DNA from: Hydrurus foetidus | Lineage: Eukaryota | Length of the DNA: 63,920 bases | Assembly: GCA_900617105.1 (NCBI GenBank) | Contig: UYFQ01000407.1 | Coordinates: 1 to 63,920, forward strand | Direction of reading: 5' to 3' | Shown here: one piece after another, positions 1 through 63,920 of the stretch | Layout of the letters: every line of letters starts with the position of its first letter | Numbering within the stretch: position 1 is the stretch's first letter | Notes under the pieces: generated by a model | The model's input: the letters and a program-made list of their open reading frames with translations, nothing else | What the model was told of the DNA's origin: nothing | The model's database searches: none | Translations under genes and position numbers: made by a program

Positions 1-429
1 CCAACCGCTGAATCCGAAATAAAGGCAGTTAACCACACACTCAAAGCAGAAGTCATAGCTAATAGAGGAATATTAAATCAAATGGGCTGGACTCAGTCAC
101 CCACAGTAATTGAAGAAGACAACAAAGCGTGCGTAGATGCATCAATATTACCTCACATGACAAGAAACCTTAGGCATCTCGAATTAACAGAAAACTTCCT
201 CAAGGAAAAATATGCTGATGGTACATGCATACTCATAAAAGTCGCATCAGGCGACAACAACGCAGATATAGGTACAAAAAGAGTACCGAGAGCTCTATTC
301 GATAAGCTAACAGATACGATAATCGACAAATCACTCCGCGAAGTAAAACACAAAGTAAACAAAACTGTTATGTTCACAAATAAAAATCAATACATCAGCC
401 CCCAAATATATGATGGTACAATTAATTGA
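1..429 (+). mobile_element. Ty1/Copia retrotransposon pol, 3' end (RNase H domain), truncated by the window start
   Basis: Frame from position 1 reads TAESEIKA...IEEDNKAC...RHLEL...NNADIGTK, matching the Copia RNase H motifs (TxEAE, EDN, ADxxTK); stop at 427-429. Confidence 0.9.
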
Positions 430-716
430 ACAATAAAAGATGTACATTAATAAGTACAATAACAATTATAAAATCGAATAAAAATTAAAATAATATAACA
501 ATAGATACACCCAGAATGTATAATACAAAATCGAAAAATAACTCAAGTAACGCTCGACATAAGCTCACGTTAAGAAGAGGATACGATTAATACTACTTCA
601 CCCGCCCCGAGATAAGTTCGCCGGACAAGTACAAGACAAGAGCCGGACTCAAGACCCCAAGCCCAAACAAGAAGTCAAAAATATTCATTACATATGCAAT
701 TGTTGATTACGGGGTG

Positions 717-1184
717 TGTCGGCTTACGACTGCCATAAGTGCATGTTACAGCCGTATATACCGTTAAGTTAATCATCAATTAGCATTATAGATAAATCAC
801 ATTTTAGTGTTTAAATGCATGTTAAGGAACACACAATAGCATACAACCAAGCCGCTTCCTCAATGCCTTTCATATCGTATGCTATGCTATTGTTATAGTA
901 CCTCAAACATAGCCCTAGTAGACCCGGGTAACATTTAGTACGAGACTCATCACCTACCATCCCTCCAGTATGTATAAGTGTATGAACTACTACCTCATTT
1001 ATCATATGCAGAGAATTATCTCCTGCGATCTGACATTTCGGGAACTGCAACGTCAGAGTAACTTCTAGACGTTTGTCAGGTAGATTGCTTGCCACCATTC
1101 GTTACCTGCTGTGTCGCCAACCAAGTTTCTAACTCATAATTAAACTATTTTCCGTTGCACGATATTACATCGTGGGTCCTCACA
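717..1184 (+). repeat. Probable 3' LTR of the first Copia element (right end uncertain)
   Basis: PPT-like GGGGTG (711-716) followed by TGTCGG, the same junction style as the second element (AGGGGTG|TGTTGG). The end at ...CACA (1184, alternatively 1240) is a guess because the partner LTR is outside the window. Confidence 0.5.
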
Positions 1185-1969
1185 AATCCGATTTGCTCTT
1201 GACCACGGCGCCGCGCTTATACGCTTGCTGCCAACTCACAATTAGGTTTATCCCCCAATTTAAAAATTCCGTGTGAGACGTTTTCCGCATTCCGGATATC
1301 GATTTCGTACTTCTCAGGGGTCCTATAATCACCCTTTAAACGATATTTTATTTCACGGATTTAGAGTCATTTCCGTAAAATTTTGGAAAAAAAAGCGTTC
1401 TTAATTGGAGTTTTTAAGAAATAAAGGGTCCCCCACTCTACGGGCTGATGACACCAAGAAAGGTAACATACGGTTTTGAAAAAAAATATCTTAAACCCCT
1501 TTTTTAGGTAAAAAAACATCTTAAAATTTCAGCTTTTCGATTTGGGCACTCAAATGATCGATTGTAGGCGGTGGCTAAGCATCACATCCTCGAGCACGAT
1601 CCCAATATGATGGTTGTCCTTCTGACGAATCTGAAGATATGACGTGCTTCAGTATGATGTGGTCTACAGTACAGTGTGATGCCGATGCATTTTCGAGTTC
1701 TGTATTTCCCCAATTTTTTTCGCATTTACAAAAATCCCGTCAAATTTCAGTTCACCAAATTTTTTAGAAGAACGAAAAAACGAAAAATGCATCGACATGG
1801 TCGTGTGCGGAATTTCATTTCGGTTCTTTTGAGCCATTGAACGTCAAAAACGATTCAGGCGTCGAATTGGGATTCGGCGCCAACTCAATTTTACCGTACT
1901 TGGTGTCTTCAGCCTGTACATGTTATAAGAAGCTTTACAATCTCGTGGGAGAGAAAATTGGCGTATATC

Positions 1970-2759
1970 ATGGGAAATTCATCTCCTGCTCTATTCGACT
2001 GCTCCTGTATTGAAGGTGTCTATCAGAATCTTGGGTCCGATGCGGAAGCAAAAGCCGCAAGGGATCGCATTGAATTACTTCAGCGGGGCGCAAAATTTGC
2101 CAGAAAAGCTCTACTTGGGCTAACATCTCAGGAAATGTTCTTGAAATTAAGCGAAGACACTACTGCCGTCGAATGGAAAACAATTGGTAAGAATGTACGA
2201 TTCAAAAACTGTGTATTTAACATTCTCGAACGCAACAACGAAATAGATTCCCTCTCGTTTATGTACCACTGTGATGCGATACGACGATGCGTCGGCCCTG
2301 GTCTGCAATTCGGAGTCCTTTTACTTAATTTGAGTCCGCTCTTTGAACAACTGTCCGTCTTTGTCAGGAAAAACTTCTTGGACGGGAGGAGATGAGCACG
2401 GAGAAATAGACCTTACATCAAGGGTTAAGACCGTCAAATGTTCCGGCACGCAGGGAATAAACTTCATCGGTCTGGGATCAGAAGCAGACAAATCGTTATT
2501 TGAAGTTCATGCAGAGGACTCTACTACTCGTGATCAGTGGGTGATTACTTTAAATGAAATATTAGAGAACTGGGTGGCTAATCCAGCCCTGAAACCGACT
2601 TACAACGACTCTGCAGCCAAAACATCAAATAAAGCGGCATACTTCAAGAAACGAGAAGAAGAACTGGCTGGGCGAATCAAGGAGAATGAGGAAAAGAAAA
2701 AGAAGTATTCTGCCGGCGGAATGAAACATGTTGCTCAGGCGATGATGAATAGATCTTGA
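1970..2759 (+). CDS. Small PH-fold protein with putative N-myristoylation and palmitoylation sites; 2 exons (intron 2187-2367)
   Basis: Starts MGNSS...CSC. A GT..AG intron joins ORFs 1958-2395 and 2343-2759 in frame. PH-like C-terminal helix FEVHAEDSTTRDQWVITLNEIL. Confidence 0.65.
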
Positions 2760-3525
2760 AGGCATTCTCTACGTCATGTTTGTCTGATGCTCGCAGAATA
2801 GCTATCGCGGTATATCCCGCCACCTCAAACCATCCATCCCTGTCAATATTTCTAAGGGCGACAACTTTTGGATCCACTGGTCGAAAGTAGATCATTCTCC
2901 CTCTAATCGCACGATAGCAATGTTGAATCGGTTGCCGCCACCCGTCGCTGTGGGTCTTGAGCGCAGCAATATCTAGAGATAGACGATTGAACACCTTGAA
3001 CTAAAATTAGGCGAAGCCAGTATGCCTGAAGACTAACAGCAATTGACTCATGCTATCAAACGTGAACAGCTGAGATCTGTTGTCGCGGACTTATGTCATC
3101 ACCGGAAATGCTGCAGCAGTATAGTAGATGCACATTAGAAACCGCTCGGTGAGCTAACCGCTCATCGAGCCGATGCAGCAAATGTAACGGAACATACAAA
3201 ATACATCAGGATTATTTTTCGCTACATCGTGATTTTACTTCCTCAGTCATTAATCACAATTATGGCAGCCAGGGCTAGTTCGTCTTCCTTTTTTTAGATT
3301 TGAGATTATATTTAATTAAAACATGACCTAAAATATTACGAACGTCACTTCGAGAAAATATAGGGTTATTCATATTACTTTACCATAAGAGATGGACACG
3401 AAGAGAGTTGTGAGTGCCTCTCGATAACATTAAGGATTGAAAGAATTCAGACACAGTAGTATACTCCATATTCAATGTGATGACATAGAAAAAAGAGGTA
3501 CAATCAGTGTGACGTGGCCCACTAT

Positions 3526-6500
3526 TTATTCATCGTCTTCTCCTTCTTCATCATCATCATCATGGTCATCATTCTTCTTGTCCAAGTCATAGTTCCATTC
3601 GTTATCAACACCTGTCACCTCATTACTATCGAAAAAAAGAGGATTCGACAGTCTTTTCAGAATCAGACCTTCATCCAAGGTTCTAGACTTGCAAGCTCCA
3701 AGCAATCCAATAGGCAGCTGACGGCATGATAGATACAGACATGGAGGCATAAGCATAGGAAGGTCGTTTCAGTCATTATACGATAAAAAATGAGCGACAG
3801 ACCGCATCCTTCAACATGTACCAAAAGCCCTTAGCGATCTTCTCAGCATGCAGTCAACTTACGTGTGATTTCCTCGTAGCGAAGTCCACTTTGCCCGTCC
3901 CAACAATGTCTCCTCCGTACTGCCCATCTGGATCCAAGACCCGAGAAAACCACTCTACTGTGCTGTCTCCAATGAGCAGTGTACGGGGAACTTTTCCCAC
4001 GGGTACGGGTTCCTCTGTGATTATGATTTGGGGGGGAGCAGTGGGGAGGGAGTCCATGGACCCCCTCTTCAGCTTCGCATCCGATCTCGCATCAGTGAGG
4101 TCCAGGGACTGCATAGTAGCAGCGGAGTCAGCCCTCCCCCTCTTCTGCTTCGCCTCATGTTTGAGGTCAGAGACATCGCTTGCGATGGTGGCTACCGAGT
4201 CCATGCGCCCTCTCCTCGACTTAGCGTCAGGGGTCTCAGGTATTGATGAAACGGAATCCAATCTACCGGGTGATTTTTGACGAGAGTCGAGTCTGCTTGA
4301 CAGGCAGTCACCTGGTGCAGTGCCTTGAGTGACTGCCGTGCCACTCGTCTTCTCAGCGTAATTGAGGGCTTGTTTAGGTTTCATCGAAGATGCATGTATG
4401 AGGGTTCGCTGTCCGGTCTGGAAGGAGGATATCTCGCACATGCCTGATTCAAAGCATGCAAAGAGTGTAGAACAAATCACATGAAAGACAGAGAGAGGAC
4501 AATCAGGTCAAGTAAGATGTCTTCTGCAGTCTGATACCGGGAAATATGATGTATCAGGGCATGGTAGATAGATCAATTCAATATACAGCGACAAGATTTG
4601 AATTTAATTTGAATTGACGAGGCAATCTTACCCACTGTTCCCCACACAAGAAGAAGATCCGTCAGTCCTATTTCCTCTCTCAATTTATTGCAGGACCGTG
4701 GACCTATGTCGTACACGTAATCCCTGATACGCAGACACTCAACAACGCTCTGTATGTAAAGGGTACGAATTAGATGGGGGAGAAATAATTACGATTGTAA
4801 ATTGTGGTTGTAGAAAAATCCAATCACTGCAATATTAAAGCTCGATTTATAGGTTACAGTTTGGAAGAAGATGGAATAGGATGGATCACGATATGATAGA
4901 GAGGCATAGAACCGCATTTATCGTAAGAATCAGTACCGGGTTTGGGGAGCAGTTTGAGAAAAGCATTCAGTAAGTTTGCTCTGGTTTCTCTTCCAACTCA
5001 CGTTTTTTGTTTCTATAAACGTCAGTGGCTGATTGTCACTTGAAATTGAAGCTGCTGCGGGTTGACTTTCTTTGCTTGTTACTGAGGGCTTCTTCTTAGG
5101 AAAGGCGAGTGAGTTCTTCTTGGAGGCGGGCAGTGAAGAGGAGGGGCGGGAAGGAGTGGAGGGCTGGGATATTGCATTGGCTGCCGACTGGGGAATGAGA
5201 GATATTCGTCATTACAGATCGTTCCAGTCTACAGTCAGTAGCCATATGAGGTACATTCAGTGTAAGAAAGGGAAGTAGATACAGTACGGACCTCTATCAA
5301 TTTAGTAGTGGACTCCTCGCGTTCCATCGCTTTCACTTCTTTGGCAACAACGGTCACAACCCTGCACTCTCCTTCGTAGTCTGCCCCTTCGTCTCTAGCA
5401 TCCTCATCTATCAAGCGGTAAGGCTCTCTCTTCATACGAGCAGACACAGCTTCGTCCCCTGTTATTGACACACAATCGTCGTCAATCTCACGGGAAGGAA
5501 GGAAGGAAGGAAGGAAGGAAGGAAGGAAGGAAGGAAGGAAGGAAGGATGAAAAAGTTACACATCTAATCATGCTGTACCGCACTGACGGTCACCCAAGAA
5601 GTCAAACCCACTCACCCGTCATAAAATCGACAGGGAGTATTACATGGCATCCTCTCGCCCTTGCTTTATACAGCAGATTTCGACAGACTATTTCATAATC
5701 ACAATATCCAGCATCTTCGTGTCGGAGAAGAGACACTTTCTTTGTTAATATGATAAAAGGAAGTGACATTTCCCCGACTATGAGTATTGTGTGTGCCTGA
5801 AGTTGTACACAGTTTATCGAGTTGGGGATTAAGTTGAGGAATGAATAGGGGAGTAATTATGACTCGTACGCACTGCATGGCATTATCGATGATGAGTACA
5901 TTCGTAAGCGCTTCATGCTATAAGAGAGTGTTGCTTACTGCGGCTAACACGGAGCAAATAGACATGATAGGTCGCAAGCGCAACTGATTCTCAATCTTGC
6001 AACAACTTCACAGTGTTTCTGCAGATCAGATGGGGTAGAATAGAATAAAATAGAATGTAAATGCGCTGAGTAGACGCACCAGATCGATAAGATGGTCTAA
6101 TGCATGGAATTTGTCCATTCGAACAGAGCCACCGAGAACCACTTTGAATCGAGGAGGTGCAGATGAGGTGCTAGGATTGGGAAGCACGAGAGAGGGCAGA
6201 ATGAGGGACAGAGAAGGAAGCAAAGGAGCAGGTCCAGGCAAGGTGTGGGAGGGACAATGAGAGGAATGGAATATTCTTGCGAAGTGGTAGACAGCTGGTG
6301 AAACTTCAACGGGCAGTTTGAGTCTTTTCTCTTTTTCGAATTCACCCGTAGACGCTGTATCTCCGGTTATATCAGACTGAAGAGCTTCTTCTGCTTCTCT
6401 CAGCAGCTCAGCAGCCAGGGGCATAAGTTGCATGACACCGATCCACAGCATAGTTTGTCTTATTTCCTTGGACACTACTCTCTGTGATGCAGGGACATCA

Positions 6501-9500
6501 CGCTGACATGATGTTATACCGGGTCTGCTAGCTCTACTGCTGCTACTTCCCCTGTTATTTACAGCGCTATCGCCATTGCTACTACTGCTTGCACAGTCAG
6601 CACCTGCAAAAAGATCAAAAGAAAACATCAATAAGTAGCGCTTTATTCACGACCGAGAATAGGCACTGATTTGAGGAACATCAGCATTGAAGTCAGACTT
6701 ATCTGTATCAATAAAAGTACCTCGTGGTCCATACAGAACATTCTTCAGGAAAGGAAGCTTCTCTGCAGTGTCATACGCATGAAGAAAAGTGTGCTGACCG
6801 TCAGGACGGAAGAATGCTCCAGCACAGCTCTCTATCCAAAGAGCAGGAGGAACTGTGGCTGCGGGATGTTGATGGAGGAATGTCTGATCAAATTATACGT
6901 GAATTGATTGCACTGTTCCCCTAAGAGATGCTACTCAAAGGCTAGATACGATTAGAGGTGTTTGTGTTTAAAATTGAGGTAAATCAAAGTCGGCCACTTC
7001 ACAGATAGACATGATTCGATATGCGAATGTTATAACACTCTGTACTTTGATTTTCTACTGCTTTCTGTCTCCTTCGATAACTTCATGAGAGTGCAGATGT
7101 GCGTGTACACAGTGAATTCACTATTACCCCCGACCGATTCAAATATCTCTCAGAGGTTACAATCCACTAGGAAAATGCTAGTGCAAAAAAATAGAACAAT
7201 CCTGTAGGATTCGTAATGTACAACTGTAACAGCTAGATACACATATACACACCCACACACACACACGTTCATACAGACACACACACACACATATATACAC
7301 ACACACTCACACATACTCACACCTTTTTGTGATTCAAAATCTTCCGTCCCCAATTCTTCCGGAGAATTTTCCGAAATAATTTCGCTTAGTTTGTCCATCT
7401 AGTAATCGACAGAAAAGTCCAGTTATCTCTGTTCCTTTACAGAATGGGTTAGGCAGGCTATATGGCATCATCAGCAGAGATGTGAAATCAAGTCCATCTA
7501 GTTCTCTCCTAATACCTACATCTTCCCTGATTTATCTCTCTATTTCGGATGATCATTCAATTCCAGTTCATCACTCATTCCCTTTTCCGTACCCTCTCAT
7601 TGACGTATTACTCCCGACATCATATTATGACATCACATGTTTAATATTTAGCCTCACCTGATAGCTGTCCTTCAAGCCGATAGTCGGACGGCCTGATGCG
7701 ATTGAATATGCCTCACTCAGTGCAGCAGACACACAGGTGTAGATTCCTTGTGGCCCTTCGCTTCCCTCCTCTTTCATAGCTTGTGAGACAGCACCACCAC
7801 CGGCAGTAGTAGCAGTGCACTCTCTGGATGCAGCTCTGTGAGGCCTCTTCTCTATCCACTCCTTCCGTCTCAGCGCTTCACTTTCTTCCAACCCGAAGGA
7901 CAAAGGGGGGTCTTCGTCATTCTCAATTAAAATCGGTAACTCGGGCTCAGGTGGGATTATATTCGGTATTCTCAGATCTTCAAGTACCAGCACTACGACA
8001 GTACGTACTGATGCAAAAGGACTGACATCTTTCCCAGGAAGCAATTGTAATCCTATGCAACAATGAGTTTGAGGCGATGCGATTGAGGGGAATATGAGGG
8101 AGTCACTAAGAAGTTAATTGAGTGTAAGATAGGAAAATATGTGTTGATATCATCAGAATGCACTGAAGATCGTTTGACATTCATAAAATGTAGGACAACT
8201 TGAGTACGAATCATAAATCAGGAATAAACAAGAACGAGTTAGACAAAAAAAATGACAAAAAAGAGACCGATTAGAACGTAATAATTTAAAAAACGATTCT
8301 GATCGTACCATTTATAGTGCTGCGGTCATAATTGTCCACTATCGTCTGGAGCCTAAAATTCAAATCTTCAAAATTTAAACACACTTGAACGTTGAATACG
8401 GCCACCCTCGGTATAGGATTGTCGCATTCTTGGACGGGCATACCGTTAATTTTTTTGTTTTTTCTGTATTTTAGTGATTTTGATCGTAAATCGTCTGTTA
8501 CAGAGGAAAGCATTTCTTTTATCTTTCTTGCAGCTGTTGTAGCATACGGATATGGGCTCGATTCTGTGTTCTGGCTTTCGTAAATCAGCACAGCGGTTGA
8601 TATCCCACCCATAGCAGCTTGGACAATAGGCTGTAAGGCAGCTATCTGCGAAGTGCCTAGGACATCGAATGCACTCAACACCCCCTCATCCTCATCCTCA
8701 TCTTCAACTTCAGCTTTACTTTTATTCTTTTCCCCGTCCCCACTTTTCTTCTTCGCACTATTGTCGTTCAACAAAGCACTGCCTCCTCCTGATGTGCTAG
8801 ATCTGTTGACAAAGCAAGCCCCATCGAAATTAAAGAAAGCTATCTTGCCTCTTTCGTCATCAACGTCAGTGTTCACTGTCTTGGATCCTCTTCTCCTCTG
8901 TTCTTCAGAACGTTCTTCACCGAACAGGTGTTCCATCTCAGATGATATTGCTGGATGTTTATATCCTAAGGAATCTTCATCTCTCAATACTGCGACATTT
9001 AGGAGACTTTCTCCTGCGTATAAAGAACGTTCCCCAGCGCGACTGCAAGACTCTTCCATGTGAGTGTCAACTTTAACGAACATTCTCTCCAGTGATTCGC
9101 ACAGTGCATCAGATATCTGGGAGTGCCCAGATAAAAATCATGTCATTGAGATGGTGTGTTGCAGATACATTGTGCGCAGTCATAGGGCGGTGAAGAGAAA
9201 AAAATAACGAGTAGAAAGGTCAATACATTCGATAGAGATCTCACCTGTTCGTACATACTGCGGTAGTAAGTATGCACTTGAGCGAGTTTGGATTCTCTTT
9301 CCCTCTCCAACTCTTCAGCTGATCCCTTCTTCTGCTTCTCACTTTTCTTCAAAGGTGTGTCAACTAGTGGGATAGATTCCAGAATCTGGGTCCACAGTCC
9401 CATGCCCTCCAGGGTGGAGAATGGGGACGGGATCTGGGGGATGTGCAGGGGACGGGGGGAGGGAGTCTCTGCTATACCTGCTGATGTGATGGTGGGCAGA

Positions 9501-12500
9501 GTGGTGGAATAGGAGGTGGTAGCACACTGTGTAGCGGCTGCAAGGGCTGTTGTGTGGAAATCATCGAAGTGATCACACGTACTACACAGAGCATCCTTGG
9601 CACTTGACGAAATAAATTCCACGGGCAGAACTTTCGTGAGAAGGAGGTTCAAGGTCCCAGAGCACTTCGCCAGTAGTGCTTCCGACTCTATGACAGTCGG
9701 ATGCTCAAGAGTGATTTTGTTCTCCTCAGTGCCTTGCTCTTCTTGTTCCTCCTCCTCTTCTTCTTCTTCTTCTTCTTCATCATCTTCTGCATCTGATTGA
9801 GCTGCCCTTGCGACTCTCTTCGCCTCTTTCACAGCCTCTTTAGAGGCGATTAACAGACCGTCCCTTATAGCTTTTTCAACAGCTGCTATATCTCTTGCAG
9901 TACGTACGTGACTGTTCGCAGCCTCCATCAAGGACTCAATGTTGAAGTCCCATAGAGGCTGGATGTCTCCCCACACAACTTCGTCATAGGGCTCAATTAC
10001 TCTCTCTGGAAAGATTTCTAGGACCATTTTTCTGAGCTGTTTTAAGTCCCTATTCGTGACAGCAAATGCTTTACTCTTACTCTTGTGCGCATTGCGGTCT
10101 CCTTCTCCTTCTCCTTCTCCTCCTTTTTCTTCTCCTTCTCCACGGTCTCCGGATAGGATATTTGTGGTCTCACCAGCAATTCTTAAATCCTCTATTCTCA
10201 TCGACACCTTCCGGCCCAAGGTATTCACATCGTCACAGATGGATTCAAATAGGCCAATCCTGTCACTCGTCACTACCACAGGCATGCTCGACCCAAACGT
10301 CCCTCCCAGATTATGAAATATATCGCAATTTATCTTCTCGAATAATTTTATTTTTCGTTGATTTATATGCCCTATTTTAACAGGTTCCCGTAACTTTCGT
10401 TTTGCCAACACTATCCCGTCAGTTTCGATTGTTTTTAATACGTCCTTTTCAACAGAAGTAGAGACACTTTGCCTACTCAGAATAGAGCCATCCACTTCCT
10501 TGACATGTCCTCTCACTATGAGTTGTAGCGGTGTGAGACTGTCGTATTCAGGTTCCTGAGATTGAAACACCGTTGCTGTAGCTGCTAGAGCTGATAGCAA
10601 CATAGGATGCAACTTGTTCGCCTTTGCTTGAAGTGTTGCCTCAGCATTCAGGACTGGAGTAGAGAGAAATCGAGATGTCAGCTTGAGTTTTTCATCGGAG
10701 GATAATGCACTTCAAGAGTAGAAGAGGAGGTAGATGCGTTTGACAAGATCCAGGACAGACAAATCCATTATCTACCGAGCGCTTTCACAGTCACAGGGAA
10801 GCAGTGTTGTGCTTGTAGGTTGCTAAATACATGGAATGCAGAACATTGCATAAGTCATCACTTCAAAACAGTTCCTCTTACCCAGCGGATCAATAGCTAT
10901 GTTGGCCCTAGGGTGCGTGTCTAGAGCCCAGGCCTCCGTAACAGCTCCAGCCGTCCCTCGGGGGGAAAAAGAAAAAAGAGTACGCACTATCTCCCCTGGG
11001 AGAATAATCCCCTTGGCTTTCATGCAATATATCGGAGAACGTTCTGCAGATAAGAAATGTTCTCTTGACAGCATGTCCTTCAAGTCTGTGCGTCCTAGGA
11101 GCTCTGAAATAGTGGACACCTCAGGGGGGTCCCTTGCTTCATCGTCTTTGACAACGCTCCATTCATAGGTGAAAGCCACAGTACCAGTGTTTTTGAATGT
11201 GGCGGCTTTGTAAAGAATATCGCCTGATGGGAGAAGTAAGTGCGTATATGCACATCAGGATAAATAGGGACTACTGCATAGCGATAATGAAAGAAGCAGC
11301 ACATATGAAAGAGTAGTAAATGCAAACAGCTGGTCTATAGGATACAATATAATTTGATTTGTCGAAATCTCGACAGGAGAAAAGTAGCATCTTGTATAAA
11401 AACAATGCAATCGACAGCAATGCTTCTAAATGAATCTAACCGGCAGACAGACATACGTACACACATACGCACATACATACAGATAGAGTGAGTGGCATAC
11501 TCATTCAGTGACTTACATACCGATATTGGAGGAAAAGACCATTTCATCGTGGGACATGAAGAGCACCTTAGGACCCTCCACAGAATGTTCTTCTTTCGCG
11601 AAATTCGCTGCTCCAACACTGCCTCTTCTGCTACCTTCAAGGAGCGGAGAAAGAGGTAGAGGTGGAGATTGAGAGGGGAGGAGCAGGGTAGACATCGATG
11701 GGGACAATTACGGATAATTGGAATAGAAATGGTGGCGAGAGAGAATCAGTCAATATAATGCCTGCGAGCCAGCCACACACGAAAGCTATATGGACTATGC
11801 TACATTAATACAGATGATACGACCAGCATCAACCAAAGACATGCTGATCTCCACGCACACGTAAAAGTACACGAACTTACGTACCATTCCTGCTGCTGGT
11901 TCTGGACCCCCGTCTGGACCCTCTCCTCGTGCTCGAAGCCGATCTCAACTTGTCTGACGCAACAAAACAGAACAGCGATTAAAACTATCAAACTTCGCGC
12001 TATGCAGAGAATGAATGAGAGCTACTAATCGTGGTATTGTTTGTATTAGATCAATCAGTACCAGGAGTTTTGTCTCTTTTTCTGTCGAATACCCCACCAA
12101 AAGATGATCTCCGTGCCTCGAGCCTTCCTCTCTGCGCCGCCTTAGACTGTGGTATTGAAGAAGCAGATGTGTGTGTGCGTGTGCGTGTGTGTGTGAGAGA
12201 GAGAGAGAGAGATACAAGGGAGAGAGAGAAAGAGAGAGTGAGAGATAAAGATGTGTAGTGGTGGAAAAGTACTACAATAGGGTTTGTAGACTGATGGTAG
12301 TAAAGACTTGTCCGTGGAATCTCCGACGAAATTTTGGACAGCGATTTCAACGGCAGAAGAATATTGTAAATGCATGATGGCTCAGCTATGCGATGCGATG
12401 CGATGCGATGCGATGCGTTATGCGATGCAATTCTATGCACAATTGATTGTATGAGCGACAGAAGGAACGAAGTGAAAACACAAATGGAGCATTACTATAT

Positions 12501-14830
12501 GCTTATCAACGGAGACTTATGTTACGCACTTTATTCTTTATCGCTTCCGTAACTTCAAAATAGTCTTCTGCAGAGTTTATTGCCCACTCGAATAAATCCT
12601 CAGATTTGACCCACAGTCCAGACGCGTCCTCTAAAGATATCTCTCGAGGGCGGAGGGCAAGAAGATTTCTGCCGTACTTTTTCTTTTGTGCTATCATAGC
12701 AGAGGTTTCTTCGAAGAAAACTACCTTTCCTTTTGCAGGATTTGTTCTGCTGAGTAAATCTCTATTCGGGAAAAATAATGCAATATCAAAGAAATTAAAT
12801 GAGTGAGGTAGACGATGATTCAAAGTGAATATCTGATTCAACATGAATATCTATAGGGTTTTTAGGTGTACTTCTCTTGTATACAATAAGAGGGATGGCG
12901 CCCTCCACACCACAAATTGATAATTATATTCAAAGGTGTAGCTGATGTACTTATCCCAATAATCAGCACAAGCATGACAGGATCAGATCGGATGATTGCC
13001 AGTGTTCTGTGTGGATGCTGCACATCGTTTCATATAAGAAGGTGGTATTATACACCAGCGATGGCAATGCTTTAAGTATGCTGAAGTGGTCCATTTAAAT
13101 AGGAATGATTTATTCTGTGTCATGCTGTGATACTTACCCCATTGGTTTCGCCTTGCGTATGATCACGGGAGTCTTGATCACATCAGTTACCTCGGTGTAC
13201 AGCCCTGTGAACATATGACCCACTGGGACAGCGCGCACAGAATTGTCTCTGTAAATACAAGACGAGTCAAACATGTAATTAAAACAATATTACGGTGAGG
13301 TAACGAGTGATTGCATGCAATTATCATCGACTCAAAGGTGCGAAGATGGAACTTCAAACGTGTGCTCCCTTATCTAGAAGACCCCTCTTTCCTTACTCAA
13401 TCCACCCTACCTATAGTTCTGATATCAAAATGTACCAATGATGTACCATTTTACATTGATTGCTAGTATGTACAGTTTATATGACGCACTCTTACGATCA
13501 AGATGACCCTATATGACTGCACAATATACGATGATTGACGATGAGAGATACCACTTTCTGTAGATCTGTGGCACAAAGCTATAGTAACGCTATACTGAAA
13601 ACAGCACAGCTAATATGTTCTTCTGCAGCGGCTAAACAGTTAGATAGGAGAGTTCGTTTCATAGAGCGCAATGCAACAACACAGAGCATAGCAGAGCAAG
13701 GGCTCACGAATTATGGATAGAATCGCGTTGAATGCGAGTATGTAATAGGCAATAGCGAGGCAGTCAATTGTACGCTAGAGCACCTTTTACTGAGAGCTGA
13801 GAGCACTTGAATGGACATAAAATAAGCCCAGCGACTAGGTATTACCTGAGAGTCCACTCGAAGACGTTCTCGCTCTTCCTCCTGTCGTTACCAGGCACAG
13901 ATGCTCTTAGGAACTCGTACTCCTCGGTACGTGCTCGATACTCGTCTGTCTTCGACATCATCAGCGCGTGGTTCTGTTTCAGAGCAGTAAAAGCAATTGT
14001 TCAGTATCTCACACGACAGACTACAGTTAAGCAATCTTAAAGTTACTGTGAACGGAATTTTTGGCTATCACTACTTGCAATCACTACTGAATTTCGTTGT
14101 CGTGATGTGAATATCTTTGAAAAATGAATATGCATCTTACGAATCACCTTTGGAGCATTGACCCTCCGGCCAATATCGGACTGAATTCTTTCCCATTCCT
14201 TCTGTCTTTCCTGCCAATTCGCTAGAATAGTCGCTTCTCTGTTCAAACTTGTCTGCTCGTAGATTGGCAGAAACTTCACGAGCGACGAACTTCTTTCGAG
14301 AGTTTTAGTTCGAACTGAATTCATGGTATCTTGTAGGCTTCTCAGTTTTGATAAGTATGCTTTTGGGTGCTCAACCAGATCGATAATGGGAACATCTGTA
14401 GCAGGTTGAGGTACTTTCTGAGGTTTCAGCACTTTTCTTCTTGTAGATGATTTGGCATCAGAGTCATCTCGTGTGTATGCTATCATATTACTTGCAGCAA
14501 CAGCAATCTCAGCTTGTGCTTTGCTCTCAATCTCAGCGAATGCCTTAGGATCTCCAAGAATACTCCTCTCGAGAACAGCGCCATTCCTCTCAAAAACAGG
14601 TTTCTGTCAATAATTCAATAAGAACTCATGAGTGCTTCACAGCGACTTTTACCTCCATAAACTATCAGGAGGAGATAAATCCGAACCTTTGGAGAACTAT
14701 TGCCTAGTTCAGAAGTCGTGAAAACGTCGACATCCTCCGCATCACTTAAACTTCGAGAAACCAGAAGGCTCCTTGTTGGACTGCGAGATTCTCTGAGAGC
14801 TTTCACGACCACTACCTGCTTCTTCCTCAT
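3526..14830 (-). CDS. MYCBPAP: Large multi-exon MYCBP-associated protein-like ciliary gene with a C-terminal degenerate phosphoglycerate kinase-like domain
   Basis: N-terminal exons: ILANWQERQKEW, HALMMSKTDEYRARTEEY, FKNTGTVAFTYEW, GIILPGE...FSFS...EAWALDTHP (MYCBPAP-like). Downstream exons on the same strand carry PGK-like motifs: VLEDLR, VVLGGSVRMDK, VILPVDF, YDIGP, VWGTVG, IGDST. Exon joins not all verified. Confidence 0.7.
5494..5546. repeat. (GGAA)n microsatellite, intronic
   Basis: About 13 tandem GGAA units read directly. Confidence 0.95.
7238..7322. repeat. Imperfect (CA)n microsatellite, intronic
   Basis: Interrupted CA runs read directly. Confidence 0.9.
12168..12247. repeat. Compound (GT)n(GA)n microsatellite, intronic
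   Basis: Read directly. Confidence 0.9.
12388..12428. repeat. (ATGCG)n pentanucleotide repeat
   Basis: Read directly. Confidence 0.9.
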
Positions 14831-15134
14831 TATTGCAAGTTTGCTGAATTTGCTATCCCCCTTAAATGCAGATGCTTAACAGCACTTTTACCCGCCTACA
14901 AAGCCATACTCTTTTTCTGGAGAGTTCACATCGTTAATTACACGGAACTGACAGTTGTTCGCGCAGATCTCATTCCTGCGGAATGGATCCATCTTGTTGG
15001 GAGAGGTGTAACTCATCTGGAGATCAACTACCAGATCGAGATCAGAGATCGAGATGTGAAACTCAGGCTGAAAGCTGGAAGCTGGAAAGACTCGCCCGAA
15101 TGCGGCAGTTTCTTTTTTGAAGCGTGCAGCACGT

Positions 15135-15531
15135 GATATGCGTAGACTAGGAATCCCTTTGGGGATAATATCATGAACGATATCCAGTCCGGATAGTTGT
15201 AGCTTAGGCATACGTTTTATGATTCCTTGTAGACCGGTTGATACTATACACCAACCCGCGGTCACATCAGGAATGAAATGTTGGAGTGATGAATCACACC
15301 AAGTAGCATACTAGCAGTTAGTATACAGCTGATGAAGTGGATGTTTTGACATGCTAACCACTTCTTATTAAAAGAGACTATATGACATCACGTCATTATA
15401 CCTACACTAGTTGACTTTTCTGCTGCTCTGGCTAGGCTTGCATTTCACAAGGTGTATTCTCAACGAATCACTAGCAACCTACCAGTTCAGTACCGGGATC
15501 AGTTATCCCTAAAGGAACGGTTTTACCAAGA
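15135..15531 (+). repeat. 5' LTR, lacking the first 6 nt (TGTTGG) present in the 3' LTR
   Basis: No mismatch seen versus the 3' copy; ends CCAAGA. Confidence 0.9.
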
Positions 15532-15541
15532 TAATAAGAAG
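15532..15541 (+). promoter_or_regulatory. Putative self-priming primer-binding site TAATAAGAAG
   Basis: Directly abuts the inferred LTR end; exact reverse complement of LTR positions 15361-15370; no TGG-type tRNA PBS between the LTR and the gag ATG. Confidence 0.7.
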
Positions 15542-15558
15542 CCTTTAAAGACTTTATC

Positions 15559-17433
15559 ATGAGTCAAAAAGGTTCCAAAGGTGGTGCGCCACCGAGGAAA
15601 GATGAGGGTGCAAATGGATCCCTTGAAAAGAGGATCATACCCGCAGGATTGGTTGAGATCAGCCATGATTGCCACAAGCAGTGGGATTCAATCATAGCTA
15701 AGCTGAAGGCGTACTGCAGGGACAACTATCAGGATCTAAAGTCAATCTGTCAGGATCCGATGAAAGTGACTGTTGCACCGGCTTACCGGAAGCACCTACC
15801 ACCTATGGCCACTGAGGCAGAGCTGGAGGCGATCGTGGAAGCGAACGATCCATCAGGAAACAAAAACAAGATCTTCATGGGACTCCTCAGCGGGAGGAAC
15901 AATCAATACCTCAAGTTGATGACCCAACAGAGGATCGACAAGGAGAACTGCTACACAGTCATTCGAGACATGTGCTCAGCACAGCTCAACTCGCTACTCT
16001 CCGTCGACGCCGCTTTCATAGCCTGCGAAGAAGATGACCCACTCGAATTGCTCAACATAATTAAGCGCCTTGTCACGGCACGGCCAGATGGAAATGAAGA
16101 ACTCGACCGTCAGAAAGCCCTCAGCGAGTGGTTTGGACTGAAAATGGAACATGGGGAGGTGATTCTGAATTATGGCCGGCGTGCTATCAAAACATTCGAA
16201 AGACTCACCACAACTGGAATACCAGTTGAAGAACAGCCAAAGCCAAAGCAGCAATCAATGCGCTTCATTGATGGGCTCGATGGATCAGTTCCGGCATACC
16301 ACGGTTACAAGATGTACCTGATCAATGCCAAACAGCAAACGGATCGAGACATATACCCTGCGACCCTCGTCGACGCAATCCTGCGAGCAACGAGATTTGA
16401 GACATCATTCATTGAGAATATCAATGCAACCCTCCCTCCGACAACGCCACATTCAGCATTCGGAGCTCAGCAGCAGACTGAAGATCGAGGAAAAAAGGGT
16501 GGCAAGCAGTTGGGGAAGGGCAAGGGTCACAAAGACAAACCTTCCAGCAAAGACACCAAGGCCGAATCTGACAAAGACAAGCCAAAAACAAAGTTCGAAG
16601 GCGAGTGTTTCAACTGTGGCAAGTTTGGCCACCGAAAATCTGAGTGCCGGAGCAAGGCGAAAGACGAGCCGAAAAAGGTGCGATTTGAGAAAAATCCAGA
16701 GCCGGCAAACAAGGCGAGCAGTCACTCCTCATATTACACATCATTTGGCAACATGCATGATGAAGAGGATGAAGAAATGGAAGATGATGATCGAAGATGC
16801 AATGTCGCGTTGAAAGGATCTCCACCCGACGACGGTGACGGAATCAGTCTACAGGCCACCCGAACTTCAATCCAACCATCATCGACCGAAGCGATTTTCG
16901 ACACCGGTGCCACCGGCACAATCATCACAAGCGCTGATGTTCTCTCAGAGATTTGGACGTGTCGGCCAACTGTGTTTAAGGGCTTGCATGGATCCTTGAC
17001 AGTGACAAAAGTCGGCAGACTTGGTGATATCGGCATCGTTCACTTCGATGATCGGGCGGCGCTCTCCATCATTTCAGCTTCGGATATCCTTTTGCAAGGA
17101 CACAACTGGGAGTTCCAACGTGGAGGACATGTTGATCAAGATGCTTTCCTGGTGCACACAGCAAAGCAAACCTATCGCTTTCAACATCGAGGTGGACTCT
17201 ATGTTTGCGATCTTGCATCACGACCAGAGCCTCGACATGAGAGCTCCAACAAGTCGAGATTAGAGTCAGCCAACCCCGCCATCGCTCTCAATAAGGCAGG
17301 AGGACCTTTTTCTCAGCTCCTTTGCCAACAACAACGGCAAATGAGGCAGCGTACTCCAAGCGCGAGGTTGCTCGAAGCTTCGATGCCCGACGGCTACAAG
17401 CAAGCCTTGGATTCCCACCCGACGCCAAGATGA
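15559..17433 (+). CDS. gag: Copia Gag plus aspartic protease
   Basis: Zinc knuckle CFNCGKFGHRKSEC; protease motif IFDTGAT; ...GGLYVCD at the protease end. Confidence 0.92.
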   Translation: MSQKGSKGGAPPRKDEGANGSLEKRIIPAGLVEISHDCHKQWDSIIAKLKAYCRDNYQDLKSICQDPMKVTVAPAYRKHLPPMATEAELEAIVEANDPSGNKNKIFMGLLSGRNNQYLKLMTQQRIDKENCYTVIRDMCSAQLNSLLSVDAAFIACEEDDPLELLNIIKRLVTARPDGNEELDRQKALSEWFGLKMEHGEVILNYGRRAIKTFERLTTTGIPVEEQPKPKQQSMRFIDGLDGSVPAYHGYKMYLINAKQQTDRDIYPATLVDAILRATRFETSFIENINATLPPTTPHSAFGAQQQTEDRGKKGGKQLGKGKGHKDKPSSKDTKAESDKDKPKTKFEGECFNCGKFGHRKSECRSKAKDEPKKVRFEKNPEPANKASSHSSYYTSFGNMHDEEDEEMEDDDRRCNVALKGSPPDDGDGISLQATRTSIQPSSTEAIFDTGATGTIITSADVLSEIWTCRPTVFKGLHGSLTVTKVGRLGDIGIVHFDDRAALSIISASDILLQGHNWEFQRGGHVDQDAFLVHTAKQTYRFQHRGGLYVCDLASRPEPRHESSNKSRLESANPAIALNKAGGPFSQLLCQQQRQMRQRTPSARLLEASMPDGYKQALDSHPTPR

Positions 17434-20400
17434 TCTCTGCTTTGAACGCCGGAGCATTCCTCAACTGCGACATCCTTCCTGAAGATGTTAATCGAGCAAC
17501 TGCGATCTGGGGTGCCAACATCGCTGCTCTGAAAGGGCGAACAGTTCGAGCCCGACCATTTCCAGCATTGCAAAGTCACCGTGATTTTAAAAGTCACCGT
17601 GATTTTAAAAGTCACCGTGATTCTGATGAGCAACACATGCATTGTGATGTCATGTTTGTCAATAAGCAACCATTCCTGGTTTCCATCACACATCCTCTTG
17701 GCATTGTCCTCGTTGCTTGCGTGGAGAATCTCACAGCGCCAATCCTGAGACAAAGCATCAGGAGGATGTTCGGCACCATCGGATCCCGCAGTATCAAGAT
17801 CACCCGCTTCACCAGCGACAATGAACGAGGGATCGCGGCGCTTGCAGGAGACATGAATGCAATGGGCGTGGCCGTCTCTCTCGTCGGACCAGGTCAGCAT
17901 GATCACATCGTGGAGCGGATGATCCGCCACCTGAAGGAGACCATTCGGGCCACCATACACAGCCTACCCTACCTAGTCGCTGACGCGATGATGAATCACT
18001 TGGTGCTGAGCTGCTCCAAGAAACTACTGTTGTTCCCTTCGTCCACACGAACGGACAAAATATCTCCCTTTGAGGCCTTCTTCGGGAGAAAGGCTGATAC
18101 AAAGATGGACATCGGTCCACCTTTCGGCACCTACTGTCAGGTCACCAACCGCACCATGTCGAATGGCATGGACCAGCGCACGATTGGATGCCTTTACCTG
18201 GAGCCGAAGATGAATGGCACAGGAACACATGCATTCCTTCGGTTGGACAATCGGGCGACCATCAATGCGAACCACTATGTGGTACTGCCGATCCCACCCA
18301 TCGTTATCACTACCGTGAATGGGTGGGCGGCAAAGAACAAGCTGCATACCTCGATCGACCCGATCTTCACATTCCACGACCGAGACATCACAAATGATGT
18401 CGACAATGATGCCGTCGGAAACATTACTCGTGCAGCACCACCGACAGCGGCACCAATCGGAGACCGCGGACCCATTCAGGACCCATTTCCGCCGTCAATT
18501 CCCACCGCACCAATCGGTTTTGAATCCCCACCGACACAATCGCCAATGGAGATTCGGGGTGAGACTGATACGGTTCCAGACACAGAAAACCTACATGAAA
18601 CTTCTGGCGAAATATCGGAACCAACGGAGCCCGTTGAAGAGATTCCGGAGGAGAACGCTTTTGATAGTGCACCGGTGAACGTACGTAAGTACACACCTCG
18701 ACCCATAGAACCAAGGGAAAAGTCATCCAGACTGAAGAAACCAATCGACCGACTTAACTTAACAGCGGAAGAAGTATCAACTCAAGCACAAGAAATCGAC
18801 AATCCGCATGTTTGGTCGATGATGTCAGTTACTCGGGGACTGAAGCTCTTCCCGGAAAAGACTGCATTCGCCATCGAGTCAGAGGTCAAATCGCTCCTCG
18901 CAAAGGACACATTCTCAGGGGTGCACATGTCACAACTGACACAACCACAGCGAAACAAGATCCTGCGTTCGATCATGAACGTCACGGAGAAGTTCCTACC
19001 CACACTAAACTCGGAGGGTAACCGAGAGATCGACAAGGTCAAGGCCAGGTTCTGTGTCGATGGGCGCGCGCAAGTGCGAACCGACTACAAGCCCGATGAG
19101 ATCGAATCACCCACTGCTTCCATGGCCGCAATATTCACCGTAGCGCAACTGGCGGCAGCGGAGAAACGGTTTGTTATGGTGGGTGATGTGGGGTCCGCGT
19201 ACCTCAACGCGAAAATGCCGCTGGATAAACCGGATAAAATCCTGCACATGATGATAACTAAAGATGTGGCGGATGAAATCGTACGACAAGACAAGTCATT
19301 TGCTGCGTACCGAATGCACAATGGAAGCATTCTGGTACGTCTGAACAAGGCACTATATGGCTGTATCGAGTCTGCCAAACTGTGGTATGAGGAAATAGCC
19401 GGAACCCTACGGTCCAACGGTTTCACGGCCAACCCGCGCGACCTTTGCGTCTTTAACAAGAGCATCAAAGGAAAGCAATTCACGATTGTTGTCTACGTCG
19501 ACGACTTAAAGATGACGTGTGTTGACAAGGACGCTGTCCTCGCCATGGAACAGATCCTGCTAAAAGTTTACGGCCAATTCAGGACAACACAGGGGCCTAT
19601 CGTATCGTACCTAGGCCTGACCTGGGACTACAGTGAAACAGGATACGTGAAAGTTTCACAAGCAGGGATGATCCAAGACATTGTTGCTGCAAGAGAGAAG
19701 ACTCACAAAGACCGCGGAACCAAACCCGCTGGAATTCCGCACTCACCAGGTGCTCCTCACCTGTTTGATCGAACCCCTGACAGTGAGCTGTTGAGTGCCA
19801 AGGATGCAGAAATATATCACACCGACACCGCAACCATTGCATGGACATGCTCGCGTGCACATCCGAGCCTCACAACAGTGGTGGGCGAACTCTCAAAACG
19901 AGTGAAAGCACCATCCTACGAGGATGACAAGAAGCTCGACAGGGTCATCAGCTATGCGAAGTACGTACGTGACGTACCCCTACGACTCAAAGCTGACCTC
20001 CCACCAAGAGTCACGGTATCAATTGATGCTGCATTTGCGAATCGCGACAACATGAAATCAACCTCAGGAATGTGCGTCACATTAGGGGTGGGATTTTTCA
20101 TCACGAGTTCCAAGGTCCAGAAGCTGAATTCCAAGTCGAGCACGGAGGCTGAGATCATCGCGGTGTCCGACGGGATGAACATCCCATTATGGCTCGCAGA
20201 CTTCATCCGCCTTCAAGGATACGATCCACAACCAGTGCGATTGGAGCAGGATAACCAATCCTGTATCACACTACTCACGAAAGGTCGGTCTACCGCAGAG
20301 ACCACCAGGTTCATCGAGATCCGGAAATTCTGGATCTCGGACTATATCAAGAACGGTGCAGTGGACATTGTCTATGTTCCCACGGCGGAAATGACTTCCG

Positions 20401-20471
20401 ACTACTTTACAAAACCGTTGCAAGGTGCGATTTTCGACAAAATGTTCAAGAAAATAATGGGACAAAAGTAA
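17295..20471 (+). CDS. pol: Copia Pol (integrase, reverse transcriptase, RNase H), in the -1 frame relative to gag-PR
   Basis: Open from the TAA at 17292-17294. Integrase D(CDVMF), D(SDNE), E(VERMIR); RT KARF, GDVGSAYL, LNKALYG, YVDD; RNase H DAAF, TEAE, EQDN, DYFTK. Confidence 0.95.
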   Translation, partial: GRRTFFSAPLPTTTANEAAYSKREVARSFDARRLQASLGFPPDAKMISALNAGAFLNCDILPEDVNRATAIWGANIAALKGRTVRARPFPALQSHRDFKSHRDFKSHRDSDEQHMHCDVMFVNKQPFLVSITHPLGIVLVACVENLTAPILRQSIRRMFGTIGSRSIKITRFTSDNERGIAALAGDMNAMGVAVSLVGPGQHDHIVERMIRHLKETIRATIHSLPYLVADAMMNHLVLSCSKKLLLFPSSTRTDKISPFEAFFGRKADTKMDIGPPFGTYCQVTNRTMSNGMDQRTIGCLYLEPKMNGTGTHAFLRLDNRATINANHYVVLPIPPIVITTVNGWAAKNKLHTSIDPIFTFHDRDITNDVDNDAVGNITRAAPPTAAPIGDRGPIQDPFPPSIPTAPIGFESPPTQSPMEIRGETDTVPDTENLHETSGEISEPTEPVEEIPEENAFDSAPVNVRKYTPRPIEPREKSSRLKKPIDRLNLTAEEVSTQAQEIDNPHVWSMMSVTRGLKLFPEKTAFAIESEVKSLLAKDTFSGVHMSQLTQPQRNKILRSIMNVTEKFLPTLNSEGNREIDKVKARFCVDGRAQVRTDYKPDEIESPTASMAAIFTVAQLAAAEKRFVMVGDVGSAYLNAKMPLDKPDKILHMMITKDVADEIVRQDKSFAAYRMHNGSILVRLNKALYGCIESAKLWYEEIAGTLRSNGFTANPRDLCVFNKSIKGKQFTIVVYVDDLKMTCVDKDAVLAMEQILLKVYGQFRTTQGPIVSYLGLTWDYSETGYVKVSQAGMIQDIVAAREKTHKDRGTKPAGIPHSPGAPHLFDRTPDSELLSAKDAEIYHTDTATIAWTCSRAHPSLTTVVGELSKRVKAPSYEDDKKLDRVISYAKYVRDVPLRLKADLPPRVTVSIDAAFANRDNMKSTSGMCVTLGVGFFITSSKVQKLNSKSSTEAEIIAVSDGMNIPLWLADFIRLQGYDPQPVRLEQDNQSCITLLTKGRSTAETTRFIEIRKFWISDYIKNGAVDIVYVPTAEMTSDYFTKPLQGAIFDKMFKKIMGQK

Positions 20472-20650
20472 CATCTCTTTATCTCACACTCAAAAAGTCA
20501 CCGTGATTTTTGACTATATGGTTATGATGATAACTACGCAGAAACCTATATTAGTTATGATAATTACCACGTTTTAACACCATGTGATGATAAATAATTT
20601 GCATGATACCTAAACAACCATGTGACTGAATGTCGATGACATTAGGGGTG

Positions 20651-21053
20651 TGTTGGGATATGCGTAGACTAGGAATCCCTTTGGGGATAATATCATGAAC
20701 GATATCCAGTCCGGATAGTTGTAGCTTAGGCATACGTTTTATGATTCCTTGTAGACCGGTTGATACTATACACCAACCCGCGGTCACATCAGGAATGAAA
20801 TGTTGGAGTGATGAATCACACCAAGTAGCATACTAGCAGTTAGTATACAGCTGATGAAGTGGATGTTTTGACATGCTAACCACTTCTTATTAAAAGAGAC
20901 TATATGACATCACGTCATTATACCTACACTAGTTGACTTTTCTGCTGCTCTGGCTAGGCTTGCATTTCACAAGGTGTATTCTCAACGAATCACTAGCAAC
21001 CTACCAGTTCAGTACCGGGATCAGTTATCCCTAAAGGAACGGTTTTACCAAGA
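20651..21053 (+). repeat. 3' LTR (TGTTGG...CCAAGA)
   Basis: Follows the PPT; termini form a 5/6 inverted repeat. Confidence 0.9.
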
Positions 21054-21253
21054 TACCTAACCGTACAGTTTTCAAGGGAACCCGATGTTGTTCGACTGGA
21101 CATTCTTTTACACATACGTCACAACATCGCATCGCATCATAGATCAGATGTCACTACATATCAAGTAGAATCGGCTCCATAATTGTCGCGACTAAAGCCG
21201 TCGTAGAACAGGTCACAGATAACGCTCCCTTGAGCCTCAGATTTCTATTCAGC

Positions 21254-22236
21254 ATGAGACTCAAATTTGTCATTTTTTTTGTGGGTGCTACATTTCTCGC
21301 TCATTCTGTGAAGATTGCGCCTTCGATAGTAAAGGTCAAATCGAGTTCAGTGAGACCGCTAGCGTCAGATCGTGAGCTGCTGTTGCAAGCAATTGATGGT
21401 TTAAATTACGGAGTAAAAGCGACCAAAGCAGATGATGAGAAAATTCAGTCTCTTGTAACAGCTCTTCAACTATCGTCCAGTAAGAAGTCTATCAAAAATC
21501 CAGCAGATGCATTTTCTGGAGAACAGGGAGGAAAAAACAAGTATCAGCGACTTATTTTTGGGGGGAATTGGGAGTTGCAGTACACCAATGGACCTGATGT
21601 ACTGAGTATTAGTAAAATACCTGGCGTGAAGCTAGATTACGTCGGTCAAATAGTTGATACAAATTCAAATGTGATAACCAATCTTGTCAATGCAAGTGGT
21701 TTTCTAGCTGATACTGCGCAGGAGGTGTCTGTCGGGGTAAGGCAGATTTCTCCAGACAAAGTAGAGCTCGATTTCGTCGGTAAGTTCGCAAATGCGTGTC
21801 ATCTGAAATATCCCAAGTATTCCATTTGAAATTTCGCTGCTACTTTTGATCAGGTACCAAAATAAAATTGTTGAAGATTTTTGGTCAGACCGAAATTTTC
21901 GGCAAAGTGGTTGATGACATAAAACCCTTCGAAATAAAATTCGACAAAGAAAAACTTGAAAAATCATTGAAGAAATCTGGAAGACCAACACCAGCTTTCG
22001 AAATTTTGTACCTCGATGACACTCTCCGAGTCCAAAGAACATCTGAAGGCTACCTATTTATCATCAAGAAAATCGTTGAGGAGGGTGCAGAGTCTACTAA
22101 AACTGGTGGTGGATTGGGGCCTTGGCTTGAAGATAAGATTGGCGAAAATGGCATGAAGACTTTGGGCTGGGTATCTTTGACACCATATTTATTTTTCGCC
22201 ATTACAGCTGTGCGGCAATTCATAGAGTCTCGTTGA
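21254..22236 (+). CDS. Plastid lipid-associated protein (PAP/fibrillin); 2 exons (intron 21780-21853)
   Basis: Signal peptide-like N-terminus; GNWELQYT and ILYLDDTLRVQRTSEGYLFI motifs; GT..AG intron keeps the frame. Confidence 0.85.
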
Positions 22237-22660
22237 TGTCACTCTAAAAACATGCATCTTTAAAATGAAGTACTTAAAGTCATAACATTGCACGACAATA
22301 TTGGAAGACCTCTACGCATAGGTACAGCTTTACAAGATTGAAACTTCAGAGACATAATTGCCCTGGCCTGCAACGGAGCTTCCTATGACATCTCTGCGAT
22401 GAACATTTTTGCCATTGAGTTGTGAGCAATTGACAATTGACTTAAACATCAGCCCAACTCACTGTGCTATTTCAGGTTCTCTATGGAACGTTCCACAGTC
22501 AGTACGGACATATCTACCATTGACAATTGATCACACCACCACAGCTCTTTAGCTGACAGCTCGAGCAAGTTAGTAACAAATTCAAACGATTAAAATTAAA
22601 ATTACCGAAGGGTAAGGCTCCAATGAATGCCTCATACCACTCTCAGCCGCAGACTTTTAT

Positions 22661-24329
22661 ATGAACTTCTGCTTGATCGTTGGGGCTTCCTCGGCATTTG
22701 CCTTCAAGAGAACCCCTTGCATCCCAAGTCACTCGTTTATCAGGCGCTGTAAAGCTGATGACAATGACCTAGTCGTACAAAACTTTCTGGAGAGGAAGTT
22801 CAATGCACCAGTGATTTTTTCGAAACAGCACCTTTTTGGTAATGGAGTAGATGAAGTTCTGACCTCAATGGATGAGATCGAAGCATCAGACAGCAATAGT
22901 GACAACTCACAGGATAGCACGAAGAGTCTCCGAGGTGCGAGCTGTCATGTAACACTTGATCGGGCGATGGATACTCTATCTGATCATTCTGCTACCGTTT
23001 CGAATCTTTCGTCATTCTATTTAGCAAACTATTCTCCCGACAATACTGCTTCTCCATTAAAATAATGAATCCTACATCAATTTCCGACTTTCACCTGCAG
23101 GGGTTAAGAGGTATGCACCCTCAGAGATCATTCGGAAGTCCAAACTAGGGACCGGTGAAGCGTCAAGCAACGATTCTAACGCCGATGATGATGGAGATTC
23201 TTTTGAAATTGTCGACAAGTTCCGATTCAACATCGATGCGGATGCCTTACGAGAGGCCATCATGAAAAAAAGTAATCTGAAGGGTCGTCAGCAGTCATCT
23301 TCATCATTGGCACTTTCTTTGCAGAGCGATAACGATGAATTTAGCAATGATGATATTACATTCAACCAGTCGCTGCTTGATAAACTTGCCAGTGGCGAGG
23401 CTGTCATTGATGACAGCGGAGAAAATACTATCATTCGTTTAGTCCTAGATCATGATGAATTTACTGCTATGATAGATGCTCAGAGCTCTAATCAGAATGA
23501 TGAAGATGAGGAAAACGTCTTCTCCGCTGACGGCACTTATGTGGATAAAAAGGAGAGAGAAGAAAGAAAGAAATCATTAGCCTATTCTGTTCTCAGAATG
23601 AAAGCAGCTGAGGCATTTATTCATCGTGACATTAAGTCTGGGGACAGAATAGTCAAGCAATTTGATAAAGAGAAATTTCTCGCCGATAATTCAGGCTCAG
23701 AACCAGATGAGTACTATTCAGTTGACGGAATAAGGGAAGAATTTCCTCAAACTACACATGCTGATGAAGAGAAAGGCATGAGTATACAAAATGATGGGAG
23801 TGTGAGGAGAAAAAGTCTGTTGGGGAAACAGATTAAGAAAGCTGGTCCTCGCCATTACTTAACGGACATGTCGAAAGAGGTGATATTTGAGAACGTCTAC
23901 GGCACAGCTGTCATAGGACTAGCTCTTGCGGCATCGATACTCCTCTTCGATTTTATCTCCATTTCGACAGTAAGGGTATTGAATCTTCTTCTGAAACTGG
24001 TGGTTGAGAATATACCATTTATTAAATCTCGCAAAGACGTCTGGAGAAAAAGTGCGAAGCCACTCGTGCTGCTCTCAGTGATACTCTTTAACGCATTCTT
24101 CTACTACGTCAATGAAGTGAGAAATAAGAGGCGTTTCGCCGATATCGGCTATAAGGAGGGCGAGAAAATTCTAAAGAAGCCTGAGAAAATAGTGAAGAAG
24201 ACACCAGTGAAAAAAGTAACGAAAAGGCCCGACAAAAAAATCATGAAAAAAATCATGAAAAAAATTAAGGCCTTGAAAGTCAAAACTAAGTTGCGAAGAT
24301 TCATTCAGTTTCTCTGGATAGGAGAATAA
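22661..24329 (+). CDS. Unknown membrane protein, possibly plastid-targeted, with a Lys-rich tail; 2 exons (intron 22935-23100)
   Basis: N-terminal ...ASSAFAF resembles the ASAF-type bipartite targeting motif; a phase-1 GT..AG intron joins the two ORFs in frame; two hydrophobic segments. Confidence 0.6.
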
Positions 24330-24871
24330 GCGAAGACAAGAATCGCACCGATTTAAATTAAAGGTAGTAATCAGTGAATAATGGTGATAATGCCATACAC
24401 GATAACAGTGACAATATGTGGGCGATGAATTGTCCTGTAACAACAATATGCAGGGGAAATTAAGGAAATAGTCTTCTGTCTATCAGAAAAGTTGTGAGCC
24501 CCTAGGATAATGTGGATTAGGCCATATGAAGTGTCAGCCTTACTGACATCAGCCTTCATAGGTGCAAAAGTAATATACTACTGCGAAGAAAGTTAGAATG
24601 TACTACCTAATAGATCTCACCAATCAATCCATAGTATAAAATGCTGCGTATAATGCAAGTCTATTAGATTGAATTAGTCTGCCAGTAATTCAGCACCTTG
24701 TCCTTCTCCCAAGAGAAAGTAAGGAGAGTGATGGAAGATGTTCAGACAATCACTATCATGTAATGAATTGTCAGATCAGCATCGCTATCGTCATCAATCA
24801 TCCCCTGAATTTAGGACGACGCCAGTCCTTCTAATTATCTCACTGTTATCAAGAGAGGAATGTCTTGTGCC

Positions 24872-27800
24872 CTATCTGGGTGGGTGGCGCTGCTGTCCGT
24901 ATTGACCGGGCTGAGAGTAGGATGTGTGCCACCCATTGACGATTCTAGAGACCACCGGGGAGTAGTGAGCAGCATCATCATCAGCAGCAGCAGCAATAGC
25001 TGTAGGGACTTGTCGGTAGACGTCACTACTCTGTGACACACGACTCATTGAGGCAGCAGGAGCAGCTGTTGATGGTGAGTTGTTGATGCTTCCCCTTCCG
25101 TTCCTCTCAGGGGTGGAGTAAATTGAAGTGGATGCGGGGAATGGCTGGGGCACGTGTGGGGATTGCTGGTGGCCAGCGGTGTTGGCGCGCACTGCTCCTT
25201 GGTCCCTATAGGGTCTGGAGTGCCCCTGGGGATGGTTACTAGACGGAGCAGAGGGGGCTGCTTTTGGGGCGTGGGATGGAGTTGAATTCCATTTTTTATT
25301 CGGATTCGTGTTAGAAGTGCCTGTGGATTTTGCGAGATCACCACTCGGGGGACTACTACCACTACCATTCATCTTTTGGCCCTGACTAACAGCCACCGCA
25401 TATTGAACCCTCCTGTCAAACTCCGCTTGTTTCTCCGCTCTTTGCCGTTGCATGAACCGGTCTGTGTGTGTCTGTGGGCTGTCGCTCATTTCCGCAGTGC
25501 GTACGTACGCGTCCTCCCTTGGCTTCTCGGCTATCGTTCCTTTGTGTCCTTGTCTGTCATCTGATGGACTGTATTCGTGCATCTTTTTCTTTCTCTCCCT
25601 TTTATTCGGAGATGGCGTGTTATCTGCGCTCTGTCTTCTTCTCTCGGGTGCGGGGGTGTCGCCCCAACCAGGAGAGCCATCTTCCCTTCTGACGTAATTA
25701 CTCGCTCCTCTACTATTCTCTATGCACATTTCACGATCCCTATTCTCTGTTTTCCTCCTTGTATTCTTCGATCCTGAGCGACTCAATGCACTTGGTGTAC
25801 TGTCTATTGGAGAGGCATCGTATAGTATTTGTTGGGGCGAGAACCCGTTGTCCTGTGCTCTCGGATAAGAGGACGATCTCTCTTGACTGTGTGCCCCTGG
25901 TCTCTGGCCCGATCCTACCCTCATATGGTCCTCAAGAGATGTCAGTGTAATGGCGGTACCTTTGTGAGGGGAGCTACTAGATCGTGCGTCTGACACACCC
26001 ATGGGTGGAGAGAATTTATCCTGTCCGGGACGAGGGTAAAGAGGGGGGCCTACCCCCACAGCAGAGTCCAAGACGGATCGCGAATAGCCCGTATAAGCAG
26101 TGCCAGGAGTGACAGGCGACATGAAGTCAGGGCTGTCTTTCTGCGACCTCTTTTTACTGGTTCTCTCCGGTGTGCTGAAGGACTTGCCATTCACAACGTG
26201 ATACTCCCTGTCTCTCTCGCAGGCTGGTGTGGACTCTGCTGTACCATTACCTGGGTATCCGGTTGCTTCTGAAGGGGAGCCATATCTCGGAGGGACATTT
26301 GGTTTGGAATTGGAACCAGTTAGAGGGATTTTGTAAGCTTTTCCGGTATCAAGATCCACGATCCTCTCCATCTTTCCCTTACTTCTTCTGTTCTCATCAT
26401 CGCTGATATTGTCATTAGAGTTCTTTTTTATCCTTCTCTCCACCTCCTTACGACGTTTTCTGTTCTTTGCGTTGTCACTGGAGTCTTGAGATTCGTCATG
26501 GGATGATCCATCCCCTTTGTCATTCGATTTCCCTTTGCTCTTCTCCTTCTTCTCTTCAACTTTCCTGGGAAGACATGAATAATTTCAATTGATTGAAGAC
26601 GAGGATGCAAAGTATCACTGCACTGGAACAAGACTTCGATGAGAATGCCTAGCAAATGTGATGTGACAGTTTTACGTTGACTTACTTTTCTCGTTGCTTG
26701 CGTAATCGTCTCAGATAGCAGCATCTCAGAACTCCTATCAAAACAACTCCCCCACCAATGCCTCCGATGAGATAATACTTAAAATTGAATTTGGACGACT
26801 CAGACGGCGATGCGCTCCCTGCTGCAGAGGTGCCTGCAGATTTCTGAACGATTGTAACCGTGAACACAGCCGATCTCACGAAACATTCCGATCTGATGGA
26901 CCCCCGACCCAGAACCCTGATAGATACGCATTGGTCCCCCACACCATCGTAAAGGGTCACGGTGACAGTGCCGGTGCCATTGCCTACGCTATTGTCTCCG
27001 ACAGTTTGTATCGTTAAACCGTTCAGGACATCTTGTAAGTCGGAAGGGCTCCCTGAAAAACAAATGTGCAAATATCAGCGATTCAAAATTTTCATATCAG
27101 CGATGCAGATGACAGTCATCTTTGTGAGGTGGAAAAATTATATTAGAGAGCGGCACCATATCGTACCTACACCGATGAATATTTCAGATGCGACCCCATC
27201 CCCTACACAACCCCAAGAGGAGAAGATGCAATCGGATGTTATTGGCAGTAGAAATTTCGGATTAAGAGAGACCAACAAATTATTCGATGCAGTCACATCC
27301 ATTCTAATGGGATCCACATTGTGATCAGGATCCTTTAGATTGAAGCCTGTGACAGTCAGAGTGTTGCCTATTCCTGGGACTTTGGATGCAACGAGACTGA
27401 AATCCTTGAATTGAAGGAAGAGAAGAGAAAAGATGGGGATAAACACAAATCAGATGCTGGAATAAGATATGATCTGTTCATACACAATGAGGAACATAAA
27501 CATACGTCTATCAGGTCTTTACATCGCCGTGGAAGATGTTAGTGGAACAAGTGAAGATGTGACTGCGAAAGGGAATGGTGATTGTGTCGACAAATAGAGA
27601 GAGAAAGCGGCTTGATCCTAAGCAGTCCTGAAACAATTCAGAGCAACTGCTGTTGAAATCACAATCCACAATCTTCTCACCTTAGGAGAAGAAGATAACT
27701 TCGAAATGTCAATTTCCGTCGGATCATTTACATTAATAACGGTCACGAATTGTGTGACGGGTGCGGAATACGAATTATCCGGAGATAGGACTCGAAATTG

Positions 27801-30800
27801 GAATGTATCCGGAGTTGTGAGAACCGGATTAATAAGAGTTCCGTTAAACATGCGATTAGGTGTCGTGAAAAATCCAGGTCTTCCGACATAGTAAACGGGG
27901 ACACCAAGGGAATAGGTATCCTTCGAAATCACAAATGGTAGGAAACTATTCGCACCAAGGAGAGAGGGTTTGATAGCGTCTGAGGAGTAGTGGATGTCGC
28001 CTGCAGATGGAACATTCACAATTTGGACTCGTAAGTTTCTAGGGGTCTCTGAGTTATCAGACCCGCTTAAGGTTATCGAGCTGGAAGTGCTCTCGGTAGC
28101 CAGAGTGATGTTACCCAAAGTCTTGGGATTTCTGATAGGAGCAGGGATTGCTGTGAGAGAGGAGTAAATCATTATCCTGAGCAGTGAAAGCTTCGATCTT
28201 GCGCCTGCAACATTTTGTAGTGAGTTGTGCTATTTAGTTTCTAGTTTCGTCAGGTGTGGTGCACGTGTAGGTGCGACGCAATAAATCAAAAATTGTCAGT
28301 AGAAGTGTGTTTCTCACCCAGGTCATCCTGCACGGCGTAGTAAAAGGAATCTGTGCCGATCAGGCCTCTAAAAACATCCGCTTGGGACACGGTGCTATTG
28401 ATTTCAATCAAGCTATCGTAGGACCGGTAATACACTGTTGTCGAGTCTGCTAAATAAATTCCGGTGCTGAAAGAAGTTGGTGGTAATGCAGGTGCTTTGA
28501 AATTTATTGCCGGTGCAGATAAAGAGCGTGTAGGATAGAGAAGTCCAGATAGCGGGAGTGTGGCTATGAAGGTCCCAGCTATGCGTCCTTGTGATGTCGT
28601 TCCACTCATTGCTATAGTGCTCAAAACGCCCTTATAGAGGTGAGATCGTTTGAGAGACAATGAGTACAAATGATTGAGTAGAAGTTGACAGTCATTTGTC
28701 GTGATGTGCTGCATACCTGGAGGACATTGACAGTGAGCCCTGCTGTGGCTTCAAGTGAAGCGGTAGCAAATTCATCAGGGAGCTGTAAGGCCAATTTTCT
28801 GCTATAAGTAAGTGCACAAAGATATTAGCGTAATCAACTTCGAGCAGTCGATCGGAGAGTGCATCAGCTGCTATGCCATTACCTCGCAGCACCGCGTAAA
28901 GCTACTGGAAGGTTTCGTTGTGTAGATGTGGTCGAGACGGGGTGTAGAGGAGGGGGCCCCGACAAGCGGATTTCCGAGGACGTGTCATGTTGCGGTGAGG
29001 CGTGTAAGGGAGATACGTCTGCTTTGGCGATCAAATGTAACGCAAAGCAATTAAGGGTTAGGGGAGCAAGGTAAGAGATGGGAATTGGAGCATGACTTGG
29101 ATTTCCCTTCTGGATATTAAGATGAAGTTCACAGGGCATTTATGAAAGGGAGATAGGGAACATCAGCGCGCTGCAGTACAGCGAAGTACGTACTGTTAGA
29201 ATGCGATATTCGCAAGCTCGTCTCCCTACGTAGTTCCTGCGTATCGAGGAGAATATGCGTCGCCATCAATTTGAGACATAAGGAGGTTAAAAAGTCTTCA
29301 CGAAAAATGTATCTATCTTGTGCATGCAGACCAATGCATGAAAATAGATGTTGAGGAATGATGTGGCCATCTTAGCAGATGTCGCACAACCCAAGTAGAC
29401 TGATTAAGGCAGCAGATGAGTCACTAACCTGATGCGCTCCAGATAAAAACTTTCGCTCAATTTCGCTCACACTGAGCATCCTGGAATAGAAGGATAAATA
29501 GTATAAAATGCCTCCATCAGCATTCCGAACATCTGGATGCTTCGCCGCTTGGCCCTCTCCTCCACTAGTGGGATGCACTCGCCAATGTGATATTTTGTCC
29601 AGCCCAGATGTTTCAAATGATCCTGTCAGGCGTAGTAAGGCGTGACTTCTACGCATTCTTAAGCGAAAAAAAGATGTCAAACCCATTTGTTGTGCAGAGA
29701 TGTTCTCACCGCCATTTAATAATGCCGAAGCATTTTCTTCGTAGCGACCGTTCACTATGTATTCGGTTGTTATGCTGCTGATGCCCTGAACAGTTTCGAT
29801 GGATATCGCGATCACTATATGCTCAGCCTCGCCTTGTGACGCCTCCAAGACCTGCCTTTTCCTGGAAAGCTTCAACACAGTACCCGCTCCATCGCTAGGA
29901 AGGACCGATATCAGCAAATCAACTCCTAATAAATAAACGAGAGTTTCCTCAGAGAATCAACATGAAGATCTCACATACTTCACTAAGTCAGTAATCTTTT
30001 TATTTAATTCGTACCATCAGTAACCTCTTTTCTACCAGGCTTGATCACCTACAATAATAGCGGCATAAATAATGACATTCTTGTGAGAAGGTCTCAGAAC
30101 AATTGTGGCACAGTGTACGAAAAAAATGAATAATATAAGTCACCTTGAAGTAGCGATTCCCGCAATCATGACTGTCGAACGAAATTATTTCCGAATCAGT
30201 TGAGCTCACTGCATTGAGTTGAAGGTAGAACTCGATGGTGAAATGTTTGTGTAATTTCATTTTGGAAAGCTTCCCAAGAAAATTTGAGAAATCCTCAGTT
30301 GTGCTGCTGACTGCGGAAATGGGTAAAAAAGGCATTATCATATGAGTCTAGGAGAACACTAGTTGGACTATAAATAGCATCGATGCACACAAAATGTTAT
30401 ATACCAATTATTTGTCGAGAATTTAACACCGGTGGGCTCGCCGGACAGAGAGCAGGGAAAACTTCTATCCCATCACGAGTGTTTCTGATAGTGTCTTTCT
30501 GCCACGTCAATTTAGGAAATACGTTCTCTTTTAGTATGCCCTCGCTAAATTTCGTCAAAGAGCATAGCAGTAATCCGACTGACAAGTGCCGATTTCGCAT
30601 AGCTACACAAAAAAGAATTCCGCATAGGGGACTGCCAAATACTAGTGTAGAGAAGATAGCCATGACTTTATTCATTGCTTTCTCACTTTCGCTCAATTTT
30701 AACAGACTTTCTCAACAGAGTGATAATTGAAACTCATTGCCTGATTCGGAGTAATCAATACTTCCCATAGATCAGCAGCACAATGGTATCGTCCCCATAA

Positions 30801-30866
30801 AAGTTCTGAGATTGGACTGATCTCATTTGACAAATGCATTCCATGCAAAAAGTTGCTAATCATGAA
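24872..30866 (-). CDS. Large multi-exon single-pass membrane protein: beta-rich ectodomain with cadherin/Ig-like repeats and a long disordered cytoplasmic tail (start uncertain)
   Basis: Chain of minus-strand ORFs with GT/AG boundaries; DSFYYAVQD, DTFQFRV...VINVNDP repeats; TM segment YYLIGGIGGGVVLIGVL followed by basic residues. Confidence 0.6.
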
Positions 30867-31210
30867 TCCAACCTGGCGGATTCTTCATAGAGCGTGCAGA
30901 ATTCCTACTGTTGGTGCTAAAATGACAGTCATCTCAGGTTGTGGAGCACTTCACGATACTGTAGATAACGGCAGTTTTTAGAGCCCTCTGTCTGCTCTGC
31001 TGTGAAAATGTCACCTGTTATTTTTTAAAGGTTACCATCTACGAATATGTACGATATCTGTATTCTGGATACAGAATACAGTATTATCCCAAACTGAAAA
31101 TTCTTCCTGAGAGAGCATCTCTCATCTTGATTTTATCTCTTCATTCCCAGCATTCATCCTAGAAATGAAGTGAATCTGATGAGATTAATTGGGGCTAAAC
31201 GTTCGATAGA

Positions 31211-31983
31211 ATGAGCGGGGAAAATCCTAGGGATTCGATAGGTGAAATTTGGTTTGCACAGGCGGTGTCATTGTTGTTTTTTAAATCCACTAATATCAAG
31301 CCTCTTTCAACTCTTCAACCTGCTCATTCATAGGCATACAGCCTGATAAGCGTATGTGGGTGAGACGCGAATCTCAAATGATTACTGCCAAAAATGCTGT
31401 CGTCCGAAACGAACTTATCTCGTTGAATGTGTACGAGCAAAAGACGAAAAATAGCAAATTGAAAGAAGTAACCGAGATTCGAAGCCTACGATGGCAGGAA
31501 AAAACAAAGAATTCGCCTTATGCGATAAATCTTCTCGCGGAAAATGAAAGGATAATGGAAGAAACTAGAATCAGAGCAAACGATTTCAAGGCCGAAATTA
31601 CAGATGTTGACGACAGAACTGAGAAAGCGAAGAACGACATTATTATCAGGGTCAGTGCTTTTCTCGCTGTCGAACTGATGCCATATTTCTTTTGCATTCA
31701 TCAATTTCCTATGCTTTCAAAAAAGGCACTCGCTGAATTTTCTGATCTTGAGGCGCTGCGACGAGAAAAAAGAGCAATATTAGAGGAAGAACAACGTCTA
31801 AAATCTCTTCTACAACTTGAGAAGTCCAAAAAGAGCGGGAAGGAGTCCCGAATGGCAGCAGAAAGAGCACAGAAGCAACGTCAACAAGCTAAGTTGGATC
31901 ATCGGCGATCTCTCTATCGTGACTCCCTTGATGCGATAATGGCGGAAGAATCTCATGCGTTGAGACGGAAACATGGGGTCTGA
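31211..31983 (+). CDS. Coiled-coil protein of unknown function; 3 exons
   Basis: ATG 31211; intron 31242-31333 joins in frame to ORF 31354; likely in-frame intron ~31650-31725; E/K/R-rich helices. Confidence 0.65.
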
Positions 31984-33035
31984 ATTTCTACCTGGCCATG
32001 TTATCTTTTGAAACCTAGTTAGATCAACGCTGCTTATCTCTTTACGTCTTTTTTCATCAGATGCTGAAATATTCCTGATGTCGGAATTGCTGCATAAAAT
32101 GTTGTAGTTTTTGATAACACTGAAAATGTTGTGTTCGCTGTTCAATGGTAAGTTAATGCTGTCTCTTTCATTTATGCTGAATAAATCCAAAGATCACATA
32201 AGTTTTGGAAAACCTCTTCACTTAGATTCAAGAATGCCCATGTAGTGCGGAATATAGGGGTCCGTTACGGGCTTATTTCGTGTAGTGTTGCGATTATCTA
32301 TTGCCACGACTGCTGATAAGGGAATGTCGTTTACGAGTTCTACAGGCTTCCGATCAGGTCGGATATCGGTTTACACTAAGATGAGAAGCATAGATGTGAT
32401 GAAGAAAACAAAGTAAGTGGAGTAGGTTACAGAGACTCGAGACAAAGTGCGTCAGGAGATTCAATGGGTGCGGAATGTTCTCGATATGGACGATGAAATC
32501 GAATTTTTTGTGAATTACGTTAGATGCTCTAGAGTTTTTAAAACTATATCGTATTCTCTAGAATAATATTGCAGGAGTCAACACAGGTCTGTGTTAGTAG
32601 TCGGTATTCTCATCGTATTGAAGGCCATCTAAAAATGTAATGTCATCTCGATTATCATGGTATGGATAACGGGCGTTAGGTGGGTGTCGTTTGTTGTGAG
32701 TAATCACATCAGATAGGTAAGGCTGATGTCGTTCAGGATGGAATGGAAACTGTCACAGAGTAATGATGTGAGGAGGAGAAGGGAACAAAGTACAAAACCA
32801 TCGTCAGTAAATCTAGAAGATCAAGAGAGAAGGAAATCTGATAACAGGAAATTACAGTGACATGAGGTAGCGAGATTCTTGTAGCAGCTAATTCTCAATT
32901 CGATGAGCAGGTCATTCCTCAAGATCTGGTCTGTTTTCATCTCAATCAGTCTCACTCAATCAGTAGTTTCTTGGGAGATATTGACTCTAAGGCATTTCAA
33001 TTTTTTCTTCAACGATGATAAGGACACGATGCATC

Positions 33036-34385
33036 CTATCTGATAGAAGCATCGCTGAATGGACAACACACCGAGCACACACTCATGTTCCAGTGTACGT
33101 TATCACCATCAAGGCAAAAGCGAACGCTGAAATCAGAAAAAGCCCTCAGCGATGCTTGGAGTCTATCCCATTCCTCCGCGCTCAATATCTCGTAGACTTC
33201 TCCTGAATATGAACTTAGGCCATTTAATAGGCCCTTCCTGATTCCTACAAGATATTCCTCAACATGCGGAGGAATGACTAATTTACCATGAGAAATACAG
33301 AGCATTTTCGTGCAGTCCATCGATGGTAATGATGACACTCTAGGATCCTTCGCATAACTTCTCCACGCTCTTAGCCAGTCTCGAGATAAGAGGTTGTACA
33401 GCCCAGGTAGGAGTGGTTGCGAGATTCTCAGCAGTTCAGGAAACTGTTCGCCATTTTCAGTAAGATCGGAGTAAGATGCCAAGGCGAGAGCATTCCAGTC
33501 AGCTTCATAAACTGGTAAATTGACAAAATGATTCGGGGTTAAGTGCAGTAAATCGCTAGAATATCATATCTGCAGAAATTTACCTGGCATCATTTTCTGA
33601 GTCGCGAGATGGGAAGGTGTTCCACACCTTCGTGCTACGAGTGATTCTAGTGAATCATGGTAATACTCCAATCTCCGAGAGAGCAATTTTGTTTCCATTT
33701 TGAGGTTCGCCGATTCTTTTGTAATTCTTTCCATTTGAAGGCATTCGCAGCACGCGCCAGCGTCGGATGAGATGAACTCATATCCCTTAGGATAGAATTT
33801 ACGGAGGTGGCACCATGACCTAGTATCGAGCAGTCGTCTCTTCGAACGAAGATTCGTATGGATTGCGAGATCATTATGAGGGCAGGTAATATCAGCATTC
33901 ATATGTTGCGAAGGAGGAAAAGCGTCGGTTCCTCGACAGTTTCGAGGTTTAACTGTTTTCTTCGAAATTTTCATTTTCCTGCTGCTGCTCGAGTTTGGTA
34001 TAACTATTCCTTGGTAATATTTCTTGGCATTTACGATCCAATTCGAGCTGATCCAATATCCCCGACCATTAGCGGGTGCCGGGGATGCAAGAGCAAATAA
34101 GATGGATTTAATTTCGCAAGCACGAAGAATCGTGGGAGTGTAGACAATTTCGCAAAGGTTGTCTTTGCCATCAGACATAGACCTCAGCCGATCGTCTTCT
34201 GCCAGAAATGATAGCCAGAACATGGTGTATGTATTTTCTAACTGGTGCAGAATTGCCCTGCTTGTGTACGATTTTCTGAAAACAGTTTTAGACGCCTTGC
34301 TTGTGGACGCCAAATCAGAAGCACCTAAAAATTGTAGGATTGAAACAACTGTCTCCCCAGCCAGATGCTGCAGTTGGACGCGCAT
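33036..34385 (-). CDS. Protein with tandem DUSP-like domains (USP48/UBP26-like) and an F-box-like N-terminus; may extend further 3'
   Basis: YWISSNW...NADITCPHNDL...SWCHLRKFYP...CCEC, then a second copy LLSRDWLRAWRSY...LCISHGKL...EEWDRL...CSVC. Confidence 0.65.
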
Positions 34386-34650
34386 GGCTACTGGGCTACC
34401 TCACAGATGTCTTATGAAAGACCACGAAGAACGTCATAGATCGAGATGAGATGTTAGGAATATTATGGAATAGAAATAAATGACGAATGACGAATGACCG
34501 CAGTTCTTGGGTTCTCATCACATTTTGGTCGGTCATTCAAAATACAAAAAATAAAAATAAATACAAAACACACAAAAAAAGGTCTTTTTGTACTCTTGTA
34601 CTTTGTACTTTGTACTTTGAATTTGGTATTTGCTATTTGCACTCTGTATA

Positions 34651-35100
34651 CCGTCGAGTGCCTATTGTTTTGTTTTCCGCTTCCGAAAAAATCACCATTT
34701 TGGCCCATTTTTCGGTTATTTTTGGCATTTACAGCCACATTAATGTTACAAAGTGGTCTTTTATTCAAAATGAAGAGAGCTTAAATAATTCTGAGTATCT
34801 TGGTTACAAATAATATGAAGTTGCTAGGTCTCCGTGAAGCGCATCATGGTGTAAATTGCGGCGAAAGTTTCGATCATGGTACCACCGGAGCCAAAATGCT
34901 AAACTTGCAGGAGCTTCAAAAAATATCTGGATATGAAGATAAAAAAAAAGATGAAGATAGTTTTTTTTGTGTGATATTTTTATATTGCAAAATAGTGAGT
35001 CTTGCTGAACAATCGGTGATTTGTCAAAAAAACCCAGTGATTTTCAGAGCGGAAAAAAGGCAGATTACCCTTCCAAAACAAAACAATAGGCACTCGACGG
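34651..35100. mobile_element. 450-bp MITE, Tc1/mariner-pogo type
   Basis: Perfect 26-bp TIRs CCGTCGAGTGCCTATTGTTTTGTTTT; TA on both flanks (34649-50 and 35101-02); AT-rich non-coding interior. Confidence 0.9.
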
Positions 35101-35538
35101 TAGCAGTAGAAAGGTGAGTATGGAGAGGAGTTCAGCTCTTATTAGAACAGAACCTGCAAAATTCAGTAGCATGTCACATGTCACCTCCTTATGGGAGCGC
35201 ACTTTCGCGACTGGTCCCCTTTTCACAATCATGACATCCTGTAGCGATACCACCTTCAAGCGATCCATCCGTAGGCCGAAAAACTCATGTCCTACACCCC
35301 AACTTGTACACCAACATACCGCTAAGTTCCAAAGTATAGCCAGGACACACGGTAATCAGTACAAAAGTGAGAAAATGAGAAGAATTATGGCAGAAGGACG
35401 GGAAGATTAAAGATAGCATCGACTCTATAGGAGCGGAAAGCAGCCAGGCGTCGTCATTGAACAGCTTTGCTATTGTGTCTTCAACTCAAATCTACACATC
35501 TCTTACTTATCGATAGAATGTTGTTATAAGTAATGAAT

Positions 35539-37233
35539 ATGGCGTGCCAAAGGTGTTCTTATTATTTTCACCGTTTTCCCCAGGATCCCGTACTTTTCTT
35601 TCTCCGCTCCTGTACCCTCGCATCTCCTAACTCCAAATCATCATATGCCTCAACTCATAGCACAGTAGAAAATGCAGCTTCACTCCAGTTGGTAAAGTGA
35701 ATCAGCAGTTCCTCAACATGTCTATCACAGCAGCTATAGCCGCTACTCCTTCCTTCGGAAATTTTCATCACCAGAGAAATCAAGCATCCCGAAGACTCAT
35801 GAAAACAGGAAATTTTACCATCTCCAAACCATACAGAGTATCTGCAACAGCAGGTAAGACTCTTCTAACGCTTGATTCTTGCTTGAACATGCACCAAAAT
35901 CTAGCTACTTAACTTTTATACGTCAAAGGCTGACGCCAAATGTTCCATTCCACTGAAATTTTTTGATGCCATTTTCGTCTTAAAAAATAGTTCCTCTCTA
36001 TTTTGCAACTGAGCCGCTCAATTCACACGAAATTCTGAGCGAAGTAGCACAGTATATCTGTCATAATGCTCGCAAATTCTTAGCGTCTCATGTATTATGT
36101 GGCATTTGCTGTTATAGTTACAAGCGTTCAAAAACATCACCTCAATATTACCATCACTTTTGCAAATATCTCGCGGATTATTACTCTGCTGATAGAATAG
36201 AATATTGGGATCATTACATTACATACTGAATAGAATGTCTTGAAGATTTCGCAGCAGAGCGTAACAAATTGTAATTTAAAGCATTCTTATCCTGAGAAAC
36301 GTGCTCTTTCACGGACAGTTTTTGAAACTCCTGACTGCTTATGCAAAATGCCGCTTGTAAAACGGCGGTTCAAAGAACCAGTCTAGCTTTTCTTGAGGCT
36401 CGAGTGCAAGGGGCAATGGGCTTTTATCTCCTTAGACAATTCTGGGTCAGCAGCACGCTAAGCACAGAGATTCAAAAACTGTCTGTGAAAGAGCACGTTT
36501 CTCAGGATAAGAATGCTTTAAATTACAATTTGTTACGCTCTGCTGCGAAATCTTCAAGATATTCTATTCAGTATGTAATGTAATGATCCCAATATTCTAT
36601 TCTATCAGCAGAGTAATAATCCGCGAGATATTTGCAAAAGTGATGGTGATATTGAGGTGATGTTTTTGAACGCTTGTAACTATAACAGCAAATGCCACAT
36701 AATACATGAGACGCTAAGAATTTGCGAGCATTATGAGAGATATACTGTGTGAATTGAGCGGCTCAGTTGCAAAATAGAGAGGAACTATTTTTTAAGACGA
36801 AAATGGCATCAAAAAATTTCGGTGGAATGGAACATTTGGCGTCAGCCTTTGACGTATAAAAGTTAAGTAGCTAGATTTTGGTGCATGTTCAAGCAAGAAT
36901 CAAGCGTTAGAAGAGTCTTACCTGCTGTTGCAGATACTCTGTATGGTTTGGAGATGGTAAAATTTCCTGTTTTCATGAGTCTTCGGGATGCTTGATTTCT
37001 CTGGTGATGAAAATTTCCGAAGGAAGGAAGCGCTATAGCTGCTGTGATAGACATGTTGAGGAACTGCTGATTCACTTTACCAACTGGAGTGAAGCTGCAT
37101 TTTCTACTGTGCTATGAGTTGAGGCATATGATGATTTGGAGTTTGGAGATGCGAGGGTACAGGAGCGGAGAAAGAAAAGTACGGGATCCTGGGGAAAACG
37201 GTGAAAATAATAAAAACACCTTTGGCATGCCAT
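35539..37233. repeat. Long inverted repeat: ~790-bp arms around a ~120-145 bp spacer
   Basis: 35539-~36330 is the reverse complement of ~36467-37233, with scattered substitutions and a 22-bp indel; mirror ORFs 35697-35912(+) and 36863-37075(-). Confidence 0.95.
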
Positions 37234-38504
37234 TATGAAGTGATATGCAAAAAATGAAATTGATATGATTGGTCATATTCACTATGTATTGCCATACTGA
37301 CCGATTAATATACTGCTGTCGAGTAATAAAGATTGACACTACTAACTCTCGTACAGTAGAGTCAAATGTACATTCGATTTTTCAGTCACCGTTACGAGGA
37401 AGACGCTTTTTCTGTTAACGATCGAATTATCTATATGAAACGCTAGATAAAGATGATGTTTCGTTCATTCTCTTCATTGAATATGCTGTCAGTTGGCCAT
37501 GGGTGATGCGAGAAAAACTGATGAAAGGGAGCCTCCATGCTTTCTGACGTGACTATGCAAGAATTCTTAATTGAGATGTTAGCAGCTTATGCTAGACAAT
37601 ATTCATTTCAGCTCAGTTGTCGAGATGCTCACTTTTGATTATCTGAGAGCCGATTCACAGAACATCAATCAAAAACTGCGAAATACTAGAATTAAACTCA
37701 GACAATTTACCGTAGCTGCAGCGTGTTTTTATCAAACGATGTAATGCTGTTTAGGGATTTATTGATTACAAGCATGCACAATCTGGGATCTCTTAAGACC
37801 GTATCTTTTCACGATATCACCTTGTTAAGATTCTAAGAGAATACTCCTCATGTCCACTATTTCGATGATGCAAATAGCCCTATGCGAACGGACGTCTTCA
37901 ACGTACGTCACGTGAACACACACCACCGCGTGTCACATCCTCAACAGCAATTTTGATAGGCATCTCATAAAACCTCGCTGCACTAACAGTTCAGATTTAC
38001 AGAACACATACGCATCTGATCTGCTATAGATGCGATTGAAGGTAAGAAGTGGTGACGAGGACGCGTGTTCCGCTGTTCACCTGGATTTTGGTATTCGATA
38101 TTCGAAATTACCAGATGCTTGTACGCAGAATTTGTTGGAATTAGCTTCGCGCCTGTTGAAGTCTGAACTGCTGAGCTGCTAACCCGATTGCATAATGTTG
38201 TACGTTCCTTCTTCTAAGTGGTTTCACGTTCCAAACGCGGGACTTCGAAGAATTGAAATAGTTGAGTTATCCATAGGTAATGTAAATGAAAACAAACAAA
38301 GTACCAAAGTATCATGAGTTCCGTAATCTATTGACGCATTTGAAAGTACACAACTTCAACACGTTGTAGGGGGTGACATCACAATTCCGATGTGGTCGAA
38401 GTTTCAGCGTAGTAAGACACCGTTGCTACAATGTATAAAACGTGATGGCGGAAGCATTCAGTAATGCTGACGAAGGAAATAAATTGAAAAACAAATATCA
38501 TAAA

Positions 38505-40421
38505 TTATAACGAGAAATATTTCCAGAAACCGTATCCCAGTATCGCTCCAAAATAAAGAGTCATAATTGCTATTCTCTGCCATGGGTTCAGTCCAGAGTC
38601 TAGAATTGCGACCCAAGATCTCATGTCCCCTAAGGCCGGTCTCGGAACCCTCAGCCATGACCCGAAGAACAGGGTCATGAGCGGTAGACCGATGTAGATA
38701 TTCACCACTACTGTTGTAAAGGTTGTTGCGAGGAGTGTTAAGCCCATGTTGATGTTTCTAGCTTGAAATATTGGGATTAGAGTCCCTGAAATAGACCACA
38801 CGATGAATTGGAGAGACAGAATGGTGAGGATGGAGATCTTCCACAGTGCTGGGGGGCGACCTAACATAAGTATTGAAGATCACATTTGGTCGTTAGTGCA
38901 GAAAAGTGTCATTAGGAATGGTAAATACTAGGTCAGAATGCGTCGTAAAGGGTTTGATACATGCATCATCTGGAATTCCGTGTTGTGATGCAGTGTATAA
39001 GATGTCTTTACAAAACTAATGGTCACACTACCCTTCGTATACTTGATGTAAAAAACATGTGAATATAGGCAGTGGTCAAGATGTTAAAAGGAGAGTACAA
39101 GGTATGTGGATATGACGGTGGCAGTGCTTCGTATGTACGTACCAGGAGCGGAACCTCCGGTGGTGATGAAGAGTTCGCTGAAGGCATCGTGGATTATGCG
39201 TTCGTCTGTGAAGCGATACGAGGGAGGGGGTGGTTGGGGAGTCGATGAGATGAGATAATATCAGAAGAGGAATCCGATGTTGGTAAGCATTGTGCAGCGG
39301 CAGCAAGCAAGCAATAGAGTATAATCCGGTCCAATACTGATAAGTCGATGGGCAGTATTCACTAATGGCGACAACATAAAGGTACGAAATAATATTGATA
39401 CTTGATATAGTATCTATAATTGCTGCACAGAGCAGTGTTAACTCACAGTACCTGATATCTGCGCGACACTCGTCGCTTCTAGTAAAGGGAGAAGGTCTTT
39501 CATGAGCTGCCTTCTCTCAGGGGACGAGAGGAAGGAGTACAGGTCCTGGTAGCTCTCGAATGTGAAGGCGTTCACATATGGGTCTCCATCATGCAGGGGG
39601 AGGGTCGTGTTCTGACCCAAGAACCCGTGAAATTTTGACCTGAAAAAGAGAAATGCATGAAACGAGATTAATCGTTGTCCTGAGAACACTGAGAATTGGG
39701 TAGTGTGTCCGGGTTGACAGGAATTAGGAAGTGTTCAGAAAGAGAATACCCGTTCACGCTACACTATTCGAGTTACATTGTGACTGTGATGCTGAGCGAC
39801 ACAATAACGAATGCCTCTCTATCTTCGCATAAAAAAGGAAGAGCACTCCCTCCCTCCCTCCCTCCCTTTCTCACTGATTGACTTACATTTGGTCGAACAT
39901 GTCTTTGATCCAGTTTTCAAACTCCAGAGTTCTCTCCCACTTAACCAGATGAGTCACTACCATGGTCAGTGCTTTCTGCTCCTGTCCATCCTCTGCAGAG
40001 AACGTTCTTTCTTCGTTGCCACTCTCAAGGGCAGATAGAATGCTCATGCTGCCTGATCTGGATGCACTTTTTCTCACGTCAATGGAGTGAGACCGACCAC
40101 GGGATGGAATGGAGCTGGAAGCGTGAGTTGCCGCTGCTTCTACTTCTGCATGATCTAGTGAGGGATTGTCAAAATGAAATATCTCCCCCACCTGCCCCTC
40201 CTCCAACCCCTTTTCAGGTGCGTCTTCTGAGTGGAATGTCATCAATTCTTTTCTTTTTTTCATTGATTTCGCGTTCTCTTCACGCACAGATTGCTGTCTC
40301 TCCTTCTTAGCTCTAACAAGCTCATCCTTAATTAATCGATTCTTGTCGTGCTTTACAGGGAACGACTCTTCAATAGAATCTTTCCTCTCTTTGGACTGAC
40401 GCTTGGAACCGACATATACAC

Positions 40422-40455
<34 letters not shown>

Positions 40456-42190
40456 GCTGCTATACTGCTGCAGTTTCACTAGGGCAGGATCGACTACAGG
40501 TGCTGAATCTTCCTCCAGATCAGCTCTGATTGAGAAACTGCTATTCCATGCACCTGGCGATGACTCACGATTATCACCCAAGTTCCTCTCCGATATACCT
40601 TTGTTCTTTTTGCCATTGTGAGACACAGATGTAGGGGAGTTCCCCGCTTCGAGATCATCGTTATCGATCCTCTCATGGATCAGCTGGAGCAATTCATGAT
40701 TCACGCGCTTCAATCTGTCAACCTTACCTGGGTAATACGTGGGATAAAGAACGATTAATCACAGCCCTCTAGTTACGTGACATGTCAGCTGTGCTCGTTA
40801 ACCTTAAGAGCTGATCAGTTCAACTCACTTCATTCCATTTCTAATGTCCTCTTACCTTCTAATCGATCAAGTCTATCAATAATTTCTCTTGAGGGTTTCT
40901 CTACTGGTGCGGCAGCGAATATCTGTAGTCCTTGATCGAGAATACTGTACACAGGGGACATCTCCTCTATAGCACACCGGGGACTCTTTATCCACCTCTC
41001 CACAGCGTACAGTGACATGATAAAGGGGACCAGGGCGTAGATGATGAAGACCATCTGGTGGATGAGACCGATGAACGTCGCTGCGCTGAATGCTAGACCG
41101 TATCGCAGGAGGTCCCTGCTGCCACCCGCTAGCACATTCACTAAATTCACTCCGTACACACACAGCCAAATGACAATGAACAACTTGTACTTGGGAGGCG
41201 GTAAGGCTTGTGGCGCCTTGCTCATGAACTCATGGAGCTCCACTCTTGTTGGAGCACGAAGGAGCTTCCTAGCAGCTGAGTCAGTTGCACCACCCACATC
41301 CTACATACATTATGAAGGAGAAAAAACAGAAAAAGAATTTAAACGAGAGTCTTTTCGTGCTTCAAAAATGATAAGAAGACGAGCTATAAGATGGATTGGA
41401 AGAATCAAATGGGAGCAGCTTCAACTGAATGTAAGCGTTACGTCCTTCTGATAGTCCTCGAGGGAGTCGTAGTGTCAAACACTCCATATCATATAGTCGC
41501 GAATAAGCTGTTTCATATCCTTTTTTATTGCGAAATGGTCCAGATAGATTTGATTACCATGATGCAAAGTGAGTCCCCGTCACAGCGCTTTTGCTAATAG
41601 CTATTGGCAGAATTTAAATATAAATCATGAAAATAGCTTACTTCGGTGTCGATATTTTGAGATAGGATACCACTGTGATCTTCGATGCTCCCGACATAAA
41701 TGTTTTTCTCTCTTGCTGCATTGACCCAGTAAGCTCTCTAAGTAGTGTCCATTTAAAGGGCAGTGTTGTTATACACAGATAAACAGGAGAATTCTTTGTT
41801 TATTTATTTTGGGGTTACCTCGGGTGATATCGACCAAGATCTGAGATTCTTGATACCAATGAAATACAGGATGATAATGAATTCCAAATCGTCATCTTTA
41901 CATCTATCCATTTTTACAGGTGGAGTAATGATATGACGATGACGGAACCCCTTCCAATTCCGGATTTCATCATGGATGCCAGGCAGCCAATATGCATCCA
42001 TATATTCAAGATCCTTCATCTTAAGCAAGCATCTGAAAAAGGAACTGCACGGCTCAGTATCTTGTTCTAGCGTCTTTTGTGACTCCACATGGTATTCTTC
42101 ATCACCCGAATACTCGACAAGAGAGGTGGTTCGTTTTGGTAGAGCTACAACGGCTGTGCCTAGCTCGTTGCTCGACTTTGACTGCCTCAT
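38505..42190 (-). CDS. Multi-exon membrane protein with two tandem modules of an antibiotic-biosynthesis-monooxygenase-like domain plus a membrane domain
   Basis: Module 1: KGFRHR...PPKYKLFIVIWLCVY...WIKSPR...ILDQGL. Module 2: VVTHLVK...FENW...FHGFLG...FLSSPERR...PPALWKISILT...WLRVPR...ILDSGL. Linker contains poly-Asn. Confidence 0.65.
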
Positions 42191-42941
42191 CTAAAAGTGG
42201 TGAAACCTATATAAAATCAGAATAGAAATAGATGTTCGGTTTGGTATTTCATTTCTCCGATTCATTCCGAATAATGGCGCGCGGTATCCTCGCATTAAAT
42301 ACTTATGCCAGAAGCAGATAACGGACGATAAGTCGTAATACATCGATTATAGCTGTCATTCTCGCTACTTTTCAAGTCTTGATGTGCTGGAGATTGCACG
42401 ACCTTGAAGTTTCCGCAGGTTCCAGCAATCCGCTTTCACATTCATCAACTCGAACTCTCAACTCCCACATCCCACATCGAATCTGCAATCCCGAACCTGC
42501 CGCTGATCCAAGAAATGCGGAATACGAAAAATTGACTAAAAATAGGTATCTTTAGTGCTGTGGAAAAAATGATAAACGCTTCCCATTATATACCTTCGTG
42601 GTGCCTTCTCAGGCACTGTGTTCAGACAGACATGATATACGGTATATAATGTACTGCAATTTCTCCGAAGGTGGTCATGAAGCTGTTCACCAATGTGGAA
42701 TTCATCTCAAGATGAAGAGCCAGAGAAGATGCTGCACATTCTTCGACAGGGTGGGGTCTCACATCATCACAGTATCTTGTTTAGCCTCCCCGATATTGAA
42801 AATTTTGCTCGGTAAGGGAAAGTTCACTTTTTATCTCATTAATCATCTAAATTATGGTATGCGATGACTCTCTAGGATACGGCAGTGATGCGTAGCCATG
42901 TAATTTCTGCGAGAAAAATCAATTAATTGCACTCAACTTTA

Positions 42942-44667
42942 TCATATGAACCCAAACCGCTTGAGAGGCAGCACCCTCAGTACAGGTCGCCCAATCACGA
43001 GCTCTTCGTCCAAGCAGCCCCATTGCCTCGAGTCAAGTGATACCTCGGGGTTATCCCCTCTTACAGTGAGACATGCAGGTCCTCTTCTATCCGCTTTGAT
43101 GTTCTTCTTTCCCTGTATCTCACTGCCTTCTGGTGTCACACCTTTTCCGACCGTTTTGAACTCCCCTGAGTCCCCAAGCGCAGGATATGTGATCGTCTGC
43201 AGACGCTTAACAAGCAGAGAATTACCTCTTATAGGCCTCAAATTTCTGTAATGAAAAGGATTCCTATCCTCAACTACTGCCTTGGTGACACTAGTTGTTT
43301 CTTTAGAGACTTCTGTGCTGATACCCTGCTGAGCAGATAGGAATCCCTCCTCAAAAGCCTTTGTCTTTGCCGTGTAAGCAGCTCCCTTATTCCTCCCCTC
43401 AACACTACTGCCACTTTCTGACGTTGGGACGGGAATATTTGACTCTTCGATGTATTGAAGAAGACGAGGGGGTGCAGAAAAAAAGACGACGCCTCCTTCA
43501 CTTGCGGGGGGTATGTGAAATATGACCCTTCTAATGATAGGAGAAACTTTCTCAACAAGAATTAAGTCTCCAGGAAGTATAGTCGGTGTCATGGATCTAC
43601 TATTGACGAAACTGTAAAATTGATCGAAAGAGTAAAGCCACATGTAAGATGTCAGTACAGTAGTTTATATCATCAGCAATTCAATTAGCCAGACAAACGT
43701 TTCTCTGACTTTTGTGTCATGTCTGACCTGAAAGTGAATACTTGTGTGAGAAGCAGAGCAGCCAAGAAATAACTTAGAGCAAAGCTCAAGGTGCCCAGCA
43801 GAGTAACGGTAGTATATGCCCCCCTGGAGAATACGTAGGGCATAGAGGATAACCGCACCTGGGTGTCGATGAAGCAATTAGTGAGTTCTTAGATATTGCA
43901 GCAGAACTTCAGCGTACCTTCACAGGCCACTTCTTCTCAAGTGTCCTAATAAGTGGGTACGCTGGACGAACAGTTAACTCTATGAAATCCTCTTCTTCTT
44001 GATAAGTTTCTAGCGTTGCGCAGACGTTTTCGTTGATATCAATTATTGCACTACTGCCACCACCACCAGTCTGTATGAGCTGAGTTTTGCCGCTGAAGAA
44101 TCGCTTCAACCAGCTGTTTTCTACCTTGTTGTCACCATTCTTTATACCTCTCTTTAAAAGTCCTTGGAGCGTGGCAACATCTCGTGTAGCACCGGAGTTT
44201 CCATCATTGAGGAAGGAGATATTCAGAACTTTGTATTCAACACCTGGATAAACACCCAGACTAAATAAATAGCTGCGCAGCTTTATGAACGTCGACGTCT
44301 TGTGGACTCCGATGACTGGTACAAAAGATTCGTTGACCGAGAGGTAACAGCGAATGTCAATTAAATTATTTGGACTTTCCCAGTCTTTCGACAGCAGCAT
44401 TCGCTCCTTCAAGTTGTCAGTTCTCTCTAAATTCTGGACTGATGTATTAAGTCCCACGTATACTATTGGAGGGCTGATGTTGACACTTTCAATAGATTCA
44501 TGGCTACGAAGTTCGGTTGCGATTGTCACCCTATTGAAAAATGTTTGATGTTTTGACGGCAGTTCTACCAGCAGGCTAATGCATCGTGATCTATCTCTAA
44601 GAGACGACTTCAAATACGAGTTAACAGGAGCCTGGATTAGTAACAAGCCAAGAATCCTCGGAATCAT
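42942..44667 (-). CDS. Signal peptidase I (S26 family), likely thylakoid-processing type; multi-exon
   Basis: SRSMTPTILPGDLILVEK (catalytic Ser), LVKR (catalytic Lys), RGDNPEVSLDSRQWG, IGRP; signal peptide-like N-terminus. Confidence 0.9.
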
Positions 44668-45773
44668 TCTACTGGCTGATACCCTGCGGGCTTAGAAATG
44701 AAATCCACCAGCGCTCTAAGATATCCATGCAATTGTAGAAACAATTTACGGCAAAACTTTGCCACAGTATTTACATGCATGAATTATGAATTTTGCATCT
44801 CTCAATTCCCAAAATGGAACAGTTGAGTTGAGTTCGGAGTTCTGGTCACGTACGTACGCGTGCCATCATGGCTGAAGGAAGTTTAGGATGACGTGTGCGT
44901 GTACCAATATGCAATCTTGAATCTTCAAAACTGAGAAATTTCACCACAGAATGCCATGAAATTAACGAGTTATGGTTCTGATAGCATTCTTATCTGCAGT
45001 TCAATAGAGCACCTCCGACCATGTGCGCCAGTGGAAAATACTGATTTTATGTCAATGTGATGCTTTCTATCTACAACCTACAAAAGACGAGTTGCAACCC
45101 TCAAACAATTACCGCCGCTATTTTGCACAACAATATTAAACTTGCAGATCGCTTGTGCGGAAGGTACTGTGTGCGGCTGAATTTCGAAACTCTGCTAATT
45201 GCAACAGATATTGATCATGCCAAATCTTACCTGACCGGAGTATCGAATGCATCTTCCTGTACACGCCAAAAAACTCCACGCAATCCCATAAATAGTATTT
45301 ACCCACAGAGGTATATAAATACAGCGTTCTTCTCTAAGTACCTATCAAATCCATCCTGCTGCCCCGAGAATGTCATGTAAATAACAAATAACAAATAACC
45401 GTGATTCTGACTGCGAAATAAATTTGAATTTTGACTTCCCAAAATTTTGAAAATTTCATCAGATTATACACTGTAGGTATAGTACAGATAGTACACCAAG
45501 GGGGTAGCACCTCCACAATCCTGAAATCCTGAAGCGATGCGGCCGTCTTAACCTGGGAAAGAACCTCTTCCATCACCACTCCTCCAACAGATGAGCGCTT
45601 ACTTCATCGATTTCAGTATACTGCAGGTCATTAATGTGAGAAACTTTCATTCGAGTGTTTCGCTGTAAATGGCATACGCAACTCGGTCGGCCACCAGATT
45701 TCGACAACTGTGCTGAGTGAGGGACAACCTTCCATAATAGAAATCAAGATTTAGTTTGTCTCCCTTAGTTGAC

Positions 45774-46669
45774 ATGGACTTTTTTGCGTTTTGCCTATGT
45801 TTCCACCATCAACCAGAAGAAGAGGAGGAGGAGGACTACGGTGACGTTTGGAGAGATGCCGAGGGCGGCAGCGACTATGACCCGTACTTAGCGGACAAAA
45901 TGAGAATCGGTATTGATGCTGAAGCTGCATCAATAAAAAGGATGAAGCTCTTTGTAGGCTTGGAGGAAAATGACAGGGACATCATGCCTGTAGGACCGCA
46001 CTGGCAGCCGTTTTCCTCCAAAGATAATATTGAAGTGAAAGATGCAGTCATAGAGGGAAGCATCTGGCAAGCAGTGAAAGCTACCACTCGCGTAAAAGCT
46101 GATAGGATGAAAATTCTGGATCTCATCTTGGACGATAGTCGCATCCACGAGTACGACGAGATGTTCGATTTCAGCAAGGTACGCATTTATATTTGGGATA
46201 TTATTTGTAGTGACGTAATAACTCGTACGTGTTATCACTACAGCTGCTCCTTACTGTTAATGACCGGACTGTCATACGAAGAATGTGTTACAAGCCCGTG
46301 TGGCCAACTGCCCCGAGGGACTTTCTCTGCTGCATAACGTGGACAGATCTGGAGGATGGATCAATTTTAATTTGCTCGCGCGCCGTGCCCAACAAATTTA
46401 TGAAGACACAGGAGGAGTACGTGAGGGGTTCTGTGGACGTCACCGGTTACTGGATACAGCCATGTGATCAATTGGACAAAGACGACCCACACTACATGCC
46501 TTCGAGCACATCCCCAGGTTGCAAAGTGACATTAGCAGTGCACACCGATCTCGGGGGAACTCTGCCGACATGGATTATCAATTTGCTTATCACAGAAGCG
46601 CCGATAAAGATACTGACAAACATTGCTCGAATATTCGATGACGAAATGGCTCTAGTTGTTGGGCAATAA
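45774..46669 (+). CDS. START-domain lipid-binding protein; 2 exons (intron 46179-46243)
   Basis: R..YDEM, VWPTAPRDF, YVRG, HTDLGGTLPTWIIN motifs. Confidence 0.9.
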
Positions 46670-47350
46670 GTGGCACTTCCAGGAAGACTCTTTCTTCTGA
46701 GCCCTGTATTGTAACTTTCTTCTGAGCCCTGTATTGTGACAAAAGACTTATATTTATTCTCCTCATTATCTGAGCTAGTGGCGGCCGTCAAGTCCTTATA
46801 ATCTACACATTTTTAAGGTGGCATACGAGGGGATATCTCTTCAACCAAATCATATCCGAACGCCCTTGTCTTTTTACATTCCTGACGGATGAGTGACGTC
46901 ATCAGCACGTCCCACCAAAACACTTCTGAACAGATTGGCAAGTCACAGATTTTACCCCTTTTATTCACCCATCCCTCTACCTTACTATTTCCATCGCACT
47001 TCACTGGTATTGCCTTTTTTTGATGTAAATTGTATCGAATAAAAACGTCATGAGTCCATGGAATTGAGGGAGCGACGCCCACTATTTCAAGAGATTCTAC
47101 CTAAAATTGATATTTGGAGATATCTCACAAGATGATCAATGTGCAAAAAATTAAATGGAGTCCGCATAAAATGCGAACGAAATAGCGACAGTAATAGTGG
47201 TGAGGAAAGTGACTATTTTTTCAAATCAGCATAGACAAGCAGTGAAGCAACTATCAAAACATGAAGGAATGCACAACGCAAAAATTCCTTATTTTTCAGA
47301 TGTGACTGATCGAGTGCGACTGAGCACGTTTCTTGTCGAGCAAGATACAG

Positions 47351-48697
47351 TTAACTATTCTCTAAGATGAGTTTAATTTTCGTCATCATTTTTGTCGGTA
47401 ATCCTACAGATAGAATGTTCACAACCGCGGAAGGGAGATTTCCCTTTAGGTCTGAGTGACCTATCATTGTTACAGCACACCCTCCACCAGCTCTACTGTC
47501 AATGGGTCGAATAAGTATGCCGGATATGTTGATGTGCGCTCTGACATATCCTTTGGCAGCCGGATGAATAAATGGCGGGGGTGATATTGTGGACATCAAT
47601 ATACTGCCATCAGGGAGATGTGTGTGTGATGAACACAAAATAAAATCTCTAGGAGATGTAGGCCATATTCCTTTGTAATAATATCTCCTCACACGCACGT
47701 CATCTCCGAAGTTACCCAGATCCTATGAATGTGTGTCAAATGTAATTGAGGACGCAAAGTCAGGGAGGGCATAGGAAGAATAATGGAGTGCTCTTCTGTG
47801 ACTGGACAGTGGAATGGTGCATGCGAATCAATCATGTTGGGGCTGATTTGAAAACGTCATACTCTCCATGAAAAATGAGGGGAAATGCTTCATAGTTACC
47901 TCGTAGCCCTCCATAGAATCGTCGTATTCGGAGCTCCTGGTGTCATCCATCATCAATTTTAGTATCATTTCCTTGTCTCCGCGAATAATGCAGTCAGATT
48001 TGATAGCGAGCCATGGACTATCAGGCACATTGCATGTATGCACATTTACATCTTTCGTGGTAGCTCTTGATACCCAATTCAGTGTTAGACCTTTTTCGCG
48101 CGTTAATCCGGTAAATAATTTCATGATGCGTTGCCCCTCATTAAGCAAATCACGACCAAGCAACATTTTGTCATTTGCGTAATCACCCTCCTTTGAAAAT
48201 ACCAAAGAATACATTGTAGGGGTGCACGGAAAATCATTTGACCAATCAAAAACCTTCAACGAGTTCTCTATAAATGACTTCGAATGTTGAAGAATTTTGC
48301 CGGCGTTAATATCAGTAAACTCTTCATCTTCCATGGAACCGGTGTATAGAATGTAGTCATCATCAGGCATGTAGTAAGCTGTAGAAGTGACGCAAAATAT
48401 GCTAGACAATATCAGCCAGATTTCGGACAGAATTGAGGATGGATTAGCGTCGCGGACAACCTTCCGTGAAGATGAAGCGGCTTTTTTGCGGCCGCCGGTA
48501 CAAAACGTATCATCTAAAGTCTCCTCTCTGAAATCTCTTCCTTTCGGGGTCGATCTTGATGATTTTGCTACATCTGCTAGAAGATGACGGGGTGGGTATG
48601 GCGCGGTTCGTATTCTCGAGTGATCATTACCATCCAACTCGAGGGAACCGATGATGCCTTCATCAATTGAAGTTGTGCAATTATCTTGAGAATGCAT
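47351..48697 (-). CDS. Second START-domain protein (intron ~47724-47899; start uncertain)
   Basis: RSSEYDDSM, IWPTSPRDF, GYVRA, HSDLKGNLPSAVVN motifs. Confidence 0.88.
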
Positions 48698-49192
48698 CTA
48701 AGATGAAGTCAAATCAAGTGGATGTATGTTCGCTTCGTAGATATATTGGCTGTCAGCCACATAGCTCCGGCGAAATCTTCCCATCAGCTGTAGGATGTTG
48801 GATCAACAGCACTAATTCTGATCAGCGGGAGGTGATAGGTAAGGAGTCCAGAGTGTAAGTGATAGTGACTCTCGAAGCCCCACTGCGCAATGCGCAACAC
48901 GAACATATTGTGGTTTCACTTCTGTTTGGCAGTGGACACACACCCTACTGTTCAAGTGAGGAAGTTTCCTAACCTTGGAGGCTTTGTAGACTGTATGTGG
49001 TATACAGATTACACAGATGGGAGGAAAATTATAGCCAACATCGCGGATACTTTGCCGTAGATAAGCTTAGCCTTCGGATTGTTTGTTAAAATCCTCGCTG
49101 CGAATGGTTGGGATTGAAATCTGCGTGTACCAGCTGGAAATGAGCAGAAAATTATCTTGAATTCGATTCTATTTTAAAGCTTGACTGAGATA

Positions 49193-50962
49193 ATGGATCT
49201 GAACATTTTTTTGGGGGATGAGTTACTTCTGTGGTACTTCACGATGACAATTATCAGCACAATGTCACTGAGTTGCGGCTGGTTTTTCATAAGCTCTCTG
49301 CGCGAGATCTCGAGGCGATCAACGATACTTTGGAAACTATGCTATGCAGTCCTGGCAACTCCTACATTTGTTTGTTTCCTCCTTCATCTAGCATGGAGAT
49401 ACGGGTTGTGCGACCGATTCGTGGCTGACATCACTTCACTCGGAATTGTTGTCGGAGCTATGTCGAATATCTTTACTTTACCAACTGGAAAAGAAAGTAT
49501 TCAACTCATTGCCCATCAAATAACGGGTAAAAAGAATTCTGTCTGGTTGGATTCCAGAGAAGTTCTAGTCGGTGATGCACGGAATGCCCTCGCAGAGTCC
49601 ATGCATATCGTCCCTGCCTCTCGAGTAAACATAGAGTCGGGAAAAGGTTTCTTTCTAGAGGATTTAAATGCCCAACTCTTCCAGGTTCTGGAGGGATCAT
49701 CTATGACGGTCAACTTTTTCGGTTTTACGACAATCTCTTGTTACATCTCTATCAAAGATGAGGAGGTCGTACCGAATCCTATTGAAGAAGATAAAATGAA
49801 CCAAAGAGATAGAAGTAACACACATTTTAGGTCGTTGATAAGTAACATCAAAGGGGAAGCTCGGTATGGTCATCATTTGACACTTACAGCCAAAGTTGCC
49901 ACTGCGAACGCTGATGTAAGGGGCCTATTTGTTTCTCCCGTAGAGAAATTTGCCGCTGCGGCTCCAATTCATCAACTAGCAGTGCCCTCCATTCTGAGTT
50001 CAGCGATGTATGTGCGCCTGTTGAGTTGGAATGCTGTCAATGCTGCTGCACAGCAATCGGAACTAGGTGGCTCCGAGTATGGAGACACGAACACTATACA
50101 TTCAACTGTCAGTAACCACAGTCCTCCAGTACCGACACCCGCACTTTCACGATCAAGGGCCATAATTGATACAGCCAATCGACTGTACAAAGGCGCTCTG
50201 GAGCCATCTACTGAGTCGATCAGAAATGGTGACTTAGTGGTGATTGAATGCGATGGAAAGTAAGTTCACATTAGTGAATAGTAATCTAATTATTGGTACG
50301 CGTAATTGTATATTAATCAATCCATGAAATTCTCTGCAGATTTATGTCTGTAACGAGAGGATGGTGGATGGCATGGAGCTCCACTGCACCCAGAAGAAGC
50401 GGAGCATTTAAAATCGGTAAGAAACTTGCACAGTCAGTTGCAGTTTCTTCTTCTTGTATACTTGCAGCAGATCCGCCATTTTCTATTCATTTTTCAGTAT
50501 GTGCCTCTAATTCTACATATTTCTTCTTTCTAGAAATATTGGAAAGAAATCAGAATCAAATTGAGAACAGCATGCGGAATATTAAAGAACAATTTGAAAA
50601 TTTGGGTGAAAAATTCACTTCGAAGGCTGTATCATTTTCGATACAAAATCATCTCAAGGAGACAGACTGTCATCTCAGAACTGGGGACAGCTTTCGATTG
50701 CGCAGTGTGAAGTTCCCTGAGTATGAAATGGGCGTGACAAGTGTGAAGCTGAAGGATGAGTTCTGTTACGTTGGTCTCAGAAAGGTGAACCAAATCGACT
50801 TAAATAGGTCATATTCTTCGCGACAAAGTAACTTTAACTGCTTCTTTTGTATTTCAGATTGACAACATGGCAAACGCCAATAAATCTGGTGAGGAATGGT
50901 GCCTGCCAGTTCGATTTTCTGTAAAAGTCAGTCATTTGTCGAATAAAATGTTCAAAATTTAG
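49193..50962 (+). CDS. Unknown protein with three N-terminal TM segments; 4 probable exons
   Basis: Long ORF 49181-50263 followed by GT..AG-bounded exons at ~50340-50417, ~50534-50785 and 50858-50962. Confidence 0.6.
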
Positions 50963-51230
50963 CTGGATGGCAGCTATCACGAGATGAGGAGACGGATGTT
51001 AATGGAAATGCGCTATTATCCAAAATCATATCTGCAATCTGTCGATGCTGTAAGAAATCATCAGATCTATCTTTGATGCTGTCTTTCTGTCATATTTTAT
51101 ATTACAATCACAAGAAATGGAGTGATCAGCTCTGTTTCATTAAATTCGAATAATAAAAAGTGTACGCGAAAGTGTTCACAGCAAGTTTTTTTCAGAAAGC
51201 ACCGCCTTGTCGAATGTGCATTCCTCAGTT

Positions 51231-52163
51231 TTATGGGGAAGTTTTCCGAAATACTGAACCGAGAAGGGTTTTGTCGATGTACTGTGTACCGCTTGAGGAT
51301 AGCCCGCTGCTTTGACGGAAAATTCTCTTCACACCTCCCTTCGCAGAACTGCCATCACCAGCAGACGTCACCGCGTCCCTCCGGATGCTTACCGCAGCTT
51401 CCTCAACTGCACCTCCATGTTTCCTTTTTCTCAATTCGACATATTTCTGCTGCTTACCTTTCTCTACTAACTCAACGAATTCTGCATTACTGCGTTTCGC
51501 TTGCATCATAGAAGCTTTTAACTTGTTTTCTCGCACACGTCTCTCGTAGGCGAATTTCTCAGTAAGGTAGTCCCATTTGAAATTCTTCAAATATTTTAGG
51601 TTCCAGATGTCGTCATGGTAAAAATGAGATTTCACCCCCCCCATGGTGGAATTATTGAGCGATTCGGCAACAGATTTCGCAATTTTCTTATCTCCGAATT
51701 CGATCCAGCCTTCAGTGAACTGCTTTGATCCATTACCCCCGTTGCACTTTCGGCGCCTCCGAATTTGTGCATCTTCTTCGGCGAGATAAATCCTCGTTAC
51801 GAGGCCGTATTGTTCAAATAAAGTTCTCGCTTTGTTCGGTTTCATGAATGGTGGAATTCTCGACATGTAAATAACACCCCTTTTCTCCAAGTTTTCGGAA
51901 TACGTTTTAGCTTCTTGGCGGAGCTGTGTGCCTTCCGAGTATTTCACGTCGACACCATCATCTTTATTCATGTCGCAACTATCGTTATCTCGGTCCTCAA
52001 GTTCAGGATCCTCCTCCTCATCAGCTCCGTCGTCATTCTCGGCGTTCATGTCATCGTCATTTTCGATAGTATCACTCGGCCTTCCCGTATCCAGATCGAC
52101 TACGTCAGTATTCTGAGGAGCACTGGCATTCGTAGACGTGGTTCCACTTTTCAAACCCATCAT
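51231..52163 (-). CDS. ESF2: Pre-rRNA processing protein ESF2 / activator of basal transcription 1
   Basis: GVIYMSRIPPFMKP, FTEGWIEF, DDIWNLKYLKNFKWDYLTE signature. Confidence 0.95.
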   Translation of the reverse strand: MMGLKSGTTSTNASAPQNTDVVDLDTGRPSDTIENDDDMNAENDDGADEEEDPELEDRDNDSCDMNKDDGVDVKYSEGTQLRQEAKTYSENLEKRGVIYMSRIPPFMKPNKARTLFEQYGLVTRIYLAEEDAQIRRRRKCNGGNGSKQFTEGWIEFGDKKIAKSVAESLNNSTMGGVKSHFYHDDIWNLKYLKNFKWDYLTEKFAYERRVRENKLKASMMQAKRSNAEFVELVEKGKQQKYVELRKRKHGGAVEEAAVSIRRDAVTSAGDGSSAKGGVKRIFRQSSGLSSSGTQYIDKTLLGSVFRKTSP

Positions 52164-53601
52164 TTATACTGATCATGAAGGTGTTGGTTACCAACCATCA
52201 AAATGAGAGATCATACCATTATTTCCATACCTCCGGTACTATAAAGTTTAATTAATAGAGTTTAACATAGACTCAACCGGTTGGTTTGGGGTTTGTGATC
52301 TATACGGTTATTCAAAATACAGAATACGAATATTCAGGAGTGATACGATCACATTTGAGCTCTATCGATGAGAAATTTATTACTTAGACGTATTTTCATT
52401 CGTTGACACTTTGTGAGCGTCCTAAAAGTTGTCTGCTTTATGTGATGGTATGCTTAACTTTTTGAAATGAATGTTCATATTTAGTGGAAGCGAGTTTTGT
52501 ACTTTTCAAAATACAGAATACGAATTTTAAGGAGTGTTCCCTTAATTGAAAACCTTGTAACTTCTTAAAGACATATCGGATTGAGCTAAGAAATAGATGA
52601 CATGTAGCTGACAATAGTGTCTACAAACGCTGTTGGTTAGCCTCAGTAAAAATGCTACTAGAATGATAGAGAACAAAAGCAAGATTTCACACTCAAAAGC
52701 GCCAAATTCTCAACTTCAAGGATATAGGTCCAAGAAAGTTTTTGAAGATGATCAAATGACGCCCGCACATAAGTTAACAGTCAGGATTTTTAGGAGAAAG
52801 ATCACAAACAATTACTCAGTGCGCTTTCAATATCTGCGTTTTCGCCAAAAACGACCCAAAATACGCGAAAAAGGGCAACCCACGCCAAACTTGCCGCTGA
52901 AGATGAAAACACGTAAGAAGTTGGGAAAACTATATTCTTATATGTTAAGACAAGTGCGTAAATAAGCCACCCTAGAAATTACTTTCTACAACGAGTCAGC
53001 CGTATTTGAAATTGTGCAAACGAAAAACGACACTTTCACAGTTGAGAACACAGCAACCAGCAATCACCAAGTCAGAGAAATTTGCGCACCACAATTCAGC
53101 ACTATAAAGGCTTGTATGAAAAGTTACAGTCCATAGCAATGCAAACTGACGGCAAAAATTTCCAAAAATTGACTCAGGACGGCTCCACGACCAAATATCT
53201 TCACAAGGAAGCCGCAGAAAGCCCAAAGAAGCGCGGAATCAAGTCGGGAGGACTCGAATTAGTGAGGAGACGACATGTCATTGTGCTCCAGTCAGAAATG
53301 AATGTTTTAGATTTTCCTGCACGCTGGTGAGAGCTTAAAAGACAGGAGACAGTAATCTCAAAAGACAGGAGACGAAACGAGGGTTCAGTCAAGGGAGTAT
53401 AAATAGGACAGGGGGCACTTCTGATCCAGTTTCCACGGTTCGGACTTTCTCACCTTTCTCCCTCTCATTTTTCTAAATATCCAAATACCAACCGTAGTAC
53501 ACGCCGGTATACTACTTGGACCCACCGTTGGAACAGCATGATGCAGTGCTGTATATCGAATAGCGCCTCTTCCGTTAGGGTTCTCATATGGAAGATCTCT
53601 A

Positions 53602-55145
53602 GTGATCATGTTACCTCGGAGTCTGACATACGAGATATTTCTAGAGCCTGATGGAAATTTTAAAGCATCTGTTGCAACTTTTTGTGAAGAGAACTTTCTC
53701 ATGCATGTTCGGTACAACTGTTACAAGAAGTTTGTCTTATCTATCCTGGGGGTTCCTATTCCATGCAACATCGTAAAACATCTCTTTTTCGAATTGATTT
53801 TGGAGTATCAACAGCTCTATAAGCGCTACGTTCTTCCTACCTCTGGCACGATAGAAAAACGCCAAAAAGCAGGAAAGCTTACGATACTTCATTTAGAAAC
53901 CAAACGTACTCTGGTTAGAGATAAATTCCAGTTGAAGTTTGTCCAATTGTCATGCGTATCAGGCATTTTGTCCTGTCCTGATAATGAGGAAATGGGTTTG
54001 ACCATCCATGAAGAGAGTAATCTTATATACTGCTGTATGGAGGAGCTATTGTATAAGAACTTTTGGGACTGGATTCGAAAAGAGAGAGGCACTTCTGTTT
54101 ATGACTTTATAAAGGAGAGGGATTCAGACACTCATTATGAATTCACACCACCTATGCTGGACAAAATTTATGACATTTGCGGATATCTCTGTGGCTATAG
54201 AGTCATAAATCTGATAAAATTGAATAGAATAAAGTCTGAATACCGCAATGTTTTCCAGGATTATCATTCTCATTCAAGAATGCTTAACGGGACTATGGCT
54301 TTAACGTGTAGACTTCCTGCGGAATGTTTACTATTCCGTGAGCATTCTGGAGGACTCTATTATTCTAAAACTGCCAATTTTAACTTCATAAAAATCATAC
54401 AGGCTATTTGGATGCAGTGTCTTACGACTGATGTTCTTATTACTTTTAATTCTCAAGAGCCTGTGAAGTTAGTGCATAAGTTAATTCTCAATTCTGTAAA
54501 AGTCCAGCGTGCATTCAAAGACTCTTGTTACTCGATGGTTGAACTATTTACACCATCGCTTAACTTGGCAACTGACATAAATGCAATTTCGTTTCTGTAT
54601 CAGTTTCTTATTCAAGGATTTGTTCGGGTATATGCCAAAGATATTTATCAGCTACGATTATCAAACGTGCTTATGAGTAAGACTGGAGCATCCGGAATTA
54701 GGACGGCATTGCTAATATTGAGCGCAAGCTCATCAAAAAATAAAACTAATGATATCGATAATACTATTGTTAATGACACCATTGAATCTAATGTATCAAA
54801 TTGTGGAGATAGTACAGAGAAGTATTATAATTGCCCTTGTGGTAAATCGTACAAAAAAAATCAAAAACTTGGTATGCAAGACATATAACATTGTGCACTA
54901 AATATATTCATACTGATACCAATAGTTGTGAAATTGAACCACCTTTGAACAAAGAATCTGTTATATTAGATAATCTTATTGACTTAGAATGTTTCGAAAA
55001 TTTTGGCGTATACTCGTGGGAAGTAGATGCACAAGTCGGAATAAATACAGAAAATAGGTTGATTTCCGAAGAAAATGCATTTGATGCGTCAACAGTTAGT
55101 AGCATAGTTGTTGAGGATAAAGATGATGAAATGTTTGATGTTTAA
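53602..55145 (+). CDS. Transposon-associated second gene (YxxCGY / GGL motifs; C2HC zinc finger split by a frameshift at 54853-54860)
   Basis: 428-aa ORF that continues in the -1 frame to 55145. Confidence 0.55.
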
Positions 55146-55272
55146 AAGAGAAAATATATGGAATTAAATAACAATTTTGATTTTTGAATTTAAGTTATGT
55201 ACAGAAGGAGTGGTGTCAAACCTTGAGAATTCAAATTATCAAAGCCACGAGTCAGAAAAATTTCATCATATT

Positions 55273-58200
55273 TTATTTAAGTGTAAGTATCTCAATACCG
55301 TCAATAATCTCCCATACATACTCTGTCCCATTAGTTGACACATTTTTCTTCTTTTCAATACCGTTTTCTTTACATTTGATAGTATATTTTGTCCATGGTT
55401 CTTCTTTCTTTATCTCCTCATTATTTTCAACCTCAATTTCTTCTATATTTCTTTTTCGGCTACTTCTCTCGCTGCTCTTAACTTCTTTTGACACGTTAAT
55501 TTTCGTACAACTCGATGAAGTTGTTATATGATCAAGACGACAATGCTTTGTTCCTAGTCGAACTCTAGCGAACCCATTTTCTACTAAATCTTGACTTATT
55601 CTTCTTGGTATAAAATATATAGTTCTATTTTGGGATTTTTGTAGATTGCAATAGTGTATTGTCATTTGAATAATTCCTTGTAACATTGAGAGGCAATCTT
55701 CCGTGGCTTCTGCCGTGAAAAATCCTGTCATTTCCTCGTACGATGTATAATTTGTGTTCAGTGTTTTATGTGTACGAGCTATACACTCAACTTTCCAACT
55801 TTTGAACCAGTCATAAAAATCTTGAAGAAATTGTATATTTTCTGCATATATTCCTGTATTCAGCCTTTTCTCGGTAGAATTGAGTATTGAAAATAATTTA
55901 GAGAACCAGACACATGCTATTCTCCAACCCCCATACTTTTCTGCATCTTTATAATTGGAGTAGGGATTATTTTCCTTATCATTATTTGGATTATCATTGA
56001 ACTCAGCGTATTTTATTTTATATTGTAGGGCAACATCTATCATCTCTATCATGTGAGGTCCGAGAACCTTAATACACGGTCCAACCCGCATGCATTGAAA
56101 GGAGTTCTTAACGAAATCAATCATTTTAAACTCCTTAAATCTATTTAAACCACCATGATCGTTAAATGATAACCATAGATCCATCATGATAGATAAAGAT
56201 AATTGATGATCTTCACCATTTACTTGCATAAAAATATTTTGAGTTTTACTCGAAAGGCTTGACACACATTTTTTAATCATGTGGGAAGGATCAGATATGT
56301 AGTAAACTGGTTGACTTGTTATTGGATGGACCATATGGGCAGTGTAATCAGTATTCTCAATTCCTTTGTTTCCGTGAATGAAGTATCTTTTTTGAAACTG
56401 ACGGTTACATTGTGCACCGTCAGCTATGATTGATATGATATTAAATTGGTATTTTGATGCCGCGATCATTGTTGTTCTTATTATTTCTTCAATGTCTACA
56501 GCACTCAATGATGTATTAAAACACTAATCGTACTGCTTGCCAACTAAATTCACCATTCTGACCTAGGGTAAATAATGTTATGAGAAATAATTATGACTAA
56601 CATCTCCCCCTAAGAGAACTATTTCAATGAGATTTTTTATAGCATCTTTACCTGAGTAAGTCCAGTAGCAGTATGTCCATTCAACTTTTTTGAAGTTTCA
56701 GCAAAGTATGACATACTTGAAGGAGTATCTTTTTCCCCTCCATCACACTCCATTCCATAGAAATCGTGATATATTTCACTTTTTACACCATGTGGTGCTA
56801 TTTCAGATAACCCAAATACTTTCGAATGCGTCACCGAATACACTATTCCATTGGTAATTATCATCTCATCAATGAGTAAAGCACAATGATCTCTGCTTCC
56901 AAACCCATACTCCTTAGCTTTTTCATTGCTAACATGAAGCTAGTATGCTGAATGCCTACTTCACTTTTCATTGTCGACTTGTACCTAAGAAGAGAAAAAC
57001 GAAACAAAGAAAATAAATGATTGGTGACTATTGAGAAGAAATAAAATCGTATTTGATAACCTTGTTAGGGTAGACCAACTTGGTAAGCTTCTAATACTAG
57101 CTTCTGCCTCGTATTTGGCTTTTCCTAGACTGTCGGCTAATCCCAACGAATAATTTAAAATTCTTGTTGATATTTTTGCTTTGATTATTCCTCTCTTATT
57201 ATTGTTTTTATTAAATTTACCAAGATTTTCTATTTCTGATTTTATGAGTTCTTTGTGCAGTGCTCCTCGTTCTGGATCATTAACATATTCTTTTGCAATA
57301 AGCTCATCGATAAAATTGTAAAACTTTAACCATTTATTCGCCTCTTCTTCCTCTATTAGCACAAAACCGTTACGTGTACTCTCCACGTCCCGCCACTTTA
57401 ATACGGCTGCCCTTAAGTCGTTACAAAGTCCTTTCCAATAAAACACTTTTTTTCGAATCTTATTTATTGTTGTTTTATATTCGATAGTCTGACGTAGAAG
57501 TTTTTTCTTAATAGATTTGCCGACTCTTTGGAATCATTTATTTCATTATTTTTTCTTTTAACTATTAGATTGTGCTCTCTCATTGGTGTTGTTGGACTTG
57601 GAGCAATATTCCTGAATGAACGCCATAAAGTATGACAATCTACACATTTATCATGTATTTGAGATATTTTCGTATTCTTTATGATGCATTCGTATGACTT
57701 TACAAAGAAACTGTTTTTTCCATCGTTCGCTAAATACAGTAATGCTGTGGGAGTTATTAATTCGTTATTTCCTATGCCACATTTTTTTTGTTCGTCCGCG
57801 GAAGGAAGAATCCGACTAGTCCCTCTGTAGTTTTACACAATAAATGGCAATAGTTCTGTGCTCTATTATTGTCCTTAGTCAAATTTCCAAAATTTTCCTG
57901 TGCAACACGAAGTAGTGATGGATCTAACGGATTCATTAGAGTTCCATTACAGGTGAATTTGTTGTGGTTTATGGACTTGGGGGTAAGAAACATAGAGTCG
58001 TTGGAGAGCTTCTCAATGTGGGGTGTTAATGGAATAGCCACCTCCATTTTCTAGGGACGAAAAAATAGCACTCATCAGATAATAAATTCGTGATGCCGAA
58101 ACAAAGTTATATACACATTCAAACTTATAGAGTACATAATTTTTTCACCTTATTCTGCTCAATTGACTTCCTAGTTTTTGGCTCCATTAAATCAGATTCA

Positions 58201-58400
58201 GTAAAAGTATCACCACTGAAAATATTCCCAATTTCGAAAAATATTTTCATCCGAGATGAATCTCTTCCACGAATGAAACCCATCATATGAGATTCAAAAA
58301 TATTCTTACCTCTATTTCGTACTAAAATCATCTTGAGGAACCGACAAACCTGGAGACAGACTTCCACTTCAATGTGAGAAGCGCACGCATCTGCACGCAT
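55273..58400 (-). pseudogene. P-element/THAP9-like DDE transposase, intron-containing, frameshifted
   Basis: LPSWSTLTR|YK across intron 57060-56985, LLIDEM, IIADGAQCN, SDPSHMIKK, RISQDLVENGFARVR; frame break near 56940 and stops around 57480-57770. Confidence 0.85.
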
Positions 58401-58565
58401 CTAGAATGGTACTCAAAAGTTCCTCCTTTTTTTGACCTTAAGAAACTGTCTTATTCTTAAATTGATTTTCAAAATAAGCCTTCATAGCATTTAAAAAAAT
58501 GTCCAACATTATCCGTCCATTAAATGGTGTAGAGAGCGACATATACCATAGTGGCGTTTAACTGT

Positions 58566-61500
58566 GTATGTCACTGTGTACTGAAATCAGCCCGTGGATC
58601 GCTGCAACTCACAGCACTCTAATCTGTACATAGATAACAATATTGCATCGTCAGTGTAGGCTGGAATGTACTGCAAAATGTCTGTACGTACTGGGTGAGA
58701 TGTACGTATCACTCACCAATATGTAGGGGTCGGGACCAGTATGTCACTGTGTACTGAAATCAGCCCGTGGATCGCTGCAACTCACAGCACTCTAATCTGT
58801 ACATAGATAACAATATTGCATCGTCAGTGTAGGCTGGAATGTACTGCAAAATGTCTGTACGTACTGGGTGAGATGTACGTATCACTCACCAATATGTAGG
58901 GGTCGGGACCAGTATGTCACTGTGTACTGAAATCAGCCCGTGGATCGCTGCAACTCACAGCACTCTAATCTGTACATAGATAACAATATTGCGTCGTCAG
59001 TGTAGGCTGGAATGTACTGCAAAATGTCTGTACGTACTGGGTGAGATGTACGTATCACTCACCAATATGTAGGGGTCGGGACCAGTATGTCACTGTGTAC
59101 TGAAATCAGCCCGTGGATCGCTGCAACTCACAGCACTCTAATCTGTACATAGATAACAATATTGCGTCGTCAGTGTAGGCTGGAATGTACTGCAAAATGT
59201 CTGTACGTACTGGGTGAGATGTACGTATCACTCACCAATATGTAGGGGTCGGGACCAGTATGTCACTGTGTACTGAAATCAGCCCGTGGATCGCTGCAAC
59301 TCACAGCACTCTAATCTGTACATAGATAACAATATTGCATCGTCAGTGTAGGCTGGAATGTACTGCAAAATGTCTGTACGTACTGGGTGAGATGTACGTA
59401 TCACTCACCAATATGTAGGGGTCGGGACCAGTATGTCACTGTGTACTGAAATCAGCCCGTGGATCGCTGCAACTCACAGCACTCTAATCTGTACATAGAT
59501 AACAATATTGCATCGTCAGTGTAGGCTGGAATGTACTGCAAAATGTCTGTACGTACTGGGTGAGATGTACGTATCACTCACCAATATGTAGGGGTCGGGA
59601 CCAGTATGTCACTGTGTACTGAAATCAGCCCGTGGATCGCTGCAACTCACAGCACTCTAATCTGTACATAGATAACAATATTGCATCGTCAGTGTAGGCT
59701 GGAATGTACTGCAAAATGTCTGTACGTACTGGGTGAGATGTACGTATCACTCACCAATATGTAGGGGTCGGGACCAGTATGTCACTGTGTACTGAAATCA
59801 GCCCGTGGATCGCTGCAACTCACAGCACTCTAATCTGTACATAGATAACAATATTGCGTCGTCAGTGTAGGCTGGAATGTACTGCAAAATGTCTGTACGT
59901 ACTGGGTGAGATGTACGTATCACTCACCAATATGTAGGGGTCGGGACCAGTATGTCACTGTGTACTGAAATCAGCCCGTGGATCGCTGCAACTCACAGCA
60001 CTCTAATCTGTACATAGATAACAATATTGCATCGTCAGTGTAGGCTGGAATGTACTGCAAAATGTCTGTACGTACTGGGTGAGATGTACGTATCACTCAC
60101 CAATATGTAGGGGTCGGGACCAGTATGTCACTGTGTACTGAAATCAGCCCGTGGATCGCTGCAACTCACAGCACTCTAATCTGTACATAGATAACAATAT
60201 TGCATCGTCAGTGTAGGCTGGAATGTACTGCAAAATGTCTGTACGTACTGGGTGAGATGTACGTATCACTCACCAATATGTAGGGGTCGGGACCAGTATG
60301 TCACTGTGTACTGAAATCAGCCCGTGGATCGCTGCAACTCACAGCACTCTAATCTGTACATAGATAACAATATTGCGTCGTCAGTGTAGGCTGGAATGTA
60401 CTGCAAAATGTCTGTACGTACTGGGTGAGATGTACGTATCACTCACCAATATGTAGGGGTCGGGACCAGTATGTCACTGTGTACTGAAATCAGCCCGTGG
60501 ATCGCTGCAACTCACAGCACTCTAATCTGTACATAGATAACAATATTGCGTCGTCAGTGTAGGCTGGAATGTACTGCAAAATGTCTGTACGTACTGGGTG
60601 AGATGTACGTATCACTCACCAATATGTAGGGGTCGGGACCAGTATGTCACTGTGTACTGAAATCAGCCCGTGGATCGCTGCAACTCACAGCACTCTAATC
60701 TGTACATAGATAACAATATTGCATCGTCAGTGTAGGCTGGAATGTACTGCAAAATGTCTGTACGTACTGGGTGAGATGTACGTATCACTCACCAATATGT
60801 AGGGGTCGGGACCAGTATGTCACTGTGTACTGAAATCAGCCCGTGGATCGCTGCAACTCACAGCACTCTAATCTGTACATAGATAACAATATTGCATCGT
60901 CAGTGTAGGCTGGAATGTACTGCAAAATGTCTGTACGTACTGGGTGAGATGTACGTATCACTCACCAATATGTAGGGGTCGGGACCAGTATGTCACTGTG
61001 TACCGAAATCAGCCCGTGGATCGCTGCAACTCACAGCACTCTAATCTGTACATAGATAACAATATTGCGTCGTCAGTGTAGGCTGGAATGTACTGCAAAA
61101 TGTCTGTACGTACTGGGTGAGATGTACGTATCACTCACCAATATGTAGGGGTCGGGACCAGTATGTCACTGTGTACTGAAATCAGCCCGTGGATCGCTGC
61201 AACTCACAGCACTCTAATCTGTACATAGATAACAATATTGCGTCGTCAGTGTAGGCTGGAATGTACTGCAAAATGTCTGTACGTACTGGGTGAGATGTAC
61301 GTATCACTCACCAATATGTAGGGGTCGGGACCAGTATGTCACTCACTGTGTACTGAAATCAGCCCGTGGATCGCTGCAACTCACAGCACTCTAATCTGTA
61401 CATAGATAACAATATTGCGTCGTCAGTGTAGGCTGGAATGTACTGCAAAATGTCTGTACGTACTGGGTGAGATGTACGTATCACTCACCAATATGTAGGG

Positions 61501-63920
61501 GTCGGGACCAGTATGTCACTGTGTACTGAAATCAGCCCGTGGATCGCTGCAACTCACAGCACTCTAATCTGTACATAGATAACAATATTGCGTCGTCAGT
61601 GTAGGCTGGAATGTACTGCAAAATGTCTGTACGTACTGGGTGAGATGTACGTATCACTCACCAATATGTAGGGGTCGGGACCAGTATGTCACTGTGTACT
61701 GAAATCAGCCCGTGGATCGCTGCAACTCACAGCACTCTAATCTGTACATAGATAACAATATTGCGTCGTCAGTGTAGGCTGGAATGTACTGCAAAATGTC
61801 TGTACGTACTGGGTGAGATGTACGTATCACTCACCAATATGTAGGGGTCGGGACCAGTATGTCACTGTGTACTGAAATCAGCCCGTGGATCGCTGCAACT
61901 CACAGCACTCTAATCTGTACATAGATAACAATATTGCGTCGTCAGTGTAGGCTGGAATGTACTGCAAAAATGTCTGTACGTACTGGGTGAGATGTACGTA
62001 TCACTCACCAATATGTAGGGGTCGGGACCAGTATGTCACTGTGTACTGAAATCAGCCCGTGGATCGCTGCAACTCACAGCACTCTAATCTGTACATAGAT
62101 AACAATATTGCGTCGTCAGTGTAGGCTGGAATGTACTGCAAAATGTCTGTACGTACTGGGTGAGATGTACGTATCACTCACCAATATGTAGGGGTCGGGA
62201 CCAGTATGTCACTGTGTACTGAAATCAGCCCGTGGATCGCTGCAACTCACAGCACTCTAATCTGTACATAGATAACAATATTGCATCGTCAGTGTAGGCT
62301 GGAATGTACTGCAAAATGTCTGTACGTACTGGGTGAGATGTACGTATCACTCACCAATATGTAGGGGTCGGGACCAGTATGTCACTGTGTACTGAAATCA
62401 GCCCGTGGATCGCTGCAACTCACAGCACTCTAATCTGTACATAGATAACAATATTGCGTCGTCAGTGTAGGCTGGAATGTACTGCAAAATGTCTGTACGT
62501 ACTGGGTGAGATGTACGTATCACTCACCAATATGTAGGGGTCGGGACCAGTATGTCACTGTGTACTGAAATCAGCCCGTGGATCGCTGCAACTCACAGCA
62601 CTCTAATCTGTACATAGATAACAATATTGCATCGTCAGTGTAGGCTGGAATGTACTGCAAAATGTCTGTACGTACTGGGTGAGATGTACGTATCACTCAC
62701 CAATATGTAGGGGTCGGGACCAGTATGTCACTGTGTACTGAAATCAGCCCGTGGATCGCTGCAACTCACAGCACTCTAATCTGTACATAGATAACAATAT
62801 TGCGTCGTCAGTGTAGGCTGGAATGTACTGCAAAATGTCTGTACGTACTGGGTGAGATGTACGTATCACTCACCAATATGTAGGGGTCGGGACCAGTATG
62901 TCACTGTGTACTGAAATCAGCCCGTGGATCGCTGCAACTCACAGCACTCTAATCTGTACATAGATAACAATATTGCATCGTCAGTGTAGGCTGGAATGTA
63001 CTGCAAAATGTCTGTACGTACTGGGTGAGATGTACGTATCACTCACCAATATGTAGGGGTCGGGACCAGTATGTCACTGTGTACTGAAATCAGCCCGTGG
63101 ATCGCTGCAACTCACAGCACTCTAATCTGTACATAGATAACAATATTGCGTCGTCAGTGTAGGCTGGAATGTACTGCAAAATGTCTGTACGTACTGGGTG
63201 AGATGTACGTATCACTCACCAATATGTAGGGGTCGGGACCAGTATGTCACTGTGTACTGAAATCAGCCCGTGGATCGCTGCAACTCACAGCACTCTAATC
63301 TGTACATAGATAACAATATTGCGTCGTCAGTGTAGGCTGGAATGTACTGCAAAATGTCTGTACGTACTGGGTGAGATGTACGTATCACTCACCAATATGT
63401 AGGGGTCGGGACCAGTATGTCACTGTGTACTGAAATCAGCCCGTGGATCGCTGCAACTCACAGCACTCTAATCTGTACATAGATAACAATATTGCGTCGT
63501 CAGTGTAGGCTGGAATGTACTGCAAAATGTCTGTACGTACTGGGTGAGATGTACGTATCACTCACCAATATGTAGGGGTCGGGACCAGTATGTCACTGTG
63601 TACTGAAATCAGCCCGTGGATCGCTGCAACTCACAGCACTCTAATCTGTACATAGATAACAATATTGCGTCGTCAGTGTAGGCTGGAATGTACTGCAAAA
63701 TGTCTGTACGTACTGGGTGAGATGTACGTATCACTCACCAATATGTAGGGGTCGGGACCAGTATGTCACTGTGTACTGAAATCAGCCCGTGGATCGCTGC
63801 AACTCACAGCACTCTAATCTGTACATAGATAACAATATTGCGTCGTCAGTGTAGGCTGGAATGTACTGCAAAATGTCTGTACGTACTGGGTGAGATGTAC
63901 GTATCACTCACCAATATGTA
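58566..63920. repeat. 173-bp tandem satellite array, ~31 copies, running off the window end
   Basis: Period measured directly (GTATGTCACTG at 58566, 58739, 58912...); units nearly identical. Confidence 0.99.

Follow-up and report, generated by a model that had tools for sequence, protein, structure and literature searches.

The Ty1/copia-type LTR retrotransposon that spans positions 15135-21053 (+) of the window, by which we mean the whole 63,920-nt stretch of DNA analysed, is a recent insertion. Tf1-like self-priming is the best reading of this Copia element, and covariation in relatives, taken with the analogy to Tf1, makes that reading highly probable. In the proposed mechanism, transcription would start at a CCA/C initiator, at 15360 or 15361, and the 5' end of the RNA would fold back over about 170 nt onto the primer-binding site (PBS), or anneal in trans to that of an RNA packaged with it. 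Cleavage just behind the final paired base, 15370, would then free a 3'-OH flush with U5; as in Tf1, the enzyme is probably the element's own RNase H. From this 3'-OH the reverse transcriptase (RT) would copy U5 and R and, since it would extend from the cut, the cut site would also fix the right end of the LTR. The predicted primer would be the first 10-11 bases of the element's own RNA, replacing tRNA. We infer the start site, the cut and the enzyme from sequence and analogy, and we read the pairing as a self-primer because a covarying helix sits at the start of the minus strand and its other arm begins at an initiator. The features of the element, all on the forward strand, are the following.

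15135-15531 (+), 5' LTR, its left end 5-6 nt shorter than that of the family (from the 3' copy, other copies and the empty site)
15358-15364 (+), initiator-like CCACTTC, with the start predicted at 15360 or 15361 (consensus fit; same motif in relatives)
15361-15370 (+), predicted self-primer, 5' end of R (complement of the PBS; paired in the MFE and centroid folds)
15526-15531 (+), LTR right end CCAAGA, a non-canonical GA end (breaks in other copies and one contig end at 15531, several runs)
15532-15541 (+), candidate PBS, flush with the LTR end and without a tRNA-type TGG (from sequence)
15559-17433 (+), gag with one CCHC knuckle (PF00098) and aspartic protease with a DTG motif (profile and motif)
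17295-20471 (+), integrase-like core (D..D..E, no HHCC), Copia-type RT and RNase H (PF07727, E=1e-17)
20644-20650 (+), purine tract AGGGGTG before the 3' LTR (from sequence; the GGGGTG/TGTTG junction recurs in relatives)
20651-21053 (+), 3' LTR, TGTTGG...CCAAGA, 403 nt (other copies and the empty site)

The features that define a Copia element are present: two LTRs and a purine tract, a Copia-type RT (RVT_2) and an RNase H. The gene order is gag-PR-IN-RT-RH, with the CCHC knuckle, the DTG protease and the D..D..E core followed by a C-terminal RT-RH. Features that are typical of Copia without defining it are absent, in that the right end is GA and not CA and comparison with the empty allele shows no 4-6 bp target-site duplication. 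The RT-RH profile matches canonical Copia P0047 with a probability of 99.9, and the integrase core matches P0050 weakly (E=8e-6, in a search against 2 sequences). By eye, the HHCC motif is absent from all 14 aligned integrase sequences; Pfam rve, which does match a canonical Copia, has no match in three clade members and P0028. Profile searches gave no match to gag_pre-integrase in the clade proteins and none to a chromodomain in the element. To judge by these comparisons, the integrase of the clade is divergent and its proteins lie a long way from canonical Copia. A relative that begins with the same residues (77% identity) backs the gag ATG at 15559. A one-base frameshift near 17.3 kb breaks the polyprotein frame in the window copy; contigs vary there, and it is either a true mutation or an error of assembly. 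The protein relatives each have one uninterrupted ORF of about 1630 aa. Within the integrase region, positions 17572-17622 hold an in-frame tandem repeat (18 bp, 2.8 copies), the near-palindromic core of which is seen again in the 3' untranslated region at about 20494-20512.

The 5' and 3' LTRs agree at every position of a 399-nt stretch (15135-15533 = 20657-21055) and, because the identity extends to 15533, comparison of the LTRs alone leaves the right end ambiguous by 2 nt. Other copies of the family run into foreign flank after 15531 and carry TGTTGG before 15135. In public contigs, other insertions break off behind 15531 (at least three in X1, at least three in X3 and at least one in X16); X3 also has at least two loose ends behind 15532, and a high-depth X3 contig terminates at 15531. 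These breaks place the right end of the LTR at 15531, where a reading of the DNA made without database searches (hereafter the sequence-only reading) had put it on the strength of CCAAGA. An LTR end at 15533 (TG...TA) is ruled out by the empty site and by the loose ends of other copies.

An empty allele, in which 15133 is joined to 21054 with 1 nt of ambiguity, was found in three of four runs, and its contigs in X1 and X2 show no further differences from the window. This places the insert at 15134-21053 to within one base, 21053 being its last; T15134 is either a base of the element or a 1-nt duplication. The TGTTGG that opens the 3' LTR at 20651 and the other copies is missing from the 5' LTR. 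The GA right end is a trait of the family, and the left end of the window copy is clipped by 5-6 nt. It is likely either that this imprecise left junction reflects one-ended integration completed by end joining, or that a small deletion occurred afterwards. Contigs of the element family reach roughly 40-fold the depth of the flanking sequence, a depth that is not to be equated with copy number, and with the identical LTRs and the empty allele the family looks active. The public runs with matching contigs are mostly from freshwater and sediment, and this, with a plastid fibrillin gene adjacent to the element, makes it likely that the host is an alga.

The ten nucleotides abutting the LTR, 15532-15541 (TAATAAGAAG), are the exact reverse complement of 15361-15370, as the sequence-only reading had noticed. 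Its other statements about this region were borne out as well: the gap between the LTR end, now taken from contigs, and the gag ATG, now taken from a relative, is 27 nt and contains no TGG. The stretch 15100-15620 holds 10 perfect inverted repeats of at least 7 nt, among which the 10-nt PBS pair is the longest and the other nine are 7 nt. The CCACTTC that had been proposed as an initiator-like site on another consensus also fits YCAYTYY, the oomycete initiator (PMC3599244), and the arms of relatives start at the same motif. It resembles the diatom motifs CAY+1A and TCAH+1W, in which +1 is the base after CA (PMC4686930), and with that placement the start would be 15361, the first paired base. 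When RNA 15360-15575 is folded, both the MFE and the centroid structure join nt 2-11 to the PBS (z = -3.8; 0 of 200 shuffles as stable), in agreement with the pairing earlier proposed for a transcript from A15360. The PBS-primer duplexes of the clade are weak; that of the window element comes to -8.4 kcal/mol. Variants at partner positions occur at 15536 in X1 and at 15366 in X17, each in one single, unphased contig. The one RNA-library contig that is close to the element begins at 15342, 18 nt upstream of 15360, and continues into flank; it may for that reason be DNA or a 3' copy, and it is uninformative on the start site.

Relatives were sampled as 84 loci, namely L001-L004 and the best 80 of 142 from a metagenome scan with RT patterns. 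L001-L004 are eukaryotic Copia contigs inside four bacterial MAGs, where they are likely to be contamination. A metagenome scan with gag-protease patterns returned zero relatives, and scans of viral contigs gave no relatives of the element. All 84 loci are distant from the window element (29-46% RT-RH identity); closer relatives, 52-99% identical, are known as proteins, and the covariation tests cover only the distant loci. Removal of 4 loci without RNase H and 14 without a usable LTR-leader region left 66, which were grouped into 34 families with less than 60% identity between families. Automatic calling of LTR ends from terminal repeats was too noisy, and a boundary-blind test was used in its place, in which the longest inverted repeat was sought with LTR ends undefined in one unselected locus per family and compared with 60 dinucleotide shuffles. 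This blind test is the unbiased one, the cognate lengths and the YCAHW count given below being partly selected by construction.

The sequence-only reading had proposed to look in related families for a complementarity that persists while its letters change, and the outcome was strongly positive. An inverted repeat of at least 10 nt is present in 28 of the 34 sampled families (shuffles: mean 6.7, maximum 12), with the right arm at an ACA end, three offsets being allowed, in 26 of 34 (shuffles 4.1, maximum 8). The left arm lies at YCA in 22 of 34, against 5.3 in shuffles (maximum 9), so that an LTR arm starting at an initiator-like motif is far commoner than in shuffles. Both an ACA end and a YCA start occur together in 16 of 34 families (shuffles 0.47, maximum 2), and 29 of 34 have at least one positive member. 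The PBS letters of different families are unrelated, with a mean pairwise identity of 4.1/10, and TGG stands at none of 48 PBS sites in the sampled loci. These 48 include L079, whose top repeat in the blind test derives from the 3' flank and which is not a family representative; its true pair is the one used in the comparison with L083 and in that of LTR ends. Between L079 and L083 (93% RT identity) there is one compensatory change, from T-A to C-G; in other close pairs the PBS differs at up to 7 of 12 positions, each PBS still matching its own LTR.

These data bear directly on the possibility that a host tRNA or tRNA fragment primes the element and that the match to the LTR is due to chance. 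Half-tRNA priming without TGG does occur in Copia lineages (PMC6317226), but the shuffle controls above speak against a chance match, as do a swap control, in which a PBS matched the LTR of another family over at least 10 nt in only 7 of 870 comparisons, and an offset control, in which shifted starts within the same element gave at least 9 nt in 5 of 1200. Moreover, the PBS letters shift with the LTR between close relatives, which a fixed tRNA would forbid. We consider tRNA priming the least probable of the explanations weighed here, with hardly any chance of being correct.

Outside the anchor of 41 CA-anchored arms, a pyrimidine occupies position -2 in 37 and +1 in 38, and +2 is A/T in all 41; YCAHW occurs in 22 of 30, a count partly selected by construction. 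Counted from the initiator A, primer lengths across the sampled clade are 10-17 nt, with the same partial selection. Alternatively, the AT-rich LTR arm could be a TATA-like U3 element, with the start about 30 nt downstream (e.g. TCATT at 15393) and the PBS pairing with 20883-20892 near the 3' end of the RNA, which would circularise it. The arms of the clade have only 14% GC, CTTATTAAAAG (15364-15374) resembles a TATA box, and a second TCAT follows 23-30 nt downstream. Against this, the 5' edge of the arm coincides with YCAYW across families, oomycete promoters are described as having no detected TATA boxes (PMC3599244), and a U3 primer cut at the 3' end would presumably remove the copy of R that is needed for strand transfer. 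A TATA-like role for the arm is therefore very improbable.

The right arm of the helix begins at the LTR end, or one base inside it, at nearly all positive loci. In L025, L040, L079 and L083, divergence of the 5' and 3' copies fixes the LTR end independently, and this end meets the edge of the PBS, apart from a few bases that match by chance. At 42 of the 45 sites folded, the predicted probability of the helix exceeds 0.5. Covariation demonstrates pairing and not priming, however, and the helix could be structural, closing the R-U5 leader for packaging, stability or translation while another RNA or route provides the primer. The perfect PBS/LTR complement of L009, at 33-34 nt twice the usual length, exceeds what a primer needs. 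The Tf1 PBS complex is described as a three-duplex pretzel with flanking helices (bioRxiv 2022.12.06.519325); a crude test with 14-nt probes found no excess pairing for the flanking duplexes (1 of 20 at p<=0.05 for each, with 20 of 30 tested), and by this modelling the pretzel may be absent from the clade. A stem of this kind nevertheless has no reason to sit at the obligatory first base of the minus strand, as the position of the right arm shows it to do, and an outside primer is hard to reconcile with the lack of any PBS motif common to the families. We judge a purely structural helix unlikely and continue to prefer self-priming.

The trait is spread over the whole sampled clade, with the window element nested within it, in a FastTree phylogeny of 77 rows, all unnamed, rooted on two canonical Copia. 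Five of the 34 sampled families have no 10-nt match; in three of these the match at the LTR end is just 8-9 nt and YCA is missing, and these three cluster in the tree. A sub-clade of L004, L060, L024, L038, L039 and L034 has matches of 7-10 nt at the LTR end, again without YCA, and may have a different type of host promoter or a different priming route.

Like Tf1/sushi elements, the window element has a PBS that directly adjoins the 5' LTR and is the complement of 10-11 nt at the predicted start of the RNA. The Tf1 self-primer is the first 11 nt, and RNase H cuts between nt 11 and 12 (PMC7175516). Tf1/sushi elements are, however, Ty3/gypsy chromoviruses with the order RT-RH-IN and a chromodomain, whereas the order and RT here are those of Copia and no chromodomain is matched. 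The element thus appears to work like Tf1, by analogy, but from its coding sequence it is outside the Tf1/sushi group. Fission-yeast elements are also reported always to end in CA (bioRxiv 2022.12.06.519325), in contrast to the GA of the window element. An LTR end other than CA is found in 4 of the 30 positive representatives, window included, and the LTR of L025 also ends in GA. Non-CA right ends (GA, CG, TA) were seen in the window element, L025, L051, L081 and L017, in a clade whose integrase lacks HHCC.

To our knowledge, the one element with experimental proof of self-priming is the Gypsy element Tf1; in Copia, self-priming is a prediction made for one plant lineage. The sequence-only reading had called self-priming established for the Tf1/sushi Gypsy group; this stands for Tf1, but it overlooked that self-priming had also been predicted in print for the plant Ty1/copia lineage TAR (Houba, Osr-1), in 89% of 203 elements (PMC6317226). 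The window element has what was used to recognise self-priming in TAR, a stretch of at least 10 nt that begins within 0-5 nt of the LTR and can pair with it (PMC6317226). TAR elements differ in that they are Copia of land plants with 5-bp target duplications in 95% (PMC6317226), where the window copy has none, in that the proteins here, without rve or gag_pre-integrase matches, are far from canonical Copia, and in that the host here is probably an alga. Self-priming in Copia is therefore not first proposed here.

To us, the integrase and RT motifs of the element look CoDi-like. CoDi A-D belong to Copia branch 1 (Llorens 2009, PMC2774666), and the likeness extends to their being algal Copia in which 3 of 26 families lack TG/CA ends and target duplications are irregular (Maumus 2009, PMC2806351). 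CoDi hosts are diatoms; the host of this element may not be one. The main texts of Maumus 2009 (PMC2806351) and Llorens 2009 (PMC2774666) contain nothing on PBS type or self-priming. GalEa, a fungal Copia, is similar in belonging to branch 1 and having no tRNA PBS, but it has a conserved hairpin site and no LTR complement (PMC5445492), in contrast to the LTR complement with freely varying letters found here. Our search, which lay outside subscription journals and Repbase, found no paper on self-priming in this algal or CoDi-like clade. Repbase is said to carry a remark from 2003 on self-priming in Thalassiosira Copia families.

We offer a wider hypothesis tentatively, and hold it somewhat less likely than not. 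A deep-branching Copia clade with many species, living in algae and protists with non-diatom hosts among them, may have given up tRNA priming independently of Tf1/sushi and of plant TAR. The host initiator would set the 5' end of the primer, and one short AU-rich helix would suffice with no pretzel. The HHCC-less integrase would tolerate non-CA LTR ends (4/30 families), the RNA cut site replacing the CA motif as the determinant of the end. Within the literature searched, with the same two exceptions, no part of this combined hypothesis has a published description.

A third, very old Copia clade with free covariation would supply dozens of natural primer/PBS pairs, and the self-priming reading predicts the start site of each element to the base. 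The number of origins of tRNA-independent priming becomes testable, as does the question of whether it is ancestral, which has been proposed (PMC3601003). Self-priming would account for the failure of PBS finders on algal Copia, and self-priming elements would be expected to evade control by tRNA fragments.

Several features of the surrounding DNA may be recorded. No Rfam matches or tRNA genes were found within the 63,920-nt window. The element stands some 200 nt upstream of an ORF for a plastid fibrillin. An exon at 10823-11254 (-) is like that of MYCBPAP, a protein of the ciliary central apparatus; together with the fibrillin gene it suggests a flagellate alga with a central pair, which diatoms lack. 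Two convergent START-domain genes lie at 46214-46669 (+) and 47351-47722 (-). An inverted repeat of 800 bp (35539-36341 and 36459-37233, 95% identical, with a 117-bp spacer) is possibly a foldback element. From 58566 to 63920 the DNA is a satellite with a 173-bp unit in 30.9 copies, 99% identical, which continues past the end of the window.
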